Translations under genes and position numbers: made by a program | The notes under the pieces: model-generated | Seen by the model: the letters and a program-made list of their open reading frames with translations, nothing else | Databases searched by the model: none | What the model was told of the DNA's origin: nothing | DNA from: Candidatus Sulfomarinibacteraceae bacterium | Lineage (GTDB): Bacteria; Acidobacteriota; Thermoanaerobaculia; Thermoanaerobaculales; Sulfomarinibacteraceae | Length of the DNA: 64,000 nucleotides | Assembly (NCBI GenBank): GCA_963796455.1 | Contig: CAWCLO010000001.1 | Coordinates: 992,001-1,056,000, forward strand | Reading direction: 5' to 3' | Shown: positions 1 to 64,000 of the stretch, one piece after another | How the letters are laid out: the number at the start of each line of letters is the position of its first letter | Numbering within the stretch: the stretch's first letter is position 1

Positions 1-97
1 ATCACCAAGTCCCTCTGGATCTTGGTTCTTGGATCTCCACATTAACCAATCAGTCGGCTCCGGGAATACTCATCCCCAATCGACCGCTACACCTCAT

Positions 98-994
98 ATG
101 AGAATCATCATCTCCGGTGCCAGCGGTCTCGTCGGTTCAGCTCTTGTTCCTTCATTGAAGGCTGCGGGTCACCATGTCGTGCGTCTTGTCAGACCTCCAT
201 CGAAACCGGGAGTGGGCCAGGCGCCATGGGACCCCCAGGCAGGGATCCTCGATCCAGAGATCCTCTCCGGCGCCGATGCCGTCATCAATCTCAACGGCCA
301 GAATATTGGCGACCGACGGTGGACACCGGCGGTCAAGGAGGGACTGCGAAAAAGTCGTCTCGACGCCACCCGGACGGTCGTCGATTCGTTCCGCCGCGCA
401 GCCGATCCTCCGAGAGTCCTGATCAACGCCTCCGCAACGGGTTTCTACGGCGATCGCGGCGAAGAATTGCTTGACGAGAATTCTGAGGCCGGTCGAGGCT
501 ACCTGTCCGATCTGGCGGGCGACTGGGAAAAGGCGGCGGCGGCAGCTCGCTCCGAGATGACTCGTGTCGTTTCGATCCGACTCGGAATGGTCGTCGCGGC
601 TGAGGGCGCCCTGAAAAAAATGTTGTTGCCGTTCAAATTGGGTGCCGGCGGTCCGATCGGCAATGGGCGGCAATTCTGGCCGTGGATCGGCATCGACGAT
701 GTCTGCGGTGCCATCCTCCACATACTCGCGAAGGAGGAGATCTCGGGACCGGTCAATCTCGTCTCGCCCGCGGAGACCCGCTGCAAAGATTTCACGAGCA
801 CCCTCGGCCGAGTTCTGCGCCGTCCCGCGCTGGTTCCCCTCCCCGCCTTTGCCGCCCGTCTTGCGCTCGGGGAGATGGCGGATGATCTCTTGCTTGCGTC
901 GACACGTGTACGGCCGGGAGTTCTCGAGCAAAGCGGTTACGCATTCCACTCTCCCGATCTCGAAAAGGCAATTCGAGGCGCGATCGACCGTTGA
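98..994 (+). CDS. TIGR01777 family NAD-dependent epimerase/oxidoreductase (YfcH-like)
   Basis: N-terminal IIISGASGLVGSAL Rossmann motif, SATGFYGDRG, GGPIGNGRQFWPWI; ATG at 98 chosen. Confidence 0.9.
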   Translation: MRIIISGASGLVGSALVPSLKAAGHHVVRLVRPPSKPGVGQAPWDPQAGILDPEILSGADAVINLNGQNIGDRRWTPAVKEGLRKSRLDATRTVVDSFRRAADPPRVLINASATGFYGDRGEELLDENSEAGRGYLSDLAGDWEKAAAAARSEMTRVVSIRLGMVVAAEGALKKMLLPFKLGAGGPIGNGRQFWPWIGIDDVCGAILHILAKEEISGPVNLVSPAETRCKDFTSTLGRVLRRPALVPLPAFAARLALGEMADDLLLASTRVRPGVLEQSGYAFHSPDLEKAIRGAIDR

Positions 995-1062
995 TGACGC
1001 GCCGCGCCCTGCCATCTCTCACCAGTTTTATTGGCATGAGAATGAGATTGAAGTAGGATCGC

Positions 1063-1998
1063 ATGATGCGTGCTGTCAATTCTATTCTGGACCTGATCGG
1101 TAACACCCCGCTCGTCCGTCTCGGAGGACTCGAAGACCCCGGTTCCGGCGAAGTCTGGGCCAAGCTCGAAAGCCTCAACCCCGGCTTTTCGGTCAAAGAT
1201 CGTGTCGGTCTGGCGCTCATCCGACAAGCAGAGCTTGATGGGATCCTCGAACCCGGCGGCACAATTGTCGAGGCCACCGCCGGGAACACGGGTCTGGCGT
1301 TGGCGATGGTCGGCCGACGACTCGGATACCGGGTCATCCTGGTAATGCCGGAGCAGTTCTCGATCGAGAAACGGCGACTGATGCGGGCCCTCGGCGGCGA
1401 GGTCATCGTCTCACCATCCAATGAAGGGATTCCCGGCGCCCAGCAACGCGCGCGGGATATTGCTGCAAACACCCCGGGGGCGGTCTACGTCGATCAGTTT
1501 GCCAACCCGGCCAATCCGGATGCCCATGCCGCAACCACCGGGCCCGAAATCTACGAACAGATGGGCGGCCACATCGATGCCCTGGTGGCCGGCTGCGGTT
1601 CGGGAGGCACTTTCTCGGGGACCGCCCGTTTTCTCAAACAGGAGATCCCCCGCCTTTTGGCGGTGGCGGTGGAGCCAAAGGGCTCGATCCTCGGCGGCGG
1701 CGACCCAGGTGAATACGAAGTCGAGGGCATCGGCATGAAAACGCTGCACCCGACCATGGATCTCGACATCGCCGATGAAATCATCAGCGTGCCCGACATC
1801 AGTGCCTTCAGATATGTGCGGCGCCTGGCATCCGATTGCGGAATCCTGGCTGGATCATCCGCAGGTGCAGCGGTGTGGGCCGCAGTCCAGGTCGCACGAA
1901 GGCTCGGCACCGACAAGCGGGTGGTAACGATCGTGCCAGACTCGTCCGAGCGTTATCTTTCGAAAGACGTCTACGACCGATTCCTGGAGGATTCTTGA
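1063..1998 (+). CDS. PLP-dependent cysteine synthase family; likely O-acetylserine-dependent cystathionine beta-synthase (MccA-like)
   Basis: KLESLNPGFSVKDR, EATAGNTG, GSGGT motifs; overlaps the downstream cystathionine lyase gene. Confidence 0.88.
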   Translation: MMRAVNSILDLIGNTPLVRLGGLEDPGSGEVWAKLESLNPGFSVKDRVGLALIRQAELDGILEPGGTIVEATAGNTGLALAMVGRRLGYRVILVMPEQFSIEKRRLMRALGGEVIVSPSNEGIPGAQQRARDIAANTPGAVYVDQFANPANPDAHAATTGPEIYEQMGGHIDALVAGCGSGGTFSGTARFLKQEIPRLLAVAVEPKGSILGGGDPGEYEVEGIGMKTLHPTMDLDIADEIISVPDISAFRYVRRLASDCGILAGSSAGAAVWAAVQVARRLGTDKRVVTIVPDSSERYLSKDVYDRFLEDS

Positions 1999-3143
1999 AA
2001 ATCGCCACCACCTGCGTGCACGCCGGCCATCAACCGGATGACGAAACCGGTGCGATCAACGTCCCCATCTACGCCTCCTCGACCTACGCCTACCGGGAGT
2101 TTGGCGAGCACCGAGGTTGGGAGTATTCGCGCACCGGGAACCCGACGCGAAATACCCTCGAACGGGCGATGGCCGAACTCGAGGGTGGGGCCGACGGTAT
2201 TGCCTTCGCCTCCGGGCTCGCCGCCATCGACGCGATCACCGATCTGCTCGAAGCGGGTGATCACATCGTCGCGGCCGACAATCTCTATGGCGGGACCTAT
2301 CGTCTTTTGACCACGACGACCGAAGGCCACGGCATACCCGTCAGTTTTGTCAACGCGGCAGACACCGAGGCCTTCCGAGACGCCTGCTCCGAACGTACCC
2401 GGCTGATATTTGTCGAGACCCCCACCAACCCACTCATGCAACTCGTCGATCTGGCGGCGGTAGCCGCGATCGCCAAGGGTTGCGGCGCCATGTTGGTGGT
2501 GGACAACACTTTTCTCACGCCGGTATTGCAACGACCGATCGATTTCGGCGCCGATCTCGTAGTGCATTCGACCACCAAATATCTCAACGGGCACTCCGAT
2601 GGTGTCGGTGGCGTGGTCGTGACCCGCAACCCCGAACTCGGCGAGCGCCTGCACACGGTCCAGAACAACGTCGGCGCCATCCTCGGGCCCTTCGACGCCT
2701 ATCTGGTCCTGCGTGGTTTGAAGACTCTGGCCATCCGGATGGCAACCCATGAATCCAACGCCCGGAACCTGGCCGGATTCCTGCTCACCCGCAGCGAACT
2801 CGTTTCGCTGCGATACCCCGGCCTCGCCAACCACCCGCAGCACCAACTGGCGCGCCAACAACAATCGGGATTCGGCGGCATGATTTCCTTCGATCTCGGT
2901 TCGCTTGAAAAGGCGCGCGCCTTTTGCAATGCCGTCGAGATCTTCACGCTTGCCGAATCACTCGGCGGTGTGGAGTCTTTGGTATGCCACCCGGCGACGA
3001 TGACCCATGCTTCGGTGCCAACCGAAGAACGGGAACGAATCGGGATCGGCGAAGGCCTGGTCCGGCTGTCGGTTGGTATCGAGCATGCGAGTGATCTCGA
3101 GGTGGATCTCACCCGCGCCCTCGACGCCGCCGCTCAGTTTTGA
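1995..3143 (+). CDS. Cystathionine gamma-lyase/synthase (Cys/Met metabolism PLP enzyme, MccB/MetB-like)
   Basis: YSRTGNPT, ETPTNP, HSTTKYLNGHSD, LAESLGGVESL; TTG start at 1995 overlaps upstream stop, GGAGG RBS. Confidence 0.9.
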   Translation: MKIATTCVHAGHQPDDETGAINVPIYASSTYAYREFGEHRGWEYSRTGNPTRNTLERAMAELEGGADGIAFASGLAAIDAITDLLEAGDHIVAADNLYGGTYRLLTTTTEGHGIPVSFVNAADTEAFRDACSERTRLIFVETPTNPLMQLVDLAAVAAIAKGCGAMLVVDNTFLTPVLQRPIDFGADLVVHSTTKYLNGHSDGVGGVVVTRNPELGERLHTVQNNVGAILGPFDAYLVLRGLKTLAIRMATHESNARNLAGFLLTRSELVSLRYPGLANHPQHQLARQQQSGFGGMISFDLGSLEKARAFCNAVEIFTLAESLGGVESLVCHPATMTHASVPTEERERIGIGEGLVRLSVGIEHASDLEVDLTRALDAAAQF

Positions 3144-3232
3144 GTTATGAGTTTTGAGTTATGAGTTGAGAACCCGATATTTGGGTGGCGACTGGTAACT
3201 CAAAACTCAAAACTCAACTCTCAAAACTCAAA
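3136..3232. repeat. Inverted heptamer tandem array: (AGTTWTG)x~5, 26-bp spacer, (AACTCAA)x~5
   Basis: Left arm 3136-3170, right arm 3197-3232, between convergent genes; includes the upstream gene's TGA stop. Confidence 0.92.
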
Positions 3233-3249
3233 CCTCGGCCCGGGAGCCT

Positions 3250-4479
3250 CTAGCCTGCCAATGCTTCCACGGGCGTGAGCCGCGCCGCCTTGAGCGACGG
3301 ATAAAAGCCCGCGACGATCCCGATGCTGATGGCGAATATGACCGCCAACCCGACCGCGAACCCGGAGATCGGCAACCCGGCCTCGAAGAACTGGCCGGCA
3401 AAGGCGCACAGCACCACCGCCACACCAAAACCGATGACCGCGCCTACCGCGGATAAAAAGACCGCTTCGACGAGGAATTGGAGCAGGATGTCGCGGTCTT
3501 CAGCGCCGATCGATTTGCGGAGACCGATCTCGTAAAGTCTCTCCGCCAGGGATATCTGGAGGACCGAAAAAATACCGACGCCACCGACAACCAGCGAGAT
3601 CGCGGAAATCGAAAAGAGGATGATCGTCCAGCCTCGCATCATGACGTCGATCTCTTCTTCGGCCTGGAGGATCTCGGCCGCCACGTTTTCGACCTCGAAA
3701 TCCTCCACCCGGTTGTGTTGCCGCCACAGCCTGTTCTTGAGGTGGGCAAAAAGCTCCGCGAGATTGTCGGTGTTGGCCGCCTTGACCATCATCATCGGCA
3801 CTTTCTCGCCGCTTCCGTAGAGCCCCTGCATGGTCGTCAGGGGTATGGTCGCCCCCTCCATCTCACGCCGGCTCCAACCGTCGTTGATCATCTCGTTGCC
3901 GATCCGTTCGCCGACACCGATGACCTCGAAACGGTGATCTCCGATGCGCACCCACTGGCCGACCCCATCGCTACTGCCAAAGAGGTCTTCAGCAAGGAAG
4001 TGGCCGAGGACCACCACTCTCCGCCGGCGCTCGATATCGAGGTCGGCGATGTAGCGGCCCGCTTCCGTCCGGCGATCAAAGACCACCGCATAATCCGGAG
4101 TCGTCCCGGTGATTCGCACCGATTGACTGGCGTCACCCCACGCGATCACCTGCTGGCCGAATGCCACGGGAGCCGCCGACGTCACCTGGTCGGTCGCAGC
4201 AACCAGCGACGCGGCGTCCTCACGCCGCAGACCTTCGGAAAGGTGGGAGCGTTTGATATCGAGGTTGGAGGTCGGGTCTTCGGCGCTGACGAAGAGGACC
4301 CCACGCAGACCGAGGGAATCGATGCCGCTCCAGATCTCGACCTTGATGGCCTCGATCAGGCTGACCATGGTGACTACAGCCATCGTTCCGAGGACGACTC
4401 CGAAGAGGGTCAGGAGCGAACGCATCTTGTGCGCCCAGACCTCGGTGATGGTGGTTCTCAGGGATTCGCCGATATACAT
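3250..4479 (-). CDS. ABC transporter permease (MacB/FtsX family)
   Basis: HKMRSLLTLFGVVLG, ERLYEIGLRKSIGA, YPSLKAARLTPVEAL. Confidence 0.9.
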   Translation of the reverse strand: MYIGESLRTTITEVWAHKMRSLLTLFGVVLGTMAVVTMVSLIEAIKVEIWSGIDSLGLRGVLFVSAEDPTSNLDIKRSHLSEGLRREDAASLVAATDQVTSAAPVAFGQQVIAWGDASQSVRITGTTPDYAVVFDRRTEAGRYIADLDIERRRRVVVLGHFLAEDLFGSSDGVGQWVRIGDHRFEVIGVGERIGNEMINDGWSRREMEGATIPLTTMQGLYGSGEKVPMMMVKAANTDNLAELFAHLKNRLWRQHNRVEDFEVENVAAEILQAEEEIDVMMRGWTIILFSISAISLVVGGVGIFSVLQISLAERLYEIGLRKSIGAEDRDILLQFLVEAVFLSAVGAVIGFGVAVVLCAFAGQFFEAGLPISGFAVGLAVIFAISIGIVAGFYPSLKAARLTPVEALAG

Positions 4480-4486
4480 CAGATCC

Positions 4487-5719
4487 TCATTCGTATCGCA
4501 GCGCGACGACCGGGTCGAGCCTCGACGCCTTGACTGCGGGATAAAGGCCGAAAACCAAACCAACCACGGTCGCGGATGCCACCGAGACCAGCACCATCGA
4601 TGGGGTGATCGTCATTTCCATCTGCATGATGCTCATGATTCCGAAGGTAAAAACGATACCGAGCGCGAGACCCGCGGCACCGCCACAGACCGTGACCACG
4701 ATGGCCTCGATCAGGACCTGGACAAAGACCTGCCAGCCGGTGGCCCCGAGCGCCTTACGAACACCCACTTCGCGCATCCGTTCGGTGAAGGAGGCGAGCA
4801 TGATGTTGGTGATCACGATGCCGCCCACCAGCAGGGAGATCACGCCGCAGGCCAGAAACGTGAAGTTGTAAACCATATCCTCCTGGGCACCCTGTTCGAG
4901 CCTTTCCTGGCGGTCCCAGATTCCAAAGTCCTCGATCCCGTGCCGCGCCCTCAGCAACATTTCCAGGGCCTCGCGAGACTCCTTGTGCACCTCGGCCGAG
5001 TGGAGCCGCAAATTGAGCTCGTCGATCCGTTCGGCGCCCGGTTCCTGGTGGCGCTTCATGTAGGAGGTGATCGGCACGGTGACAAGCCGGTTGAGCCACT
5101 CGTGCGCGTTGTAACTGTCCGACTCCTGCCAGAAGAAAATCTTTTCCGCGGTCACACCGACCACCGTGTAGGCCTTGCCATCAATGTTCAGTGCCTTGCC
5201 CACCGGATCGGCGGTGCCGAAGAGCTCCCGGGCCCGGGTCGATCCGAGCACCACGACCGCGGCGGCCGTATCGAGATCATGATCGGTGATATAGCGTCCG
5301 CTGCCCATGGTCAGTTCGCGCATCTGTTTGAATTGCGGTTCAATGGCGGTCACGCGGAAGGTCTCTTCGGTTGCGCCCGCCCGCATCCGGTGGCTCCGGG
5401 AGATCTCGGCCACTACCAGATCGAAGCCGTCAATGGTTTCTCGAATGGCCTCGGCGTCCTCGAGTTTGAGCCCCGTCCTCGCCTTCTGGCGCGCCGTCAT
5501 CTCGAGCTCACCCGGTGGCTGGTTGTAAATCCCCATGAGACGGGTTCCACCGGATTCGCGAAAATACTGGTCCCGCCGGGCATCCATGCTCGCGGTCATA
5601 CCCAGGGTGGCTACCACCGAGGCCACCCCTAGAATCACACCGAGGGTCTGGAGCACCGTGCGACCAATGTGCTCGCGGATCTCGACGAAGCCCTCGCGGA
5701 TGAAGCCGATCGGGTTCAT
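4487..5719 (-). CDS. ABC transporter permease (MacB/FtsX family)
   Basis: VGGIVITNIMLASFTERMREVGVRKALGA, YPAVKASRLDPVVALRYE. Confidence 0.92.
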   Translation of the reverse strand: MNPIGFIREGFVEIREHIGRTVLQTLGVILGVASVVATLGMTASMDARRDQYFRESGGTRLMGIYNQPPGELEMTARQKARTGLKLEDAEAIRETIDGFDLVVAEISRSHRMRAGATEETFRVTAIEPQFKQMRELTMGSGRYITDHDLDTAAAVVVLGSTRARELFGTADPVGKALNIDGKAYTVVGVTAEKIFFWQESDSYNAHEWLNRLVTVPITSYMKRHQEPGAERIDELNLRLHSAEVHKESREALEMLLRARHGIEDFGIWDRQERLEQGAQEDMVYNFTFLACGVISLLVGGIVITNIMLASFTERMREVGVRKALGATGWQVFVQVLIEAIVVTVCGGAAGLALGIVFTFGIMSIMQMEMTITPSMVLVSVASATVVGLVFGLYPAVKASRLDPVVALRYE

Positions 5720-6408
5720 GCGGCCACTCTCTCGCTCTCGTTCAGAACCTGACCATCGACGATCCGGATCGTCCGTCGTGCACGGGCGGCGATGGACGGA
5801 TCGTGGGTCACCATGATCAGCGTCTGGCCGCCGGCCCGCAGCTCATCGAAGAGGGCCAGAATCTCGCCGCCGGTCTGTTGATCGAGGTTGCCGGTCGGTT
5901 CGTCGGCCATGATGACCGATGGGCGGCCGACGATCGCCCGCGCGATCGCACCACGCTGCCTCTGACCACCTGAAAGCTCGTTCGGACGATGTCGTCCACG
6001 ATCTCCGAGCCCGACCTTCGCCAGAGCCTCAAGTGCGAGCTGACGCCGTTCCGCCCGACCCACCCCGCCGTAGAGCAGGGGCAGTTCCACGTTTCGCAGC
6101 AGGCTCGCCTTGGGCAGAAGGTTGAAGTTCTGAAAAATGAACCCGATCTTGCGGTTGCGAAGATGGGCCAACTTGCGGCGAGAAAAACCCGAGACCTCTT
6201 CGCCGTCGAGCTTGTAAGAGCCACCGGAGGGTGTGTCCAGAAGCCCGAGAATGTGCATCAGGGTGGACTTTCCGGAGCCCGATGGCCCCATCACCGCCAG
6301 GTAGTCGCCCGCACCCACCACGAGGTTGATGCCTTTGAGCGCCTCCACCGACAGGTCTCCGCTCCCATAAACCTTCGTGATGCCATCAAGTTGCATCAGG
6401 GGTTGCAT
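5716..6408 (-). CDS. ABC transporter ATP-binding protein (LolD/MacB-like)
   Basis: Walker A GPSGSGKS, LSGGQRQR, DEPTGNLD. Confidence 0.95.
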   Translation of the reverse strand: MQPLMQLDGITKVYGSGDLSVEALKGINLVVGAGDYLAVMGPSGSGKSTLMHILGLLDTPSGGSYKLDGEEVSGFSRRKLAHLRNRKIGFIFQNFNLLPKASLLRNVELPLLYGGVGRAERRQLALEALAKVGLGDRGRHRPNELSGGQRQRGAIARAIVGRPSVIMADEPTGNLDQQTGGEILALFDELRAGGQTLIMVTHDPSIAARARRTIRIVDGQVLNESERVAA

Positions 6409-7661
6409 CAGGACCTCTCCTCCTGCGGCTTGCTGGGATCGGCCAGCGCCACCTTTTCGCCCTCTTCGATGCCCTCGACAATCTCCACCTCGGCGGTGGA
6501 GGCGATGCCGGTCACGACTCTGCGCTCCTCGAACCACCGCCGCCACTCCTGGCGTGGATCGTCCCGCCACGGTTCGTCTCCGCGGGCACCGGCATCAGCG
6601 ATTCCCGATGCGTTCGCATCTTCCGCGTCGTCTCCCTCTTCGCTCAACTCGACGGGGAGTGGTTCATCACGAAGCACGTAGACCATCTCCTCGTCACCAC
6701 GCAGAAAGACCGACTCCACGGGGATCGCAAGAACCTGTTCGCGGATCTCGCCGCGGATCTCGAGGTTGGCGGTCATGCCGGTCCTCAGTTCGTGGCCGAT
6801 CACCGCGAGGGAGATTTCCACATCGAAGACCTTGATCTGGTTGTCGAGTCGTGCCGCCGGCGCGATCCGGCTGATGGTCCCGTCAAAAAGAACCCGCGGG
6901 AAAGCATCGAGGGTCACCCGGGCGGTCTGGCCGAGGTGGATCTTGCCGATATCGACCTCGTTGATACCGGCCTTAACCAGCATCGTCCCGAGATCGGCGA
7001 CTGTGGAAATCACCGTGCCCGCGTTGAAAGACCCGCTGCCGGTCACGGTCTCACCAAGCTCCACGGGGCGTTCGATGACGACGCCGTCCATCGGAGAAAC
7101 GATATTCACGACCTGCCGGGGATTATCGCCAACCGGGATCCCGGATGCCTCGACCAGGCCGATCTGGTCCTGCGCTTCTTCCTGCGCCTGTACGGCCTGA
7201 CGATAACGGGTCTCCGCCTCACGGTTGACCTCGACCGAGATCAGACCGTTTTCGAAGAGCTTCCGTTTGGCGTCGTAGTCCTGCTTGGCATCTTCGAGAT
7301 CGATTGATGAGGCCTCCACCTGATTGCGGACCGACAGCAGGTTTTGCGCCTGATTGATATCGGGCTCGATCCGGGCGATGAGCTGGCCCTTCTTGACCAC
7401 GTCACCGGCTCGAATCGGCAGATCCACGACCCGGCCCGAAAGGTTGGATTTGATCTCGACCTTGACCTCGGGCTCGACCGTGCCGACCTCACGGACAATG
7501 ACCTGGACATCATCGATGCCTGCGGCCAGAGTCGGAATCTCGGGAGCCTCTTCTTCGTCGCCGTTTCCGTTGCCCTTGTTGATCGATGCGTAAGCCACCG
7601 CCGCAACGGTAATGAGCAACACGGCGATGATCACAAACCAGCGTTTTCGTTTCGGAGCCAT
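6408..7661 (-). CDS. Efflux periplasmic adaptor subunit (MacA/HlyD-like)
   Basis: N-terminal TM anchor, lipoyl-like GDVVKKGQLIARI, SPMDGVV, LRTGMTAN. Confidence 0.88.
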   Translation of the reverse strand: MAPKRKRWFVIIAVLLITVAAVAYASINKGNGNGDEEEAPEIPTLAAGIDDVQVIVREVGTVEPEVKVEIKSNLSGRVVDLPIRAGDVVKKGQLIARIEPDINQAQNLLSVRNQVEASSIDLEDAKQDYDAKRKLFENGLISVEVNREAETRYRQAVQAQEEAQDQIGLVEASGIPVGDNPRQVVNIVSPMDGVVIERPVELGETVTGSGSFNAGTVISTVADLGTMLVKAGINEVDIGKIHLGQTARVTLDAFPRVLFDGTISRIAPAARLDNQIKVFDVEISLAVIGHELRTGMTANLEIRGEIREQVLAIPVESVFLRGDEEMVYVLRDEPLPVELSEEGDDAEDANASGIADAGARGDEPWRDDPRQEWRRWFEERRVVTGIASTAEVEIVEGIEEGEKVALADPSKPQEERS

Positions 7662-7779
7662 CGGGTCCTCCCTCACTCAGAACAAACGACTCGATTCGCC
7701 CTTCATTACGTCGGAACGAGGAGAAATGTTCGCACCGGCACGGAAGTATCGAACCAATCGCAAGTTATCGATGTTGGAT

Positions 7780-8290
7780 CAAAACTGTCCAAAACAAATC
7801 AACATGTGAAGTTTCCCAACTGACAACACGTGGTTTACGAGTTGGTTTTTGGCATTTCCGGTTCGCGGTTGCCCCGCGCCCGCGTCCGTTTCCGGAATGG
7901 AGCGGCAGCGACAGGGACAGGAACCGGCGAACAGGGACAGCGATCAGTGATCAGGTGCAGCGATCAGGTGCAGCGACGGCGTGGCCACCACCGGGTCGTT
8001 CAACAGAAGGGGTAGCCGGTGGGCGGCCGAGTTGGTAGAGACCGGTCGAACCACTGGAGAATCGCCTACGCCTCGGCCAAAGGGGTCGACAGCCACTTGC
8101 AGCTCCTCGCCCACGCCGGGGCGATCAGCCCGAACGGAGCCAGTGAAGCGATGAACGCCTTCGATCAGGTCCGTGCGATGACCTGGCGCCTCTTGAACCC
8201 GAAAATGTGAGCGCTGGTCGCTGCCGCTGTCTGCTGTTCCCCTGTCGCTGTCCCTGAATCTTGTCCGAGACACTATCTTGGACAACAGTG
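7780..8290 (+). mobile_element. Copy A of TIR-bounded four-helix-bundle element (internally deleted)
   Basis: Ends CAAAACTGTCCAAAACAA ... TCTTGGACAACAGTG, flanked by AT/AT; shares TGACAAC...CATTTCCGGTTCGC and CAGCGR arms with the 48.9 and 54.0 kb copies. Confidence 0.8.
8024..8210 (+). pseudogene. 3' half of four helix bundle gene
   Basis: GRVGRDRSNHWRIAYASAK...AFDQVRAMTWRLLNPK nearly identical to the C-terminal half of 54319-54672. Confidence 0.9.
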
Positions 8291-8415
8291 ATCCAGTATC
8301 GAGCATCAAGTATCGAGTATCGAGCGAAAGCTCACCCTTTCTCCCTTTCCCCCTCCCTTTCCCCCTTTCCCCCTTTCTCACATTCGGGTACGGGATCGGG
8401 ATCGGAACGGACGGG
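8291..8415. repeat. Stacked short tandem arrays: heptamer ATCSAGY-like x5 (8291-8325), octamer CCCCCTTT-like (8333-8378), hexamer CGGGAT-like (8385-8415)
   Basis: Read directly from the sequence. Confidence 0.8.
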
Positions 8416-8468
8416 CGGACGGCGAGCAGCCTGTGTAAAATACCGGTCAATCGGCGAAGGAGGATGCC

Positions 8469-9680
8469 ATGCAGGAGTTGCTGAGCAAGGAGAACCTCGA
8501 TTATCAGGAACGAGCCCGCGAGGTGGCCGAAAAGTACGTGCGGCCCCGGGCGGCCGAGCTCGACCAGACCGGCGAATACGGCTGGGACATCCTGGAGGCC
8601 CTCAAGTCCTACGATCTGACCGGGTCGTGGATACCCAAAGAGTATGGCGGCCACGATGCGGGCGTCCTCAACCTCTGTCTCATCGTCGAGCAGCTGTCGC
8701 GGGCCTGCGGCGGAGTCGGTGTGGCCTACGCGGTCAACGCTCTCGGGTCCTTTCCGATCATCATCGGCGGCACCGAGGAACAGAAACAGAAGTACCTCCC
8801 GTCGATCGCAAAGGGTGAAAACCTGATCGCCTTTGGTCTCTCAGAAAAAGCATCGGGCTCCGATGCCGGCAGCTTGCGAACCACCGCCACCGAGGACGGC
8901 GACGATTTCATCCTCAACGGCCAGAAGAAGTGGAACACCAACGGCGGTGTGGCATCGTTCTTCACCATCTATGCCCTCACCCGGCCGGATCGAGGAATGC
9001 GGGGAATCTCGGCATTCATCGTGGAAAAAGACACCCCCGGTTTTACGATCGGAAAACGCGAAGACACGATGGGCATCCGCACCGTGTCGGTCAACGAGCT
9101 CGAGTTCACGGATTGCCGGGTACCATCGTCACAGCTCATGGGTCACACCGAGGGCAACGGGTTCAAAAACGCCATGATGACCCTCGATCGCGCCCGGCCC
9201 GGCGTCGCCGCTCAGGCACTGGGCCTCGCCCAGGGAGCCTTCGAGTGGGCCATGCGTTATACCTCCGAGCGAAAACAATTCGGCCAGATGGTGATGTCGC
9301 ACCAGGCGGTCCAGTTCATGCTTGCCGATATGGCAACCCAGATCGAGGCCGCCCGGCAGTTGGTCTATGCCTCGGCAAGGCTGATCGATTCGGGAGCAAA
9401 AAACATCAACAAACTGGCGGCCATGGGCAAGGTCTTCGCTACCGACACGGCGATGAAGGTGACCACCGACGCGGTCCAGCTCTTCGGTGGTTATGGATAC
9501 TGCAAGGACTATCCAATCGAGAAATACATGCGGGACGCCAAGATCACCCAGATCTATGAGGGCACCAACCAGGTTCAGCGTCTGGTGATCGGCCGCGCGT
9601 TGACCCGGGAACTCAAGGAGCTGACCGGCCACCTCGATGTGATCGTCGAGCATTTTCCGGAGGACGAGAAGGACGACTGA
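8469..9680 (+). CDS. Acyl-CoA dehydrogenase
   Basis: FGLSEKASGSDA, LNGQKKW, QLFGGYGY, RDAKITQIYEGTNQVQR; AGGAGG RBS. Confidence 0.95.
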   Translation: MQELLSKENLDYQERAREVAEKYVRPRAAELDQTGEYGWDILEALKSYDLTGSWIPKEYGGHDAGVLNLCLIVEQLSRACGGVGVAYAVNALGSFPIIIGGTEEQKQKYLPSIAKGENLIAFGLSEKASGSDAGSLRTTATEDGDDFILNGQKKWNTNGGVASFFTIYALTRPDRGMRGISAFIVEKDTPGFTIGKREDTMGIRTVSVNELEFTDCRVPSSQLMGHTEGNGFKNAMMTLDRARPGVAAQALGLAQGAFEWAMRYTSERKQFGQMVMSHQAVQFMLADMATQIEAARQLVYASARLIDSGAKNINKLAAMGKVFATDTAMKVTTDAVQLFGGYGYCKDYPIEKYMRDAKITQIYEGTNQVQRLVIGRALTRELKELTGHLDVIVEHFPEDEKDD

Positions 9681-9690
9681 CGTCGTCCTG

Positions 9691-10192
9691 AATTCGGAGT
9701 TCGGGCGGAGTTCGGAGTTCGGAGTTCGGAGTTCGGAGTTCGGAGTTCGGAGTCACTCTAGTCCAAGACAACGTCTCGGACAGCGTCCAGGGGCAGGGAA
9801 GAGCAAACAGCGACGGCGAACAGCCGCCCATGACGCGATGAAGGCGTTCGACCAGGTCCGTGCCATGACTTGGCGGCTGTTGAATCCGAAGGAGTGAGTG
9901 CTGTCTGCTGTCGCTGACCGCTGTCCCTGTTCGCTGCTGCCTGTCGCTGACGCTGGACACTGTCGCTGCCGCTGCAATTCGGGATTGGGATCGGGTACGG
10001 GCCAATCGCGAACAGGATATGTCAACAACCAACCAGTCAACCTCGGGTTGTCACATGGGCAACTTCACGTGGCGAACAGGATATGACAGCAGTGGTTCGG
10101 AGTTCTGAGTTCGAAATGCCGTCGACCCACCCCGGGGACCATGGCGTTCCGATCGATCGCAGTTTGCAATCCCGAATTCCGAATTCCGAACT
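9691..10192. repeat. Inverted heptamer array (GGAGTTC)n ... (CCGAATT)n, left arm interrupted by element copy B
   Basis: Six perfect GGAGTTC units at 9707-9748; array resumes at 10095-10113; inverted arm at 10168-10192. Confidence 0.88.
9754..10094 (-). mobile_element. Copy B of TIR-bounded element (shell on minus strand, gene remnant on plus strand)
   Basis: CACTCTAGTCCAAGACAA ... GACAGCAGTG, GT/GT duplication; 10008-10067 is the reverse complement of the conserved left end; remnant AMKAFDQVRAMTWRLLNPKE* within 9820-9897. Confidence 0.82.
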
Positions 10193-10197
10193 TTGAC

Positions 10198-10836
10198 CTA
10201 GCCCTCATCCAGCGAACGGTGATACTCGTGCTCCCAGTCGTTCCACCATTCCTTCTCGATGCCGCCGCAGGTCACGGCAAAGGCCGAACATGCAACGCAG
10301 CCGTCGCCACGAATGGCATCCTCGTCATCGAGGGGAGGGAACCGCTCGATCAGTTCTTCACCGAGAACACGGGCGGCTTCCTCGGCGGGTTCTGGCGGCC
10401 GACCCTCGAGGCGGGCGACTCCGCCGCGTATCAGGCGTTGCTTCGCTTCAGGGAAAATGACGCTGTCTTCCTTGTCCAGGTGCTCCCACAGATGATGGGC
10501 GATGCGTCGGGCGATCTCAGGAGCTCTGTCAGGGTCTTTCGCAGCCGCCTCGAGCTCGACGACCATCGCCTCCGACTCGCGGTGTTCGGCATTCATGATG
10601 GCGATCGGCCCACGATCTCCGGGCACCTCGGCGCGTTCGACGAGAATGGGGAAAAGGACTTTTTCTTCACGCTCATGGTGGTAGCCACCAATATAGACCC
10701 TTAGAACGCGAACGAAATCGTCAACATCAGAACTGGAGACAGCCCCCTCCTTCGAGCGTTCCGCGAGGCGCACCAGCGATCCTGCCAGTCGATCAACGAG
10801 ACGGTGTTCGGCTTCGAACTCCTCGAAAAGCTTCAT
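10198..10836 (-). CDS. Hemerythrin-domain protein with C-terminal Cys-rich motif
   Basis: AEHRLV, YHHEREEKVLFP, AEH, EHLDKEDSVIFP; C-terminal GCVACSAFAVTC. Confidence 0.8.
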   Translation of the reverse strand: MKLFEEFEAEHRLVDRLAGSLVRLAERSKEGAVSSSDVDDFVRVLRVYIGGYHHEREEKVLFPILVERAEVPGDRGPIAIMNAEHRESEAMVVELEAAAKDPDRAPEIARRIAHHLWEHLDKEDSVIFPEAKQRLIRGGVARLEGRPPEPAEEAARVLGEELIERFPPLDDEDAIRGDGCVACSAFAVTCGGIEKEWWNDWEHEYHRSLDEG

Positions 10837-12581
10837 CAGTCGATGGCGGGGACCACGACACCCGCCGCTCCCGGGCCCCGTGGGTCCTGTGCCGCCTTCA
10901 ACTCCCCGGCCATCACACCGCGCACCGCATGCACTTCGCCAAGGCTTCTGGTATCACGAAGCTCATGTCCGCGCCCTAACAAAACTTTCGCCGTGTCCGG
11001 GCCGAATGCATCCGCTTCGAAAAAAATGGCGTCAGGAAACCACTGGTGGTGAATGCGTCCGCGGTCCACCGCCGCCTGCAGTTCATCCGAATCGACAATC
11101 AGGTTGAGAAGCACCTGGGCCGTGGCGGTCGGAATGCGCGATCCACCCGGAGAGCCGACAACGATCACCTCGCGGCCCTTCCAGGCCACAGTGGGGCTCA
11201 TGGATGACAGCATCCGTTTGCCCGGGCCGACGGAGTTGGCCTCTCCCTGGATGAGACCGTAATAGTTCGGTTTTCCCGGTGCAACGGCAAAATCGTCCAT
11301 CTCGTTGTTGAGAATGAAGCCCGCACCGGGGACCAGCAGGCCACATCCATAGCTCCCGTTGAGGGTGGTGGTCAAAGACACCGCGTTGCCATCGCCATCC
11401 ATTACGGAAAGGTGAGTGGTTTCCGGCGATTCCTCGGCCAATTCGCGCGACCAGGAGGCAACGCTGTCGGAGGGTGTAGCCCTATCGGTGGTTATTTCGG
11501 CCGCCCGAAGATCGAGCCAATCGGGGTCGAGGAGCTGGCTGGAATTCGCAAGGCTGGTCCTCGGATCGCCGAGGAGATAACGATCCGCGTAGGCCCGCCG
11601 CCATACCTCCGCCAAAAGGTGTGAACGATCAGCACCGAAACGGGGCAATTCTTCCCACTCCAGTCGTTCAAGAAGGCCGCAGGTTTCGCCGAGAATAATG
11701 CCACCCGAGGATGGCAGCGGCATGGAAATCACATCCCAACCATAGGCCTTGAATCTGACCGGTTTGCGCCAAACGGCCCGATAGGCCGAAAGATCGGCGG
11801 CTCTCAAGATCCCGCCGTGAAGCCGAGATGCCATTTCGACGGCGGCCGCAATCGGACCCTCTGTCAACGCCGGCACGCCCCGTTCGGCATAGGCCTCGAG
11901 CGTGGCGGCAAGATGGGGCAAACGCATGACACTGCCCGGTTTGGGCGGTTTGCCACCCGGAAACCAGACCGCCGCCGTCTCCGGAAAACTTAACAATTTT
12001 TCGGAGCTGGCCTCGAGCGACCGCTCGAGGCGGCGGGTGACCACGAATCCCTCACGCGCGAGCCGGATCGCAGGCTCGACCACCCGTTTCCATGGCAACT
12101 GTCCGTACTTCTTATGGAGTTCAAAAAGACCGGTCGGTGAGCCCGGCACGCCCGCCGCCAGCGGGCCGATCAACGACGCCTCCCGACGGGGCTCACCTTT
12201 GGCGTCGAGGTACATATCGTGGGTCGCGTCGGCCGGGGCGGTCTCGCGGAAATCGAGGGTGTTGACTTCGCCCCGGATCCGCACAACTGCAAACCCACCA
12301 CCTCCCAGGTTTCCAGCCGATGGATGAACAACGGCCAGGGCCAGGGCGGTGGCGACAGCGGCATCGGCGGCGTTGCCGCCGGCGGCAAGGGTTTCGAGAC
12401 CGGCCGCCGTGGCCGCAGGCGCGGCACACGCAACCGCACCCCCGGTACCTCGCGCCGCCTCCGGGTGGGCGGCGATGGCCGGATCTGCGATCACAATCGA
12501 AAGAAAAAAGGCGGCCGTTGTGACCGCGATCAGGGAACAGTGGCGGATGGTTCGTGGCGTCATCATGCGAGTGTACTGCAA
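10836..12581 (-). CDS. ggt: Gamma-glutamyltransferase
   Basis: GGNAADAAVA, DFRETAP, ETTHLSV, LNNEMDDF, PGKRMLSSMSP, GSPGGSRI; start uncertain. Confidence 0.95.
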   Translation of the reverse strand: MQYTRMMTPRTIRHCSLIAVTTAAFFLSIVIADPAIAAHPEAARGTGGAVACAAPAATAAGLETLAAGGNAADAAVATALALAVVHPSAGNLGGGGFAVVRIRGEVNTLDFRETAPADATHDMYLDAKGEPRREASLIGPLAAGVPGSPTGLFELHKKYGQLPWKRVVEPAIRLAREGFVVTRRLERSLEASSEKLLSFPETAAVWFPGGKPPKPGSVMRLPHLAATLEAYAERGVPALTEGPIAAAVEMASRLHGGILRAADLSAYRAVWRKPVRFKAYGWDVISMPLPSSGGIILGETCGLLERLEWEELPRFGADRSHLLAEVWRRAYADRYLLGDPRTSLANSSQLLDPDWLDLRAAEITTDRATPSDSVASWSRELAEESPETTHLSVMDGDGNAVSLTTTLNGSYGCGLLVPGAGFILNNEMDDFAVAPGKPNYYGLIQGEANSVGPGKRMLSSMSPTVAWKGREVIVVGSPGGSRIPTATAQVLLNLIVDSDELQAAVDRGRIHHQWFPDAIFFEADAFGPDTAKVLLGRGHELRDTRSLGEVHAVRGVMAGELKAAQDPRGPGAAGVVVPAID

Positions 12582-12636
12582 CCAGGTGGAACCAAAACAG
12601 TCCCTGGCGCGTAGTCAAGATATGGGAGGAAAAACC

Positions 12637-13086
12637 ATGCCCGTTTCTTCAGAATCGAGCCCGGCAGAGGTGCCGGCGAACGATCTTGCACGCCACATCC
12701 GCCGCACACTCGGCCAACTCGAGCATGTGGATCGCGATACGGCCGGATATCTCAACTCTCTCGCCTTCATTCTGCAACGGGTTGCGGGCGCCGACGACGA
12801 GATCAGCGATGACGAGGTCGATCGGATGGAAAAGATTCTGATCGAACACGCAGAAATCACCGCCCCACAGGCCGTATTGACGGTCGAGATCGCCAAACAC
12901 CGTTGGCAGCTGGCCGATTGTTGCTGCTCCTACCGATCGTCGCGCGAACTCCGGGAACGACTCGATCCTCGATCGCGAAAACAACTGCAGGGCTTTCTCC
13001 GTTCGGTTGCCAATGCCGACGGTGTTGTCCACCCTTCGGAGCAGGCAGAAATCCGGCAGATTTCTGCCGAACTCGGGATGATCTGA
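12637..13086 (+). CDS. TerB family (tellurite-resistance-like) protein
   Basis: VAGADDEISDDE ... VANADGVVHPSEQAEIRQISAELG; GGAGGA RBS. Confidence 0.75.
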   Translation: MPVSSESSPAEVPANDLARHIRRTLGQLEHVDRDTAGYLNSLAFILQRVAGADDEISDDEVDRMEKILIEHAEITAPQAVLTVEIAKHRWQLADCCCSYRSSRELRERLDPRSRKQLQGFLRSVANADGVVHPSEQAEIRQISAELGMI

Positions 13087-13117
13087 GCCTCTTTTCCGGT
13101 GCTGCGAGCTTTTTCTG

Positions 13118-13195
13118 GAGTTTTGAGGTCTGAGTTTTGAGTTTTGAGTTGAGGAACCGTCATCAGTGGTGGTGGAACTCAAAACTCAGACCTGA
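13118..13195. repeat. Inverted heptamer array (GAGTTTT)n ... (AAAACTC)n
   Basis: Left arm 13118-13153, right arm 13176-13195; same unit as 3136-3232. Confidence 0.88.
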
Positions 13196-13264
13196 GCTTT
13201 TTCGGCGCCCGGAATCAGCTATCATTCCTATTCAAGGCCGTGTCCGGTGCGGCTGGAGGAATGG

Positions 13265-14224
13265 ATGACTTGGAACTACTCAGAAAAAACCACCGAGCTC
13301 TTTATGGCTGCGGTGCAGGGAAAACCTGGGACCCACCTCGGGGAAATCGAAGACTCCGACGGTTACGGCGAGCACGGTTCGATCGCGTGCGGCGACGCAC
13401 TCCGATTCACCTTCAGAGTCGAGCGTCACCCGACTGAACCGGTCAAAGACCGAATAACCGAAGCGCGCTACCTGACCTTTGGATGCACCTCGGCGATCGC
13501 CGCATCGGAAGCGCTGTGCGCCATCATCGAGAAAGGCGACTACACGCCGATCGAGGCCCTCAAAATCACCAACAACGACATCGTCGATTATCTCGAGGGG
13601 CTGCCCCAGGCGAAGATCCACTGTTCGGTCATGGGTGCCGAGGCACTCGAAGCAGCGGTTTTCAACTGGGCCCAGAAACGGGGAGTGGACCTGGTCGAGT
13701 TGGGTGTCGATATCCGGCGCGAGGAGCAGGAGGAGGGCCGGCTGGTCTGCACCTGCTTTGGGCTCACCGAGCCGTATATCGAACGCAAGATCGCGGAGCT
13801 CGAACTCAAGACCATTCCCGAAATCACCAATGCCATCAAGGCGGGCGGCGCCTGCATGTCGTGCCACCACACCCCAGGAGGCTTGCAGGATCTCCTGGCG
13901 AAAGTCTGGGGACAACAACCAACGACGTTCAAGGAACTCCCGGTGCTGCCGACGTCGCGCGAACCCAGAGCGCAACCCCCTCGGGAAATGTCACCGTTCA
14001 AGTTCGCCAAACTCGTGGAACACGTGCTCGACGAACGCGTGCGCCCGCAACTTGCCAAGGACGGCGGAGACATCGAAATCATCGACATCAAAGACCAGGT
14101 GGTCTACGTCGGCATGACGGGAGCATGTTCGGATTGCATGGGTTCGACCAACACCATCAAGATGCTCGTCGAACAGGCTCTGAAGGATCAGATCGACGAA
14201 CGAATTCGAGTCGTCCAGGTTTGA
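13265..14224 (+). CDS. nifU: Three-domain Fe-S scaffold NifU
   Basis: IscU-like ACGD/FGCTSA/KIHCS, central VCTCFG...GACMSC, C-terminal Nfu DGGDIE...GACSDC. Confidence 0.9.
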   Translation: MTWNYSEKTTELFMAAVQGKPGTHLGEIEDSDGYGEHGSIACGDALRFTFRVERHPTEPVKDRITEARYLTFGCTSAIAASEALCAIIEKGDYTPIEALKITNNDIVDYLEGLPQAKIHCSVMGAEALEAAVFNWAQKRGVDLVELGVDIRREEQEEGRLVCTCFGLTEPYIERKIAELELKTIPEITNAIKAGGACMSCHHTPGGLQDLLAKVWGQQPTTFKELPVLPTSREPRAQPPREMSPFKFAKLVEHVLDERVRPQLAKDGGDIEIIDIKDQVVYVGMTGACSDCMGSTNTIKMLVEQALKDQIDERIRVVQV

Positions 14225-14309
14225 TTCGATCTTTACAGATCTCATTTTTTGCCGCGCGTGCCCGCCTGGCGACCGCGGCAAAAAATGAATAGCAGACAGG
14301 AAACGAACA

Positions 14310-15545
14310 GTGGACGTGATCTACCTCGACAACAACGCAACCACCAGGGTGGCACCCGAAGTCGTAGAGGCGATGATGCCCTACCTGACGGATGAGTACT
14401 TCAACCCGAGTTCCATGTACGAAGCGGCGCGGGTGCCGGCCGACGCGGTGACCGCCGCGAGAAAGACGATTGCCCGCTGTCTTGGCAAGGTGCGCCCGAG
14501 CGAGGTCCTTTTCACCTCCTGTGCCTCGGAAAGCAACAACCACGCGGTCTTCGGCACGATTGCCGCCAATCCGGAACGACGCCACGTGGTCACCACCGGG
14601 GTCGAACACCCGGCCATCTACGAGGTCGGGAAGGATCTCGAGCGGCGAAATCTCGAGGTCGACTTCGTACCAGTCGACAGCCAAGGACGAATCGACACCA
14701 GGGAATTCGTTCGGGCCCTTCGCCCCGACACCCTACTGGTTTCGGTGATGCACGCTAACAACGAAACCGGTGTCATCTTTCCGGTGGAGGAGCTGGCGCG
14801 AATCAGCAAAGAGACCGACCCCTCGATCGTTTTTCACACCGATGCCACCCAGACCACCGGCAAACTTCCGATCGATCTGCGTGGAGCCTTCAAAAACGTC
14901 GACCTGCTCTCCTTCTCCGGCCACAAACTGCACGCCCCGAAGGGCATCGGAGCGCTGTATATCCGACGCGGCACACCGTGCCGGCCGTTCCTGCTCGGCG
15001 GGCACCAGGAAGACGGCCGTCGCGCCGGCACCGAAAACGTGGCCTTCATCGTCGGTCTGGCGCGGGCCCTCGAGTTGGCCGTGGAGCGGCACGCCGAAGA
15101 CGAACCCAGGATCACCGCCATGCGCGACCGTCTCCAGCGTGAACTTGTGAAACGAATTCCCTATCTCGAGGTCAACGGCGGCGAGGCCCCCCGACTCGAC
15201 AACACCCTGAACGTCGCCTGCCACTTCGTCGAAGGCGAGGGCATCCTCTACCAGCTTTCAGAGCACGGTATCTGCGCCTCGTCGGGCTCTGCCTGCACCT
15301 CCGGCTCCCTCGAGCCCTCGCATGTTCTGCGGGGCATGAAGGTGCCCTTTACCGCCGTCCACGGATCGGTTCGCTTCAGCCTCAGCCACTACACCACCGA
15401 TGCCGAGATCGACAAGGTCATCGAGGTCTTCCCCGAGATCATCGCCAGCCTGCGCCGCCTTTCACCCTACTGGGACTCCACGAAAAACGCGCCCCGACCC
15501 GAGGCGCTGGAGATGCTCGAAGAAACCGAGATGCCGCACGCCTGA
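14310..15545 (+). CDS. nifS: Cysteine desulfurase NifS
   Basis: YLDNNATT, HANNETG, SGHKLHAPKG, SSGSACTSGSLEPSHVL; follows nifU. Confidence 0.93.
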   Translation: MDVIYLDNNATTRVAPEVVEAMMPYLTDEYFNPSSMYEAARVPADAVTAARKTIARCLGKVRPSEVLFTSCASESNNHAVFGTIAANPERRHVVTTGVEHPAIYEVGKDLERRNLEVDFVPVDSQGRIDTREFVRALRPDTLLVSVMHANNETGVIFPVEELARISKETDPSIVFHTDATQTTGKLPIDLRGAFKNVDLLSFSGHKLHAPKGIGALYIRRGTPCRPFLLGGHQEDGRRAGTENVAFIVGLARALELAVERHAEDEPRITAMRDRLQRELVKRIPYLEVNGGEAPRLDNTLNVACHFVEGEGILYQLSEHGICASSGSACTSGSLEPSHVLRGMKVPFTAVHGSVRFSLSHYTTDAEIDKVIEVFPEIIASLRRLSPYWDSTKNAPRPEALEMLEETEMPHA

Positions 15546-15580
15546 CGGGAGCGCCGGCGACCGTCCCCGCACCCGGTGAT

Positions 15581-15624
15581 GGCAGAGGGGCAGAGGAGAA
15601 AGGGTGAAAGGGTGAAAGGGAGAA
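15581..15624. repeat. Octamer tandem array GGCAGAGG / AAAGGGTG
   Basis: Read directly; reverse-complement type of the array at 8333-8378. Confidence 0.7.
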
Positions 15625-15676
15625 CCGTACCGGAAACTCTGTTCGAGACAAGGAGAGAGTATTCGCAATCCCTAAT

Positions 15677-16032
15677 CACTCTTGTCCAATACAGGGTTGC
15701 GGACCGCGATCAGGGACGGCGACAGCGATCAGCGTCAGCGACAGCGTTCAGTGGTCAGCGGCAGCGACCAGCCACCGGGGCAGCGTCAGCGTCGGCGAAC
15801 AGCCCTTACTGGTCGGGTTCAAGAGCCGCCAGGTCATCGCTCGGACCTGATCGAAGGCGTTCATCGCGTCGCGGGCGGCTGTCGCACTGATCGCCCCGGG
15901 GGTGGCCTCGCCGTCACTGCACCTGATCGCTGTTCTCTGTCGCTGTCCCTGTTCGCTGTTGCCTGTCGCTGGCGCTGGCGCTGAACACTGTCGCTGCCGC
16001 TGCAATTCGGGATCAAGATCGGGATCGGGACC
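15677..16032 (-). mobile_element. Copy C of TIR-bounded element (internally deleted, left end lost)
   Basis: CACTCTTGTCCAATACAG preceded by AT; CAGCG arms; minus-strand remnant GAISATAARDAMNAFDQVRAMTWRLLNP at about 15810-15899. Confidence 0.8.
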
Positions 16033-16064
16033 GCCATTGAATGGACCTCGGAGTTTTCGCTTTT

Positions 16065-16092
16065 CGATAGCGATAGCGATAGCGATAGCGAT
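16065..16092. repeat. Hexamer array (CGATAG)x4.7
   Basis: Read directly. Confidence 0.85.
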
Positions 16093-16129
16093 GACGGTAA
16101 GGATGACGGTAGGGATTCCTTATCTGCGT

Positions 16130-16172
16130 AGATCCTTCGACTCGGTCGCGAAGCTCCCTCGCTCAGGATGAC
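16130..16172. repeat. REP-like unit AGATCCTTCG...CGCTCAGGATGAC
   Basis: Resembles the GTCATCCTGAGCG...CGAAGGATCT extragenic repeat type (my recognition, not database-checked); single copy here. Confidence 0.6.
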
Positions 16173-16208
16173 ATCAGGCGGTGTAGCCTCGGCCAGCACC
16201 GCCTCATG

Positions 16209-16301
16209 TCATCTGCGTGATCTGCGGTTTGTGATGGGATCCGATGCGATGGAATTCCCAATTCCCAATTCCCAATTCCTAATTCCTAATTCCTAATTCC
16301 T
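16209..16301. repeat. ATCTGCG-repeat module plus heptamer array (AATTCCC)3(AATTCCT)4
   Basis: TCATCTGCGTGATCTGCGGTTT identical at 20083-20104; heptamers at 16253-16301. Confidence 0.85.
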
Positions 16302-16343
16302 ACCGGCTCCCCTGCTCCCACTAAATCAGCTAGAGTATCCCGC

Positions 16344-18143
16344 ATGAAGAAACTGACCATTTTTGCTGTCGCCTTTTTCTGTTCCACTCTGGTGTTCGCT
16401 GCCGACGAGATACCCCGCGAGTGGCTCACCGTCGCCGAGCAGACCGATTTCCGGGCCACCTCGACTCTCGAAGAGACCATGACATTCCTCCAGAAAGTGC
16501 AGTCTCAAGCGCCAGAGATCATCCGGGTCGGCCTCTTCGGTTCATCCGGCCGGGGATTCGGCCTCCCAATGGTCATCGTTTCGGCCGAGGGTGCCTTTAC
16601 TCCCGGTGCCATCGTAAGTTCGGGGAAACCGGTACTGCTTTTTCAGAGCTGTATCCACGCCGGTGAGGTCGACGGGAAAGTGGCCAGTTTGATGATCCTG
16701 CGCGACATCGCTCTCGGCAAACGACAGGATCTGGTGGATTCTGCGATCCTCGTCTTCACTCCCATTTACAACGCCGATGGACACGAGCACGTGTCGCCCT
16801 ACAACCGATCCAACCAGAATGGCCCGGTTGACGGCCAGGGATACCGGGCGACTGCCAACGGCATCAACCTCAATCGCGACTACCTCAGGCTCATCAGCTC
16901 CGAGGCCAGGTCGATGGCACGGCTCGTCGGCACGCTCAACCCGCACATCCACGTGGACAACCACGTCACCAACGGTTCCGACCATGCCTGGGTTCTGACC
17001 TGGCTGGTCGCAGAAGCACCCCAGCTCCACCCGGCATTGGACTCCTGGCTCGATGATCATCTGCCGGCGGTCCTCGCCGCGACCAGCGCGGCCGGCCATC
17101 CCAATGGGCCCTACGTCAACCTCATTTCGGGTTCCGACCCGAGTAAGGGCATGATCTGGGATGTGGCGCAGCCACGTTATTCCTCGGGTTACTTTCCACT
17201 CCGCAACCGTATTTCGATCCTGATCGAGATGCACGCCCACAAACCCTTCCGTGACCGCGTATTTGCCAACAAATCCTTCATGGAGGAACTGATTCTCCAG
17301 GCCGGACGATCCGGCGAGGCTCTGGTGGCCGCCGTCGCCGAGGCCAATGCCGCCACGGTCGCCCTCGGCACGGAGGACGCGGATCCATCTGAAATCGTCC
17401 TCCGTTGGGGAGTGGAAGAAGAGGGTGAAACCATCACCTGGCCCGCATACCGCTGGAGTCAAGAAGACTCGGTCGTGAGCGGCGGCACCCGCGTTCGATA
17501 TCACCGGGGCGAGATCAGCGAGGTGGAACTCGAGTGGCGACACCTTCCGGTGGCCGAGCTGACGCTCCCTCGACCTCGTGGCTACATCGTTTCCGCCGGT
17601 TGGCCCCAGATCGAGCAGGTCATCGCCGGCCACGGCCTGCGAACCCATCGTCTCACCGCCGAGCAGGAGATCACGGTCGAAACGACGAGGCTCTCAGATC
17701 CCGAGTTTGCTTCCTCTCCCTTCCAGGGCACGGTCATGGTCCGCGATTTCAAAACCGCGCGACAGAACGAAAGGCGTTCGGTCCCCGGAGACAGTCTTTG
17801 GATTCCCGCAGACCAGCCCAACTTCGAGATTGCGGTGCAACTCTTCGAGCCCGAGGCCCCGGACAGCCTCGTCAGGTGGGGGGCGATCTCTTCTCTCTTC
17901 GAACGCAAGATCTATATCGGAAGGGATGTGCTGGAAAACCTCGCGAAAGAGATGCTGAATGACCCTGCGGTCAAAAAGGAGTGGAAAGAGGCCCTCGAAG
18001 ATCCGGCCTTTGCCGAGGACGGCCGTGCCCGCTATCTGTGGTGGTACAAACGCACACCCTTTTGGGACGAAACCGTCGGGTTGTTACCAATTTTCCGGGT
18101 CATGGGCCCGCCCTCTTTCAGATTCGAAGCGGTCCCGGAGTAG
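16344..18143 (+). CDS. Secreted M14 family zinc carboxypeptidase
   Basis: Signal peptide; IHAGEVDG, YNADG, NLNRD, DNHVTNG. Confidence 0.85.
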   Translation: MKKLTIFAVAFFCSTLVFAADEIPREWLTVAEQTDFRATSTLEETMTFLQKVQSQAPEIIRVGLFGSSGRGFGLPMVIVSAEGAFTPGAIVSSGKPVLLFQSCIHAGEVDGKVASLMILRDIALGKRQDLVDSAILVFTPIYNADGHEHVSPYNRSNQNGPVDGQGYRATANGINLNRDYLRLISSEARSMARLVGTLNPHIHVDNHVTNGSDHAWVLTWLVAEAPQLHPALDSWLDDHLPAVLAATSAAGHPNGPYVNLISGSDPSKGMIWDVAQPRYSSGYFPLRNRISILIEMHAHKPFRDRVFANKSFMEELILQAGRSGEALVAAVAEANAATVALGTEDADPSEIVLRWGVEEEGETITWPAYRWSQEDSVVSGGTRVRYHRGEISEVELEWRHLPVAELTLPRPRGYIVSAGWPQIEQVIAGHGLRTHRLTAEQEITVETTRLSDPEFASSPFQGTVMVRDFKTARQNERRSVPGDSLWIPADQPNFEIAVQLFEPEAPDSLVRWGAISSLFERKIYIGRDVLENLAKEMLNDPAVKKEWKEALEDPAFAEDGRARYLWWYKRTPFWDETVGLLPIFRVMGPPSFRFEAVPE

Positions 18144-18187
18144 ATATCGGTCAACCCAGCCTCGGCGCTCGCTGGCTGCCCCTCGGA

Positions 18188-18883
18188 ATGGCGCTGCGCG
18201 ATTTCCATGAAGGGAAGGCCTCGGCCTCGATCATCGTTCACAGCGATATCTGGGCGGCTGAAGATACGCCGGTGGAGGATTTTTATCGTCCTGCGGGAGG
18301 AGCGCTTCCGGAGATTGAACGGAGGGCGCTTTCCTTGTGCCGGGGCCGCGTCCTCGATCTCGGGGCCGGGGCCGGCCGTCACGCCCTCGACCTCCAGAGC
18401 CAGGGCATCGATGTCACGGCCGTCGACATCCTGGACGAGGCGGTCGCCGTGATGCGTAGCCGCGGAGTCCGGGATGCCCGCCAGGGTGATCTCGATACCG
18501 TCGAGGGAGAACGATTCGATACCGTTCTGCTCCTGATGCACGGCATCGGACTGGTCGGAAACCTCCAGGGCCTGGCGGATTTCCTGCATCGAATTCGAAA
18601 TTTTTTGACTCGAGGCGGACGCATCCTCTGCGATTCGGCAGATCTCGATCTCGTGCTCCCGGAATTGTCGACAGAAGTCGGGAACGAATTTGAAGCCGGA
18701 GACTCATACTACGGAGAGGTGGAGTTTCGCCTCGAATACGGCACCCATGAAGGTCAACCCTATCCATGGCTCTTTGTCGATCACCGGACTCTGATACGTT
18801 TTGCAGCCCGCGAGAACATGCGTTGCGTTGTGGACTCGCGCGGTAGTCGTGGGTCGTATCTAGCCCGTATCGACACGATATAG
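18188..18883 (+). CDS. Class I SAM-dependent methyltransferase
   Basis: VLDLGAGAGRHAL, FDTVLLLMHGIG; start uncertain. Confidence 0.85.
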   Translation: MALRDFHEGKASASIIVHSDIWAAEDTPVEDFYRPAGGALPEIERRALSLCRGRVLDLGAGAGRHALDLQSQGIDVTAVDILDEAVAVMRSRGVRDARQGDLDTVEGERFDTVLLLMHGIGLVGNLQGLADFLHRIRNFLTRGGRILCDSADLDLVLPELSTEVGNEFEAGDSYYGEVEFRLEYGTHEGQPYPWLFVDHRTLIRFAARENMRCVVDSRGSRGSYLARIDTI

Positions 18884-18941
18884 TAGTATTCAGCGCTCTC
18901 AGCCGCATAAAACAGGCGGCGTAGCGCGAGAAAGGTCCAAC

Positions 18942-19967
18942 ATGAAAAGCACAACCCTGGCACGAGCGATCGCTATCGTGGCGATGCTCGCCATTGCCTC
19001 GGCCGCCGGCGCCCAAACCGCCGCGGCTCCGTCCGAAAACGTCAATCCAGCCGTCCTCAAGGTCAACGATGAGTTGATCTATGCCGCCGAAATCAGTATG
19101 GCCATGGCGAACATCGCGTCTCAACTCAGCTCCCAGGGAGAGAAACCGAATCAGGAGCAAGTGGTCCAGATGGCGACCCAACGCGTGGTGGAACAAAAGC
19201 TTCTGGCCCAGGAGGCTAGACGGCAGGGTCTTCAGCCCAATGAGCTCCGAGTCGCCGAAATGATGCAGGCGCTCGAAGAACAGGTCGGAGGGAGCGCCAA
19301 CCTCAGCAAATCCCTCACCGAAAGGGGCTCGAACCTGGAGCAGATGCAGGGCACGCTCGAAGAAATGGATCTCGCCCGGGGCTTGATCGAACGCAAGATC
19401 GTCCCCACCATCAAGGTCACGGATGAGGAGCTGGCTGCATATTATGCGGAAAACCAGGACACATTCAACCATGATGACCAGGTCCATGCGCGACATATCA
19501 TTTTCTTCGCGCCCGAAGAAACCACCGTCCAGATAGTCGTCGACCAAAGAGGAAAGGCGGACGAGGCGCGGCGACGCGCACTTGCCGGAGAAGACTTTGG
19601 GGATCTTGTCAAAGAGCTTTCTGAAGACCCGGCAGCTGCTGAAAACGGGGGTGATGTCGGTTTCTTCAGCTATCCGCAAATGGTACCGACATTTGCCGCG
19701 GCAGCTTTTGCAACCGAACCGGGCGGCATCTCGGAAGTCGTGCGCACCGAGTTCGGTTTTCACGTCATCAACGTCATCGAGAAACGTCCCGCCGGCACGA
19801 TCCCGCTCGATGAGGTCAGCGACGACCTCCGGTTGATGATCGGTCAGCGGCGGACCGGCGAGGCGGTCGCGGCTCTGATCAAGAGCCTGGCCGAAGCCGC
19901 AACCGTCACGCCCCTGCTCGCGCAGCCGGGCGCCGCGCCCGCAGCTCCCCAGGGAGGCGGCCAGTAG
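18942..19967 (+). CDS. Parvulin-type peptidyl-prolyl isomerase (SurA/PrsA-like)
   Basis: Signal peptide; VHARHI, GEDFGDL, SEDP, GGDVGFF, RTEFGFHVI. Confidence 0.9.
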   Translation: MKSTTLARAIAIVAMLAIASAAGAQTAAAPSENVNPAVLKVNDELIYAAEISMAMANIASQLSSQGEKPNQEQVVQMATQRVVEQKLLAQEARRQGLQPNELRVAEMMQALEEQVGGSANLSKSLTERGSNLEQMQGTLEEMDLARGLIERKIVPTIKVTDEELAAYYAENQDTFNHDDQVHARHIIFFAPEETTVQIVVDQRGKADEARRRALAGEDFGDLVKELSEDPAAAENGGDVGFFSYPQMVPTFAAAAFATEPGGISEVVRTEFGFHVINVIEKRPAGTIPLDEVSDDLRLMIGQRRTGEAVAALIKSLAEAATVTPLLAQPGAAPAAPQGGGQ

Positions 19968-19974
19968 GACGAAA

Positions 19975-20070
19975 CACAGCTGTCCAGGACACGGGCGACA
20001 GCGACAGGAAGCGGCAAACAGGGACAGGTATCAGAGGTCCGCGGCAGCGACAGTGTTCAGCGCCAGCGAT
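19975..20070. mobile_element. Copy D: one TIR plus CAGCG arm of the four-helix-bundle element
   Basis: CACAGCTGTCCAGGACAC matches the TIR consensus; GCGGCAGCGACAGTGTTCAGCG matches the arm of other copies. Confidence 0.65.
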
Positions 20071-20074
20071 CGTT

Positions 20075-20167
20075 ATCTGCGCTCATCTGCGTGATCTGCG
20101 GTTTCTCCTGTGATGGGTGAACGAGAATCCGAAATCCGAAATCCGAAATCCGAAATTCCTAATTCCT
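20075..20167. repeat. ATCTGCG-repeat module plus heptamers (AATCCGA)4(AATTCCT)2
   Basis: Read directly; parallels 16209-16301. Confidence 0.85.
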
Positions 20168-20178
20168 AGTTCTCCTAC

Positions 20179-21420
20179 CTAGCCGTCCGCCGAGTCGCCC
20201 AACACATCTGCCAGGGTCGTCGTGACTTCGGCAGGCCCTTCCAGGGTGCGGTGGACCGGGCAGCGGTCGGCGATTGCAAGCAGCCGTTGCCGCTGTTTTT
20301 CGTCCAGAGGGCCTTCGAGCAGGATCTCCCGAGTGAAGTGATCGATGCGGGCACCCGGCTTTTCGACGTCGGCACAATCCTCACAGTGGATTTTTTCGTG
20401 CTGCAGCCGTACCTCCACAGCTTCGAGGGGCCACTCCTTGCGATCTGCATACATTCTGAGCGTGATCGAGGTGCACGCGCCAAGGGCCGAAGACAGCAAC
20501 TCATAAGGGGTCGGCCCCATATTTGTTCCCCCGATCGCAAGGGGTTCGTCGGCTACCAACGGGTGGCCGTTGGCGAGCACCTCGGTTCGATAGCCCTGTC
20601 CCGTCCGCACCACGACCTGGTTTGCTCCGGGGCGCGCCTTTTTGACCTCCTCCTGAGCTTCGCCGAGATAACGCTTCGCCCACGAGGCGACCATAGAACC
20701 GACATAACGGCCGTCTTCTGCATCGCTCAAGAGGTGATCGGCATTGTCGAGCGCGACGATGCTCTTGGGTTGGCGGGCGGTTTCGTAGATCTTCTCGGCA
20801 TGGTCGATGCCCACGGTCGTGTCGCGCGGCGAGTGAAAGACCATCAGGGCTTTTCCAAGTCCGGCGATCGCTCCGTCCATTTTGGTCGTGGAGAGATCGT
20901 CGAGAAACTCTTTGCGGATCCGAAACGGTCGACCGGCAATCTGGACTTCGGCCTCACCGGCAGTCTCGATCTCGGCACTCGATGATCTGATCATCCCGGC
21001 GAGATGATCGAGGGAGGAGGGCGATGCGATCGTGACGACCGCGTCGGCCGACGGAATACGCGCCGCCGCCTGAAGCACGGCCGCGCCACCAAGCGAATGT
21101 CCGATGAGAATCTTTGGTGCCTCCAGATTTTGTTCCATGAATTCTGCGGCGGCCAGCAGGTCGTCCACATTTGAAGAGAATGTGGTCGAAGAGAAATCCC
21201 CTTCGCTCTCACCGAGGCCCGTAAAGTCGAAACGCAGAACCGCCACCCCTTCGGCCGCCAGGGCTCTGGAGACCCGCGCCACTCCCTTGTAGTTTTTCGA
21301 ACAGGTGAAACAGTGGGCGAAAAGAGCGTAGGCAATCGGCTTGTCGTCCACCGGTTGGTCGAGCAGTGCGGCCAATTTGTGCCCCGACGCGTTTTCAAAT
21401 GAGATCTTTCTGGTGTGCAT
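20179..21420 (-). CDS. Bifunctional alpha/beta hydrolase - OsmC family protein
   Basis: FAHCFTCSK, GHSLGG, DEP..GG...GPTPYELL, ADRCPVHRTL. Confidence 0.92.
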   Translation of the reverse strand: MHTRKISFENASGHKLAALLDQPVDDKPIAYALFAHCFTCSKNYKGVARVSRALAAEGVAVLRFDFTGLGESEGDFSSTTFSSNVDDLLAAAEFMEQNLEAPKILIGHSLGGAAVLQAAARIPSADAVVTIASPSSLDHLAGMIRSSSAEIETAGEAEVQIAGRPFRIRKEFLDDLSTTKMDGAIAGLGKALMVFHSPRDTTVGIDHAEKIYETARQPKSIVALDNADHLLSDAEDGRYVGSMVASWAKRYLGEAQEEVKKARPGANQVVVRTGQGYRTEVLANGHPLVADEPLAIGGTNMGPTPYELLSSALGACTSITLRMYADRKEWPLEAVEVRLQHEKIHCEDCADVEKPGARIDHFTREILLEGPLDEKQRQRLLAIADRCPVHRTLEGPAEVTTTLADVLGDSADG

Positions 21421-21577
21421 TTCTTCTCCCGTCTGCACGAAATCGTATCTTCAGCGGAGTCATTTGGCGAGGGTTTTCAACATTGGAATGTGCTTTGAAA
21501 GGGTGTACCTTCGATCATCGTTCGCACAGGATAATATTGTCGACCCGGGAGAAAAATTGCCACACGCCACAACCTTG

Positions 21578-22831
21578 ATGCTCGTTCTCGCCGCCTCCAT
21601 GAGTGTTTCGACACTCTCGGGCCAGGAGTTTCGGCCCGCAGCTCCGGAAACCGTAGGCATGTCGAGCAAACGCCTTGCGGGAATCGACGAGTACATCCAG
21701 CGGCACCTCGACGCCTCTCATTTTGCCGGTGCGGTCACGGTTGTCGCCCGGCGCGGGAAGGTCGTCCAGTTCAAGGCCTACGGTATGCAGGACATCGAAA
21801 ACGTGGTCCCGATGGCCACCGACTCGATCTTCAGGATCTACTCGATGACCAAACCGATCACAAGTGTTGCGGTCATGACGCTTTTTGAAGAGGGCCGGTT
21901 CTTACTCAACGATCCCGTGTCCAAATTCCTCCCGGAGTTCAAAGACCTCGTCGTAGGGCTTGACGAGGTCGACGAGACGACTGGCGAAACTGTACTGACG
22001 ACCGAGGCCGCCATCCGCGAGGTCACCATTCGCGACCTGTTGCGCCACACCTCGGGGCTGACCTATGGATTCTGGGGAAACACCTTGGTGGACAAGATGT
22101 ACCTCGAGAAACAGGTCCTTTCCAGGGAAACGACCATTCAGGACACCGTCACCAAACTCGGCACCATCCCGCTCAGGCATCAACCCGGAACCGTCTGGGA
22201 GTACAGCGTCTCCACCGACGTATTGGGACGCCTCGTCGAAGTGGTTTCCGGGATGCCATTTGACGAATTCCTTCGGGCTCGCATATTCGTGCCCCTCGGG
22301 ATGAAAGACACCGGGTTTTTCGTGCCAACGGGCAAGGGCCGACCGGTTGACCACCGTCTACACACCCAACGAAGACAACTCGGCCCTCTCGCCAAACAAC
22401 CCGCGAAGGCGCGCGATTTCACCGAGCCGCCGGGATATTTTTCCGGCGGCGGAGGCCTCGTCTCGACGGCTGCCGACTATCTCCGATTCGCTCAGATGCT
22501 GCTCAACCGCGGCGAGCTCGCCGGAACGAGAATCCTCGGGTCCGAGACCGTCGAACTGATGACAAGCAACCACCTGGCCGGCATCGAAGACCGCGGTTAT
22601 CTCAACCCAAACGGTTTTGGACTCGGGTTCATGATCATGCCGGAGCGCGGGGTCTCGGGATTGATCCTTTCTGAAGGCTCGTTCGGTTGGGGCGGTCTTG
22701 CCCACACCAACTTCTGGGTGGATCCGGAGGAAGAACTGGTCGGGGTCTTTTTGATCCAGATCCTGCCCGAGGCACCGATCCCATACCGCGATCTCTTCAG
22801 ACCGGTGGTCTACCAGGCCATCATCGATTGA
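21578..22831 (+). CDS. Serine hydrolase (beta-lactamase class C-like)
   Basis: FRIYSMTK (SxxK), LLRHTSG, WEYS, SGGGGLVST; probable compensating indels at about 22340-22405. Confidence 0.88.
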   Translation: MLVLAASMSVSTLSGQEFRPAAPETVGMSSKRLAGIDEYIQRHLDASHFAGAVTVVARRGKVVQFKAYGMQDIENVVPMATDSIFRIYSMTKPITSVAVMTLFEEGRFLLNDPVSKFLPEFKDLVVGLDEVDETTGETVLTTEAAIREVTIRDLLRHTSGLTYGFWGNTLVDKMYLEKQVLSRETTIQDTVTKLGTIPLRHQPGTVWEYSVSTDVLGRLVEVVSGMPFDEFLRARIFVPLGMKDTGFFVPTGKGRPVDHRLHTQRRQLGPLAKQPAKARDFTEPPGYFSGGGGLVSTAADYLRFAQMLLNRGELAGTRILGSETVELMTSNHLAGIEDRGYLNPNGFGLGFMIMPERGVSGLILSEGSFGWGGLAHTNFWVDPEEELVGVFLIQILPEAPIPYRDLFRPVVYQAIID

Positions 22832-22867
22832 CGATGCCCCGCGACCACCGGTGAAATCTCTGTTGAA

Positions 22868-23761
22868 TCAGATAACCGGGGTCACTGCCGCTTGATCCAG
22901 TCGGCGAGGAGCCCCAGCCATTGTGCAGTACCGTCTTCCGCTCTGCCTGGGCCAAACCCGTGCCCCCCCTCCGGCAAAGAAGTGCACCTCAACGGCCTGG
23001 CCGACAGCGGTCAAGGCCTCGGCATAGAGCAGCGACTCTTCGACCGGCACGACGTCGTCGTCATAGGCGTGGACCAGGAAGGCGGGCGGAGTCGACAAAT
23101 CGACGTGGTCGACCAGGGCGTACTGTCGCTTCTCGGAATCAGTCATCGGCCGGTGGAAGAGGGTCTCCTCGAGCCATTCCTGGTTTTCGGGGCCCAGCGT
23201 GGTCACGGGATAGATCGGTGCCGAAAAATCGGGATTCTCGTCGGCAACCGGGGATCGCAAGACGCTGACGGCCGTCGCGAGGTTGCCGCCGGCCGAAAAA
23301 CCCATGATTCCGACCTTCGATCGATCAAAACCGTAGGCCTCCGCCAGGGATTTCATCAGGCTGATCGCTCTCCTGGCATCAGTGATCGGCACCAGATGGG
23401 GTTGATCTGAGGATTCAGGCAGTGGAAGTCTGTATTTCAAAACTGCAGCGGTGATACCCTGTGCCGCGAGCGCCTCGGCTATCTCCTGACCCTCCGCCAC
23501 TATCGACTCCTCGACATATCCCCCACCGGGCACGACGATCATCGCCCGTCCCGAATTTCTTCCAATGGCGGCGTGGATCGTCAGGGTCGGCCGTGTGACG
23601 TTGTATGCACAGAGCACGTGATAGGAGGATTCCTTGACGTACTCCTCGAGGAAGTTCGGTTTCGAGTAAGGCGGCGGCCCGTCCCACAGATCGACAATGT
23701 CCTCGGCGCCGGCGACGGGAACGAGGAAAACAAACAGGAGAAACCAGATTCTTTTCATCAT
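22868..23761 (-). CDS. Alpha/beta hydrolase (acetyl/xylan esterase-like)
   Basis: PGGGY, GFSAGG, DDVVP; GGHGFG motif broken by an apparent frameshift near 22960, so the true end is uncertain. Confidence 0.8.
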   Translation of the reverse strand: MMKRIWFLLFVFLVPVAGAEDIVDLWDGPPPYSKPNFLEEYVKESSYHVLCAYNVTRPTLTIHAAIGRNSGRAMIVVPGGGYVEESIVAEGQEIAEALAAQGITAAVLKYRLPLPESSDQPHLVPITDARRAISLMKSLAEAYGFDRSKVGIMGFSAGGNLATAVSVLRSPVADENPDFSAPIYPVTTLGPENQEWLEETLFHRPMTDSEKRQYALVDHVDLSTPPAFLVHAYDDDVVPVEESLLYAEALTAVGQAVEVHFFAGGGARVWPRQSGRRYCTMAGAPRRLDQAAVTPVI

Positions 23762-23762
23762 C

Positions 23763-26127
23763 TCATTTCGATTCTGACTGGATCCGGCGCCCCGTCTCGA
23801 CCGCATCCGCGGCTTCGGAGGCGCGGCCAGTTCGATTGAGAATGTCCGCCAACACGTAGTAACCCAGGGGTCCTTCCGATAGATCCGGATCCTTTTCGAT
23901 CCCCAGGCGAACGAGCTCTTCGGCCCTCACGAGATCCCCACCCCGGTCCATCAACAACTTGGAGAGATAGTAGTAGCCCTGGACAAAACGCGGGTTGGAT
24001 TCGATCGACGCTCGCCACAGCTCCTCTTGCCGGTCGGCCTGCCCAAGGTATCCAAAGAGGCGCCCGAGATTGAACTGGGCCTCGTGGTATTTCGGAGCCA
24101 GCTCGATCGCCTTCTCATAGTGTGCAATGGCCGGCTCCGCCTCGCCCCGTTCTTCGTAGAGGACCGCGAGATTGAAATGGGGCAATGCAAAATCGTCGCG
24201 CTCGTCGACCGCCTGGTTGAAAAGCTTCATCGCCTCGTCGGGCCGACCCTGCTCAGCCCTCACCTCACCGAGTTTGTTGAAAATCAGTCCAGGGGCCTCC
24301 GTCGTCGCCGTCGCCTCGTCGAGGGCGGAGGCGGCCGCATCGAGATTGCCCAGTCCGACCTCGATATCGGCGATGGCGAGGGTCGCCCTGGTATCGGCAC
24401 CCGAAACCTCGAGCACCCTCCGGAAGCCGACGAGAGCCTCGTCCATCTGTCCGAGGGCCCGGTAGGACGAGGCCATGCCCATCAACGAGTTTGTGTGGCC
24501 GGGATCCAGCTCGAGCGCCCGTCGGAAATGCTCCAGGGCCTCCTCAAATCGCTGCTTGCCGGCAACGAGTTGACCCAACATCTGATGGGCATCGAGGATC
24601 CCCGAGTCTTCCTGAGCACCGCGACGAGGGTCTTCTCCGCTGCATCCTGATCGCTGCCCATCTCGGTCTGAGCCCTCATGATCGTCCGGTGGAGACCGAT
24701 CTTGTCCTTGGGGTCGGCACGCGGTTGATCGCCTTCGTCCTCCAGATCCACGCCACCCTGCCCGGCAACATATCCCAGGGCCTGGAGCTGGGCCAGGGTC
24801 TGCGCGTCGAGGTCGGGCTCGCCTCCGCCAGAAGGCGGCGCGGTTTCGATCTGCTCTCGCAGTTCTGCCAACCGGGCTTCGAGATCTTCCACCGCGGCCG
24901 GTTGTTCGAGAGATAAGTCATGTTTTTCACGAGGGTCATTTTCGATGTCGAACATTTCCCGACGCGGGGCACTGATCAGCTTTCGGTCATCGGTCCTAAG
25001 AGCCCGCAACGGCGCCCATCCGTAGTGCAGCAGCGGGTAGAGCGATTCGGAGTAGACACCCCGATCCAGCACCGATTCCTCACCCCTGATCATCGGCAAC
25101 AGGCTGTGACCGTGAACCCGTTCGGCGCCGCGACCACCGTGTCGAGAACCGTCGGAAAAATATCAACGTGACTCACAACCTCGTCAACCACTTTCGCCTC
25201 ACTGGCCCCCCCCGGTGGACGCATGATCAGGGCGACGTGGATCGTCGAATCGTAGACAAAGAACCCGTGCGAATTCTCTCCGTGATCACCAAGGCCTTCG
25301 CCGTGGTCGGCGGTAAGGATGACCAACGAGTCTTGCAGCAATTCGCGTTTCTCCAGCGCCCTGCGAAACTCGCCGATGAGCGAATCGGTGTAGGCGACCT
25401 CTCCTTCATACGGTCGGTCACGATACATCGAAGCGTAGGGCTCGGGCGGTGAATATGGATCGTGCGGGTCGTAGAGATGGAGCCAGAGAAAAAATGGTGA
25501 TTCGTCACTTCGCCCGTCGAGCCAACTGATGGCCTCCGCAACGGTTTCGTCGCCGCGGCGCTGCACGGAGCTGAGATTCGGAGTGTCGAAATCTGCCAGA
25601 TTGAAGTCGTCGAAATAGTGCTCGAAACCCCTGCCGATGCCCCAACGCCGATCGAGTACAAATGCGCTGACAAAACCCGCCGTGCTCCACCCGTTGTCGG
25701 AGAGGACCTCGGCCAGAGTCGGGATGCCCTCATCGAGGGTGTATCCAACATTCTCGCGAACTCCGTGGCCTGGCGGATACAGCCCGGTGAGTATGGACGA
25801 GTGGGCCGGCAGGGTGTAGGCAACCGTACTGGCGGCATTTGAAAAGAGCACGCCGTCGGACGCAAAACTGTCGATGTTGGGGGTGTCGACGCGGTTGGAT
25901 CCATAGCTCGAGACCCGGTCGGTTCGAAGAGTGTCGAGAGTGATGAGAATGATATTCGGCCGTGTCGAGTCATCTCCGCCGACTCGAGCCAGTTCGGGAG
26001 CCTCGGTCGCCGGCTCCTGATCCGGCGCGCCATCGCGGCCGCAGCCGGCCGTCGAGGCGGCGATCAACAGTGCGATGACCGGAAGCCCCCAGCCGCGGAT
26101 TTTTCTCCGCTCGAGAATATTTCTCAC
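23763..26127 (-). CDS. Sulfatase-like hydrolase with C-terminal TPRs (lipoprotein), split by frameshifts
   Basis: LITLDTLR, TLPAHSSILTG, YDPHDPY, TADHGE, LQALGY, then TPRs; three contiguous ORFs. Confidence 0.82.
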
Positions 26128-26194
26128 ACCAACCCTCCCGCGACTCGAATCTCTTTTTGCATTCTAATGCTTCGAATCGGGGTGCGCCTCAGGA

Positions 26195-26977
26195 TCAGGT
26201 GCGCAACACGGCTTCTCGCAAAATGAAGTCCAGATCGGCCCTCTCGTTGCCGACCGGGCAGGCATTCTCACATTTTCGGCAGTAAACGATGACCTTGCAC
26301 GACTCTTCGATACCCATGACCGGACCTTCGAATCTTTCCACGTCGGCATCGTTCTGATCCATCTCCTGCTTGCACAAGGCCTGTTCGTAGGAGCCGCTCT
26401 TGAATGCCCCCCTCGGACACGCCGCATGGCACGGCATGTCGCACCCCTTGCACGGGTCAAAACCGGTCATCGGTCCGGTCGCCTCGAGATCGGCTTCCAT
26501 GAAAATTCCCCGCAGCCTATGATCCGAACCGAACTCCGGTGTGACCAGAAGGTTGTGTTTACCGATCACCCCGAGACCCGCCAACACAGCCGAATCCTTC
26601 AAAAAGGTGCCTCCGAACTCGATCTGATAGGGCAACGAAAGCGCATTGATCCCGAGTTCCTCGCCCAGCCAGATCCGCATCCGCCGCGATTGCTTTCTCA
26701 GAACCCGGTTTCCCGGGGTGAAACCCGGGACCTTGAAGCTCCACCAATCCAGCACCGGTTCCGACGGCGGGTGAGCCAGAGCCCACACCAACACCGATTT
26801 GTACTCCGGTTTCCACTCGACGCCCTTGTAATCGTCGTAGTAAGGGTTCTGATCGTAGATTTCGAAGGATCTGGATTTCTTCAGATCCTCGACCCGCGCG
26901 ATGCCCGCCAGGGAGGCACCAGAATCCATTGCCTTCTCGACGATCGTCTCTTCAATCGTCTTGCCGTTTGAGTTCAT
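26195..26977 (-). CDS. QueG/reductive-dehalogenase-like 4Fe-4S protein
   Basis: AVLAGLGVIGKHNLLVTPEFG, CKGCDMPCHAACP, CRKCENACPVG. Confidence 0.75.
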   Translation of the reverse strand: MNSNGKTIEETIVEKAMDSGASLAGIARVEDLKKSRSFEIYDQNPYYDDYKGVEWKPEYKSVLVWALAHPPSEPVLDWWSFKVPGFTPGNRVLRKQSRRMRIWLGEELGINALSLPYQIEFGGTFLKDSAVLAGLGVIGKHNLLVTPEFGSDHRLRGIFMEADLEATGPMTGFDPCKGCDMPCHAACPRGAFKSGSYEQALCKQEMDQNDADVERFEGPVMGIEESCKVIVYCRKCENACPVGNERADLDFILREAVLRT

Positions 26978-27837
26978 ACCAAGACGTCCTTTCGCTCACG
27001 CAACCGGGTGAGCATCTCCACCCGCCATTTTTCGGTGCTCTTGATCTGGTTGAACGAATAGAAATGAACCCCTTCGATCCTGCACGGCGGCGTGTCGAAA
27101 TGAGGGGCCAAGGAGAGGAGGAGTTCGTCCGGGCTATACCCGCCCGGCACCATCATCCGGCCGACCAGACCGAGATTTGATTTGAGGAATCGTGCCGATT
27201 GCCCAACTCCGATCTTCAAAGCGATTTGCAGGAGCCTGGCTCGTTCGGCCACACCTGGGACGCCGAGATGGACGGGTAGATCGACTCCCTCGGCGCGGAC
27301 GCCACGCAACCAGTTCACGATCACCTCGGGGTCAAAACACATCTGGGTGACCATGTACATGGCGAAACGCTGTTTCTCGCGGAGGAACTGCAGCAGGGTC
27401 GAATCGTCGATCAGGGGGTGTCCCTCAGGGTAGGCGCCGATACCGATGATCTCGACACTGTGATCGAGGGACGACATGTGTTCCAGAATCTGGAGTGAGG
27501 AATCGAATTTTCCAGCCGGCTTCTCGGCGTCACCGCCGACAACAAAGATCCGGTGGACACCGAAACCTTCGAGCCGGTTGAGAATCAAGCGCAGGTGGTC
27601 TTCATCGCGGACCATTCGGGCGGCGATGTGCGGTATCAGAACGAAACCGTGATCTTTCAGCAACTCAGTCAGTTCGAGGGTTGCAGAGATCCCCTTGTCG
27701 GGCGAACAGGTGATGGCCACATCGGACCCCGGCGGGATGTCCGCCACCTTTTTTTCCACCCCTTTGAGCGGAATGATCTCGAAGCACGGGTCCTGCAACC
27801 GTTTCCGTAACGCGCTGAATCCATTATTGTTGTTCAT
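26974..27837 (-). CDS. metF: Methylenetetrahydrofolate reductase family
   Basis: PHIAAR, VGGD, AYPEGHP, VTQMCFD, HFYSFN. Confidence 0.8.
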   Translation of the reverse strand: MNNNNGFSALRKRLQDPCFEIIPLKGVEKKVADIPPGSDVAITCSPDKGISATLELTELLKDHGFVLIPHIAARMVRDEDHLRLILNRLEGFGVHRIFVVGGDAEKPAGKFDSSLQILEHMSSLDHSVEIIGIGAYPEGHPLIDDSTLLQFLREKQRFAMYMVTQMCFDPEVIVNWLRGVRAEGVDLPVHLGVPGVAERARLLQIALKIGVGQSARFLKSNLGLVGRMMVPGGYSPDELLLSLAPHFDTPPCRIEGVHFYSFNQIKSTEKWRVEMLTRLRERKDVLV

Positions 27838-27852
27838 TCAGACTCCGACTGC

Positions 27853-28635
27853 CTAACGGCCCTTCCATTCCGGCTCTCTCTTGTCGACAAAGGCCTTGGC
27901 GCCTTCCTGAGCGTCTTCGCTTGCCAGCATTCGCATGAAAGCCGGCCAGGTCTTCGACCGCAGCGCGGCGTAGCTCTCCTCGAAAGTGAGCTTCTCCGTC
28001 ATCAGAGCCGCTTCCTTGATCGCGGCCAGCGAAAGCGGCGCCGCACGCAGGAGATCCCGCGCCAGATCACGAGCCCTCTCCATCAGATGATCGGCTGGTG
28101 CGACTTCGTTGACCAGACCCAGGGACGCCAACTCCCTGGCGGGGAAGGACCTGCCCGACATGAGGATTTCGAAGGCCTTCTGACGGGGCAGCAACTTCGG
28201 CAACATGAAGGTACCGACGTCGGGCGCGATTCCGATCCGGGCCTCCGGCAACATGAACTCAGCGTGCTCGGCAGCGACAACAAAATCCGCACGAAGCAGC
28301 ATTTCAAACCCGGCGCCGACGGCCATTCCGTTAACCGCACAGATCACCGGTTTGAGAAGATCCGTCATCTCCGGAAAACCGCCAAATCCGCCCTCACCAA
28401 AGTCTCCGAGGTATTCCTCGCCCTCTGCCACGGCATTCAGATCCCATCCGCCCGAGAAGAACTTTTCTCCCGCCCCGGTGAGGATCGCGACCCGCAGATC
28501 CGGATCATCGCGGAAGCCCGCAAAGACTTCGCCCAGCTCCCGGCTGGCGGGAGCGTCGAGCGCATTGGCCTTCGGTCGATCCAATACGATTTCGAGAATC
28601 TGACCGTTACGATTGATCTCGAGGAAATCACTCAT
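27853..28635 (-). CDS. Enoyl-CoA hydratase, carnitinyl-CoA dehydratase (CaiD)-like
   Basis: LDRPKANA, KFFSGGWDL, GGFGG, KPVICAVNGMAVG, SEDAQEG...KREPEWKGR. Confidence 0.85.
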   Translation of the reverse strand: MSDFLEINRNGQILEIVLDRPKANALDAPASRELGEVFAGFRDDPDLRVAILTGAGEKFFSGGWDLNAVAEGEEYLGDFGEGGFGGFPEMTDLLKPVICAVNGMAVGAGFEMLLRADFVVAAEHAEFMLPEARIGIAPDVGTFMLPKLLPRQKAFEILMSGRSFPARELASLGLVNEVAPADHLMERARDLARDLLRAAPLSLAAIKEAALMTEKLTFEESYAALRSKTWPAFMRMLASEDAQEGAKAFVDKREPEWKGR

Positions 28636-30685
28636 TGTTTGAGCCCCTCAGGCTGATCAGGGCATCCGCAGCGATCACTCCACGCCCTTCAGCCAGAACC
28701 ATCAGCGGATTGATATCCAGTTCTGAGATAGTTTCGGGTTGATTCGCCACAAAAGTTCCAAGCGTCAGAATCGCCGAGACGGCGGAACTCAGATCACCCG
28801 GCGGCTTTCCTCGGAAGCCCTCAAGGAGGGGGGCGCACTTCAGCCCAACCACCGCGCTCTCTACTCTCTCTCTGGTTGTCGGCAGCAGGAGTGACACGCT
28901 GTCCTTCATCATTTCGACAAGGATTCCGCCACCTCCGACGACAAGGTATGGACCGAACTGCTGATCCCGCGCCACACCCACAATCAACTCGGCGACGGCA
29001 TCGTCGACCATCTCTTCGATCAGGAAAGAGTCGGAAAGGTGAGACATCTCGCTCACTGCGGCGAGAACCGCTTCTGTGCTTCCGAGATTCAACCTGACGC
29101 CCCCGACATCGGTTTTGTGCGCGACGCCCAATGCCTTGACCACAACCGGGAAACCCAGCATCTCTGCCGCGGCGACCGCCTCTGAAGCACCACGAACGAC
29201 TCTCGAGCCGGGACGGGGATTCCCATCTCCCGGAGGACGGATTTTGAATCGACTTCGTCGAGGACGCGGGCCGAGCCGTCCTCCTGCCCAGCCAGGTTCC
29301 GCAACAAGGGCGGAGCGGCCTGCATTTTCCATGCGGCGCCGATATCGATTGCAGCCTGTATACCCTCGAGCCCGGCATCGATACCGGCAAGGGGCGCGAC
29401 GCCCTCGGCAATCAGTCGCTCCGCCACCGCTTCCGAAATGGTGTCAGAGAAGGTCGCCAGGATGGCGCCCTTGGTGCCGGTGTCGTGAACCGCCCGCACA
29501 AAACCCTTCTCCGCACCACCCCAGGTCGACTGATCACACAGATCCTCCCGTGGATAGTCGAGCAAACACAAGGAGAGATCGAAGCCTTTGGATATGAATG
29601 GGGTGAAGGTTGCGGCCAACCGGTCCTCGTTGTCCCAGTCGAACATCTGGTAGTCGAGGGGATTGGCGGCCACCATACGTTCGTGGACCACCGCTCGAAG
29701 ACGTTTTGTCACCTCATCCGACAATGGAGGCATGGTCAGTCTCGAGCCCGCCATCGAGTCGGCAAGCAGTGTGAGATCACCACCCGATGTGCTCATGGCG
29801 GCCACCCGACCTCCGTCGATTGGGCCGAGCACGTGCAGTACCTTGAGGGCTTCGACGAGGGTTTCCAGGGAGTCGACGCGCGCCACACCGAGGCGGTCGA
29901 AGAGGTCATTGATCAGCGTATCAGAGCCGGCAAGCGAGGCTGTGTGCGACACGACGATCTTCTGAGCGACGTCGGAGCGACCGGTTTTTATGGCAACGAC
30001 CGGCTTGCCCAGCTGACGAGCCACATTGACCGCGATCTCGAAGGCCACCGGATCGGACATCGCTTCGAGGTAGAGCCCCAGCGCCGTGACCCGCTCCTGT
30101 CGCGCAAACATGAGGATCGCATCTTCGAGTTTGAATTTCAGCTGGTTCCCGAGGGACATCATGTATGCGATCGGCAAACCTCGCCGCTGCATCGAGAGAT
30201 TGAAGGCCACGTTTGACGACATCGAAACGATTGCCACGCCCGTTTCAACCCGCCGGCCGCCTTGCTGGTCAGGCCAGAGCATCGCTCCATCGACGTAATT
30301 GAGCAGCCCGTAACAATTCGGGCCCACCAGGGGCATTTCACCCGCGGCGTCCAGGAGTTGTTTTTCGAGCTCTGAGCCTTCCTCGCCGGCCTCGGTAAAA
30401 CCGGTGGCATAACAGATCGCTCCACCAGCGTCCCGCGTCGCAAGACCCCTGACGATGTCGATGGTGAGATTCCGGTTGACGCCGACATAGGCCGCATCCG
30501 GGCTTCCCGGGAGATCTTCGACCGTTCGATAGACCCTACGGCCCAGGACGTTTTCCTTTTTTGGGTGGACCGGCCAGATCTCGCCTCCGTAACCCATCCG
30601 GTCGCATTGGCGCAACGAGCTCCTCAGCAACTCCCCCACCAAAAACCGCGATCGACTTGGGCCGCAACAAGCGCTCGAAGGACAT
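28628..30685 (-). CDS. ADP-forming acyl-CoA synthetase (acetate-CoA ligase family), split by frameshifts
   Basis: MSFERLLRPKSIAVFGG start, GPNCYG, SHTASLAG, NPLD, HKTDVGGV, ELDINPL. Confidence 0.82.
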
Positions 30686-30708
30686 CTTTTCTCCCTCGGA
30701 ATCGACCT

Positions 30709-31684
30709 TCACTGCGACATTCCTCGCAGCTTCTCATTGATGATGGTCTCGGCGTCCGAGACAATTCGAGAAACCAGTTCCGCCACGGTCGGGATGTCAT
30801 AAACCAGACCTGCCGAAGCTCCGGCCCACCAGATCCCGTGTTCCAGATCACCGGTTTCGAGCACAACGGCACCGCGTTCTCCAGCTACCAATTCCTCGAC
30901 ATCAGCAAACTCGGTCCCGGTGCGTTTTTCGATCTCGGCGACCTCGAGTGCGACCGAATTCTTGAATACTCGGGCGGTATTTCTGAATTTTCGAAAAATG
31001 AGCTGGGTATCGAGTTCGCTGGCCTCAACCAGTTTCTGCTTCAGATTGTCATGCACCGGCGCCTCTTTGGTCGCCACGAAACGGGTCCCCATGCTGATGC
31101 CCACCGCTCCCATCGCCAGAGCGGCAACCAGGCCGCGGCCATCGCTGAATCCCCCGCACGCGATCACCGGCACATCCAGCTCATCGACCGCTCGCGGCAG
31201 CAGGACCAGAGATCCGATATCGTCCTCGCCGGGATGGCCCGCCGCTTCAAAACCGTCGATCGAGACTGCGGCGCACCCGACCTTCTGCGCCTTGAGCGCG
31301 TGTTTGATGGCGGTGCACTTGTGGATGACCTTGATCCCTGCGGCGTCAAAGCCGGACATGAACGGTTCAGGACTGTGACCCGCCGTCTCCACAACCTTGA
31401 TTCCAGAGTCAACGATGACCGCCGCAATTTTTTCGTATGGAGGCGGCGTGCGGCTCGGGAGGATTGTCACATTGACCCCAAAGGGGCGGTCGGTCATCGA
31501 GCGGGTTCGTTCGATCTCCTCGGCCAGGGCCTCCGGCGTCGGCTGCGTCAGTGCGGTCAGAAACCCGAGTGCTCCCGCATTGGCCACGGCAGAAACAAGC
31601 TCGGCCGTCGAGACGCGCTGCATTCCCCCCCTGTACAACGGGGTGCTCGATACCCAGCATCTCGGTGAGCGGTGTCTTCAGCAT
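30709..31684 (-). CDS. Nitronate monooxygenase / FabK-like flavin oxidoreductase
   Basis: IEHPVVQGG (indel in G-run near 31625), GFEAAGHPGEDD, MGTRF. Confidence 0.85.
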
Positions 31685-31709
31685 CTGGACTCCCTGTTCC
31701 ACGAATCGG

Positions 31710-33245
31710 TCATGGTGATTCCCCGGCGTCATCCTCCTTGAGCCATCTGAGGAGTGACCACACACTCAAAGCAATGACAAAAATCAGCGGCAGGGCAACG
31801 ATCAACGAGGCGGTCTGGAGTGGTTTCAAGCCTCCGAGATACATCAGGGCGACCGCCATCCCACCGAGCGCCAGCGCCCAAAAGAGCCGGTTCCACCGCA
31901 GGGGCTCCGATTCGCCCGCCACCATCTCCTTCGAAGCGACGGATGCGATCGTGTAGGCCGAGGCCTGGAGAGTGGTCGCCGAGTAGATAAAGGCCATTGC
32001 GACAAAGAGGATCAGAACAAAGGTGCCCGCGGGCAAGGCATTGACCACAGCGACAATAGCCGCCTGGGGCGAAACCTCGTTCATGATTTTGATCACCGGG
32101 ACCGTGCCATTGAGCTGTTGGTGCAGCGCCGTGTTGCCGAAAACGGCAAAAAAGAGCCAGCAACCGAGGCTGCCCCACACGAGATTCGCCGCCACAACTT
32201 GGCGGATGGTTCTGCCCGCGCGAAATCCTGGCGACAAAGAGGCCCATGAACGGGGCATAGGCGATCCACCATGCCCAGTAGAAGACCGTCCAGGTCTGGG
32301 GAAAGCCCGACCCACCGACCGGGTCGGTGTAGAAGCTCATTTTCAGAAAGTTTGTAGCGAGCAGCCCGAGGCTGTTGGTGAAGGTATCGAGGATAAAGAC
32401 CGTTGGCCCGAAGACCAGCACAAAAGCGAGAAGGAAGAACCCGAGATAGACGTTGGCATCGGCCAGCCGCTTGATGCCCTTCTCCATCCCGAGGTAAACG
32501 GTGGTGCCGAAGATCGCGGTCCAGATGACGATCACAAAGGCATCGAGGGCAAAGGTCCGCTCGATCCCGGTCAATGTGCTGATGGACTCGGAGAGGATCG
32601 GAGTCCCGAGACCGAGCGAGGTTCCGGTGCCTCCGACCAGACCGAAGATAAAGAGCACATCGATGAGTTTACCGAGCGGGCCGTCCGCGCGATCACCGAT
32701 GACGCCTCGGCAGGCCTGGCTGATTCTCAAAAGCGGGACTTGCCGATTGTGGAAGGCATAGGCGATGGGCAGGGCCGGGATGCAATAAAGCGCCCATGCA
32801 AGCGGCCCCCAATGAAAGAGCCCGTACATTGCTGCCCAGTGGGCTGCCTCGGCGGTCTCGGCCTCGATGCCGAAGGGCGGCGCCTGGTAGTAATAAACCC
32901 ACTCGATGGTGGCCCAATAAAGCAGCGACGTGCCGATCCCGGCACAGAAGAGCATCGCGATCCAGCTCAGAGTCCGGAATTCGGGTTCGGCATCTTTTCC
33001 TCCAAACCTGACCGAACCATATCTTGCCAAATGCAAACCACAGAAGCGCACACAAAGCCGCAAAGGTGAACCACAGAAACAGAACCCCGAATTTCGAGGT
33101 GATGAATGCCATCACCCGGCCGAGGACCGCGGCACTCTGCTCGGGGAAGGGGATCAGCGGGCACGATCGCAGAGACCACAACCAGGAAGGGCGGGCCAGA
33201 ACACCTGATGATCGATCGGCGCCGGTGTCGGATTATCTTCATCAT
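31710..33245 (-). CDS. BCCT family betaine/carnitine/choline transporter, split by frameshifts
   Basis: PEF..LSWIAMLFCAGIG, FHWG, WTVFYWAWWIAYAPFMGLFVARISRG, LQTAS. Confidence 0.88.
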
Positions 33246-33260
33246 GCCCCTTGTCCCGGA

Positions 33261-34585
33261 CTACTTTGGCCCGTCGACCTCAGCGAAAATCCCGTTCAGA
33301 ACCTCGCGCAGGCGAGGAAGCACCTCGAGCTCGCTCTGGTCGTCGTTGAAGTACCCCACGTAGACGGCCACCAGATCGCGATCCGGATTGACCAGCAAGA
33401 CCCTGTCCGGCCCAGCCGCCCTTGAAGACATCGTTGTTGTCAAAGACCAGGTCCCACTGGTAGACATTGTGCTTGATCGTTTGATCCATCGCCTCGTCCG
33501 GGGGACCTCCAACGCTGCGTTGGCCAACAGTTCGGGACGCCCACCGTTCTTCAGCATTTTGATGTGACCGATCGGAAATGATCTTTCGTCGGAGACAATC
33601 GAATAGCTCGGGGTGAAAAGCAGACCGAATCGCGCGAGATCTCGGGGCCTCGCGAGGAACCCTCCCGCGAACAGGGGAACTCCAAAACGGGGTGCCAGCA
33701 TCGCTGCGTCACCTTCGGCGCCGATCTGCGTCCAGATCTCGCGGGAGAGTGCGTCTTGAAAGGGCATCCCGGTCAGTTTTTCGACCAACCAACCGAGAAT
33801 GTAGGTGTTGATCGAACCATACTCGAAGGAGGTCCCTTGCTCGGCGAAACATCCGACCTCGAGACCCGCGATGTATTCGTATGGATCGTCTGGAGACCCG
33901 CTCGTCCCAATGGGCTTCTCCGGTCGTCTCCATCAGCCCGTAGTAGCAGGAGTCTCTGTCGTAATACTCTTCCGGGCAATCGACACCGGTAGCCATGTCG
34001 AGGATGTTTCTCACGCTGATCCCCGCGTAGGGGGAACCCGAGAGCTCCGGAATATAGGTCTCGACGGCCTTGTCGATTTCGACCTGTCCGCGCGCCTCGA
34101 GGATGCTCACGACGGCGGAGACCAGCACCTTGGTCACCGACCAATAGATCGGCCTCTCATAAGGCTGCATTCGTGGATAGTCTTCAAATACGATGACGCC
34201 ACGGTGCAGGATGACCATGCCCATACAGGTCGAAAAATCGCTGTTCAGGAATTCAGAAAATCGCATGGGCCCGTCGGGGGTATCGACGGTGTGAGTTGGC
34301 GATAGCCGCCATCGGCCGGCTCTCGAGTTCTCGAACGGGACCGGAGCGATACACATTGACCGTCGGAAAAACCCGGTTGAGGTTCCGGTTGTTCCAGGCC
34401 ATATCGACGCCGTTGACGTTCCACCAGGATGTGTCTGTCGGCAGCTTGCCGATCTGGCGGCGAACCTCTTCCACCGAGGACGCAGACTCGAAGGTCTGAG
34501 TATCCACCACCGCCGCGCCTGCCGCCGCGACCAGAAGCCCGATCGGGATCAGGGCTGCGACCCGATGTTTCACATTGCCTCCCAT
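33261..34585 (-). CDS. Serine hydrolase (NylB-like), split by frameshifts
   Basis: WSVTK, ILDMATGV, IWTQIGAEGDA, RDLARFG, KGGWAGQ across ORF fragments. Confidence 0.75.
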
Positions 34586-34589
34586 GCCC

Positions 34590-35647
34590 TCACCTGCCAT
34601 TCTTTTCGAAGAATTCCAGATCACATCGATCCCGAACTGATCGTTTCCCTTGCGCGGCCAATCGTGACCGCCGTCCCAGCCGCAATCCACGATCTCGGCA
34701 CCGGAGGCACAGCTAGTACGCTGGATGCACTCGAGCCCCTGGGTACCGTCCTTCGAGGTCCGGTATGGGCTGTCTTCGCTCGCGCAGCCCTGGGAATCAC
34801 TGGCAGCCCAAGCGTTGAGAACCTCCGCGGAGGGGGTGTAGAGAAAGCCATCGCTTGCCGGTACGCCGTCGAAGGGCACTGTGGTGTCGTGGGTCGCATA
34901 AATGTTCATCATCGAAATCGCGGGCGATGGTCCGGGTGCGCAGTTGAATCCTCTCGCGATCGTCCCCGCCACCGGGGCAATGGCCGCAAAACGATCCGGG
35001 AGATCGCAACCGAGACGGTGGACAAACATCCCGCCGTTGCTGATCCCGGTGGCAAAGACCCGATCAAGATCGATGCACAGAGTGGCCTCCAACTCGTCGA
35101 GAAGTGAAACGATGAAACCCACGTCGTCATAGCACGAACACCAATCGCACTCTCTCGGCTCGCCGCATTCGGGCGGCGTCGGATAGTCAAAGGCCTCGTC
35201 GGTGCAGATCGATCCCTCGGGGCCCGGAGAGGAATTGCACGCAAGATCATTCCACGACGTGATCGTGGCTCCATCCACCTCGAAACCGGTCGCCTGGGGA
35301 TAGCCAACCACATATCCCTTTTGATCGGCATGTTGACTGAAGGAGGTGTACTCGTTTTCCAGCTTCATCACGTTGCCCGTATAGCCGTGGATGACGAGAA
35401 CCAATGGAGCTGGGCTCGCCGAATCGTAGCCGGTCGGGAGGTGGAGGCGGTACTCCCGTTCGAGCTCCCCGACCGTGATATCGAACGGCGCCGAGGAGCC
35501 AGCCTCGAGCGCCGCCTTCGATCCACAACCCGTGCTCGGATTGGAAATCCCCACCTCACCAGCGGTTCCAGCGGAGAAACCGGGCCCCGCCGCTGCCACC
35601 ACCAGGATCGAAAAAACCGACGGCAGGCCGCGAGCTCCACGATATTT

Positions 35648-35651
<4 letters not shown>
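34590..35651 (-). CDS. Secreted LpqC/PHB-depolymerase-like esterase
   Basis: PLVLVIHG, DDVGF, TGISNGG, FAAIAPVAG, GGHDWP; ends reconstructed across indels. Confidence 0.78.
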
Positions 35652-38827
<3,176 letters not shown>

Positions 38828-38901
38828 GAGAACCCTCCGACCACAAAAATTCAGTACCGTCCGACATTCCGAAACCTCGACCCGACCCGTGAATCGGCTC
38901 G

Positions 38902-38930
38902 AAAAAAGAGACAGCCCGCCGAAGCGGGCT
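38902..38930 (-). terminator. Intrinsic terminator after TonB-dependent receptor
   Basis: Minus strand reads AGCCCGC-TTCG-GCGGGCT followed by GTCTCTTTTTT. Confidence 0.7.
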
Positions 38931-38950
38931 CGAACTCTATGCGCCCTCCA

Positions 38951-41744
38951 CTAGAAGGAGATTCTTGCTCGCAATTGTGCCCTTCGCGGTAGGACCCACC
39001 CACCGGGCAGCGGCTCCTCACCGACCGGGAAGTCGAGATTACTCCACCACTCGACGGCATCGTCGTTCAGAAGATTGAGTATCTGGAGGTCGATGCTGAG
39101 ATCGGTTCCTTTCCGAGGTTGAAGTGCTTGCCGATGCCAATGTCCCAAAGGTATTGGGTCGGCAGGCGTTGGCTGTCTGATGCCGGCGAGGTGACGATCG
39201 TGGTGGATCCACGGTTCGGGAGTTGGATCCTCTGTTGGCGGTCGAGGTACGCCCGCTTTGATTTGAGGCACCGAACTGATCTTGAACTGCAGCGGCAGCA
39301 CCCAATTGCCGACAAAACGGAGAATGTGGCGGCGGTCTCCGGCCAAAACCTTATCCGAGTTGATAAAGGCGTTGGGGTCGGCGTCGTCACGGTTGGCGAG
39401 AACCTGGCCCTGACCGGCCCAATCGGCCGTAAAGTGCCGAGGATTCAGACCCTCGGCCCTCGAGTAACTATATGAAGCCATGAGGTCCCAATTTTTGCTG
39501 AATCTCTTGTTGTAGTCAGGAAAAATCCTACATAATCCTGCTCGTAGGGTCGGATCTCCACCTGCCGCACCTGGGGCCAGAGGTGTTTCCCTTGTAGCGC
39601 GTCGGTTCGACCGAGTAGTCCCTCAGTGTGTACGTGTTTCCGGTCTCCGGATCGGTCCAATCGAAATTTTCGTACTCCCCGTCATCGTCGATGTACCAGC
39701 CGATCTGGTTTTTGGTTTGTTTGTAAACCACCTGCGCTCCTACGGCACTCGTCGATGTCACCTGATGATCAAACCCGAGGGTGTACTCCCAGGTGTGGGC
39801 GTTCTTTGTACCGTCGATGAGGAAAGCGTCCGGTGTCGTCTCCCAGATCGAAAGCAACTCCCACTCCTGTCATAGTTCCACCAGTAAGTCGCCCACGCCG
39901 GCACGGCAGGCGGCGGTGAATACCAGTCGCCGGAGGTCATACCGGCGTGGAACTGCCCGATGGATCCACGGATGACGGTTCTTCCATCGCCCTTGGGTTG
40001 CCAGGCGAAGCCGATACGAGGATCCACGTTGGTCCAGTCGACCATGTCCTTGCCCGGAACGACCTCGCCGGTTGGGATGGAGTTCCTATCCAGGCGATTG
40101 AAGTCCGGGACCGAACCGGTGTGTTTGTCGTAACGTACACCGAGATCCAACGTGAACTTGCTGCTGATGGACCAACTGTCGGTGACGAAGACACCGATCG
40201 ATTTGGAATCGCCGCCGTAGTAGTAGGGCGTCCCGGTGTACCAATACTGTTCGATGGTGGTGTAATAGTAACCAGGGTAGTAATACGACTCGTAGGTGTA
40301 ATACTGCTGGTAATACCAGTCGGGTCGGAAGGGTTTGGTGGTTCCGCCACCCTGTGAGTACTGGACTCCGAAGCGAAATTCGTGGTCACCCTTGATGAAC
40401 TCATCAGCGTGCTGGGTGATGATGACCTCGGCGTCATCGGAGTGCTGCTCCCAATCCCAATCCCAATAGGTGCCGCCGCTCTCGAGCGTTGGTGACACGG
40501 TGTAATCGGCGAAATAGGGTTCGGTGCTCGGGTACTGGGGACGGTTCTTGGTCTCGCCCCGCCAGATGCCGCCACGCACCTCGAGGACCGTGTTCGCTCC
40601 CAGGATCGCACTGTAGTCCAAAGCAAACATTTTGTGTTCTTCGTACCACTCTTGCCAGGTCGTCGGTTCGGCAAAGATGCTGCCGGTGTTCGGTCCCAGA
40701 TAGTCGTGATCGTTGATGGTCAGGTTGATGCGGTGATTCTGGGCGATCTGCGCCGTCAACTTGCCGTCGTAGTTGTTCCACTCTGATCCCTTTTGCTCAG
40801 GAAGGGTGGAATCATCAAATGGACCGAAGTCCTGAAACCGTCCCGACTCGGCGCCAATGAAGAACCACAATTTATCCCGTAGAACCGGGCCACCCAGGGT
40901 CACTGCCAGATTGTTATGATGATCCAATCTATAGGTCTGGGCACCCTCGGGGGCGTCCTCACGCCGCGCATTCTCGCTGACCCAATCCGGATTCCACCAG
41001 TCGAGAGCGGCCGATCCGTGAAACTGGTTGGTTCCGGATTTCGTGACGACGTTGAATGCCGTGCCGAGCATCCCGCCGTACTCGGCGGTGGCACCGGTCC
41101 CGAGCACCTGAATCTCGGCGACGAGTTCATCGTTGATCGACCACGAGAGATCGCCTCCCTCCGGAGCCGTCCGATCGAGCCCATCGATGTTCCACTGGCT
41201 CGATTTGATATCGGCTCCAAAAGCAGCGATCTGGCTCGACCCCTCATTCATCTGGACGACGCCCGGGGTCATCGCGATCATGTCGTAGAAGTGGCCCCTT
41301 GTCGGCAGGTCGATAATCTGTTCGTTGTCGAACCTGGTATTGAAGGTGGGGCTCGAAACATCGACAATCGGTGTTTCTGCGACCACCGTTATTTCATCGG
41401 AAAATGTATCGGGCATGGTGAAGTCGACTGAAGCCACCGCTCCAATGTTGACCCGAACGGCTTCGGCGGACTGAGTCTGGAACCCGGTGAGAGAAGCGGT
41501 CACCGAGTAGGTGCCGATAGGTATCGCCGCAAATTGGAATCCACCGGATGCACTTGTTACCGACGATCGCTGGGCGGAGCCCAGGGGCTTCACCGGCAAC
41601 CACGATGGTGACTCCCGGGATGGCCTGACCGGCATCGTCGACGACTCTCCCTCGAATGCTGCCCATGGTCTGGGTCCACCCGATCTGCCCGACCAGCAGG
41701 ACGAGCACAAAAACTGAAACTCCGAGCAACCGCCTTTTCGTCAT
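38951..41744 (-). CDS. TonB-dependent receptor (Oar-like, carboxypeptidase-regulatory N-domain), frameshifted
   Basis: GSIRGRVVD..G.AIPGVT, NVVTKSGTNQFHG, LGGPVLRDKLWFF, DPRIGFAW, C-terminal PRRAQLRARISF. Confidence 0.85.
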
Positions 41745-41854
41745 CGAAAACCTCCTCCGGTCCGGTTATTCGTTGATCGAACCATTTGACGCCCCCTCGA
41801 GCAACGGGCAACGGGCAACGGTTCGATAATTCTCGGCAAAAACTTTCCCTTCAC

Positions 41855-42664
41855 TCATGCGTGGCGCGGATGAACCGATTCAACAGCCAGTCCATCCGCC
41901 TCCAGTTCTCGGATGATCGTTTTGTCCGCAAGATCGTCGGTTATCAACAGGTCGGCCCCGGAGATGTCCGTTACAAAGGCCGATGCGACCTCGCCGATCT
42001 TGTCGTGATCGGCCAGAAAAACAGTCTTATCGGCCGACCGAACCATCGCCTGTTTGATCTCAGCCTCGGCGATGTTGGCGTTGGTGAAACCACGTTCCGG
42101 ATCGACGCCGTTGCATCCCAGAAACGCCACGTCGGCTTTGAGCTGATCGAGAAGCAGCGTGCCCATCGGTGCGACCAGCGAGTGCTGAAGAGGTCTCAGC
42201 GTCCCTCCGGTCACGATCACCGAGACACCAGGGAGCGATTCGAGGATCAGGGCGATGTTCAGCGCGTTGGTGATCACCACCACTCGGACGAGATCAGGCG
42301 AGAGAGCGTTTGCCAGCTCAGTTGTGGTGCTTCCGACATCGATGATCACCGTCTGGCCGTTCTTCACCATGGCTGCCGCATAGGCGCCGATGGCCGCCTT
42401 TTCGGCGCGGTTGGCCGTGCTGGTCTCTTCGAGAGGCAGTTCGATGACACCGTTGGCCGACGCGACTGCGCCGCCCCGAACCCGGGTCAGGACATTTTTC
42501 TGCTCGAGGAATTTCAGGTCTTCGCGGATCGTCACCTCGGACACCTCGAGCCGTTCCTTGAGATCCGCGATGCTCACGCGTCCGTTGATTTCTATCGCGC
42601 GCCGAATCGCGTCGTGCCGCAATGCAGCCTTGAGAGCAACCGGATGATCTGATGTCAACACCAT
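41855..42664 (-). CDS. DeoR/GlpR/AgaR family transcriptional regulator
   Basis: VSEVTIREDLKFLE, RVRGGA, IDVGSTT, FLADHDKIG. Confidence 0.92.
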   Translation of the reverse strand: MVLTSDHPVALKAALRHDAIRRAIEINGRVSIADLKERLEVSEVTIREDLKFLEQKNVLTRVRGGAVASANGVIELPLEETSTANRAEKAAIGAYAAAMVKNGQTVIIDVGSTTTELANALSPDLVRVVVITNALNIALILESLPGVSVIVTGGTLRPLQHSLVAPMGTLLLDQLKADVAFLGCNGVDPERGFTNANIAEAEIKQAMVRSADKTVFLADHDKIGEVASAFVTDISGADLLITDDLADKTIIRELEADGLAVESVHPRHA

Positions 42665-42946
42665 GGGCTTCTTCAGTTTTAAAAGATAATCCCAGATTTT
42701 CGAAAGCGCAAGTGATAGGAAACGACCCTGCCCAAAAACGTCGAAAAACGATTATATCCGCCATTAACGCCGTTCGCACGCACCAACCAAGGAACAATGA
42801 TACACATTATCACTTTGTTTTCTTAAGGTTGGGCCGCAACAACTCTTCAACATTGCCAAGCACATGTCCATGGCCAATGGTGTACAGTACATCGTGAAGG
42901 ACTCGGAATTTCGAAAGAAATAAAAAGAAACGAGAGCATCGCACGG

Positions 42947-44012
42947 ATGATCGACCACTCGAATTCCCGGATTTCAGCGCGGTCCTTCGGGGTTCTAGCC
43001 GACGGCCGTGAGGTCGATCTCTATCGCCTGGGCAATGATCGAGGAATGTGCGCCGAGATCACGAACTACGGCGGGATTGTCACCTCTTTATGTGTCCCGG
43101 ATCGAGAGGGTCGGATAAAGACATCGTGCTCGGCTTTGACGATCTGGATCATTACCTGGATGGCCACCCTTTTTTCGGTGCGATCGTCGGTCGCTACGGC
43201 AACCGCATCGCGAAGGGGCATTTCACACTCGACGGTCGAGGATTCGACCTCGCCAGAAACAACGGCCCAAACCACCTCCACGGTGGTGAGGTCGGTTTCG
43301 ACAAGGCCGTGTGGGCGGCCTGTACGAACGGAGGAGAACTCCGGCTCAGCCATATAGCCCGGACGAAGAGGAGGGTTTCCCGGGCCGGCTCGAGGTTACC
43401 GTCATCTACAGGCTGACCGACACCAACGAGCTCTGGATCGACTACCAGGCCACCACAGACCGCCCGACCATCGTCAACCTGACCAATCACTCCTATTTCA
43501 ATCTCAGCGGCCACGACAGCGGCGACATCCTCGACCACAAAATCTCGATCAACGGGGATCGCTTTACGCCGGTAGATGAAAACCTGATTCCGACCGGCGA
43601 ACTCCGTGCGGTCGCCGGAACACCGATGGATCTCCGCGAACCGGTGGCCATAAGATCACGAATCGACTCGCAGGACGAACAATTGCACTTCGCCGGAGGC
43701 TATGACCACAATTGGGTCCTCAACCGGGCATCAGATGAACTCCAGATCGCGGCAACAGTCCGCGATCAGACCAGCGGTCGGGTGATGGATGTCTTGACCA
43801 CAGAACCGGGAGTCCAGTTCTATACGGCGAATTTTCTCGATGGAAGCCTGATCGGTAAAGCGGGTGCACGTTATGGACGGAGGTGCGCGCTGTGTCTCGA
43901 GACCCAGCACTTTCCGGATTCACCCAACAAACCGGATTTCCCTTCTACAGTTCTTCGGCCGGGAGAGACCTATCAATCAACGACCGCCTACCGCTTCTCG
44001 GTGGAGTCGTGA
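42947..44012 (+). CDS. galM: Aldose 1-epimerase (mutarotase), two frameshifts
   Basis: [40 protein letters not shown]. Confidence 0.9.
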
Positions 44013-44096
44013 TGGGCCGCATTCTCTGCAACGAATTATTGACGATCGATCAACGGCAATTCACACTCGTCTCGCAACGATGAAGGGAGAGGGATC

Positions 44097-46136
44097 GTGG
44101 GCGTAGGCATCATCGACATTCTCGTCTTTGTCATCTTCGTGGCAGCAGTCATCGGCATCGGTTTGTGGAAGAGCCGGGGCGAAGAAACGCACAGCGAGGA
44201 CGGCGCCCAGGACTACTTCCTCGCCGGCCGGGGGCTGACCTGGTGGCTGGTCGGTTTCTCACTTATCGCCGCCAATATCTCCACCGAACAATTTGTCGGC
44301 ATGAGCGGCAAAGCGGCCGACTGGTTGGGTATGGCCATTGCCAGCTACGAGTGGATGGCGGCTATCACCCTCGTCGTTGTCGCTTTTCTCTTCGTGCCGA
44401 CCTTCTTGAAGAGCGGTGTCTACACCATCCCGGAATTCCTCGAGTATCGCTACAACCCCTTCGCCCGCACGGTGATGGCCATTTCGACCCTGATCATTCT
44501 GGTCGGTGTGCCGACCGCTTCGGTCATCTATTCCGGCGCCAAGGTGATCACCGTCAATTTTCAGGGCCAGGCGATCTTCGGGTTGGATCTCGGCAGCATT
44601 ACAGTCGGTTGTTGGATCATCGGTTGTTTGGCGGCGGTCTATGTTTTTGCCGGTGGTCTCAAGGCCTGCGCCTGGGCGGATTTGATCCAGGGCACCGCGC
44701 TGATCATCGGCGGCGCCATCATCGCCTATCTGGCGATGCGACTTCTTGGGAACGCCGACCCGGCAGCCTTGGCAGCAACGGCGACGACCTCGATCGATCC
44801 CGCCCAATTGGCGGACGCCGGGGCGATCGAACGATTGCAACTTCTCAACGCCGGCGATTGGGAGGCGGGCAAACTCCACATGGTCCGCCCGGCCACCGAT
44901 CCCGAGATTCCGTGGACGGCCCTGGTGGTGGGTCTGTGGATTCCGAATTTCTTTTATTGGGGTCTCAACCAATACATCACACAGAGGACTCTGGGTTCGA
45001 AATCCCTCGCCGAGGGTCAGCGCGGTGTGGTTTTTGCCGCATTTCTCAAGCTTCTGATCCCCTTTGTGGTCGTGATTCCCGGCATTCTCGCCTACAACCT
45101 CTTCACCAGCGATCTGGAGACCGCGGCGGTCGTAAAAAATGCCAAAGCAATCGCCACCTACGCACCCGATCTCTATGAGCAACTTTCCGACGAGATCAAG
45201 CCGGACCCCAACGAAGCGCTCTTCGCCAACGACATCAAGGCCATCAACAAGAGGCTCGATGCGGCGCGGAACAAACCGACGAAGAAAATCACCGTCTTCC
45301 GCTTCAGCGAGACCTTTGCGACCGGCCATCCTGATGATGCACTCCGCGTGCTGAGCTATAACAGCGGCATCCTGGGTCGGCCCGAGATCGGCCCGATCCT
45401 CGATCCGCGAGAAATCCTCGCACAAAACTCGAGCCTCCTGACCAGCGCGGCCGGCGATGAAACCAGAGATACGGTGCATGAGCTGGTGTTGCGCGATTAC
45501 GACGCCGCCTTCCCGATCCTCATCAAGAACCTCCTGCCGACCGGATGGGGACTCAAAGGCTTCGTCCTGGCAGCTATCTTCGGCGCAGTTGTCAGTTCCC
45601 TGGCTTCGATGTTGAACTCGTCGTCGACGATTTTTGCGATGGACATCTACCGGAAGATCAAAAAGCGGCCATCCCAATTCGAACTGGTCACAGTGGGACG
45701 GATCTGTGTGGTCGCTTTTGTCTTCATTGCGATGCTGATTGCTCCAAGGCTGGACAACCCCAAATTCGGCGGGATCTTCACCTTCATCCAGGAGTTCCAG
45801 GGCTTTATCAGTCCGGGCATCCTCTCCATCTTTCTCTTCGGCGTCCTGGTTCACCGCGCGCCGCGTGCCTGCGGAACCGTCGGTCTGATCATCAATCCCC
45901 TGCTCTACGGAGGTCTCAAGTACTTTGCGCCGGGAATCGCTTTCCTCAATCGGATGGCGATCTGCTTCGCGGTAATTCTGGCAGTCCTCAGCATCATGAC
46001 GCTGCTCAAACCGATGGCCCAACCGGTGACCCTGCCGGTGAACGAAGCCATGGACATGCGCACCGACCCGCGCACCAAGGTCTTCGGCGGCGCGGTGGTT
46101 CTCTTGACCCTCGCGCTCTACGTCATTTTCTGGTAG
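44097..46136 (+). CDS. Sodium:solute symporter (SGLT-like sugar transporter)
   Basis: YFLAGR, SLIAANISTEQFVGMSG, YWGLNQYITQRTL, SSLASMLNS. Confidence 0.92.
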   Translation: MGVGIIDILVFVIFVAAVIGIGLWKSRGEETHSEDGAQDYFLAGRGLTWWLVGFSLIAANISTEQFVGMSGKAADWLGMAIASYEWMAAITLVVVAFLFVPTFLKSGVYTIPEFLEYRYNPFARTVMAISTLIILVGVPTASVIYSGAKVITVNFQGQAIFGLDLGSITVGCWIIGCLAAVYVFAGGLKACAWADLIQGTALIIGGAIIAYLAMRLLGNADPAALAATATTSIDPAQLADAGAIERLQLLNAGDWEAGKLHMVRPATDPEIPWTALVVGLWIPNFFYWGLNQYITQRTLGSKSLAEGQRGVVFAAFLKLLIPFVVVIPGILAYNLFTSDLETAAVVKNAKAIATYAPDLYEQLSDEIKPDPNEALFANDIKAINKRLDAARNKPTKKITVFRFSETFATGHPDDALRVLSYNSGILGRPEIGPILDPREILAQNSSLLTSAAGDETRDTVHELVLRDYDAAFPILIKNLLPTGWGLKGFVLAAIFGAVVSSLASMLNSSSTIFAMDIYRKIKKRPSQFELVTVGRICVVAFVFIAMLIAPRLDNPKFGGIFTFIQEFQGFISPGILSIFLFGVLVHRAPRACGTVGLIINPLLYGGLKYFAPGIAFLNRMAICFAVILAVLSIMTLLKPMAQPVTLPVNEAMDMRTDPRTKVFGGAVVLLTLALYVIFW

Positions 46137-46150
46137 GACAACGGTCGCAC

Positions 46151-47398
46151 ATGACTGACTCGCTGTCACCAGCCGACCGGTCCGCCATCACCAGACTTCG
46201 AAGTCTGGCGGTGGATGCAGATCTCGATATGACCGGAGCCAGGATCCGACGAACCTCTTCGAGATTCTGCCTCGGGGTCGAACACGGTGACTACAACGGC
46301 ACCGAGCTCTTTGGAGTCGGCACCGACCGCTTCATCTGGCTTGCTTTCAAAGCGAATGACAGCGGTCGGGTTCGATTATTCAGCGGAAATTTCCCCGAAG
46401 ACGGGATCGTGTCCTTTTCAACCGGTGAGGTGCCCGAGCCGAAAAGCCCCGAAATCGCGCACACCTGGGCGCGATTCCCTTTCGGCGTCGCCTACGTGTT
46501 GGCGCGGGAAGGCGTCACGTTGACCAAGGGCGTCGACATCGTGATCCACGGAAATATCCCCGGCGGTGGGATGTCGCGCTCGGCCTCGCTCACCCTCAAT
46601 CTCATCCTGTCGATTCTGGACGCCAACGACCTCTCGATCGACGATCCAATGCGGGTGGCCATCCTGGCGCAAACCGTCGAAAACGAATACATCGGATCGC
46701 CCTGCGGTCTCCTCGACCAGATCATGATTCTTTTCGCGAAAGAGGGTATGGGGACTCATTACCGACCCAGCGACGGGTCGATCTCGTATGTGCCGCTCGG
46801 CGAGAAAGCGATCGATTTCAGAATCGTTGGCCTCGACACGGGAACGGTTCGTCCGGGTCTTGAAAAGTCCACCTACCATTTGCGCCGCGCGGAATGCGAA
46901 GAGTTTGTCGAGTTGTTGCGGCCGCAGTTCGGTTTCTCGTGCCTCGGGGATGTCCGCACGCAGGAGGTTCTCGAAACGATCACCAGAATATTCGGGTCCA
47001 CACACCCCCACCTCTGCGATCGCCTGATCTATATTTTTGAAGCGCAACAACGATTCTCGATGATGCTCGGTGCGTGGAAAACCGGAGACATCGAGACTGT
47101 GGGACGACTGTTCCGCGAGGACGGAATCGGCTTGCGGGACAGGTATCGGATTTCCGGGCCCGAACTCGAGACCATGTGCGATATCGCCCGCACCGTGCCC
47201 GGTGTTCTGGGTGAAAGAATGCTCGGTGGCGGTGACAAAGGCGCCGCAGGGGCCCTGGTCCGCACCGAAGCAGTCGATGCCCTGGAGCAGGCGATCGGCA
47301 CCGCGTACCCGTTGAGCCATCCGGTTTTTGCAGAAAGATCGTCGGTTCACGTATGCCGAATGGTCAAAGGAATCACGACCCTCGAAGAAGCGATCTGA
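46151..47398 (+). CDS. Galactokinase-family GHMP kinase (divergent motifs)
   Basis: GVEHGDYNG, IPGGGMSRSAS, ENEYIGSPCGLLDQ, RRAEC, RMLGGG. Confidence 0.78.
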   Translation: MTDSLSPADRSAITRLRSLAVDADLDMTGARIRRTSSRFCLGVEHGDYNGTELFGVGTDRFIWLAFKANDSGRVRLFSGNFPEDGIVSFSTGEVPEPKSPEIAHTWARFPFGVAYVLAREGVTLTKGVDIVIHGNIPGGGMSRSASLTLNLILSILDANDLSIDDPMRVAILAQTVENEYIGSPCGLLDQIMILFAKEGMGTHYRPSDGSISYVPLGEKAIDFRIVGLDTGTVRPGLEKSTYHLRRAECEEFVELLRPQFGFSCLGDVRTQEVLETITRIFGSTHPHLCDRLIYIFEAQQRFSMMLGAWKTGDIETVGRLFREDGIGLRDRYRISGPELETMCDIARTVPGVLGERMLGGGDKGAAGALVRTEAVDALEQAIGTAYPLSHPVFAERSSVHVCRMVKGITTLEEAI

Positions 47399-47491
47399 CT
47401 CCACTACTTGGGGATAACGCATCTTCAACGGTGACGCCGGGTTTCTCTGGTGTTATCATCTCGCCCTTGATCGCGGACCACGGAGGAAAAC

Positions 47492-48910
47492 ATGCCCCGT
47501 CGAATCAGCTTTTTCAAACAGGTCAACACGGTGTTCGACCGTGCCGCCAAACACACCGATCATTCGCGCGGCATTGTGGAGATGATCAAAGAGGTCAACA
47601 GCGTGATCCACTTCACCTTTCCGGTCAAGCGGGACAGCGGCGAGATCGAGATCCTCCACGCGTGGCGCGCCGAGCACAGCCAACACATGCTTCCCTGCAA
47701 GGGCGGTATCCGTTACGCGGCGATGGTCAACGAAGACGAAATTATGGCGCTCGCTGCCCTCATGACCTACAAGTGCGCCATCGTCGACGTTCCTTTCGGC
47801 GGCGCAAAAGGCGGCGTCAAGATCTCCGCGCACCAGTATTCCGAGAGGGAACTCGAGAGGATCACCCGCCGCTTCACCTTTGAGCTGTTCAAGAAGAACT
47901 ACATCGGACCCGGCCACGACGTCCCGTCACCGGACTATGGGACCGGCCCCCGGGAGATGGGGTGGATCGCCGATACCTATGCCACCCTCGCGCCGCAGGA
48001 TATCGACGCCCTCGGTTGTGTCACAGCCAAACCGGTGCAACAGGGTGGTATCCAGGGCCGCAAGGAGGCCACCGGCCGCGGGATTTTTTATGCACTCAGG
48101 GAGGTCTGCAGCCTCGGAAGAGACATGCGGCCGCTCGACTTGAGTCCTGGTCTCGAAGGAAAAAAAGTGGTGATCCAAGGCCTCGGAAACGTCGGTTATC
48201 ACGCCGCCAAGTTTCTCCAGGAAGATGGAGGGGCGATCATCGTCGGTCTGAGCGAATACGAGGGGGCGATTTCCAATCCGAACGGTCTGAATGTCGAAGA
48301 GGTCATGGAGCACCGCCGGGAGACGGGATCAATTCTCGATTTTCCCGGCGCCCAGAATCTCGAGACACGTGAGGCCGCCCTCGAACTGGAGTGCGACATT
48401 CTCGTGCCGGCCGCCCTCGAACACGCGATCACCATCGACAACGCACCCCGTATCAAGGCAAAGATCATCGCCGAAGCCGCCAACGGTCCACTGACTTCCG
48501 AGGCGAACGACCATCTGCACGAGCGCGGTGTGTTGGTCATCCCCGATGCCTACATCAATGCCGGTGGCGTCACGGTCTCGTATTTTGAGTGGCTCAAGAA
48601 CCTCCAGCATGTCCGCTTCGGCCGGATGGACAAGAGATTCGGGGAGAAGACCACGCTTGGGATCCTCAATGCCATCGAGCACGCCACCGGCAGCGTTTTT
48701 TCAGAGGCCGAGATCTCGAGCTTTTCACGCGGCGCGGAAGAACTCGATCTCGTCAACTCCGGTCTGGAGGAGACGATGGCCAAGGCCTATCACGAGATCC
48801 GCGAAATCAAGCAATCGGTTTCCGAGAACATCGATCTTCGAACCGCAGCCATGATCAGCGCGATCAACAAGATCGCGATGGTTTACGGGCACCGGGGTAT
48901 CTTCCCCTAG
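47492..48910 (+). CDS. gdhA: Glutamate dehydrogenase (Glu/Leu/Phe/Val family)
   Basis: PCKGGIRY, PFGGAKGG, ATGRG, QGLGNVG, EAANGP, NAGGVTVSYFEW. Confidence 0.92.
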   Translation: MPRRISFFKQVNTVFDRAAKHTDHSRGIVEMIKEVNSVIHFTFPVKRDSGEIEILHAWRAEHSQHMLPCKGGIRYAAMVNEDEIMALAALMTYKCAIVDVPFGGAKGGVKISAHQYSERELERITRRFTFELFKKNYIGPGHDVPSPDYGTGPREMGWIADTYATLAPQDIDALGCVTAKPVQQGGIQGRKEATGRGIFYALREVCSLGRDMRPLDLSPGLEGKKVVIQGLGNVGYHAAKFLQEDGGAIIVGLSEYEGAISNPNGLNVEEVMEHRRETGSILDFPGAQNLETREAALELECDILVPAALEHAITIDNAPRIKAKIIAEAANGPLTSEANDHLHERGVLVIPDAYINAGGVTVSYFEWLKNLQHVRFGRMDKRFGEKTTLGILNAIEHATGSVFSEAEISSFSRGAEELDLVNSGLEETMAKAYHEIREIKQSVSENIDLRTAAMISAINKIAMVYGHRGIFP

Positions 48911-48931
48911 CCCGGATACACGATCTGAGAT

Positions 48932-49375
48932 CACTGCTGCCCGAAACAAATCGTCGATGAAGTTGCAAACTTGACAACTCGAGGTTGAGTGGTTGGTTTT
49001 TGGCATTTCCGGTTCGCGGTTGCCCGCGCCATATTTCGATTCCGTCTCAGTGCCCGACTTGCAGCGACTGCGACGGTATTCAGCGCCAGCGACAGTGTCC
49101 AGCTTCAGCGGCAGGGAACAGCGATCAGGTCCAGCGACGGCGTGGCAACCTCCGGGCTGTTCAACAAAAGGAACAGCCGTTGTGGTGTATGCGTCTCGCC
49201 TGCACACCGTGCGGCCGAGACGGCCGCACTACAAAGACCGAAGCCCCGAAGGAATGAGTGCTGTTCGCTGTCCCGGTCGCTGATCGCTGTCGCTGATGAC
49301 TGACCGCTGCCGCTGACTGCTGTTCGCTGACGCTGTCCCTGGACGCGGTCAGAGACACCGCACTGAACAGGAGTA
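48932..49375 (+). mobile_element. Copy E of TIR-bounded element (gene replaced by REP doublet)
   Basis: CACTGCTGCCCGAAACAA ... CTGAACAGGAGTA, AT/AT flanks; conserved left end and both arms; only CCGAAGGAATGA of the gene remains. Confidence 0.8.
49180..49234. repeat. Inverted GTRG-type REP doublet (REPIN-like)
   Basis: GTGG plus imperfect hairpin (49182-49205); GTAG plus perfect TGCGGCCG-TCT-CGGCCGCA hairpin on minus strand (49209-49232). Confidence 0.75.
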
Positions 49376-49390
49376 ATCCAAGAACCAAGA

Positions 49391-49432
49391 AAACAAACCA
49401 CCCACCCCGTTGTATTCAACTGGGGTGGGTGG
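49391..49432 (-). terminator. Intrinsic terminator
   Basis: CCACCCACCCC/GGGGTGGGTGG stem followed by a T-rich tract on the minus strand. Confidence 0.75.
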
Positions 49433-49470
49433 CGCATGAATCGTGGACTGTCAATCCAGGCGAATGGGAG

Positions 49471-50076
49471 CTATTTCGCTTCCAACTCGAAGGGGATGCG
49501 AATCTCGCTCTCCGGCAAATCGATGCCCAGGACCCACCGACCTGACTGGATTCCACCGGGAACCTGGACAAAGAGCCGGCCGAAACAGGCTCGCTGTTGG
49601 TTGAGGACCACTTCGTCAAAGGAGACACCGCCGCCGGGGGCCACGAAAAACTGCATCGAACAGTCTTCCCGGTTGGGGGGGAAGTACTCGAGCGGATCTC
49701 GATTGACATTCGCTCTCTGGATGGTCGGCCGCAGCTCACCCCAGGCATCGTTGAACTCAGTCTGGGAGGCGATGGAAATTCGAGATCCTGACGGCGACCG
49801 CAGGAAGATGTTCTCTCGCTCGACCTTTGGTGTTTGGCCCGCCGGCGCACTCAGCCCGAGCTCCAGAATCATCCACTCGTCACCGAGCTGGGTGTTTGCA
49901 AAACGATAGCCGAGGATGACCCACAGCTCCGGGCCGAACTGTTTGAGGACATACTGACCCATGCGTTCGACGCCGGGGGTATCGGTCGGTGTCGCAGACG
50001 AGCACCCGGTAACGGTCAATGTCAAACTGAGGATGGCGGCCACAACCAGGGTCGCCTTGGCACATTTCGATTTCAT
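49471..50076 (-). CDS. Hypothetical lipoprotein
   Basis: Signal peptide with VTGC lipobox; downstream terminator. Confidence 0.7.
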   Translation of the reverse strand: MKSKCAKATLVVAAILSLTLTVTGCSSATPTDTPGVERMGQYVLKQFGPELWVILGYRFANTQLGDEWMILELGLSAPAGQTPKVERENIFLRSPSGSRISIASQTEFNDAWGELRPTIQRANVNRDPLEYFPPNREDCSMQFFVAPGGGVSFDEVVLNQQRACFGRLFVQVPGGIQSGRWVLGIDLPESEIRIPFELEAK

Positions 50077-50362
50077 TTTCGCCCCTTTCTTTCTCGGACT
50101 CTCGATACTTGTTTGCAATCTCAATGCCAGAAAGTTTCAGGGAATTCCACCCGAACACACATCCGATGTGTCTCCATACGGCGACACCATGTCCTGAATC
50201 TTTCGTTTTCCGCTTCATTCTCTCCCAGCCGCCTGCCAAAGTCGAGTGGCGCGATCGACCCGGGACGCGGTATCCTATGCCTGTATCTCCGGCCGGTTTG
50301 AATCACCCGGTTCCCGGCCGGAACAGTCAGCAGCCCAAAGAACTCAAAGAACGGAGGAACGC

Positions 50363-51415
50363 ATGGACGAACCTCGCTACTACTTCCTCGATGATCGGAG
50401 GACGGCCGATCTCGAATTCTCGAAGCTCGGATTCGACTACCTCGATTGCCCCTATCGCTTCGAGGCTGTTTTTGAGCACGGAGTGTGGCGAGCGCGGGGG
50501 CTGTTGGAGGACAACGCGGTCCATATCCCAGAGGGCAGCCAGAGCCTCCACTACGGCCAGCAACTTTTTGAGGGTATGAAGGTCCAACGAGGAGGCGACG
50601 GCAAGGTCTATGCTTTCCGCCCGTTTGACAACTCTCGCAGGCTCAACGAGGGCGCCCGCTATCTCCAGGGCCCGGAGGTTCCCGAGGCGCTCTTTATCAG
50701 GGGAATCGAAGAGGTCGTCAGGGCAAACGAGCCATACGTTCCTCCTTTTGCCTGCGGTGCATCGATGTACATCCGTCCGTTTTATTTCGGCGTCGGCGAC
50801 AACGTCGGAGTCAAACCCGCTTCAAAATATGTCTTCCGCATATTCGTGAGCCCGGTGGGGCCCTACTATCGCGGCGGTTTCGGCCCCGACCAGGGCAAGC
50901 CCTTCATGGTCAGCCGCTACGACCGTGCCGCACCCCATGGCTCGGGGCACATCAAGGCCGGCGGAAACTACGCCTCCTCATTTTTCCCCGGCGGCGAGGC
51001 CAAGGCCACGGGATATATCGATGCCCTGTATCTCGACCCCACCGAACGACGCTATATCGAGGAGGTCGGTGCGGCCAACTTCCTGGCATTCAAAGGCGAC
51101 TCGCTGTTGACTCCCAAATCACCGAGCATTCTTCCGTCGATCACCCGCATCTCTCTGATGGAAATCGCCTCGAAGGTTTTTGGGTGGCCTACCGAAGAAC
51201 GAAAAATCGCTCTTGAGGAGCTCGACGAAATTTCGGCCGCGGCCTGTTGTGGAACCGCCGCCGTGATCACCTGGATCAACCGGATTGTGGATGGTGATCG
51301 GGATTGGACCTTTGGCTTCGACGAGCGCTGGCAAGAGCTTTACGACGTGCTTGTGGGCATCCAAACTGCAACCCATGAGGACAGTTTCGGTTGGAGGCAC
51401 GAGATCCCGATGTGA
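50363..51415 (+). CDS. ilvE: Branched-chain amino acid aminotransferase
   Basis: LHYGQQLFEGMK, YIRP, IKAGGNYA, EEVGAANF, ILPSITR, CGTAAVI; GGAGG RBS. Confidence 0.93.
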   Translation: MDEPRYYFLDDRRTADLEFSKLGFDYLDCPYRFEAVFEHGVWRARGLLEDNAVHIPEGSQSLHYGQQLFEGMKVQRGGDGKVYAFRPFDNSRRLNEGARYLQGPEVPEALFIRGIEEVVRANEPYVPPFACGASMYIRPFYFGVGDNVGVKPASKYVFRIFVSPVGPYYRGGFGPDQGKPFMVSRYDRAAPHGSGHIKAGGNYASSFFPGGEAKATGYIDALYLDPTERRYIEEVGAANFLAFKGDSLLTPKSPSILPSITRISLMEIASKVFGWPTEERKIALEELDEISAAACCGTAAVITWINRIVDGDRDWTFGFDERWQELYDVLVGIQTATHEDSFGWRHEIPM

Positions 51416-51437
51416 TCTCAGTCCGAACTCAACGGGG

Positions 51438-51791
51438 TCAGTCAGTCGCTCCCAGTTCCAAAACAGCTTGTTCCTTCTCGTCGTAGATGGCGAAAATCTC
51501 ATCGAGGCGAGTCAACCTCAAGAGACTCAGAATACGACCGTGAGGTCGGTAGAGAGCGAGCCGGCGGCCCACCTTCTCGAATCGTTGGAGATAACCGACC
51601 AGCTCACCGAGACCGGTCGAATCCACGCTGTCGATCCCCGACATATCAACCAGCACCGCGGGAACGTCCGAATTCAGCAGCTCTTCGAGATAGGCAGAAA
51701 AACGACGTGCGGACTCTCCGAAATTGATGACCCCACGCACATCGACGATGGTCACGCCCCGATCCTCGGATCGCTCGATCTCCATCTTCAT
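51438..51791 (-). CDS. STAS-domain anti-sigma factor antagonist
   Basis: VDSTGLGELV, LLRLTRLDEIF. Confidence 0.85.
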   Translation of the reverse strand: MKMEIERSEDRGVTIVDVRGVINFGESARRFSAYLEELLNSDVPAVLVDMSGIDSVDSTGLGELVGYLQRFEKVGRRLALYRPHGRILSLLRLTRLDEIFAIYDEKEQAVLELGATD

Positions 51792-51952
51792 ATCCCTTCC
51801 CTGCAAAGTGTCTGCCGTTTCCCGAACAGAACCGGGAACGTCGCTCAGCCACATCGAGACATTGGTGATCGCTTCGGCGGCCATTGTACGAGCGGTTTCG
51901 ACACGAAGGCAAGTTTGATTTCGAGCTTTTTCTCAAACCGCCACGACGTCAA

Positions 51953-52441
51953 TCAAAACGGCCACCACCATCGACGGGCCGGCAAGGGTTGAATATCACC
52001 CCCTCCCGCGGCGACCGCTGACAGCGCGCGTTGTCGTTCGAGAGGGTCACGTTCGACCAACAGGCAGTCGACCTCTTCAATCCTATCCAGCAGTTCCGGG
52101 ACCGAGTTGAGGACCAAAACATCGAGAAACTCCTTCTCGGGGAGAGCATCCGCCACGGCTTCCGAAACCATATTCAGGGCCGAGCGCAACGAGCCCACCG
52201 CCTCCGGTTCGAGCCACACAAAGAGCGTCGGCGAAGGCCCCCCGTCGACACCCGCGACCTCCACATCGACCAGGTAGGCAAAAGCAAGATCCGGACATGA
52301 CCGAAGACAAAGCCCGAGATTGCCGAGAATCTCTTCCGAGAGGGGCTGGTGCGGTCTGGAGATGGTGATTTCGTCGTTCATGTCGGCAATGAAAGATCTT
52401 ACAGGACCCGTTCCAACCTCATCCGATGTGACGCGAGGCAT
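51953..52441 (-). CDS. Hypothetical protein (possibly SseB C-terminal-like)
   Basis: Only plausible ORF in the interval; ends RRWWWPF; family call tentative. Confidence 0.55.
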   Translation of the reverse strand: MPRVTSDEVGTGPVRSFIADMNDEITISRPHQPLSEEILGNLGLCLRSCPDLAFAYLVDVEVAGVDGGPSPTLFVWLEPEAVGSLRSALNMVSEAVADALPEKEFLDVLVLNSVPELLDRIEEVDCLLVERDPLERQRALSAVAAGGGDIQPLPARRWWWPF

Positions 52442-52475
52442 GGACCGCGTTCAGTGAAGGAGCTATGGTGAAAAA

Positions 52476-53429
52476 ATGGTATTTTGGAGAATATGCACGC
52501 TGTGGCTGATCGGAACGGCCTGTGCCACCGTGGCCTCGGGTGAAGACTTCGAGGATGCGTTGCAACGCGCCCGGTCGGCCGCCGAAGCACATCGTTACCA
52601 AGAGGCCATCGAGATCCTGACCCCCTTCAACTCCGCCGAAGACCCCGATCGGCGTTACATCACCGCCGCTGAGATCGGTCGAGCCTATTTTCATATGGGT
52701 CAATACAAGCCTGCCGACAGCGCGTTTCGGCAGGCGGTTCGCCTGCATCCCGAATATGTCGAAACCGCCGTCTATCTCGAGGCCACCTCATTCCTCCTTG
52801 GGAACCGAGGCCAGGCATTGCTGATTCTCGAAGAACTCCTGGCGAGCGGCGCGATCGATCTCTACCTCGCGGTCACCCTTCCCGGGGAGCGCGCCTTTCT
52901 CGCCGACCCGGAGGTCCAGTCGGTAATCAATCGCCACGCCCGTGCTCTCGATCTCGATCCCTTGGCAGGCACATTCAACGGCATCGCCCTCGGTGACTCC
53001 AGAGCAGATGTGGTCGCGGCGCTCTCAGCCCATTCCCCTGATCCTTCAAAACCGACACTCTCCGCCTCTGCCGGTCCTGCCGTCATCTGGGCATTTCAAT
53101 TTGATGGCGCGGATCGACTTGCCGAGGTCATTCTCCAAACCGACAACCTCTCTCGCTATACCCCCTACCGTCTTCGCATCGGCGATGGCCTGGACTGGCG
53201 TGCGACCCCGGCTGCTGCGGTCGCAGCCCTTGGGCCGCCACGCACCATGAAACCGGCGGATGACGGCTCCATGGCGGCGAGCTGGGACTATCCAAACCAC
53301 CGATTGACTCTTTTTTTTGCAACGCCACGGGAACCGAGGCCGGACGGAGTGCCAGAAGGGGCGGCCATGATCCGTGCCGCCCAGATTGGTCGCCACGCAC
53401 CGGGTTCTGCTGATACGATGAATCGATGA
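52476..53429 (+). CDS. Exported TPR-containing protein
   Basis: Signal peptide; IGRAYFHMGQYKPADSAFRQAVRLHP. Confidence 0.7.
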   Translation: MVFWRICTLWLIGTACATVASGEDFEDALQRARSAAEAHRYQEAIEILTPFNSAEDPDRRYITAAEIGRAYFHMGQYKPADSAFRQAVRLHPEYVETAVYLEATSFLLGNRGQALLILEELLASGAIDLYLAVTLPGERAFLADPEVQSVINRHARALDLDPLAGTFNGIALGDSRADVVAALSAHSPDPSKPTLSASAGPAVIWAFQFDGADRLAEVILQTDNLSRYTPYRLRIGDGLDWRATPAAAVAALGPPRTMKPADDGSMAASWDYPNHRLTLFFATPREPRPDGVPEGAAMIRAAQIGRHAPGSADTMNR

Positions 53430-54001
53430 CTCATATGCCATCATCACTGGCCGGTAGCATCCTGATTGCAATGCCGGGTCTCGCCGACCCGAATTTTTGG
53501 CATTCGGTGGTGTTGCTTGGAGTGCATTCGGACGAGGAGGGGGCCTTCGGGCTTGTGATCAACCGAAGCCTCGACGTCAATCTCGACGTGATTCTGGACG
53601 AACTTGGCGAAGAACCGGTGGGTTCCGATGTTCCAGAAGTTCTGGCGGGCGGCCCGGTGCAACCGGGCCACGGATTTGTACTTTTTGAACGCGGGGTGGC
53701 GATACCCGATGACGACGATATCGAGATCTCCGATTCGCTGGTTGTCTCTGGCAACACCGAGACCCTGACCCGGCTGGCCCACGGAGGCGGCGAAAACCGC
53801 TTCTCCCTGCTGCTTGGATATTCGGGATGGCACCCAGGTCAGCTCGAGCGCGAGATCGAAGAAAACTCGTGGGTCGTGGCACCGCTGGACAAATCGATCA
53901 TTTTTGATGTGCCGGTGGAGGATCGCTGGACCGCCGCGCTGAGGTCGATTGGTGTAGATCCCGGGACCCTGGTGGATACCGGATCCAGCGAACCGAGCTG
54001 A
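53426..54001 (+). CDS. YqgE/AlgH family protein
   Basis: LIAMPGLADPNF, GAFGLVINR, GGPV, GYSGWHPGQLEREI. Confidence 0.92.
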   Translation: MTHMPSSLAGSILIAMPGLADPNFWHSVVLLGVHSDEEGAFGLVINRSLDVNLDVILDELGEEPVGSDVPEVLAGGPVQPGHGFVLFERGVAIPDDDDIEISDSLVVSGNTETLTRLAHGGGENRFSLLLGYSGWHPGQLEREIEENSWVVAPLDKSIIFDVPVEDRWTAALRSIGVDPGTLVDTGSSEPS

Positions 54002-54839
54002 CACACACGGTTTTCGGGTCGATTTTCGACATTTCCGGTTCGCCTTTGCCCCGTGTTCGCGGCCATATTGCAGCGGCAGCGACAGTGTCCAGCGTCAGCG
54101 ACAGGAACAGCGAACAGGGACAGCGGTCAGTGTTCAGCGACGGAGAGCAGCGGCAGCGGTCAGGAGTACAGGCGACGAAGTGGCCACCTCCGAGTCGTTC
54201 AACAGAAAGGGGTAGCCGGTGGGCGGCCGATGTCAAGGACAGGCAGGGTGCAGGGCATCCTTGACATCGGCCACCACACCGGCTTGTGGGTATGGGCATG
54301 AACGACCCGGAGGTGACCATGTCCAACGCCGCCACGAACACCAACCTCATTGCCCACTCGAAAGCCCTCGAAGCAGCAGGAATCGCGATCAAACTCGTGA
54401 TGAGAGTTCCCGCTCCGCTGAAATCCATAGCCGATCAGGTGATCCGGTCGGCAAGTTCAGTCCCTGCTAACTTGGCGGAAGGGCACGGCCGAGTCGGTAG
54501 AGACCGGTCGAACCACTGGAGAATCGCCTACGCCTCGGCCAAAGAGGTCGACAGCCACTTGGAGCTCCTCGCCCGCGCCGGGGCAGTCAGCCCCAATGGC
54601 GCCAGTGAAGCGATGAATGCCTTCGATCAGGTCCGTGCCATGACCTGGCGATTGCTCAACCCAAAGTCTTGATTTCAGGGCTCCATACCAGTCAAACGTG
54701 ACGCTGACTACTGTTCGCTGGCCGCTGTCCCTGAACGCTGCTACCTGTCGCTGCCCCTGACTCCTGTTAACTGACGCCGTCTGCCGTTCCCCGTGGCTGT
54801 CCCTGAACGTTTTCCGAGCCACCGTCTCGAACAAGGGTG
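53999..54839 (+). mobile_element. Copy F of TIR-bounded element with intact cargo gene (outer ~40 bp of left end absent)
   Basis: TGACAC...CATTTCCGGTTCGC, CAGCG arm at 54069-54165, hairpin, ORF, CGCTG arm at about 54700-54806, end TCTCGAACAAGGGTG. Confidence 0.8.
54319..54672 (+). CDS. Four helix bundle protein (TIGR02436 / 23S rRNA IVS protein family), 117 aa
   Basis: DQVIRSASSVPANLAEGHGR...WRIAYASAKEV matches the family's Q.RRAA.S...NIAEG..R...IA.GS..E pattern; GGAGG RBS at 54309. Confidence 0.9.
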   Translation: MSNAATNTNLIAHSKALEAAGIAIKLVMRVPAPLKSIADQVIRSASSVPANLAEGHGRVGRDRSNHWRIAYASAKEVDSHLELLARAGAVSPNGASEAMNAFDQVRAMTWRLLNPKS

Positions 54840-54851
54840 GCTCTTGCCAAC

Positions 54852-54880
54852 AAAAACGCCCGGCTGCGTTCAGCCGGGCG
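54852..54880 (-). terminator. Intrinsic terminator
   Basis: CGCCCGGCTG-4nt-CAGCCGGGCG perfect stem followed by TTTTT on the minus strand. Confidence 0.8.
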
Positions 54881-55018
54881 ATGTTTGAATCGGGAGGGTC
54901 GGTTCCGCCAATTAGGTAGGAAAAGACGATGGGAAATGTGGCAGGCCTTTAAAGGTTGGCCTTTATCGGCAGGTTTCAAGGTGGTCAGCTTCCCCGGACC
55001 CCTCCCTTTCTCAATTGA
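54852..55018 (-). ncRNA. Candidate ~165-nt small RNA
   Basis: Own promoter-like sequence, 5'/3' closing stem GGGAGGG/CCCTCCC, terminator; no convincing ORF. Confidence 0.4.
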
Positions 55019-55024
55019 TGCCTG

Positions 55025-55053
55025 ATCATAACACGCAGCCCGAACGGAGTCCA
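55025..55053 (-). promoter_or_regulatory. Sigma70-type promoter candidate
   Basis: TGGACT-17bp-TATGAT with extended -10 TG. Confidence 0.55.
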
Positions 55054-55137
55054 GACTATTAGTCCAACAGAATCATGGGTTTGTGATTCTGAATGGCAGT
55101 ATCAATTTCATTGGTCCCCGACCTGAAACGGCGTGTA

Positions 55138-56004
55138 TCACTCGTTGGCGAGACTCAATTCGACGGTGATGTCCCTTCTCTCGCCCTCTGCGAGTTCGAC
55201 CACATCGGACCAACGAAGGAATCCCTCCGCACGGATCTCGACCACATGCTCACCCGCACTGGTCGCCAAGGGGCTCTCCATCGAAGCAAGCTCACCAGCG
55301 GTAGCAACAAACACACCGTCGATAGAGACCCTCGCCTGCTCCGGACTGACGCGAAGAAAAAGCGACGCGTTGTGTTTCGAACTCGCTGAAGGGGGCCCGG
55401 CTGCTCCGTCAATGTCGTTCCGGAGCCTTGGATCAGGCCCTCCGGAGCGCGCCGGGACCGCTACCTGTTGTTGCACCGGATTTTTTGGAGAAAATACGCG
55501 GTCGAGCGGAATCCCCTTGCCAAAGTCCTCCTCAGGCTCGCGGTGCCCACTCGAAGCCCTTAGCAACCGATGGGTCATGTCGTATCGGCAGCGAGGTTGA
55601 ACGTCAAGATCGACCCTTACCGTCTGAAAACCATCGAAGCGCAATTCCAGGACATAAAATCCCGGTTCGAGAAAAAGGAATCCCTTCTTGCCGTTAAAAT
55701 ATCGGGATCTCCCGACGAATTTCTCATCGACATGCACCCGGGCGTCTTTGGGGCGGATATCGAATCTGAGCACCGCGAGATCAGGCCCTGGTGGCGTTTC
55801 GGATGACGGTTCCGGCCCATTCCAATAGGCCGCGACCGGGATGCACTGGAGCTCAACCTGACTCACCTCGGCCGAGGTGTCCTGCGGCACCCCGGGTGGC
55901 GTTGCCTCAGCAGCGCTCGGATTCCCCGATACCGGCGCGACCCCGGCAATCGAAACCGTCAAAACGAGGATTCCGACTCCACACAACCCTCGCAACTTCC
56001 TCAT
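55138..56004 (-). CDS. Exported PEGA-domain protein
   Basis: Signal peptide; two PEGA-like repeats (IRPKDARVHVDE, VSPEQARVSIDG...GEHVVEIRAEGF). Confidence 0.8.
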   Translation of the reverse strand: MRKLRGLCGVGILVLTVSIAGVAPVSGNPSAAEATPPGVPQDTSAEVSQVELQCIPVAAYWNGPEPSSETPPGPDLAVLRFDIRPKDARVHVDEKFVGRSRYFNGKKGFLFLEPGFYVLELRFDGFQTVRVDLDVQPRCRYDMTHRLLRASSGHREPEEDFGKGIPLDRVFSPKNPVQQQVAVPARSGGPDPRLRNDIDGAAGPPSASSKHNASLFLRVSPEQARVSIDGVFVATAGELASMESPLATSAGEHVVEIRAEGFLRWSDVVELAEGERRDITVELSLANE

Positions 56005-56023
56005 GAAGCACCTCCACGAGGAA

Positions 56024-56929
56024 TTAATGCAATCCCTCTGCCAGACCTTCCAGATAGCAGCTGTCGAGGAACTCAGCGTAAACGGCGGGGGGCACGAGAC
56101 CGTCAAAGACCTCGCCAAACTCCACCGCCAGCCGGAGCAGAGCGCGTCGAAGCCGTCTGGAGTGCTTTTTGCCGGTCAGTTTCTCGACTCCGAGGAACGA
56201 CCGCAGCTCGGGATGATGCTCGGCAAAAATGGCCGCAGACAGCCCAGATGTCCTCTGGCGGCGACAAAATGTCCGCGGAAGAATACGGTGGCGATGGATG
56301 GTTCGCGCTCGTGGTTGATAACGAAGAGTCAGCCCCTCTGCCGCAGCGCGATAGGCAAATTCGATGTCTTCCCAGGCTGCAGCCGGGAAATCCTCGCGAA
56401 ATCCCCCGACCCGTTCGAATTCTCCGCGTGCAATAGAGATATTCGATGTGTAGAAAAAATTAAAGGGCACATGACAAGGATCTTCGATCAACAAATAACC
56501 GAACTGGGCTCCCCATTCGTTGATGTGGCGGAGGAATGGGCTCTCGATATCAGTTGGAAAAGAAGTGTAGCCAAGCACAGCGAGCGGCCCATTGCCGCCG
56601 AACAGTCGATGTTCTTCCAAATGATTCAGCAACCAATCCGGCTGGGGGTCGGTATCGTCGCCGAGAAAAAGTATGAGTTCACCATGTGCTGCCTCGACAC
56701 CGAAGTTCCGGGCCCGCGCCGGCCCAGCGTTGGCCTGGTGACGCACGATCAGATCCGATCGATCCGAATGTCCCTGCAACCACGCCCCTGTTCCATCATT
56801 CGAGCCGTCATCGACGACGACAATCTCGAGCTTGCTCCCATCAGGCACCGCCTGTGTTTCGAGCGATCGCACAACACGCTGCAGATCTGCGAGCCGGTTG
56901 TAGGTCGGTATAACGACACTTGCTCTCAT
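56024..56929 (-). CDS. Glycosyltransferase family 2
   Basis: SVVIPTYNR, VVDDGSNDGT, GPARARN, FLGDD, WEDIEFAYR. Confidence 0.92.
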   Translation of the reverse strand: MRASVVIPTYNRLADLQRVVRSLETQAVPDGSKLEIVVVDDGSNDGTGAWLQGHSDRSDLIVRHQANAGPARARNFGVEAAHGELILFLGDDTDPQPDWLLNHLEEHRLFGGNGPLAVLGYTSFPTDIESPFLRHINEWGAQFGYLLIEDPCHVPFNFFYTSNISIARGEFERVGGFREDFPAAAWEDIEFAYRAAAEGLTLRYQPRARTIHRHRILPRTFCRRQRTSGLSAAIFAEHHPELRSFLGVEKLTGKKHSRRLRRALLRLAVEFGEVFDGLVPPAVYAEFLDSCYLEGLAEGLH

Positions 56930-57814
56930 GATTTTTCATACCCCGGCACCAATCCCGAATGGCGCCAAAAAAGGAGAATACCACTCACACAAACCGCGTC
57001 ATCGGCGCCACAGCCCGCCACCCAATCACGGCTTGAGGCCGCTTGGCAAGAGAACGCGAATAGCCGGTGGCGTAGTCGACGGGAATGAACGGAAAATTCC
57101 TCGGCCTTGCAGCGTTCCACGTCCACCCTTATCCGACTGATTGATCGCGCTCGAGGGCCTGCAATTGCTCGATCTCGACCTTCCGGACAACCACCGGGCG
57201 AAGACGCAATCGACTCTCCAGGTGTTCGATCGACACCAAAATTCGGGCATTTCAACACGACGGTCGCCTGAACATGGAAATATTCGTCTTTGTGAGCATG
57301 AAATCAATCGTATGGTAAACCGGTACCGCTACGGAACACGCCACGTGAAAAATGGGCGAAATCTCCCCTGCACTGTATGCGCCGAAGAATTCAGTAGCCC
57401 GGGAGGCCCTCGCGCCACCACCGACCGGGCCGAGCGGGTCGTCTTTGACCACCGCAAGGCACCCGGATCGCCGCCGGAATTGATCTCGCGACCGATCGAG
57501 ATCGCGCTGCCGGCCCCTCGCATCCACCTGGATCCATTGAGCCGGGCCTCGATGACTTCTTTCCATTGCCGGAGATTATACCGAAATCAGAACAATCGCC
57601 ATCTCATCGATCGCAGATCTGAAGTCTGAAATTTATCAGAAACCCGATCTCCTTTACGGATTTTCAAGAACCAACAACCAACCCCATCACCGCACTGAAA
57701 GTCATGGAAACACGGAGATTATGAAAGAATAATCTATTTCAATCCGATTCCGAATCGGCGTGTATGGCTTATATTTCAACTCTTATTTCGTAACAAGTCA
57801 GTTCCAACACAGTG

Positions 57815-57874
57815 AATAAAAATGAGAAAAAGATTTAAAAAATGCTTGACTCACGTTTCAGAAATTCATATGCT
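57815..57874 (+). promoter_or_regulatory. Near-consensus sigma70 promoter with A-rich UP element
   Basis: TTGACT (57846)-17bp-TATGCT (57869); A-tracts at 57815-57842. Confidence 0.7.
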
Positions 57875-57901
57875 GACCACAGTCTCTTGGGGAGGTGTTC
57901 A

Positions 57902-58288
57902 ATGGCGTTCGAAAAGTTCATACCGCCACAAACTTCAGGAGTTCGGCCTCGGGCGACCATTCGACCGAGCGGGTTGATTTCCTTTGATGCTGCTTCGGTG
58001 GAAGCCTTCGGCCTCGACTCGGCGAAGTTTGCCGTCCTGTATTTCGACAAAACACGCAAACTCGTGGGAATACAGATCATCAAAAACGGCACCGATGACG
58101 GCGTGCTAAAACTCTCTCGGAGGCGTCGTTCGGTGAGCCTGAAAGCGCCACAGTTTTTTGATCTTTACGGGCTTTCTTTCGATGAGGCACAGCGCTTTGA
58201 CGTTGGACATGATCCGTCATCGAATATGCTGACGATCAGCTTGAAGAACGTGCAACGACGACGCGGACGGCGCCCGAAGAAATCCTGA
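57902..58288 (+). CDS. Small basic hypothetical protein
   Basis: GGGGAGG RBS, upstream promoter, 128 aa ending RRRGRRPKKS. Confidence 0.75.
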   Translation: MAFEKFIPPQTSGVRPRATIRPSGLISFDAASVEAFGLDSAKFAVLYFDKTRKLVGIQIIKNGTDDGVLKLSRRRRSVSLKAPQFFDLYGLSFDEAQRFDVGHDPSSNMLTISLKNVQRRRGRRPKKS

Positions 58289-58293
58289 TCCAA

Positions 58294-59097
58294 CTATTCC
58301 GAGCGACGCGGCCAGTCCTCACCAATATCAAAGAGATTCCGAAAGCCGGCGGAAGAGATCGAAGCGATTTCGACCGCCGGTTTTTTCCATTCCTTCGCCA
58401 ATTGGTGACCCACCTCCGTGACATATGACGGTTCGTTACGTTTGCCGCGATGTGGGACGGGCGCCAGGAATGGGCTATCCGTTTCAACCAGGACATTTTC
58501 AGGGCGCAAGACTGCGGCCATTTCCCGAATATTGTCGGCTGCTTTGAAGGTCACCATGCCGGAAATCCCGATCGAAAGTCCCAACTCGATGACGCGAAGC
58601 GCCTCTCGAGGACCTTCGGTAAAGGAGTGACAGACTCCCCGCAAAGCGCCACGATGACCTTCGAGCACCGTTTCGAGATCTGACCACGACTCACGGTTAT
58701 GGAGTATGACCGGCAACCTGGCCTCGGCCGCAAGGGCGAGCTGCCACTCGAGGGCGCTCAACTGGTCCTCTCGAGGCGAATTCATGTAGTGATAGTCGAG
58801 CCCGATTTCACCCACGGCCACCACGCCCGGTTCCTCGAGCGCAGCTTCTATCCGTCGTTTGAGCCCGTCGTCAAGGGAGGCCGCATCGTGGGGATGGACC
58901 CCCGCAGCCGCGACGACGCAGCTGGAAAAATCTTGAGCAAGGGAAATCGCCACATCGAGATCATCAGCGCCGGTGGCCGGCACCAGAACCCCAACAACCC
59001 CGGCGGCGAAAGCACGGTCGAGCACTTCGGAAATCTCGTCTGCTTCGAACATTGTCAGATGGGCGTGGGAATCGATCCAGGTGGTGGTTGCTTCCAT
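58294..59097 (-). CDS. tatD: TatD family hydrolase
   Basis: IDSHAHL, GVHPH, VGEIGLDY, LVETDSPFLAPVPHRGKRNEP. Confidence 0.93.
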   Translation of the reverse strand: MEATTTWIDSHAHLTMFEADEISEVLDRAFAAGVVGVLVPATGADDLDVAISLAQDFSSCVVAAAGVHPHDAASLDDGLKRRIEAALEEPGVVAVGEIGLDYHYMNSPREDQLSALEWQLALAAEARLPVILHNRESWSDLETVLEGHRGALRGVCHSFTEGPREALRVIELGLSIGISGMVTFKAADNIREMAAVLRPENVLVETDSPFLAPVPHRGKRNEPSYVTEVGHQLAKEWKKPAVEIASISSAGFRNLFDIGEDWPRRSE

Positions 59098-59146
59098 GGG
59101 GGGAGTGTAACCCGTACGCCGGAGGGCGACCTAGACGACATGGCTT

Positions 59147-59214
59147 GGCTATGGGCTATGGGCTATGGGCTATGGGCTATGGGCTATGGGCTAAAGCTTA
59201 TCGCTTATCGCCTT
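59147..59214. repeat. Heptamer array (GGCTATG)x6.7 with a degenerate inverted arm (TATCGCT)
   Basis: Perfect units at 59147-59193. Confidence 0.9.
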
Positions 59215-59232
59215 CAGCGATGTCAGGCGGCC

Positions 59233-59956
59233 TCAGAGCAGCCCCTCGTCCCTTGCGATCAACATTGCGGCACCAACCACAGCCGCGGTTTCGGCGCGGA
59301 GAATATTGACGCCCAATCGTACGCGGGGCCAGCCTGTTCGTTCGAAGAGATCGATCTCCGCTGGCGGAAAATCCCCCCTCGGGACCCACCGCAAGTGCTC
59401 TCTTCGATCCTCCGGAGATCTCCGGCAGGGGCTGACCATCAGCAATCCGCCACGAGACCGCGATCGCGAAACGATCAACGAACGCCGCAAGCTCCTGAGG
59501 TTCCTCAAGTTCCATCGACCACGGGCGGCGGCACTGTTTGAGCGCCTGCATTGCAGTTCGGCGCCAGTGACCGAGCCGACTGCTGAGATCGCGGCCTCGT
59601 CCCTGGGTTCGCTCGCAGATGACGGGCACAAACCGCCTGACACCAATCTCAACCGCCTTCTGAACTGCCCAATCCATCGCGCTTCGATCGATGATCGCGA
59701 GGCCGAGAGTCACTCCCTGGCCGCCCGGCGGGTCCTTGCGATCGATGGTCAACAGCTCCGCAGACACCCGTCTCGTGGCCAGTTCACGAAGAACAGCCAC
59801 AGCGACGGTCCCACGTCCATCGGCGAGGACGATTTCGTCGCCCGGCCGGCACCTCAAGGCCCCGGCAGCATGCCGCGCTTCAGGTTCTTCGAGATCAACC
59901 GTCTCGCCGGAAGATCCATCCAAAGCATCGATCAGCAACCACGGTCGCTGCTTCAT
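59233..59956 (-). CDS. rsmE: 16S rRNA m3U1498 methyltransferase RsmE, frameshifted near 3' end
   Basis: VQKAVEIGV, QCRR, VGPEGGF, then LGVNILRAETAA in the adjacent frame; follows prmA. Confidence 0.88.
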
Positions 59957-60804
59957 GACGCCACCGCCGCCGTCAAGCACGCCCATTCGCCCATGACCGT
60001 TTGTTCCTCGATGATGAGGCCGGCGGCGGCTAGATTCATCGACACATCCTCCACCTCAGTGAGCAGAATTCCCGAGAAAACCACTCTTCCATGCTCCTGG
60101 AGCGCTCCCCGCAGATCAGCCAGCATGGGCAGAAAATGGGCCGAAATCATATTGCACAAGACAAGGTCGAAGGATGAAGCCGCAACGCCGGAGATCGACC
60201 CGAGAACCAATGTGACGGAGGGGTCCCACTCCTGCTGAGCAAGGACCTGCCGTGCCACCCAGGTCGCCGATGGATCGATATCGATGGCGATGACCCGTTT
60301 CGCACCGGAAAGGTCCGCGGCCAGCGCCAGGATACCCGAACCGGTTCCGAGATCGAGGACGTCGAGACCGACGAGATCCATCCGTTCCAGAGCTTCGAGG
60401 ATCAATTGGGTCGATTCGTGACTGCCGGAACCAAAAGCCATTCGTGGTTCGATCACCAGCCGCCGTCGATCAGGTGGCGCAGGTGAAGGTGTATCCGGCC
60501 GGGGATCGATCCACCAGCGGCGGCCGATGGAAAAAGGGCGCGTCGCTTCGCGATACCGCGCGAGCCAATCGTGGACTGCGATCTCCTCGACGCTCAGATC
60601 CGTGGCACCTACCCCATTCAGCATCGATGCCATCTCGGCGATGGCCGGGGAATCCCGGGCTTCGGTATAGGTGACAACGCGCTGCATTCCGTCGCTGCCG
60701 GGCTCCACCACCGTGCCCAGGATCGGCCACGGGCCCAGAAGTTCAGGGAGATCCTCCTCCAAACCGTCAGGAATCTGGAAACGAAGGCTGATATAGCCGT
60801 CCAC
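59953..60804 (-). CDS. prmA: Ribosomal protein L11 methyltransferase
   Basis: IEPRMAFGSGSHEST, VLDLGTGSGILA, FSGIL; follows dnaJ. Confidence 0.92.
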   Translation of the reverse strand: MDGYISLRFQIPDGLEEDLPELLGPWPILGTVVEPGSDGMQRVVTYTEARDSPAIAEMASMLNGVGATDLSVEEIAVHDWLARYREATRPFSIGRRWWIDPRPDTPSPAPPDRRRLVIEPRMAFGSGSHESTQLILEALERMDLVGLDVLDLGTGSGILALAADLSGAKRVIAIDIDPSATWVARQVLAQQEWDPSVTLVLGSISGVAASSFDLVLCNMISAHFLPMLADLRGALQEHGRVVFSGILLTEVEDVSMNLAAAGLIIEEQTVMGEWACLTAAVAS

Positions 60805-60829
60805 CGGTCAGCTCACGCGCATCGTCTCA

Positions 60830-61969
60830 TCAGTCACCGACGCTGAAAGCGCGTTTGATCCGGTCGAAGAAGCCCATGTCTTCTTCGGGCTCGAGACCCC
60901 CTCCGAGTTCCGCGACCTCTTCGAGGAGCTTTCGTTGATCCCGGGACAGGACTTTTGGCACCACCACCTTCAGGTGAACATAAAGGCTGCCCTGGCGACG
61001 TCCGTTGACGTGCGGCATGCCTGCACCACTGATCCGAAGGATGTCTCCGGGCTGCGCACCGTTGGATATGTCGAGTTTTCGTTCTTCGCCCAATATGGTC
61101 GGTATGGTCACTTGAGTGCCGAGCATTGCCTGAAAAACCGACACTGGAAGCTCGAGGTGGAGATCCGAACCATCGCGTTCGAAGAGCTCGTGGTCTTCGA
61201 TAGCCATGACGACATAAAGATCGCCACGGGGGCCGCCCATCGATCCATCCTCTCCCTCGCCGCCAAGACGCAAGCGCATCCCGTTGTCGACTCCGGGGGG
61301 CACTGTCACCGCGAGGGTCGCTTCCTGTTCAGATCGACCACGACCGTCGCATTCGGTGCAGGGATCACGATTGACCCGGCCCGCGCCACCACAAGAAGGA
61401 CAGGTTTGAGCGACGGAGAGAAAGCCGCGCCGAAAGGCGACCTGGCCCGCGCCCTGGCAGGTGCCGCAACTCTCGGGAGTCGTGCCCGGTTCTGAACCCG
61501 AACCGTCGCATCGATCGCAACTTTCGAATCGCGGCACACGAATCGATTTTTCGACCCCTCGAGCCGCCTCCTCGAGCGTCAGCTTGAGCGTGTATTGAAG
61601 GTCGTGGCCACGGCTCGATCGGCGCCCGGAAGCTCCCCTGCGGGTCCCGAATATGTCTCCGAAACCAAAGAGGTCGCCGAGAATGTCGGCAAAGTCGCCA
61701 AAGGAATTGGGGTCAAATCCCGTAAACGGATCGCCACCGAGGCCCTGATGGCCAAAGCGGTCGTATTGAGCCCGTTTTTCAGCGTTGGACAGGACCGCAT
61801 AGGCCTCCGCCGCCTCTTTGAACCTCTCCTCGGCTGCGGAATCATCGGGGTTTCGATCGGGATGGTTCTCGATCGCGAGCTGCCGGTAAGCAGTCTTGAT
61901 CTCGCCAGCCGACGCATCCCGGGCAACACCAAGGATCTCGTAATAATCTCGCCGGGTCGCCGCACTCAT
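60830..61969 (-). CDS. dnaJ: Chaperone DnaJ
   Basis: [11 protein letters not shown], four CxxCxGxG repeats. Confidence 0.96.
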
Positions 61970-62143
61970 CTTGATTCAGCCTGCATTTCTCGCCACCTCA
62001 CCAATGCTGCCCGCGATATCCCGCATCCTTCGGATATGTTCTCGCACTGGATCGTTCGATCGGTGTCACGGTGCCAGGTTCGAAAACGCCATATCATACG
62101 ACATCATTCCGGCCTCGTCACACGCTCCGGCCCGAGTTACCGG

Positions 62144-64000
62144 CTATGACTCGTTTTCACCATCCTCGGAACCGGCGTGGTCTTTGATCGGGGGCGCATC
62201 GGAGCTCATCTTGAGTTCGCCGCCGAGCGCCGCCACAGGATCCAGCATGATCACGTGAGTCAGGATCTGGGCCGCGTCCTGAACCGCATAGATCGCCTCT
62301 TCGAGCACCGAGCGTTCTTCGCTCGTGAGCGCCTTGCGGGCGCGGTTGATCGTCGCTCTGACTTCTTCACGATCTTCGGTCGAAAGCCCCGCACCAAACT
62401 CACGAACGACCCGCTCGTTGGTATAGAGAAGGCCCTCGAGTCGGTTCTGGAGTTCGCGAATCTCGCGGTGTTCCTGATCGTCTTTGCGAAACTTGTCGGC
62501 TTCGGCAATCAACGCATCGATCTCCGCCTTCGAAAGACCGCCGGCCGGGTTGACCTCGATGCTCTGTTCCTTGCCGGTTGCGAGATCTCGGGCACTCACG
62601 TTGACGATCCCATTGGAATCGATAGCAAAGGTGACCTCGATCTGAGGCACCCCTCGGGGGGCAGGCGGAATTCCGACAAGATCAAATCGACCCAGCGATC
62701 GGTTCTCGCTGGAGATACCTCGCTCGCCTTGGAGAACATGAATGTTCACCGTGGTTTGGTTTTCTCCAACGGTCGTGAAGATCATCGATTTCTTAGTCGG
62801 CACGGTTGAATTGCGTTCGATGATTCTGGTGAAGAGCCCGCCGTGAGTCTCGATGCCGAGGGACAGCGGCGTCACGTCGAGCAGGATGAGGTCCTTGACT
62901 TCACCCTGCAGAATGCCGGCCTGAATGGCGGCACCGATGCCGACCACTTCGTCGGGATTGATGTCCTGATTGGCCTCGCGTTTGAAGAATTCCGCGACGG
63001 TCCTCTGAACCAATGGCATCCGGGTTTGCCCACCCACCAGGATGACCTCGTTGATCTGTTCGGGCTCCAGGCGCGCCGCCTCGAGCGCATTGCGACAAGG
63101 TTCCAGGGTTCGTTCGACGAGGTCGGCGACCAGGCCCTCGACCTGGGTCTGAGTGAGGGTCACCTGGAGGTGCTTCGGACCAGTGTGGTCGGCAGCGATA
63201 AAGGGCAGCGAGATCTCGTTTTCTTCATGGGTCGAGAGCTCACATTTGGCGGCCTCGGCCGCCTCTTTGATGCGCTGCATGGCCATCATGTCGCCCGACA
63301 GGTCGAGTCCGGTTTCAGTTTTGAACTCCTGCAGGAGGTGCTCCATGATCCTGGAGTCAAAATCCTCACCACCCAAAAAAGTGTCGCCGGCTGTGGACTT
63401 CACCTCGTAGATACCATCGCCGATTTCGAGCACCGAGATATCGAAAGTACCGCCGCCGAGGTCGTACACTGCGATGGTCTCGTTTTTGTTCTTGCCAAAA
63501 CCGTAGGCCAACGACGCTGCCGTCGGCTCATTGATGATTCGAAGCACTTCCAGACCGGCAATGGTGCCGGCATCCTTGGTGGCCTGTCGCTGACTGTCGT
63601 CGAAGTATGCCGGAACCGTAATGATTGCCTGGGTGATCTCCTCACCCAGAAACTCCTCGGCGAACTCCTTGATCTCACGCAGGATGAATGAAGAAATTTC
63701 GGGAGGGCTGTACTGCCGTTCGAGAATCTCCACACTCACGTCGCCGTTTTCCGCCTCGACAATGGAATACGGCACCAAGGTTCTCGCCCACCGCACTTCT
63801 TCGGAATCGAAACGGCGGCCGATCAGACGTTTGACTGCATATGCGGTGTTCTGAGGATTGGTCATCGCCTGACGTCGCGCGATCTGGCCAACCAGGCGCT
63901 CCCCGGCGGCCGTGAAAGCGACCACCGAAGGCGTCGTTCTGGCGCCTTCTCGATTTGGTATGACCACGGGCTTGGTGACATCGACCACCGCAGCACAGCA
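62144..64000 (-). CDS. dnaK: Chaperone DnaK (5' end outside window)
   Basis: [39 protein letters not shown]. Confidence 0.96.

Follow-up and report, generated by a model that had tools for sequence, protein, structure and literature searches.

The question raised by this locus is how a small IVS-type gene comes to lie, in many copies, between the protein genes of a single genome. To our knowledge, IVS-type four-helix-bundle proteins are widespread and their function is not known, and the movement of their genes has so far been a guess. In the window analyzed here, a stretch of 64,000 nucleotides, a first-pass annotation had described six intergenic loci (A to F) as transposase-less elements sharing all or part of one architecture, with terminal inverted repeats (TIRs), inverted arms, a long hairpin and a four-helix-bundle gene. 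Locus F sits between algH and a terminator. Its parts, and the five other loci, are as follows:

53999..54070, plus strand: terminal remnant of F, a "long" end derived from an IS4 right end (IRR), minus the terminal repeat; it abuts the stop codon of an algH-like gene
54071..54166, plus strand: left arm of F, degenerate CAG-initiated units of 6-7 bases; pairs with the right arm
54180..54321, plus strand: conserved leader stem-loop of F; the ribosome-binding site and start codon are paired in the outer stem, and the inner stem covaries
54319..54672, plus strand: intact gene of F for a 117-aa four-helix-bundle protein (PF05635 / TIGR02436)
54698..54807, plus strand: right arm of F, inverted relative to the left arm
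54808..54839, minus strand: "short" end of F, derived from an IS4 left end (IRL), with the terminal repeat at 54822-54839
7780..8290, plus strand: locus A, with two ends, an internal deletion of 262 bp that extends from the hairpin to codon 57, and a gene remnant at about 8025-8211
9754..10094, plus strand: locus B, with the two ends exchanged with respect to the gene remnant (about 9817-9897)
15677..16032, minus strand: locus C, with short end, arms and a C-terminal gene remnant (about 15808-15906); the long end is truncated
19975..20070, plus strand: locus D, a solo degenerate end and one arm; the gene is absent
48932..49375, plus strand: locus E, of a gene-less subfamily, with long end, arm, 5' third of the leader, a doublet that we take to be REP-like, arm and decayed short end

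The seven end sequences quoted in that annotation are found at 7780, 8273-8290 (reverse complement), 9754, 15677, 19975, 48932 and 54822-54839 (reverse complement), and the 117-aa reading frame at 54319-54672 had been correctly recognized as a four-helix-bundle gene (PF05635, E 5e-15; TIGR02436, E 6.5e-16). The gene is intact in F only, A, B and C retain C-terminal remnants, D and E have no gene, and F is without its left TIR, its sequence beginning where the algH-like gene upstream ends with its stop codon. In E, the doublet (about 49179-49236) occupies the place of the gene. B is flanked by a perfect 9-bp duplication (9745-9753 and 10095-10103) that lies within a 7-base array, E by a decayed one (48923-48931 and 49376-49384), and the flanking 9-mers of A match at 5/9 positions.

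The six loci belong to a much larger family. The present assembly (G000) is a metagenome bin of 5.02 Mb in 10 contigs with 90.5% completeness, and a nucleotide search that used the leader together with the gene detected 166 loci in it, namely 65 near-full, 35 partial and 66 leader-only loci, so that 101/166 are partial or gene-less. A protein search (tblastn) gave 106 matches, 59 of which span residue 1 to at least residue 114. With a 19-bp end matrix, trained on 50 of the same ends, 261 matches above 14 bits were obtained, compared with 7 in the reversed genome, and only 2/224 strong ends fall inside genes as called by a simple in-house gene finder. Intact copies are enriched between convergent genes (22/59 versus 367/2333 gaps, p = 9e-5), and between co-directional neighbors the intact gene is antisense in 20 cases and sense in 8 (p = 0.036). 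None of the 77 end pairs with a spacing below 1 kb encloses a transposase, and PF05635 is the sole gene that they contain. The copies have a mean identity of 89% and no two are identical, which is why jumping in this genome is probably not recent. The broader idea that such a cassette accounts for the dispersal of four-helix-bundle genes in general is weakened, since the assembly contains four other genes of this kind (C4:1278094-1278408, C1:983149-983445, C9:2726-3031 and C10:733004-733315), which are single-copy and divergent, are accompanied by inverted arrays of their own 6-8-base unit, and on reading have no IS ends.

The evidence for mobility comes from the ends and their flanks. There are two end types, long and short, with the first 18-19 bases in common. 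Across the 77 end pairs, the match between flanks peaks at length 9 (0.77 versus 0.51 permuted), and the flanking 9-mers agree at 8 or 9 of 9 positions in 39 pairs (permuted mean 8.5, maximum 18); imperfect duplications are common, with 38/77 pairs agreeing at 7 or fewer positions. Because most flanks are 7-base arrays, the analysis was repeated on the 23 pairs whose flanks are not of the main array type, where identity at length 9 is 0.68 versus 0.32 permuted (0/2000) and other lengths give no comparable peak; these pairs and the permutation rule out that the 9-bp match is a 7 + 2 by-product of the arrays. In a second genome, G006, perfect 9-mers flank 12 of the 20 copies that were fetched out of 48 matches. 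Direct observation also extends to empty sites. The element is missing from all 20 orthologs of locus F that were retrieved within the genus: the distance from the algH stop codon to the next conserved block is 32-286 bases in 19 of them versus 885 here, one reaches a contig end, and several carry other repeats at the same spot. For E, a contig of a related strain (run X6) joins 48922 to 49376 and thereby skips 453 bases, which corresponds to E (444) plus one 9-mer, and another contig joins 54003 to 54848; the evidence from X6 consists of single contigs at a depth of about 5. The proposal that this is an abundant mobile cassette whose ends are sharply defined by CACT...AGTG, and the expectation of empty orthologous sites, are both borne out.

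One could object that the family, or the mosaicism of its copies described below, is an artifact of assembling a metagenome bin, as the 90.5% complete assembly has 10 contigs and none of the listed sequencing runs holds half of the region's words. We regard this as very improbable. The architecture, the ends and the duplications recur in G006 and other genomes, mis-mapping should homogenize copies rather than leave them at the divergence reported above, and the joint of the 262-bp deletion, at a 7-base microhomology, is reproduced in the independent runs X1 and X2.

Whose ends these are became apparent from a genus-wide search with the end pattern, which was positive in 14/25 genomes and gave one long pair, in G017. 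This pair bounds an intact 1411-bp element (L021) that encodes an IS4-family transposase (NF033592, E 1e-74, above cut-off; DUF4372 and DDE_Tnp_1 domains), and the translation contains a complete Y-x2-R-x3-E-x6-K motif. The right end of L021 (IRR) equals the long end of the cassette over the first 18 bases, a subterminal motif is common to both, and the left end (IRL) resembles the short end. L021 itself has no target duplication. Among 18 autonomous homologous loci, examined out of 41 returned, perfect 9-bp duplications are seen in six, of which four come from a single genome, so that the duplication length agrees with that of the cassettes; the asymmetric end pair is found in four further loci of the 18, and homologs that have it occur in other phyla. 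Judged from sequence, the cassette ends are thus the ends of an IS4-family insertion sequence, and the longer element with the same TIRs and a transposase, for which the first-pass annotation had recommended a search, exists in this genus. The statement that no transposase is present is correct for the window itself and also for the assembly to the extent that it was searched; the IS family to which the ends belong is nevertheless a known one.

The partner IS4 transposase was not found in searches of G000 (90.5% complete) and G006; it is present in 3/61 related genomes and in 1/24 other genomes of the genus. Several further candidates were rejected. An IS50/Tn5-type partner, considered because of a resemblance of the ends, would require PF14706, which occurs in 0/25 genus genomes. 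IS256 (PF00872), ISL3 (PF01610) and DUF4372 (PF14294) have no match in the assembly, and the sole PF01609 gene there has its own, different ends. The same assembly contains three copies of what we take, from the translation, to be an IS91-like element, together with a single DDE transposase that has terminal repeats of its own (C6:37096-38933, C7:279899-281563, C7:285081-286913 and C7:291077-292150).

Mobilization in trans, which had been suggested as one of two options, is supported, the candidate partner being an IS4-family DUF4372 transposase. In our model, an IS4 transposase would recognize the ends and insert the cassette in trans at AT-bounded 9-mers, and the intergenic 7-base arrays would supply such 9-mers every 7 bases; 72 of the 163 arrays of the commonest type in the assembly contact an end. 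The partner would since have been lost from this genome or left unassembled, which fits the absence of identical copies, and the protein would not be needed for the jump itself. We consider this combination highly probable. With the vehicle named by its IS4 ends, the 9-bp duplications and an intact partner in a relative, mobility is directly testable.

A precedent is the mobile insertion cassette MIC231, for which two IS4-family inverted repeats, no transposase gene, a coding sequence inside, a length of about 850 bp and movement in trans are described (PMC6199540). Paired IS4-family ends, the absent transposase gene and a passenger coding sequence are common to both, and by definition our element is a mobile insertion cassette, with movement in trans being proposed; its IS4 ends, 9-bp duplications and empty sites are the reasons to assume that it works like one. 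The differences are that the ends here are of the DUF4372-type IS4 kind, with CA termini and a 9-bp duplication, whereas IS231 has CAT ends and 10-12 bp, and that there are dozens of copies with an IVS-type gene, a structured leader and inverted arms, for which ISL3 ends are used as well. Within the IS4 family, the subgroup IS4Sa is characterized (De Palmenaer 2008, PMC2266710) by CA ends, T at position 9, a length of 1150-1750 bp, an 8-10 bp duplication and a complete YREK motif. L021 fits with its CA ends and T at position 9, 1411 bp, YREK motif and homologs with 9-bp duplications, an assignment by end and size features rather than by a transposase tree, and the window elements themselves are without transposase. 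Bacterial MITEs are described (PMC9330008) as non-autonomous, multi-copy, intergenic elements with short terminal repeats that are mobilized in trans. This description suits the 66 leader-only loci including E, but not the 65 gene-bearing loci including F, in which a near-full gene is under purifying selection.

This brings us to the gene. A gene-less subfamily with one shared interior comprises 62 loci in the assembly, and 13/21 of its paired members have duplications at 8 or 9 of 9 positions; conversion could also have spread the shared interior. The gene is not required in each copy for spread, and the suggestion that the jump is driven by the small protein itself is weakened, because the gene-less subfamily is as numerous as the intact copies and bears 9-bp duplications. 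Nevertheless, strong purifying selection acts on the gene. Copies diverge from the majority by 0.163 at 4-fold sites and by 0.029 at 0-fold sites (0.074 and 0.014 with rare variants only), the non-coding ends have drifted by 0.06-0.10, and stop codons occur in 1/59 copies versus about 31 expected at the age of the family, in a choice of 59 copies that excluded frameshifted ones (at most 6/65). This constraint cannot be assigned to each resident copy, because nine internally deleted copies are equally constrained (0-fold divergence 0.022 versus 0.017 in intact copies, p = 0.43), and a release of selection was not seen in these nine. Either the deletions are recent and recurrent at the 7-base microhomology, or conversion refreshes the remnants.

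One explanation for such a pattern is that the gene is passive cargo that helps or burdens the host, and that its product is a homo-oligomer, so that copies with missense changes would spoil the ring and be removed by selection, whereas deleted copies would be tolerated. It agrees with the frequency of deletions (the 101/166 loci mentioned above) and the rarity of missense and nonsense changes, and a Xanthomonas homolog is a homopentamer (PMC4990558). The equal constraint on deleted remnants speaks against it, as do the pairing of the leader with the ribosome-binding site, the range of 0 to 85 matches per genome within the genus, and the lack of any defense match in PADLOC. We consider this explanation rather doubtful.

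The relation among the copies adds a further aspect. Four gametes are present in 450/465 pairs of common sites, linkage is gone by 60 bases, and inter-copy distances in the three thirds of the gene are unrelated (r 0.05-0.08). Recurrent mutation on a star tree is a likely source of four gametes for rare variants only, not for 31 sites at 15-32/59 copies, and the free assortment of a three-base marker at codon 3 relative to markers further downstream also counters this reading. The copies are recombination mosaics. An ordinary MITE might then suffice as an explanation, if only a few copies were functional and selected, or if selection preceded capture, and RecA-type gene conversion among the 160 repeats spread the sequence. 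The mosaicism down to about 60 bases and the constrained appearance of the remnants can be understood in this way, and also the poor duplications of swapped and short-short end pairs, of which 1/7 agree at 8 or more of 9 positions. Yet the 59 haplotypes over the 31 common sites all differ, and conversion has therefore not homogenized the family; it would also have to hit coding sites far more than the ends, which drifted by 6-10%. That conversion of this kind explains the family by itself appears possible but not probable to us.

As to what the protein may bind, the leader deserves attention. The long hairpin and the inverted arms of the first-pass annotation were both confirmed: the leader folds at z = -7.8, with 0/200 shuffles as good, and the arms pair in the fold of the whole element (z = -6.3, 20 shuffles). 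The leader is a nested stem-loop whose outer stem occupies the ribosome-binding site and the start codon. Two-sided changes are found at 17/45 pairs (23 sequences; 0/500 shuffles), although covariation in inverted repeats can stem from arm-to-arm copying without selection on structure. In two loci of G006 (L002 and L004), the inner stem is swapped for unrelated sequence, apparently a hairpin too, and the outer stem is kept.

The predicted model of the 117-aa protein consists of four helices (pLDDT 93.5), and in a structural search it comes closest to the S23p proteins 2RLD and 2GSC (Z 17.1 and 16.4), followed by Avd (Z 14.2 and 13.6). The fold in common with Avd that had been pointed out is therefore seen in the model, but the match is weak when taken alone, because talin reaches Z 13.9 in the same fold search. 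Avd is a pentamer of which all five subunits grip an RNA stem-loop (bioRxiv 10.1101/2023.10.23.563531), and Avd groups with PF05635 (PMC10053308), which makes the leader the best candidate ligand. As for the role of the protein, we infer from this analogy that it may bind its own leader. It would likely form a ring on the leader stem-loop of its own cassette, as Avd does in diversity-generating retroelements, and recombination between copies would keep refreshing resident copies from functional ones and would let the cassette change its end types. We put this pair of assumptions forward tentatively, at somewhat less than an even chance.

The analogy concerns the fold and the conserved stem-loop beside the gene, at an identity of about 10%, and does not extend to the system. 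No reverse transcriptase gene lies beside F, and PF00078 has 0 matches in G000 (90.5% complete); adenine-biased variation was not seen among 109 singleton changes, of which 21 are from A and 43 from C, and no pair of template and variable repeats was seen. The element is not a diversity-generating retroelement. Nor is it an rRNA intervening sequence, even though ORF-bearing intervening sequences of 23S rRNA encode S23p (PMC4990558), and the protein family, the fold and the position of the gene within complementary arms able to form a long stem are the same. Here, the copies are dispersed between protein genes and have IS ends and target duplications, and the window has no rRNA match in Rfam.

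The cassette is not confined to IS4 ends. Leader, gene and arms are also present in 18/24 other genomes of the genus, and in four of them (G008, G005, G014 and G020) the cassette lies in different ends, which match those of an intact ISL3 element (L115). Twenty ISL3-type pairs, chosen for carrying both ends, show a duplication peak at 8 bp (0.81 versus 0.70 permuted, 0/2000). In a tree of 52 genes, which used 9/59 copies of this assembly and left out 14 near-identical G006 copies, 19/20 IS4-ended genes fall on one branch (support 89/93) nested among ISL3-ended genes; the IS4-ended branch is not starred, the root is a midpoint root, and the ISL3 rows from metagenomes had been chosen on the basis of their ends. 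It is likely that the cassette predates its IS4 ends and that the cargo changed its vehicle from ISL3 to IS4. Given IS4 ends here and unrelated ISL3 ends in relatives, it is also likely that the cassette spreads by hitch-hiking on whatever transposase is available. In G040, from another family, there are 42 matches with direct 6-base arrays, often as head-to-head intact and diverged copies (L179, L194, L242 and L245-L247), and a few of them adjoin ends of an HUH (Y1) transposase, which we regard as no more than a lead to a third vehicle. What is new is that one hairpin-plus-gene cassette occurs in IS4 ends (9 bp) here and in ISL3 ends (8 bp) in other species; we found no account of such cargo in IS ends in a search of mainly open-access papers.

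These observations bear on the possibility that the protein aids the spread of its own cassette, for example if it binds the leader hairpin and stimulates copying into other repeats, in a selfish unit for which IS ends are interchangeable. The unit is conserved over two families of the order, with separate expansions (85, 48, 44 and 39 matches), and is housed in IS4 ends, ISL3 ends and perhaps beside HUH-transposase ends; the purifying selection agrees with it, as does the unrestricted shuffling between copies, and the antisense excess (20 versus 8) does not suggest selection for expression by host read-through. On the other hand, the 62 gene-less copies have spread too, with near-perfect duplications in 13 of the 21 paired ones, and the protein family is without a known catalytic motif or partner enzyme. 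We would not count on this possibility. The same caution applies to its widest form, which we offer as a speculation: the unit of hairpin and four-helix-bundle gene might be a selfish passenger that hops between unrelated transposase ends (ISL3, IS4, perhaps HUH-type), its protein would bind its own leader and favor copying or recombination of the cassette, and the copies would form a recombining population under selection. If true, the large IVS-protein family would gain both a function and a way of spreading.

Our model of insertion in trans explains the movement well, and what is surprising is the likely switch from one vehicle to another, together with the fact that selection acts on a gene that is dispensable and much recombined. 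The use of at least two unrelated IS families shows a cargo that outlives its vehicle, and it is unusual for transposon cargo that some 60 diverged copies are kept intact though they are dispensable for jumping. The set of copies represents a natural mutational scan of the protein, next to a covarying stem-loop as candidate ligand.

Other cargo occurs in such ends as well. IS4-ended and ISL3-ended miniature elements in relatives (L022-L032 and L165-L171) carry REP-like palindromes or 9-base arrays, so that both kinds of ends have taken up other intergenic repeats more than once. Arrays with units of 7-8 bases flank the autonomous IS4 and ISL3 copies (L021, L112, L113 and L115) as well. In the window, gene-less 7-base arrays or array hairpins of several unit types occupy intergenic gaps (3136-3236, 13118-13195, 9691-9753, 10153-10200, 16238-16300 and 20125-20172). 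Beside C and D there are other palindromic or 9-base-period repeats (16130-16175, 16210-16228 and 20075-20102), which resemble repeats that adjoin GIY-YIG and GxxExxY nuclease genes. Rfam gave no match at gathering level over the window, only weak hairpin matches by E-value. Past the terminator that follows F, a conserved non-coding block (54873-55033), also without an Rfam match, is 83% identical in G007 and resembles a 6S-type RNA.
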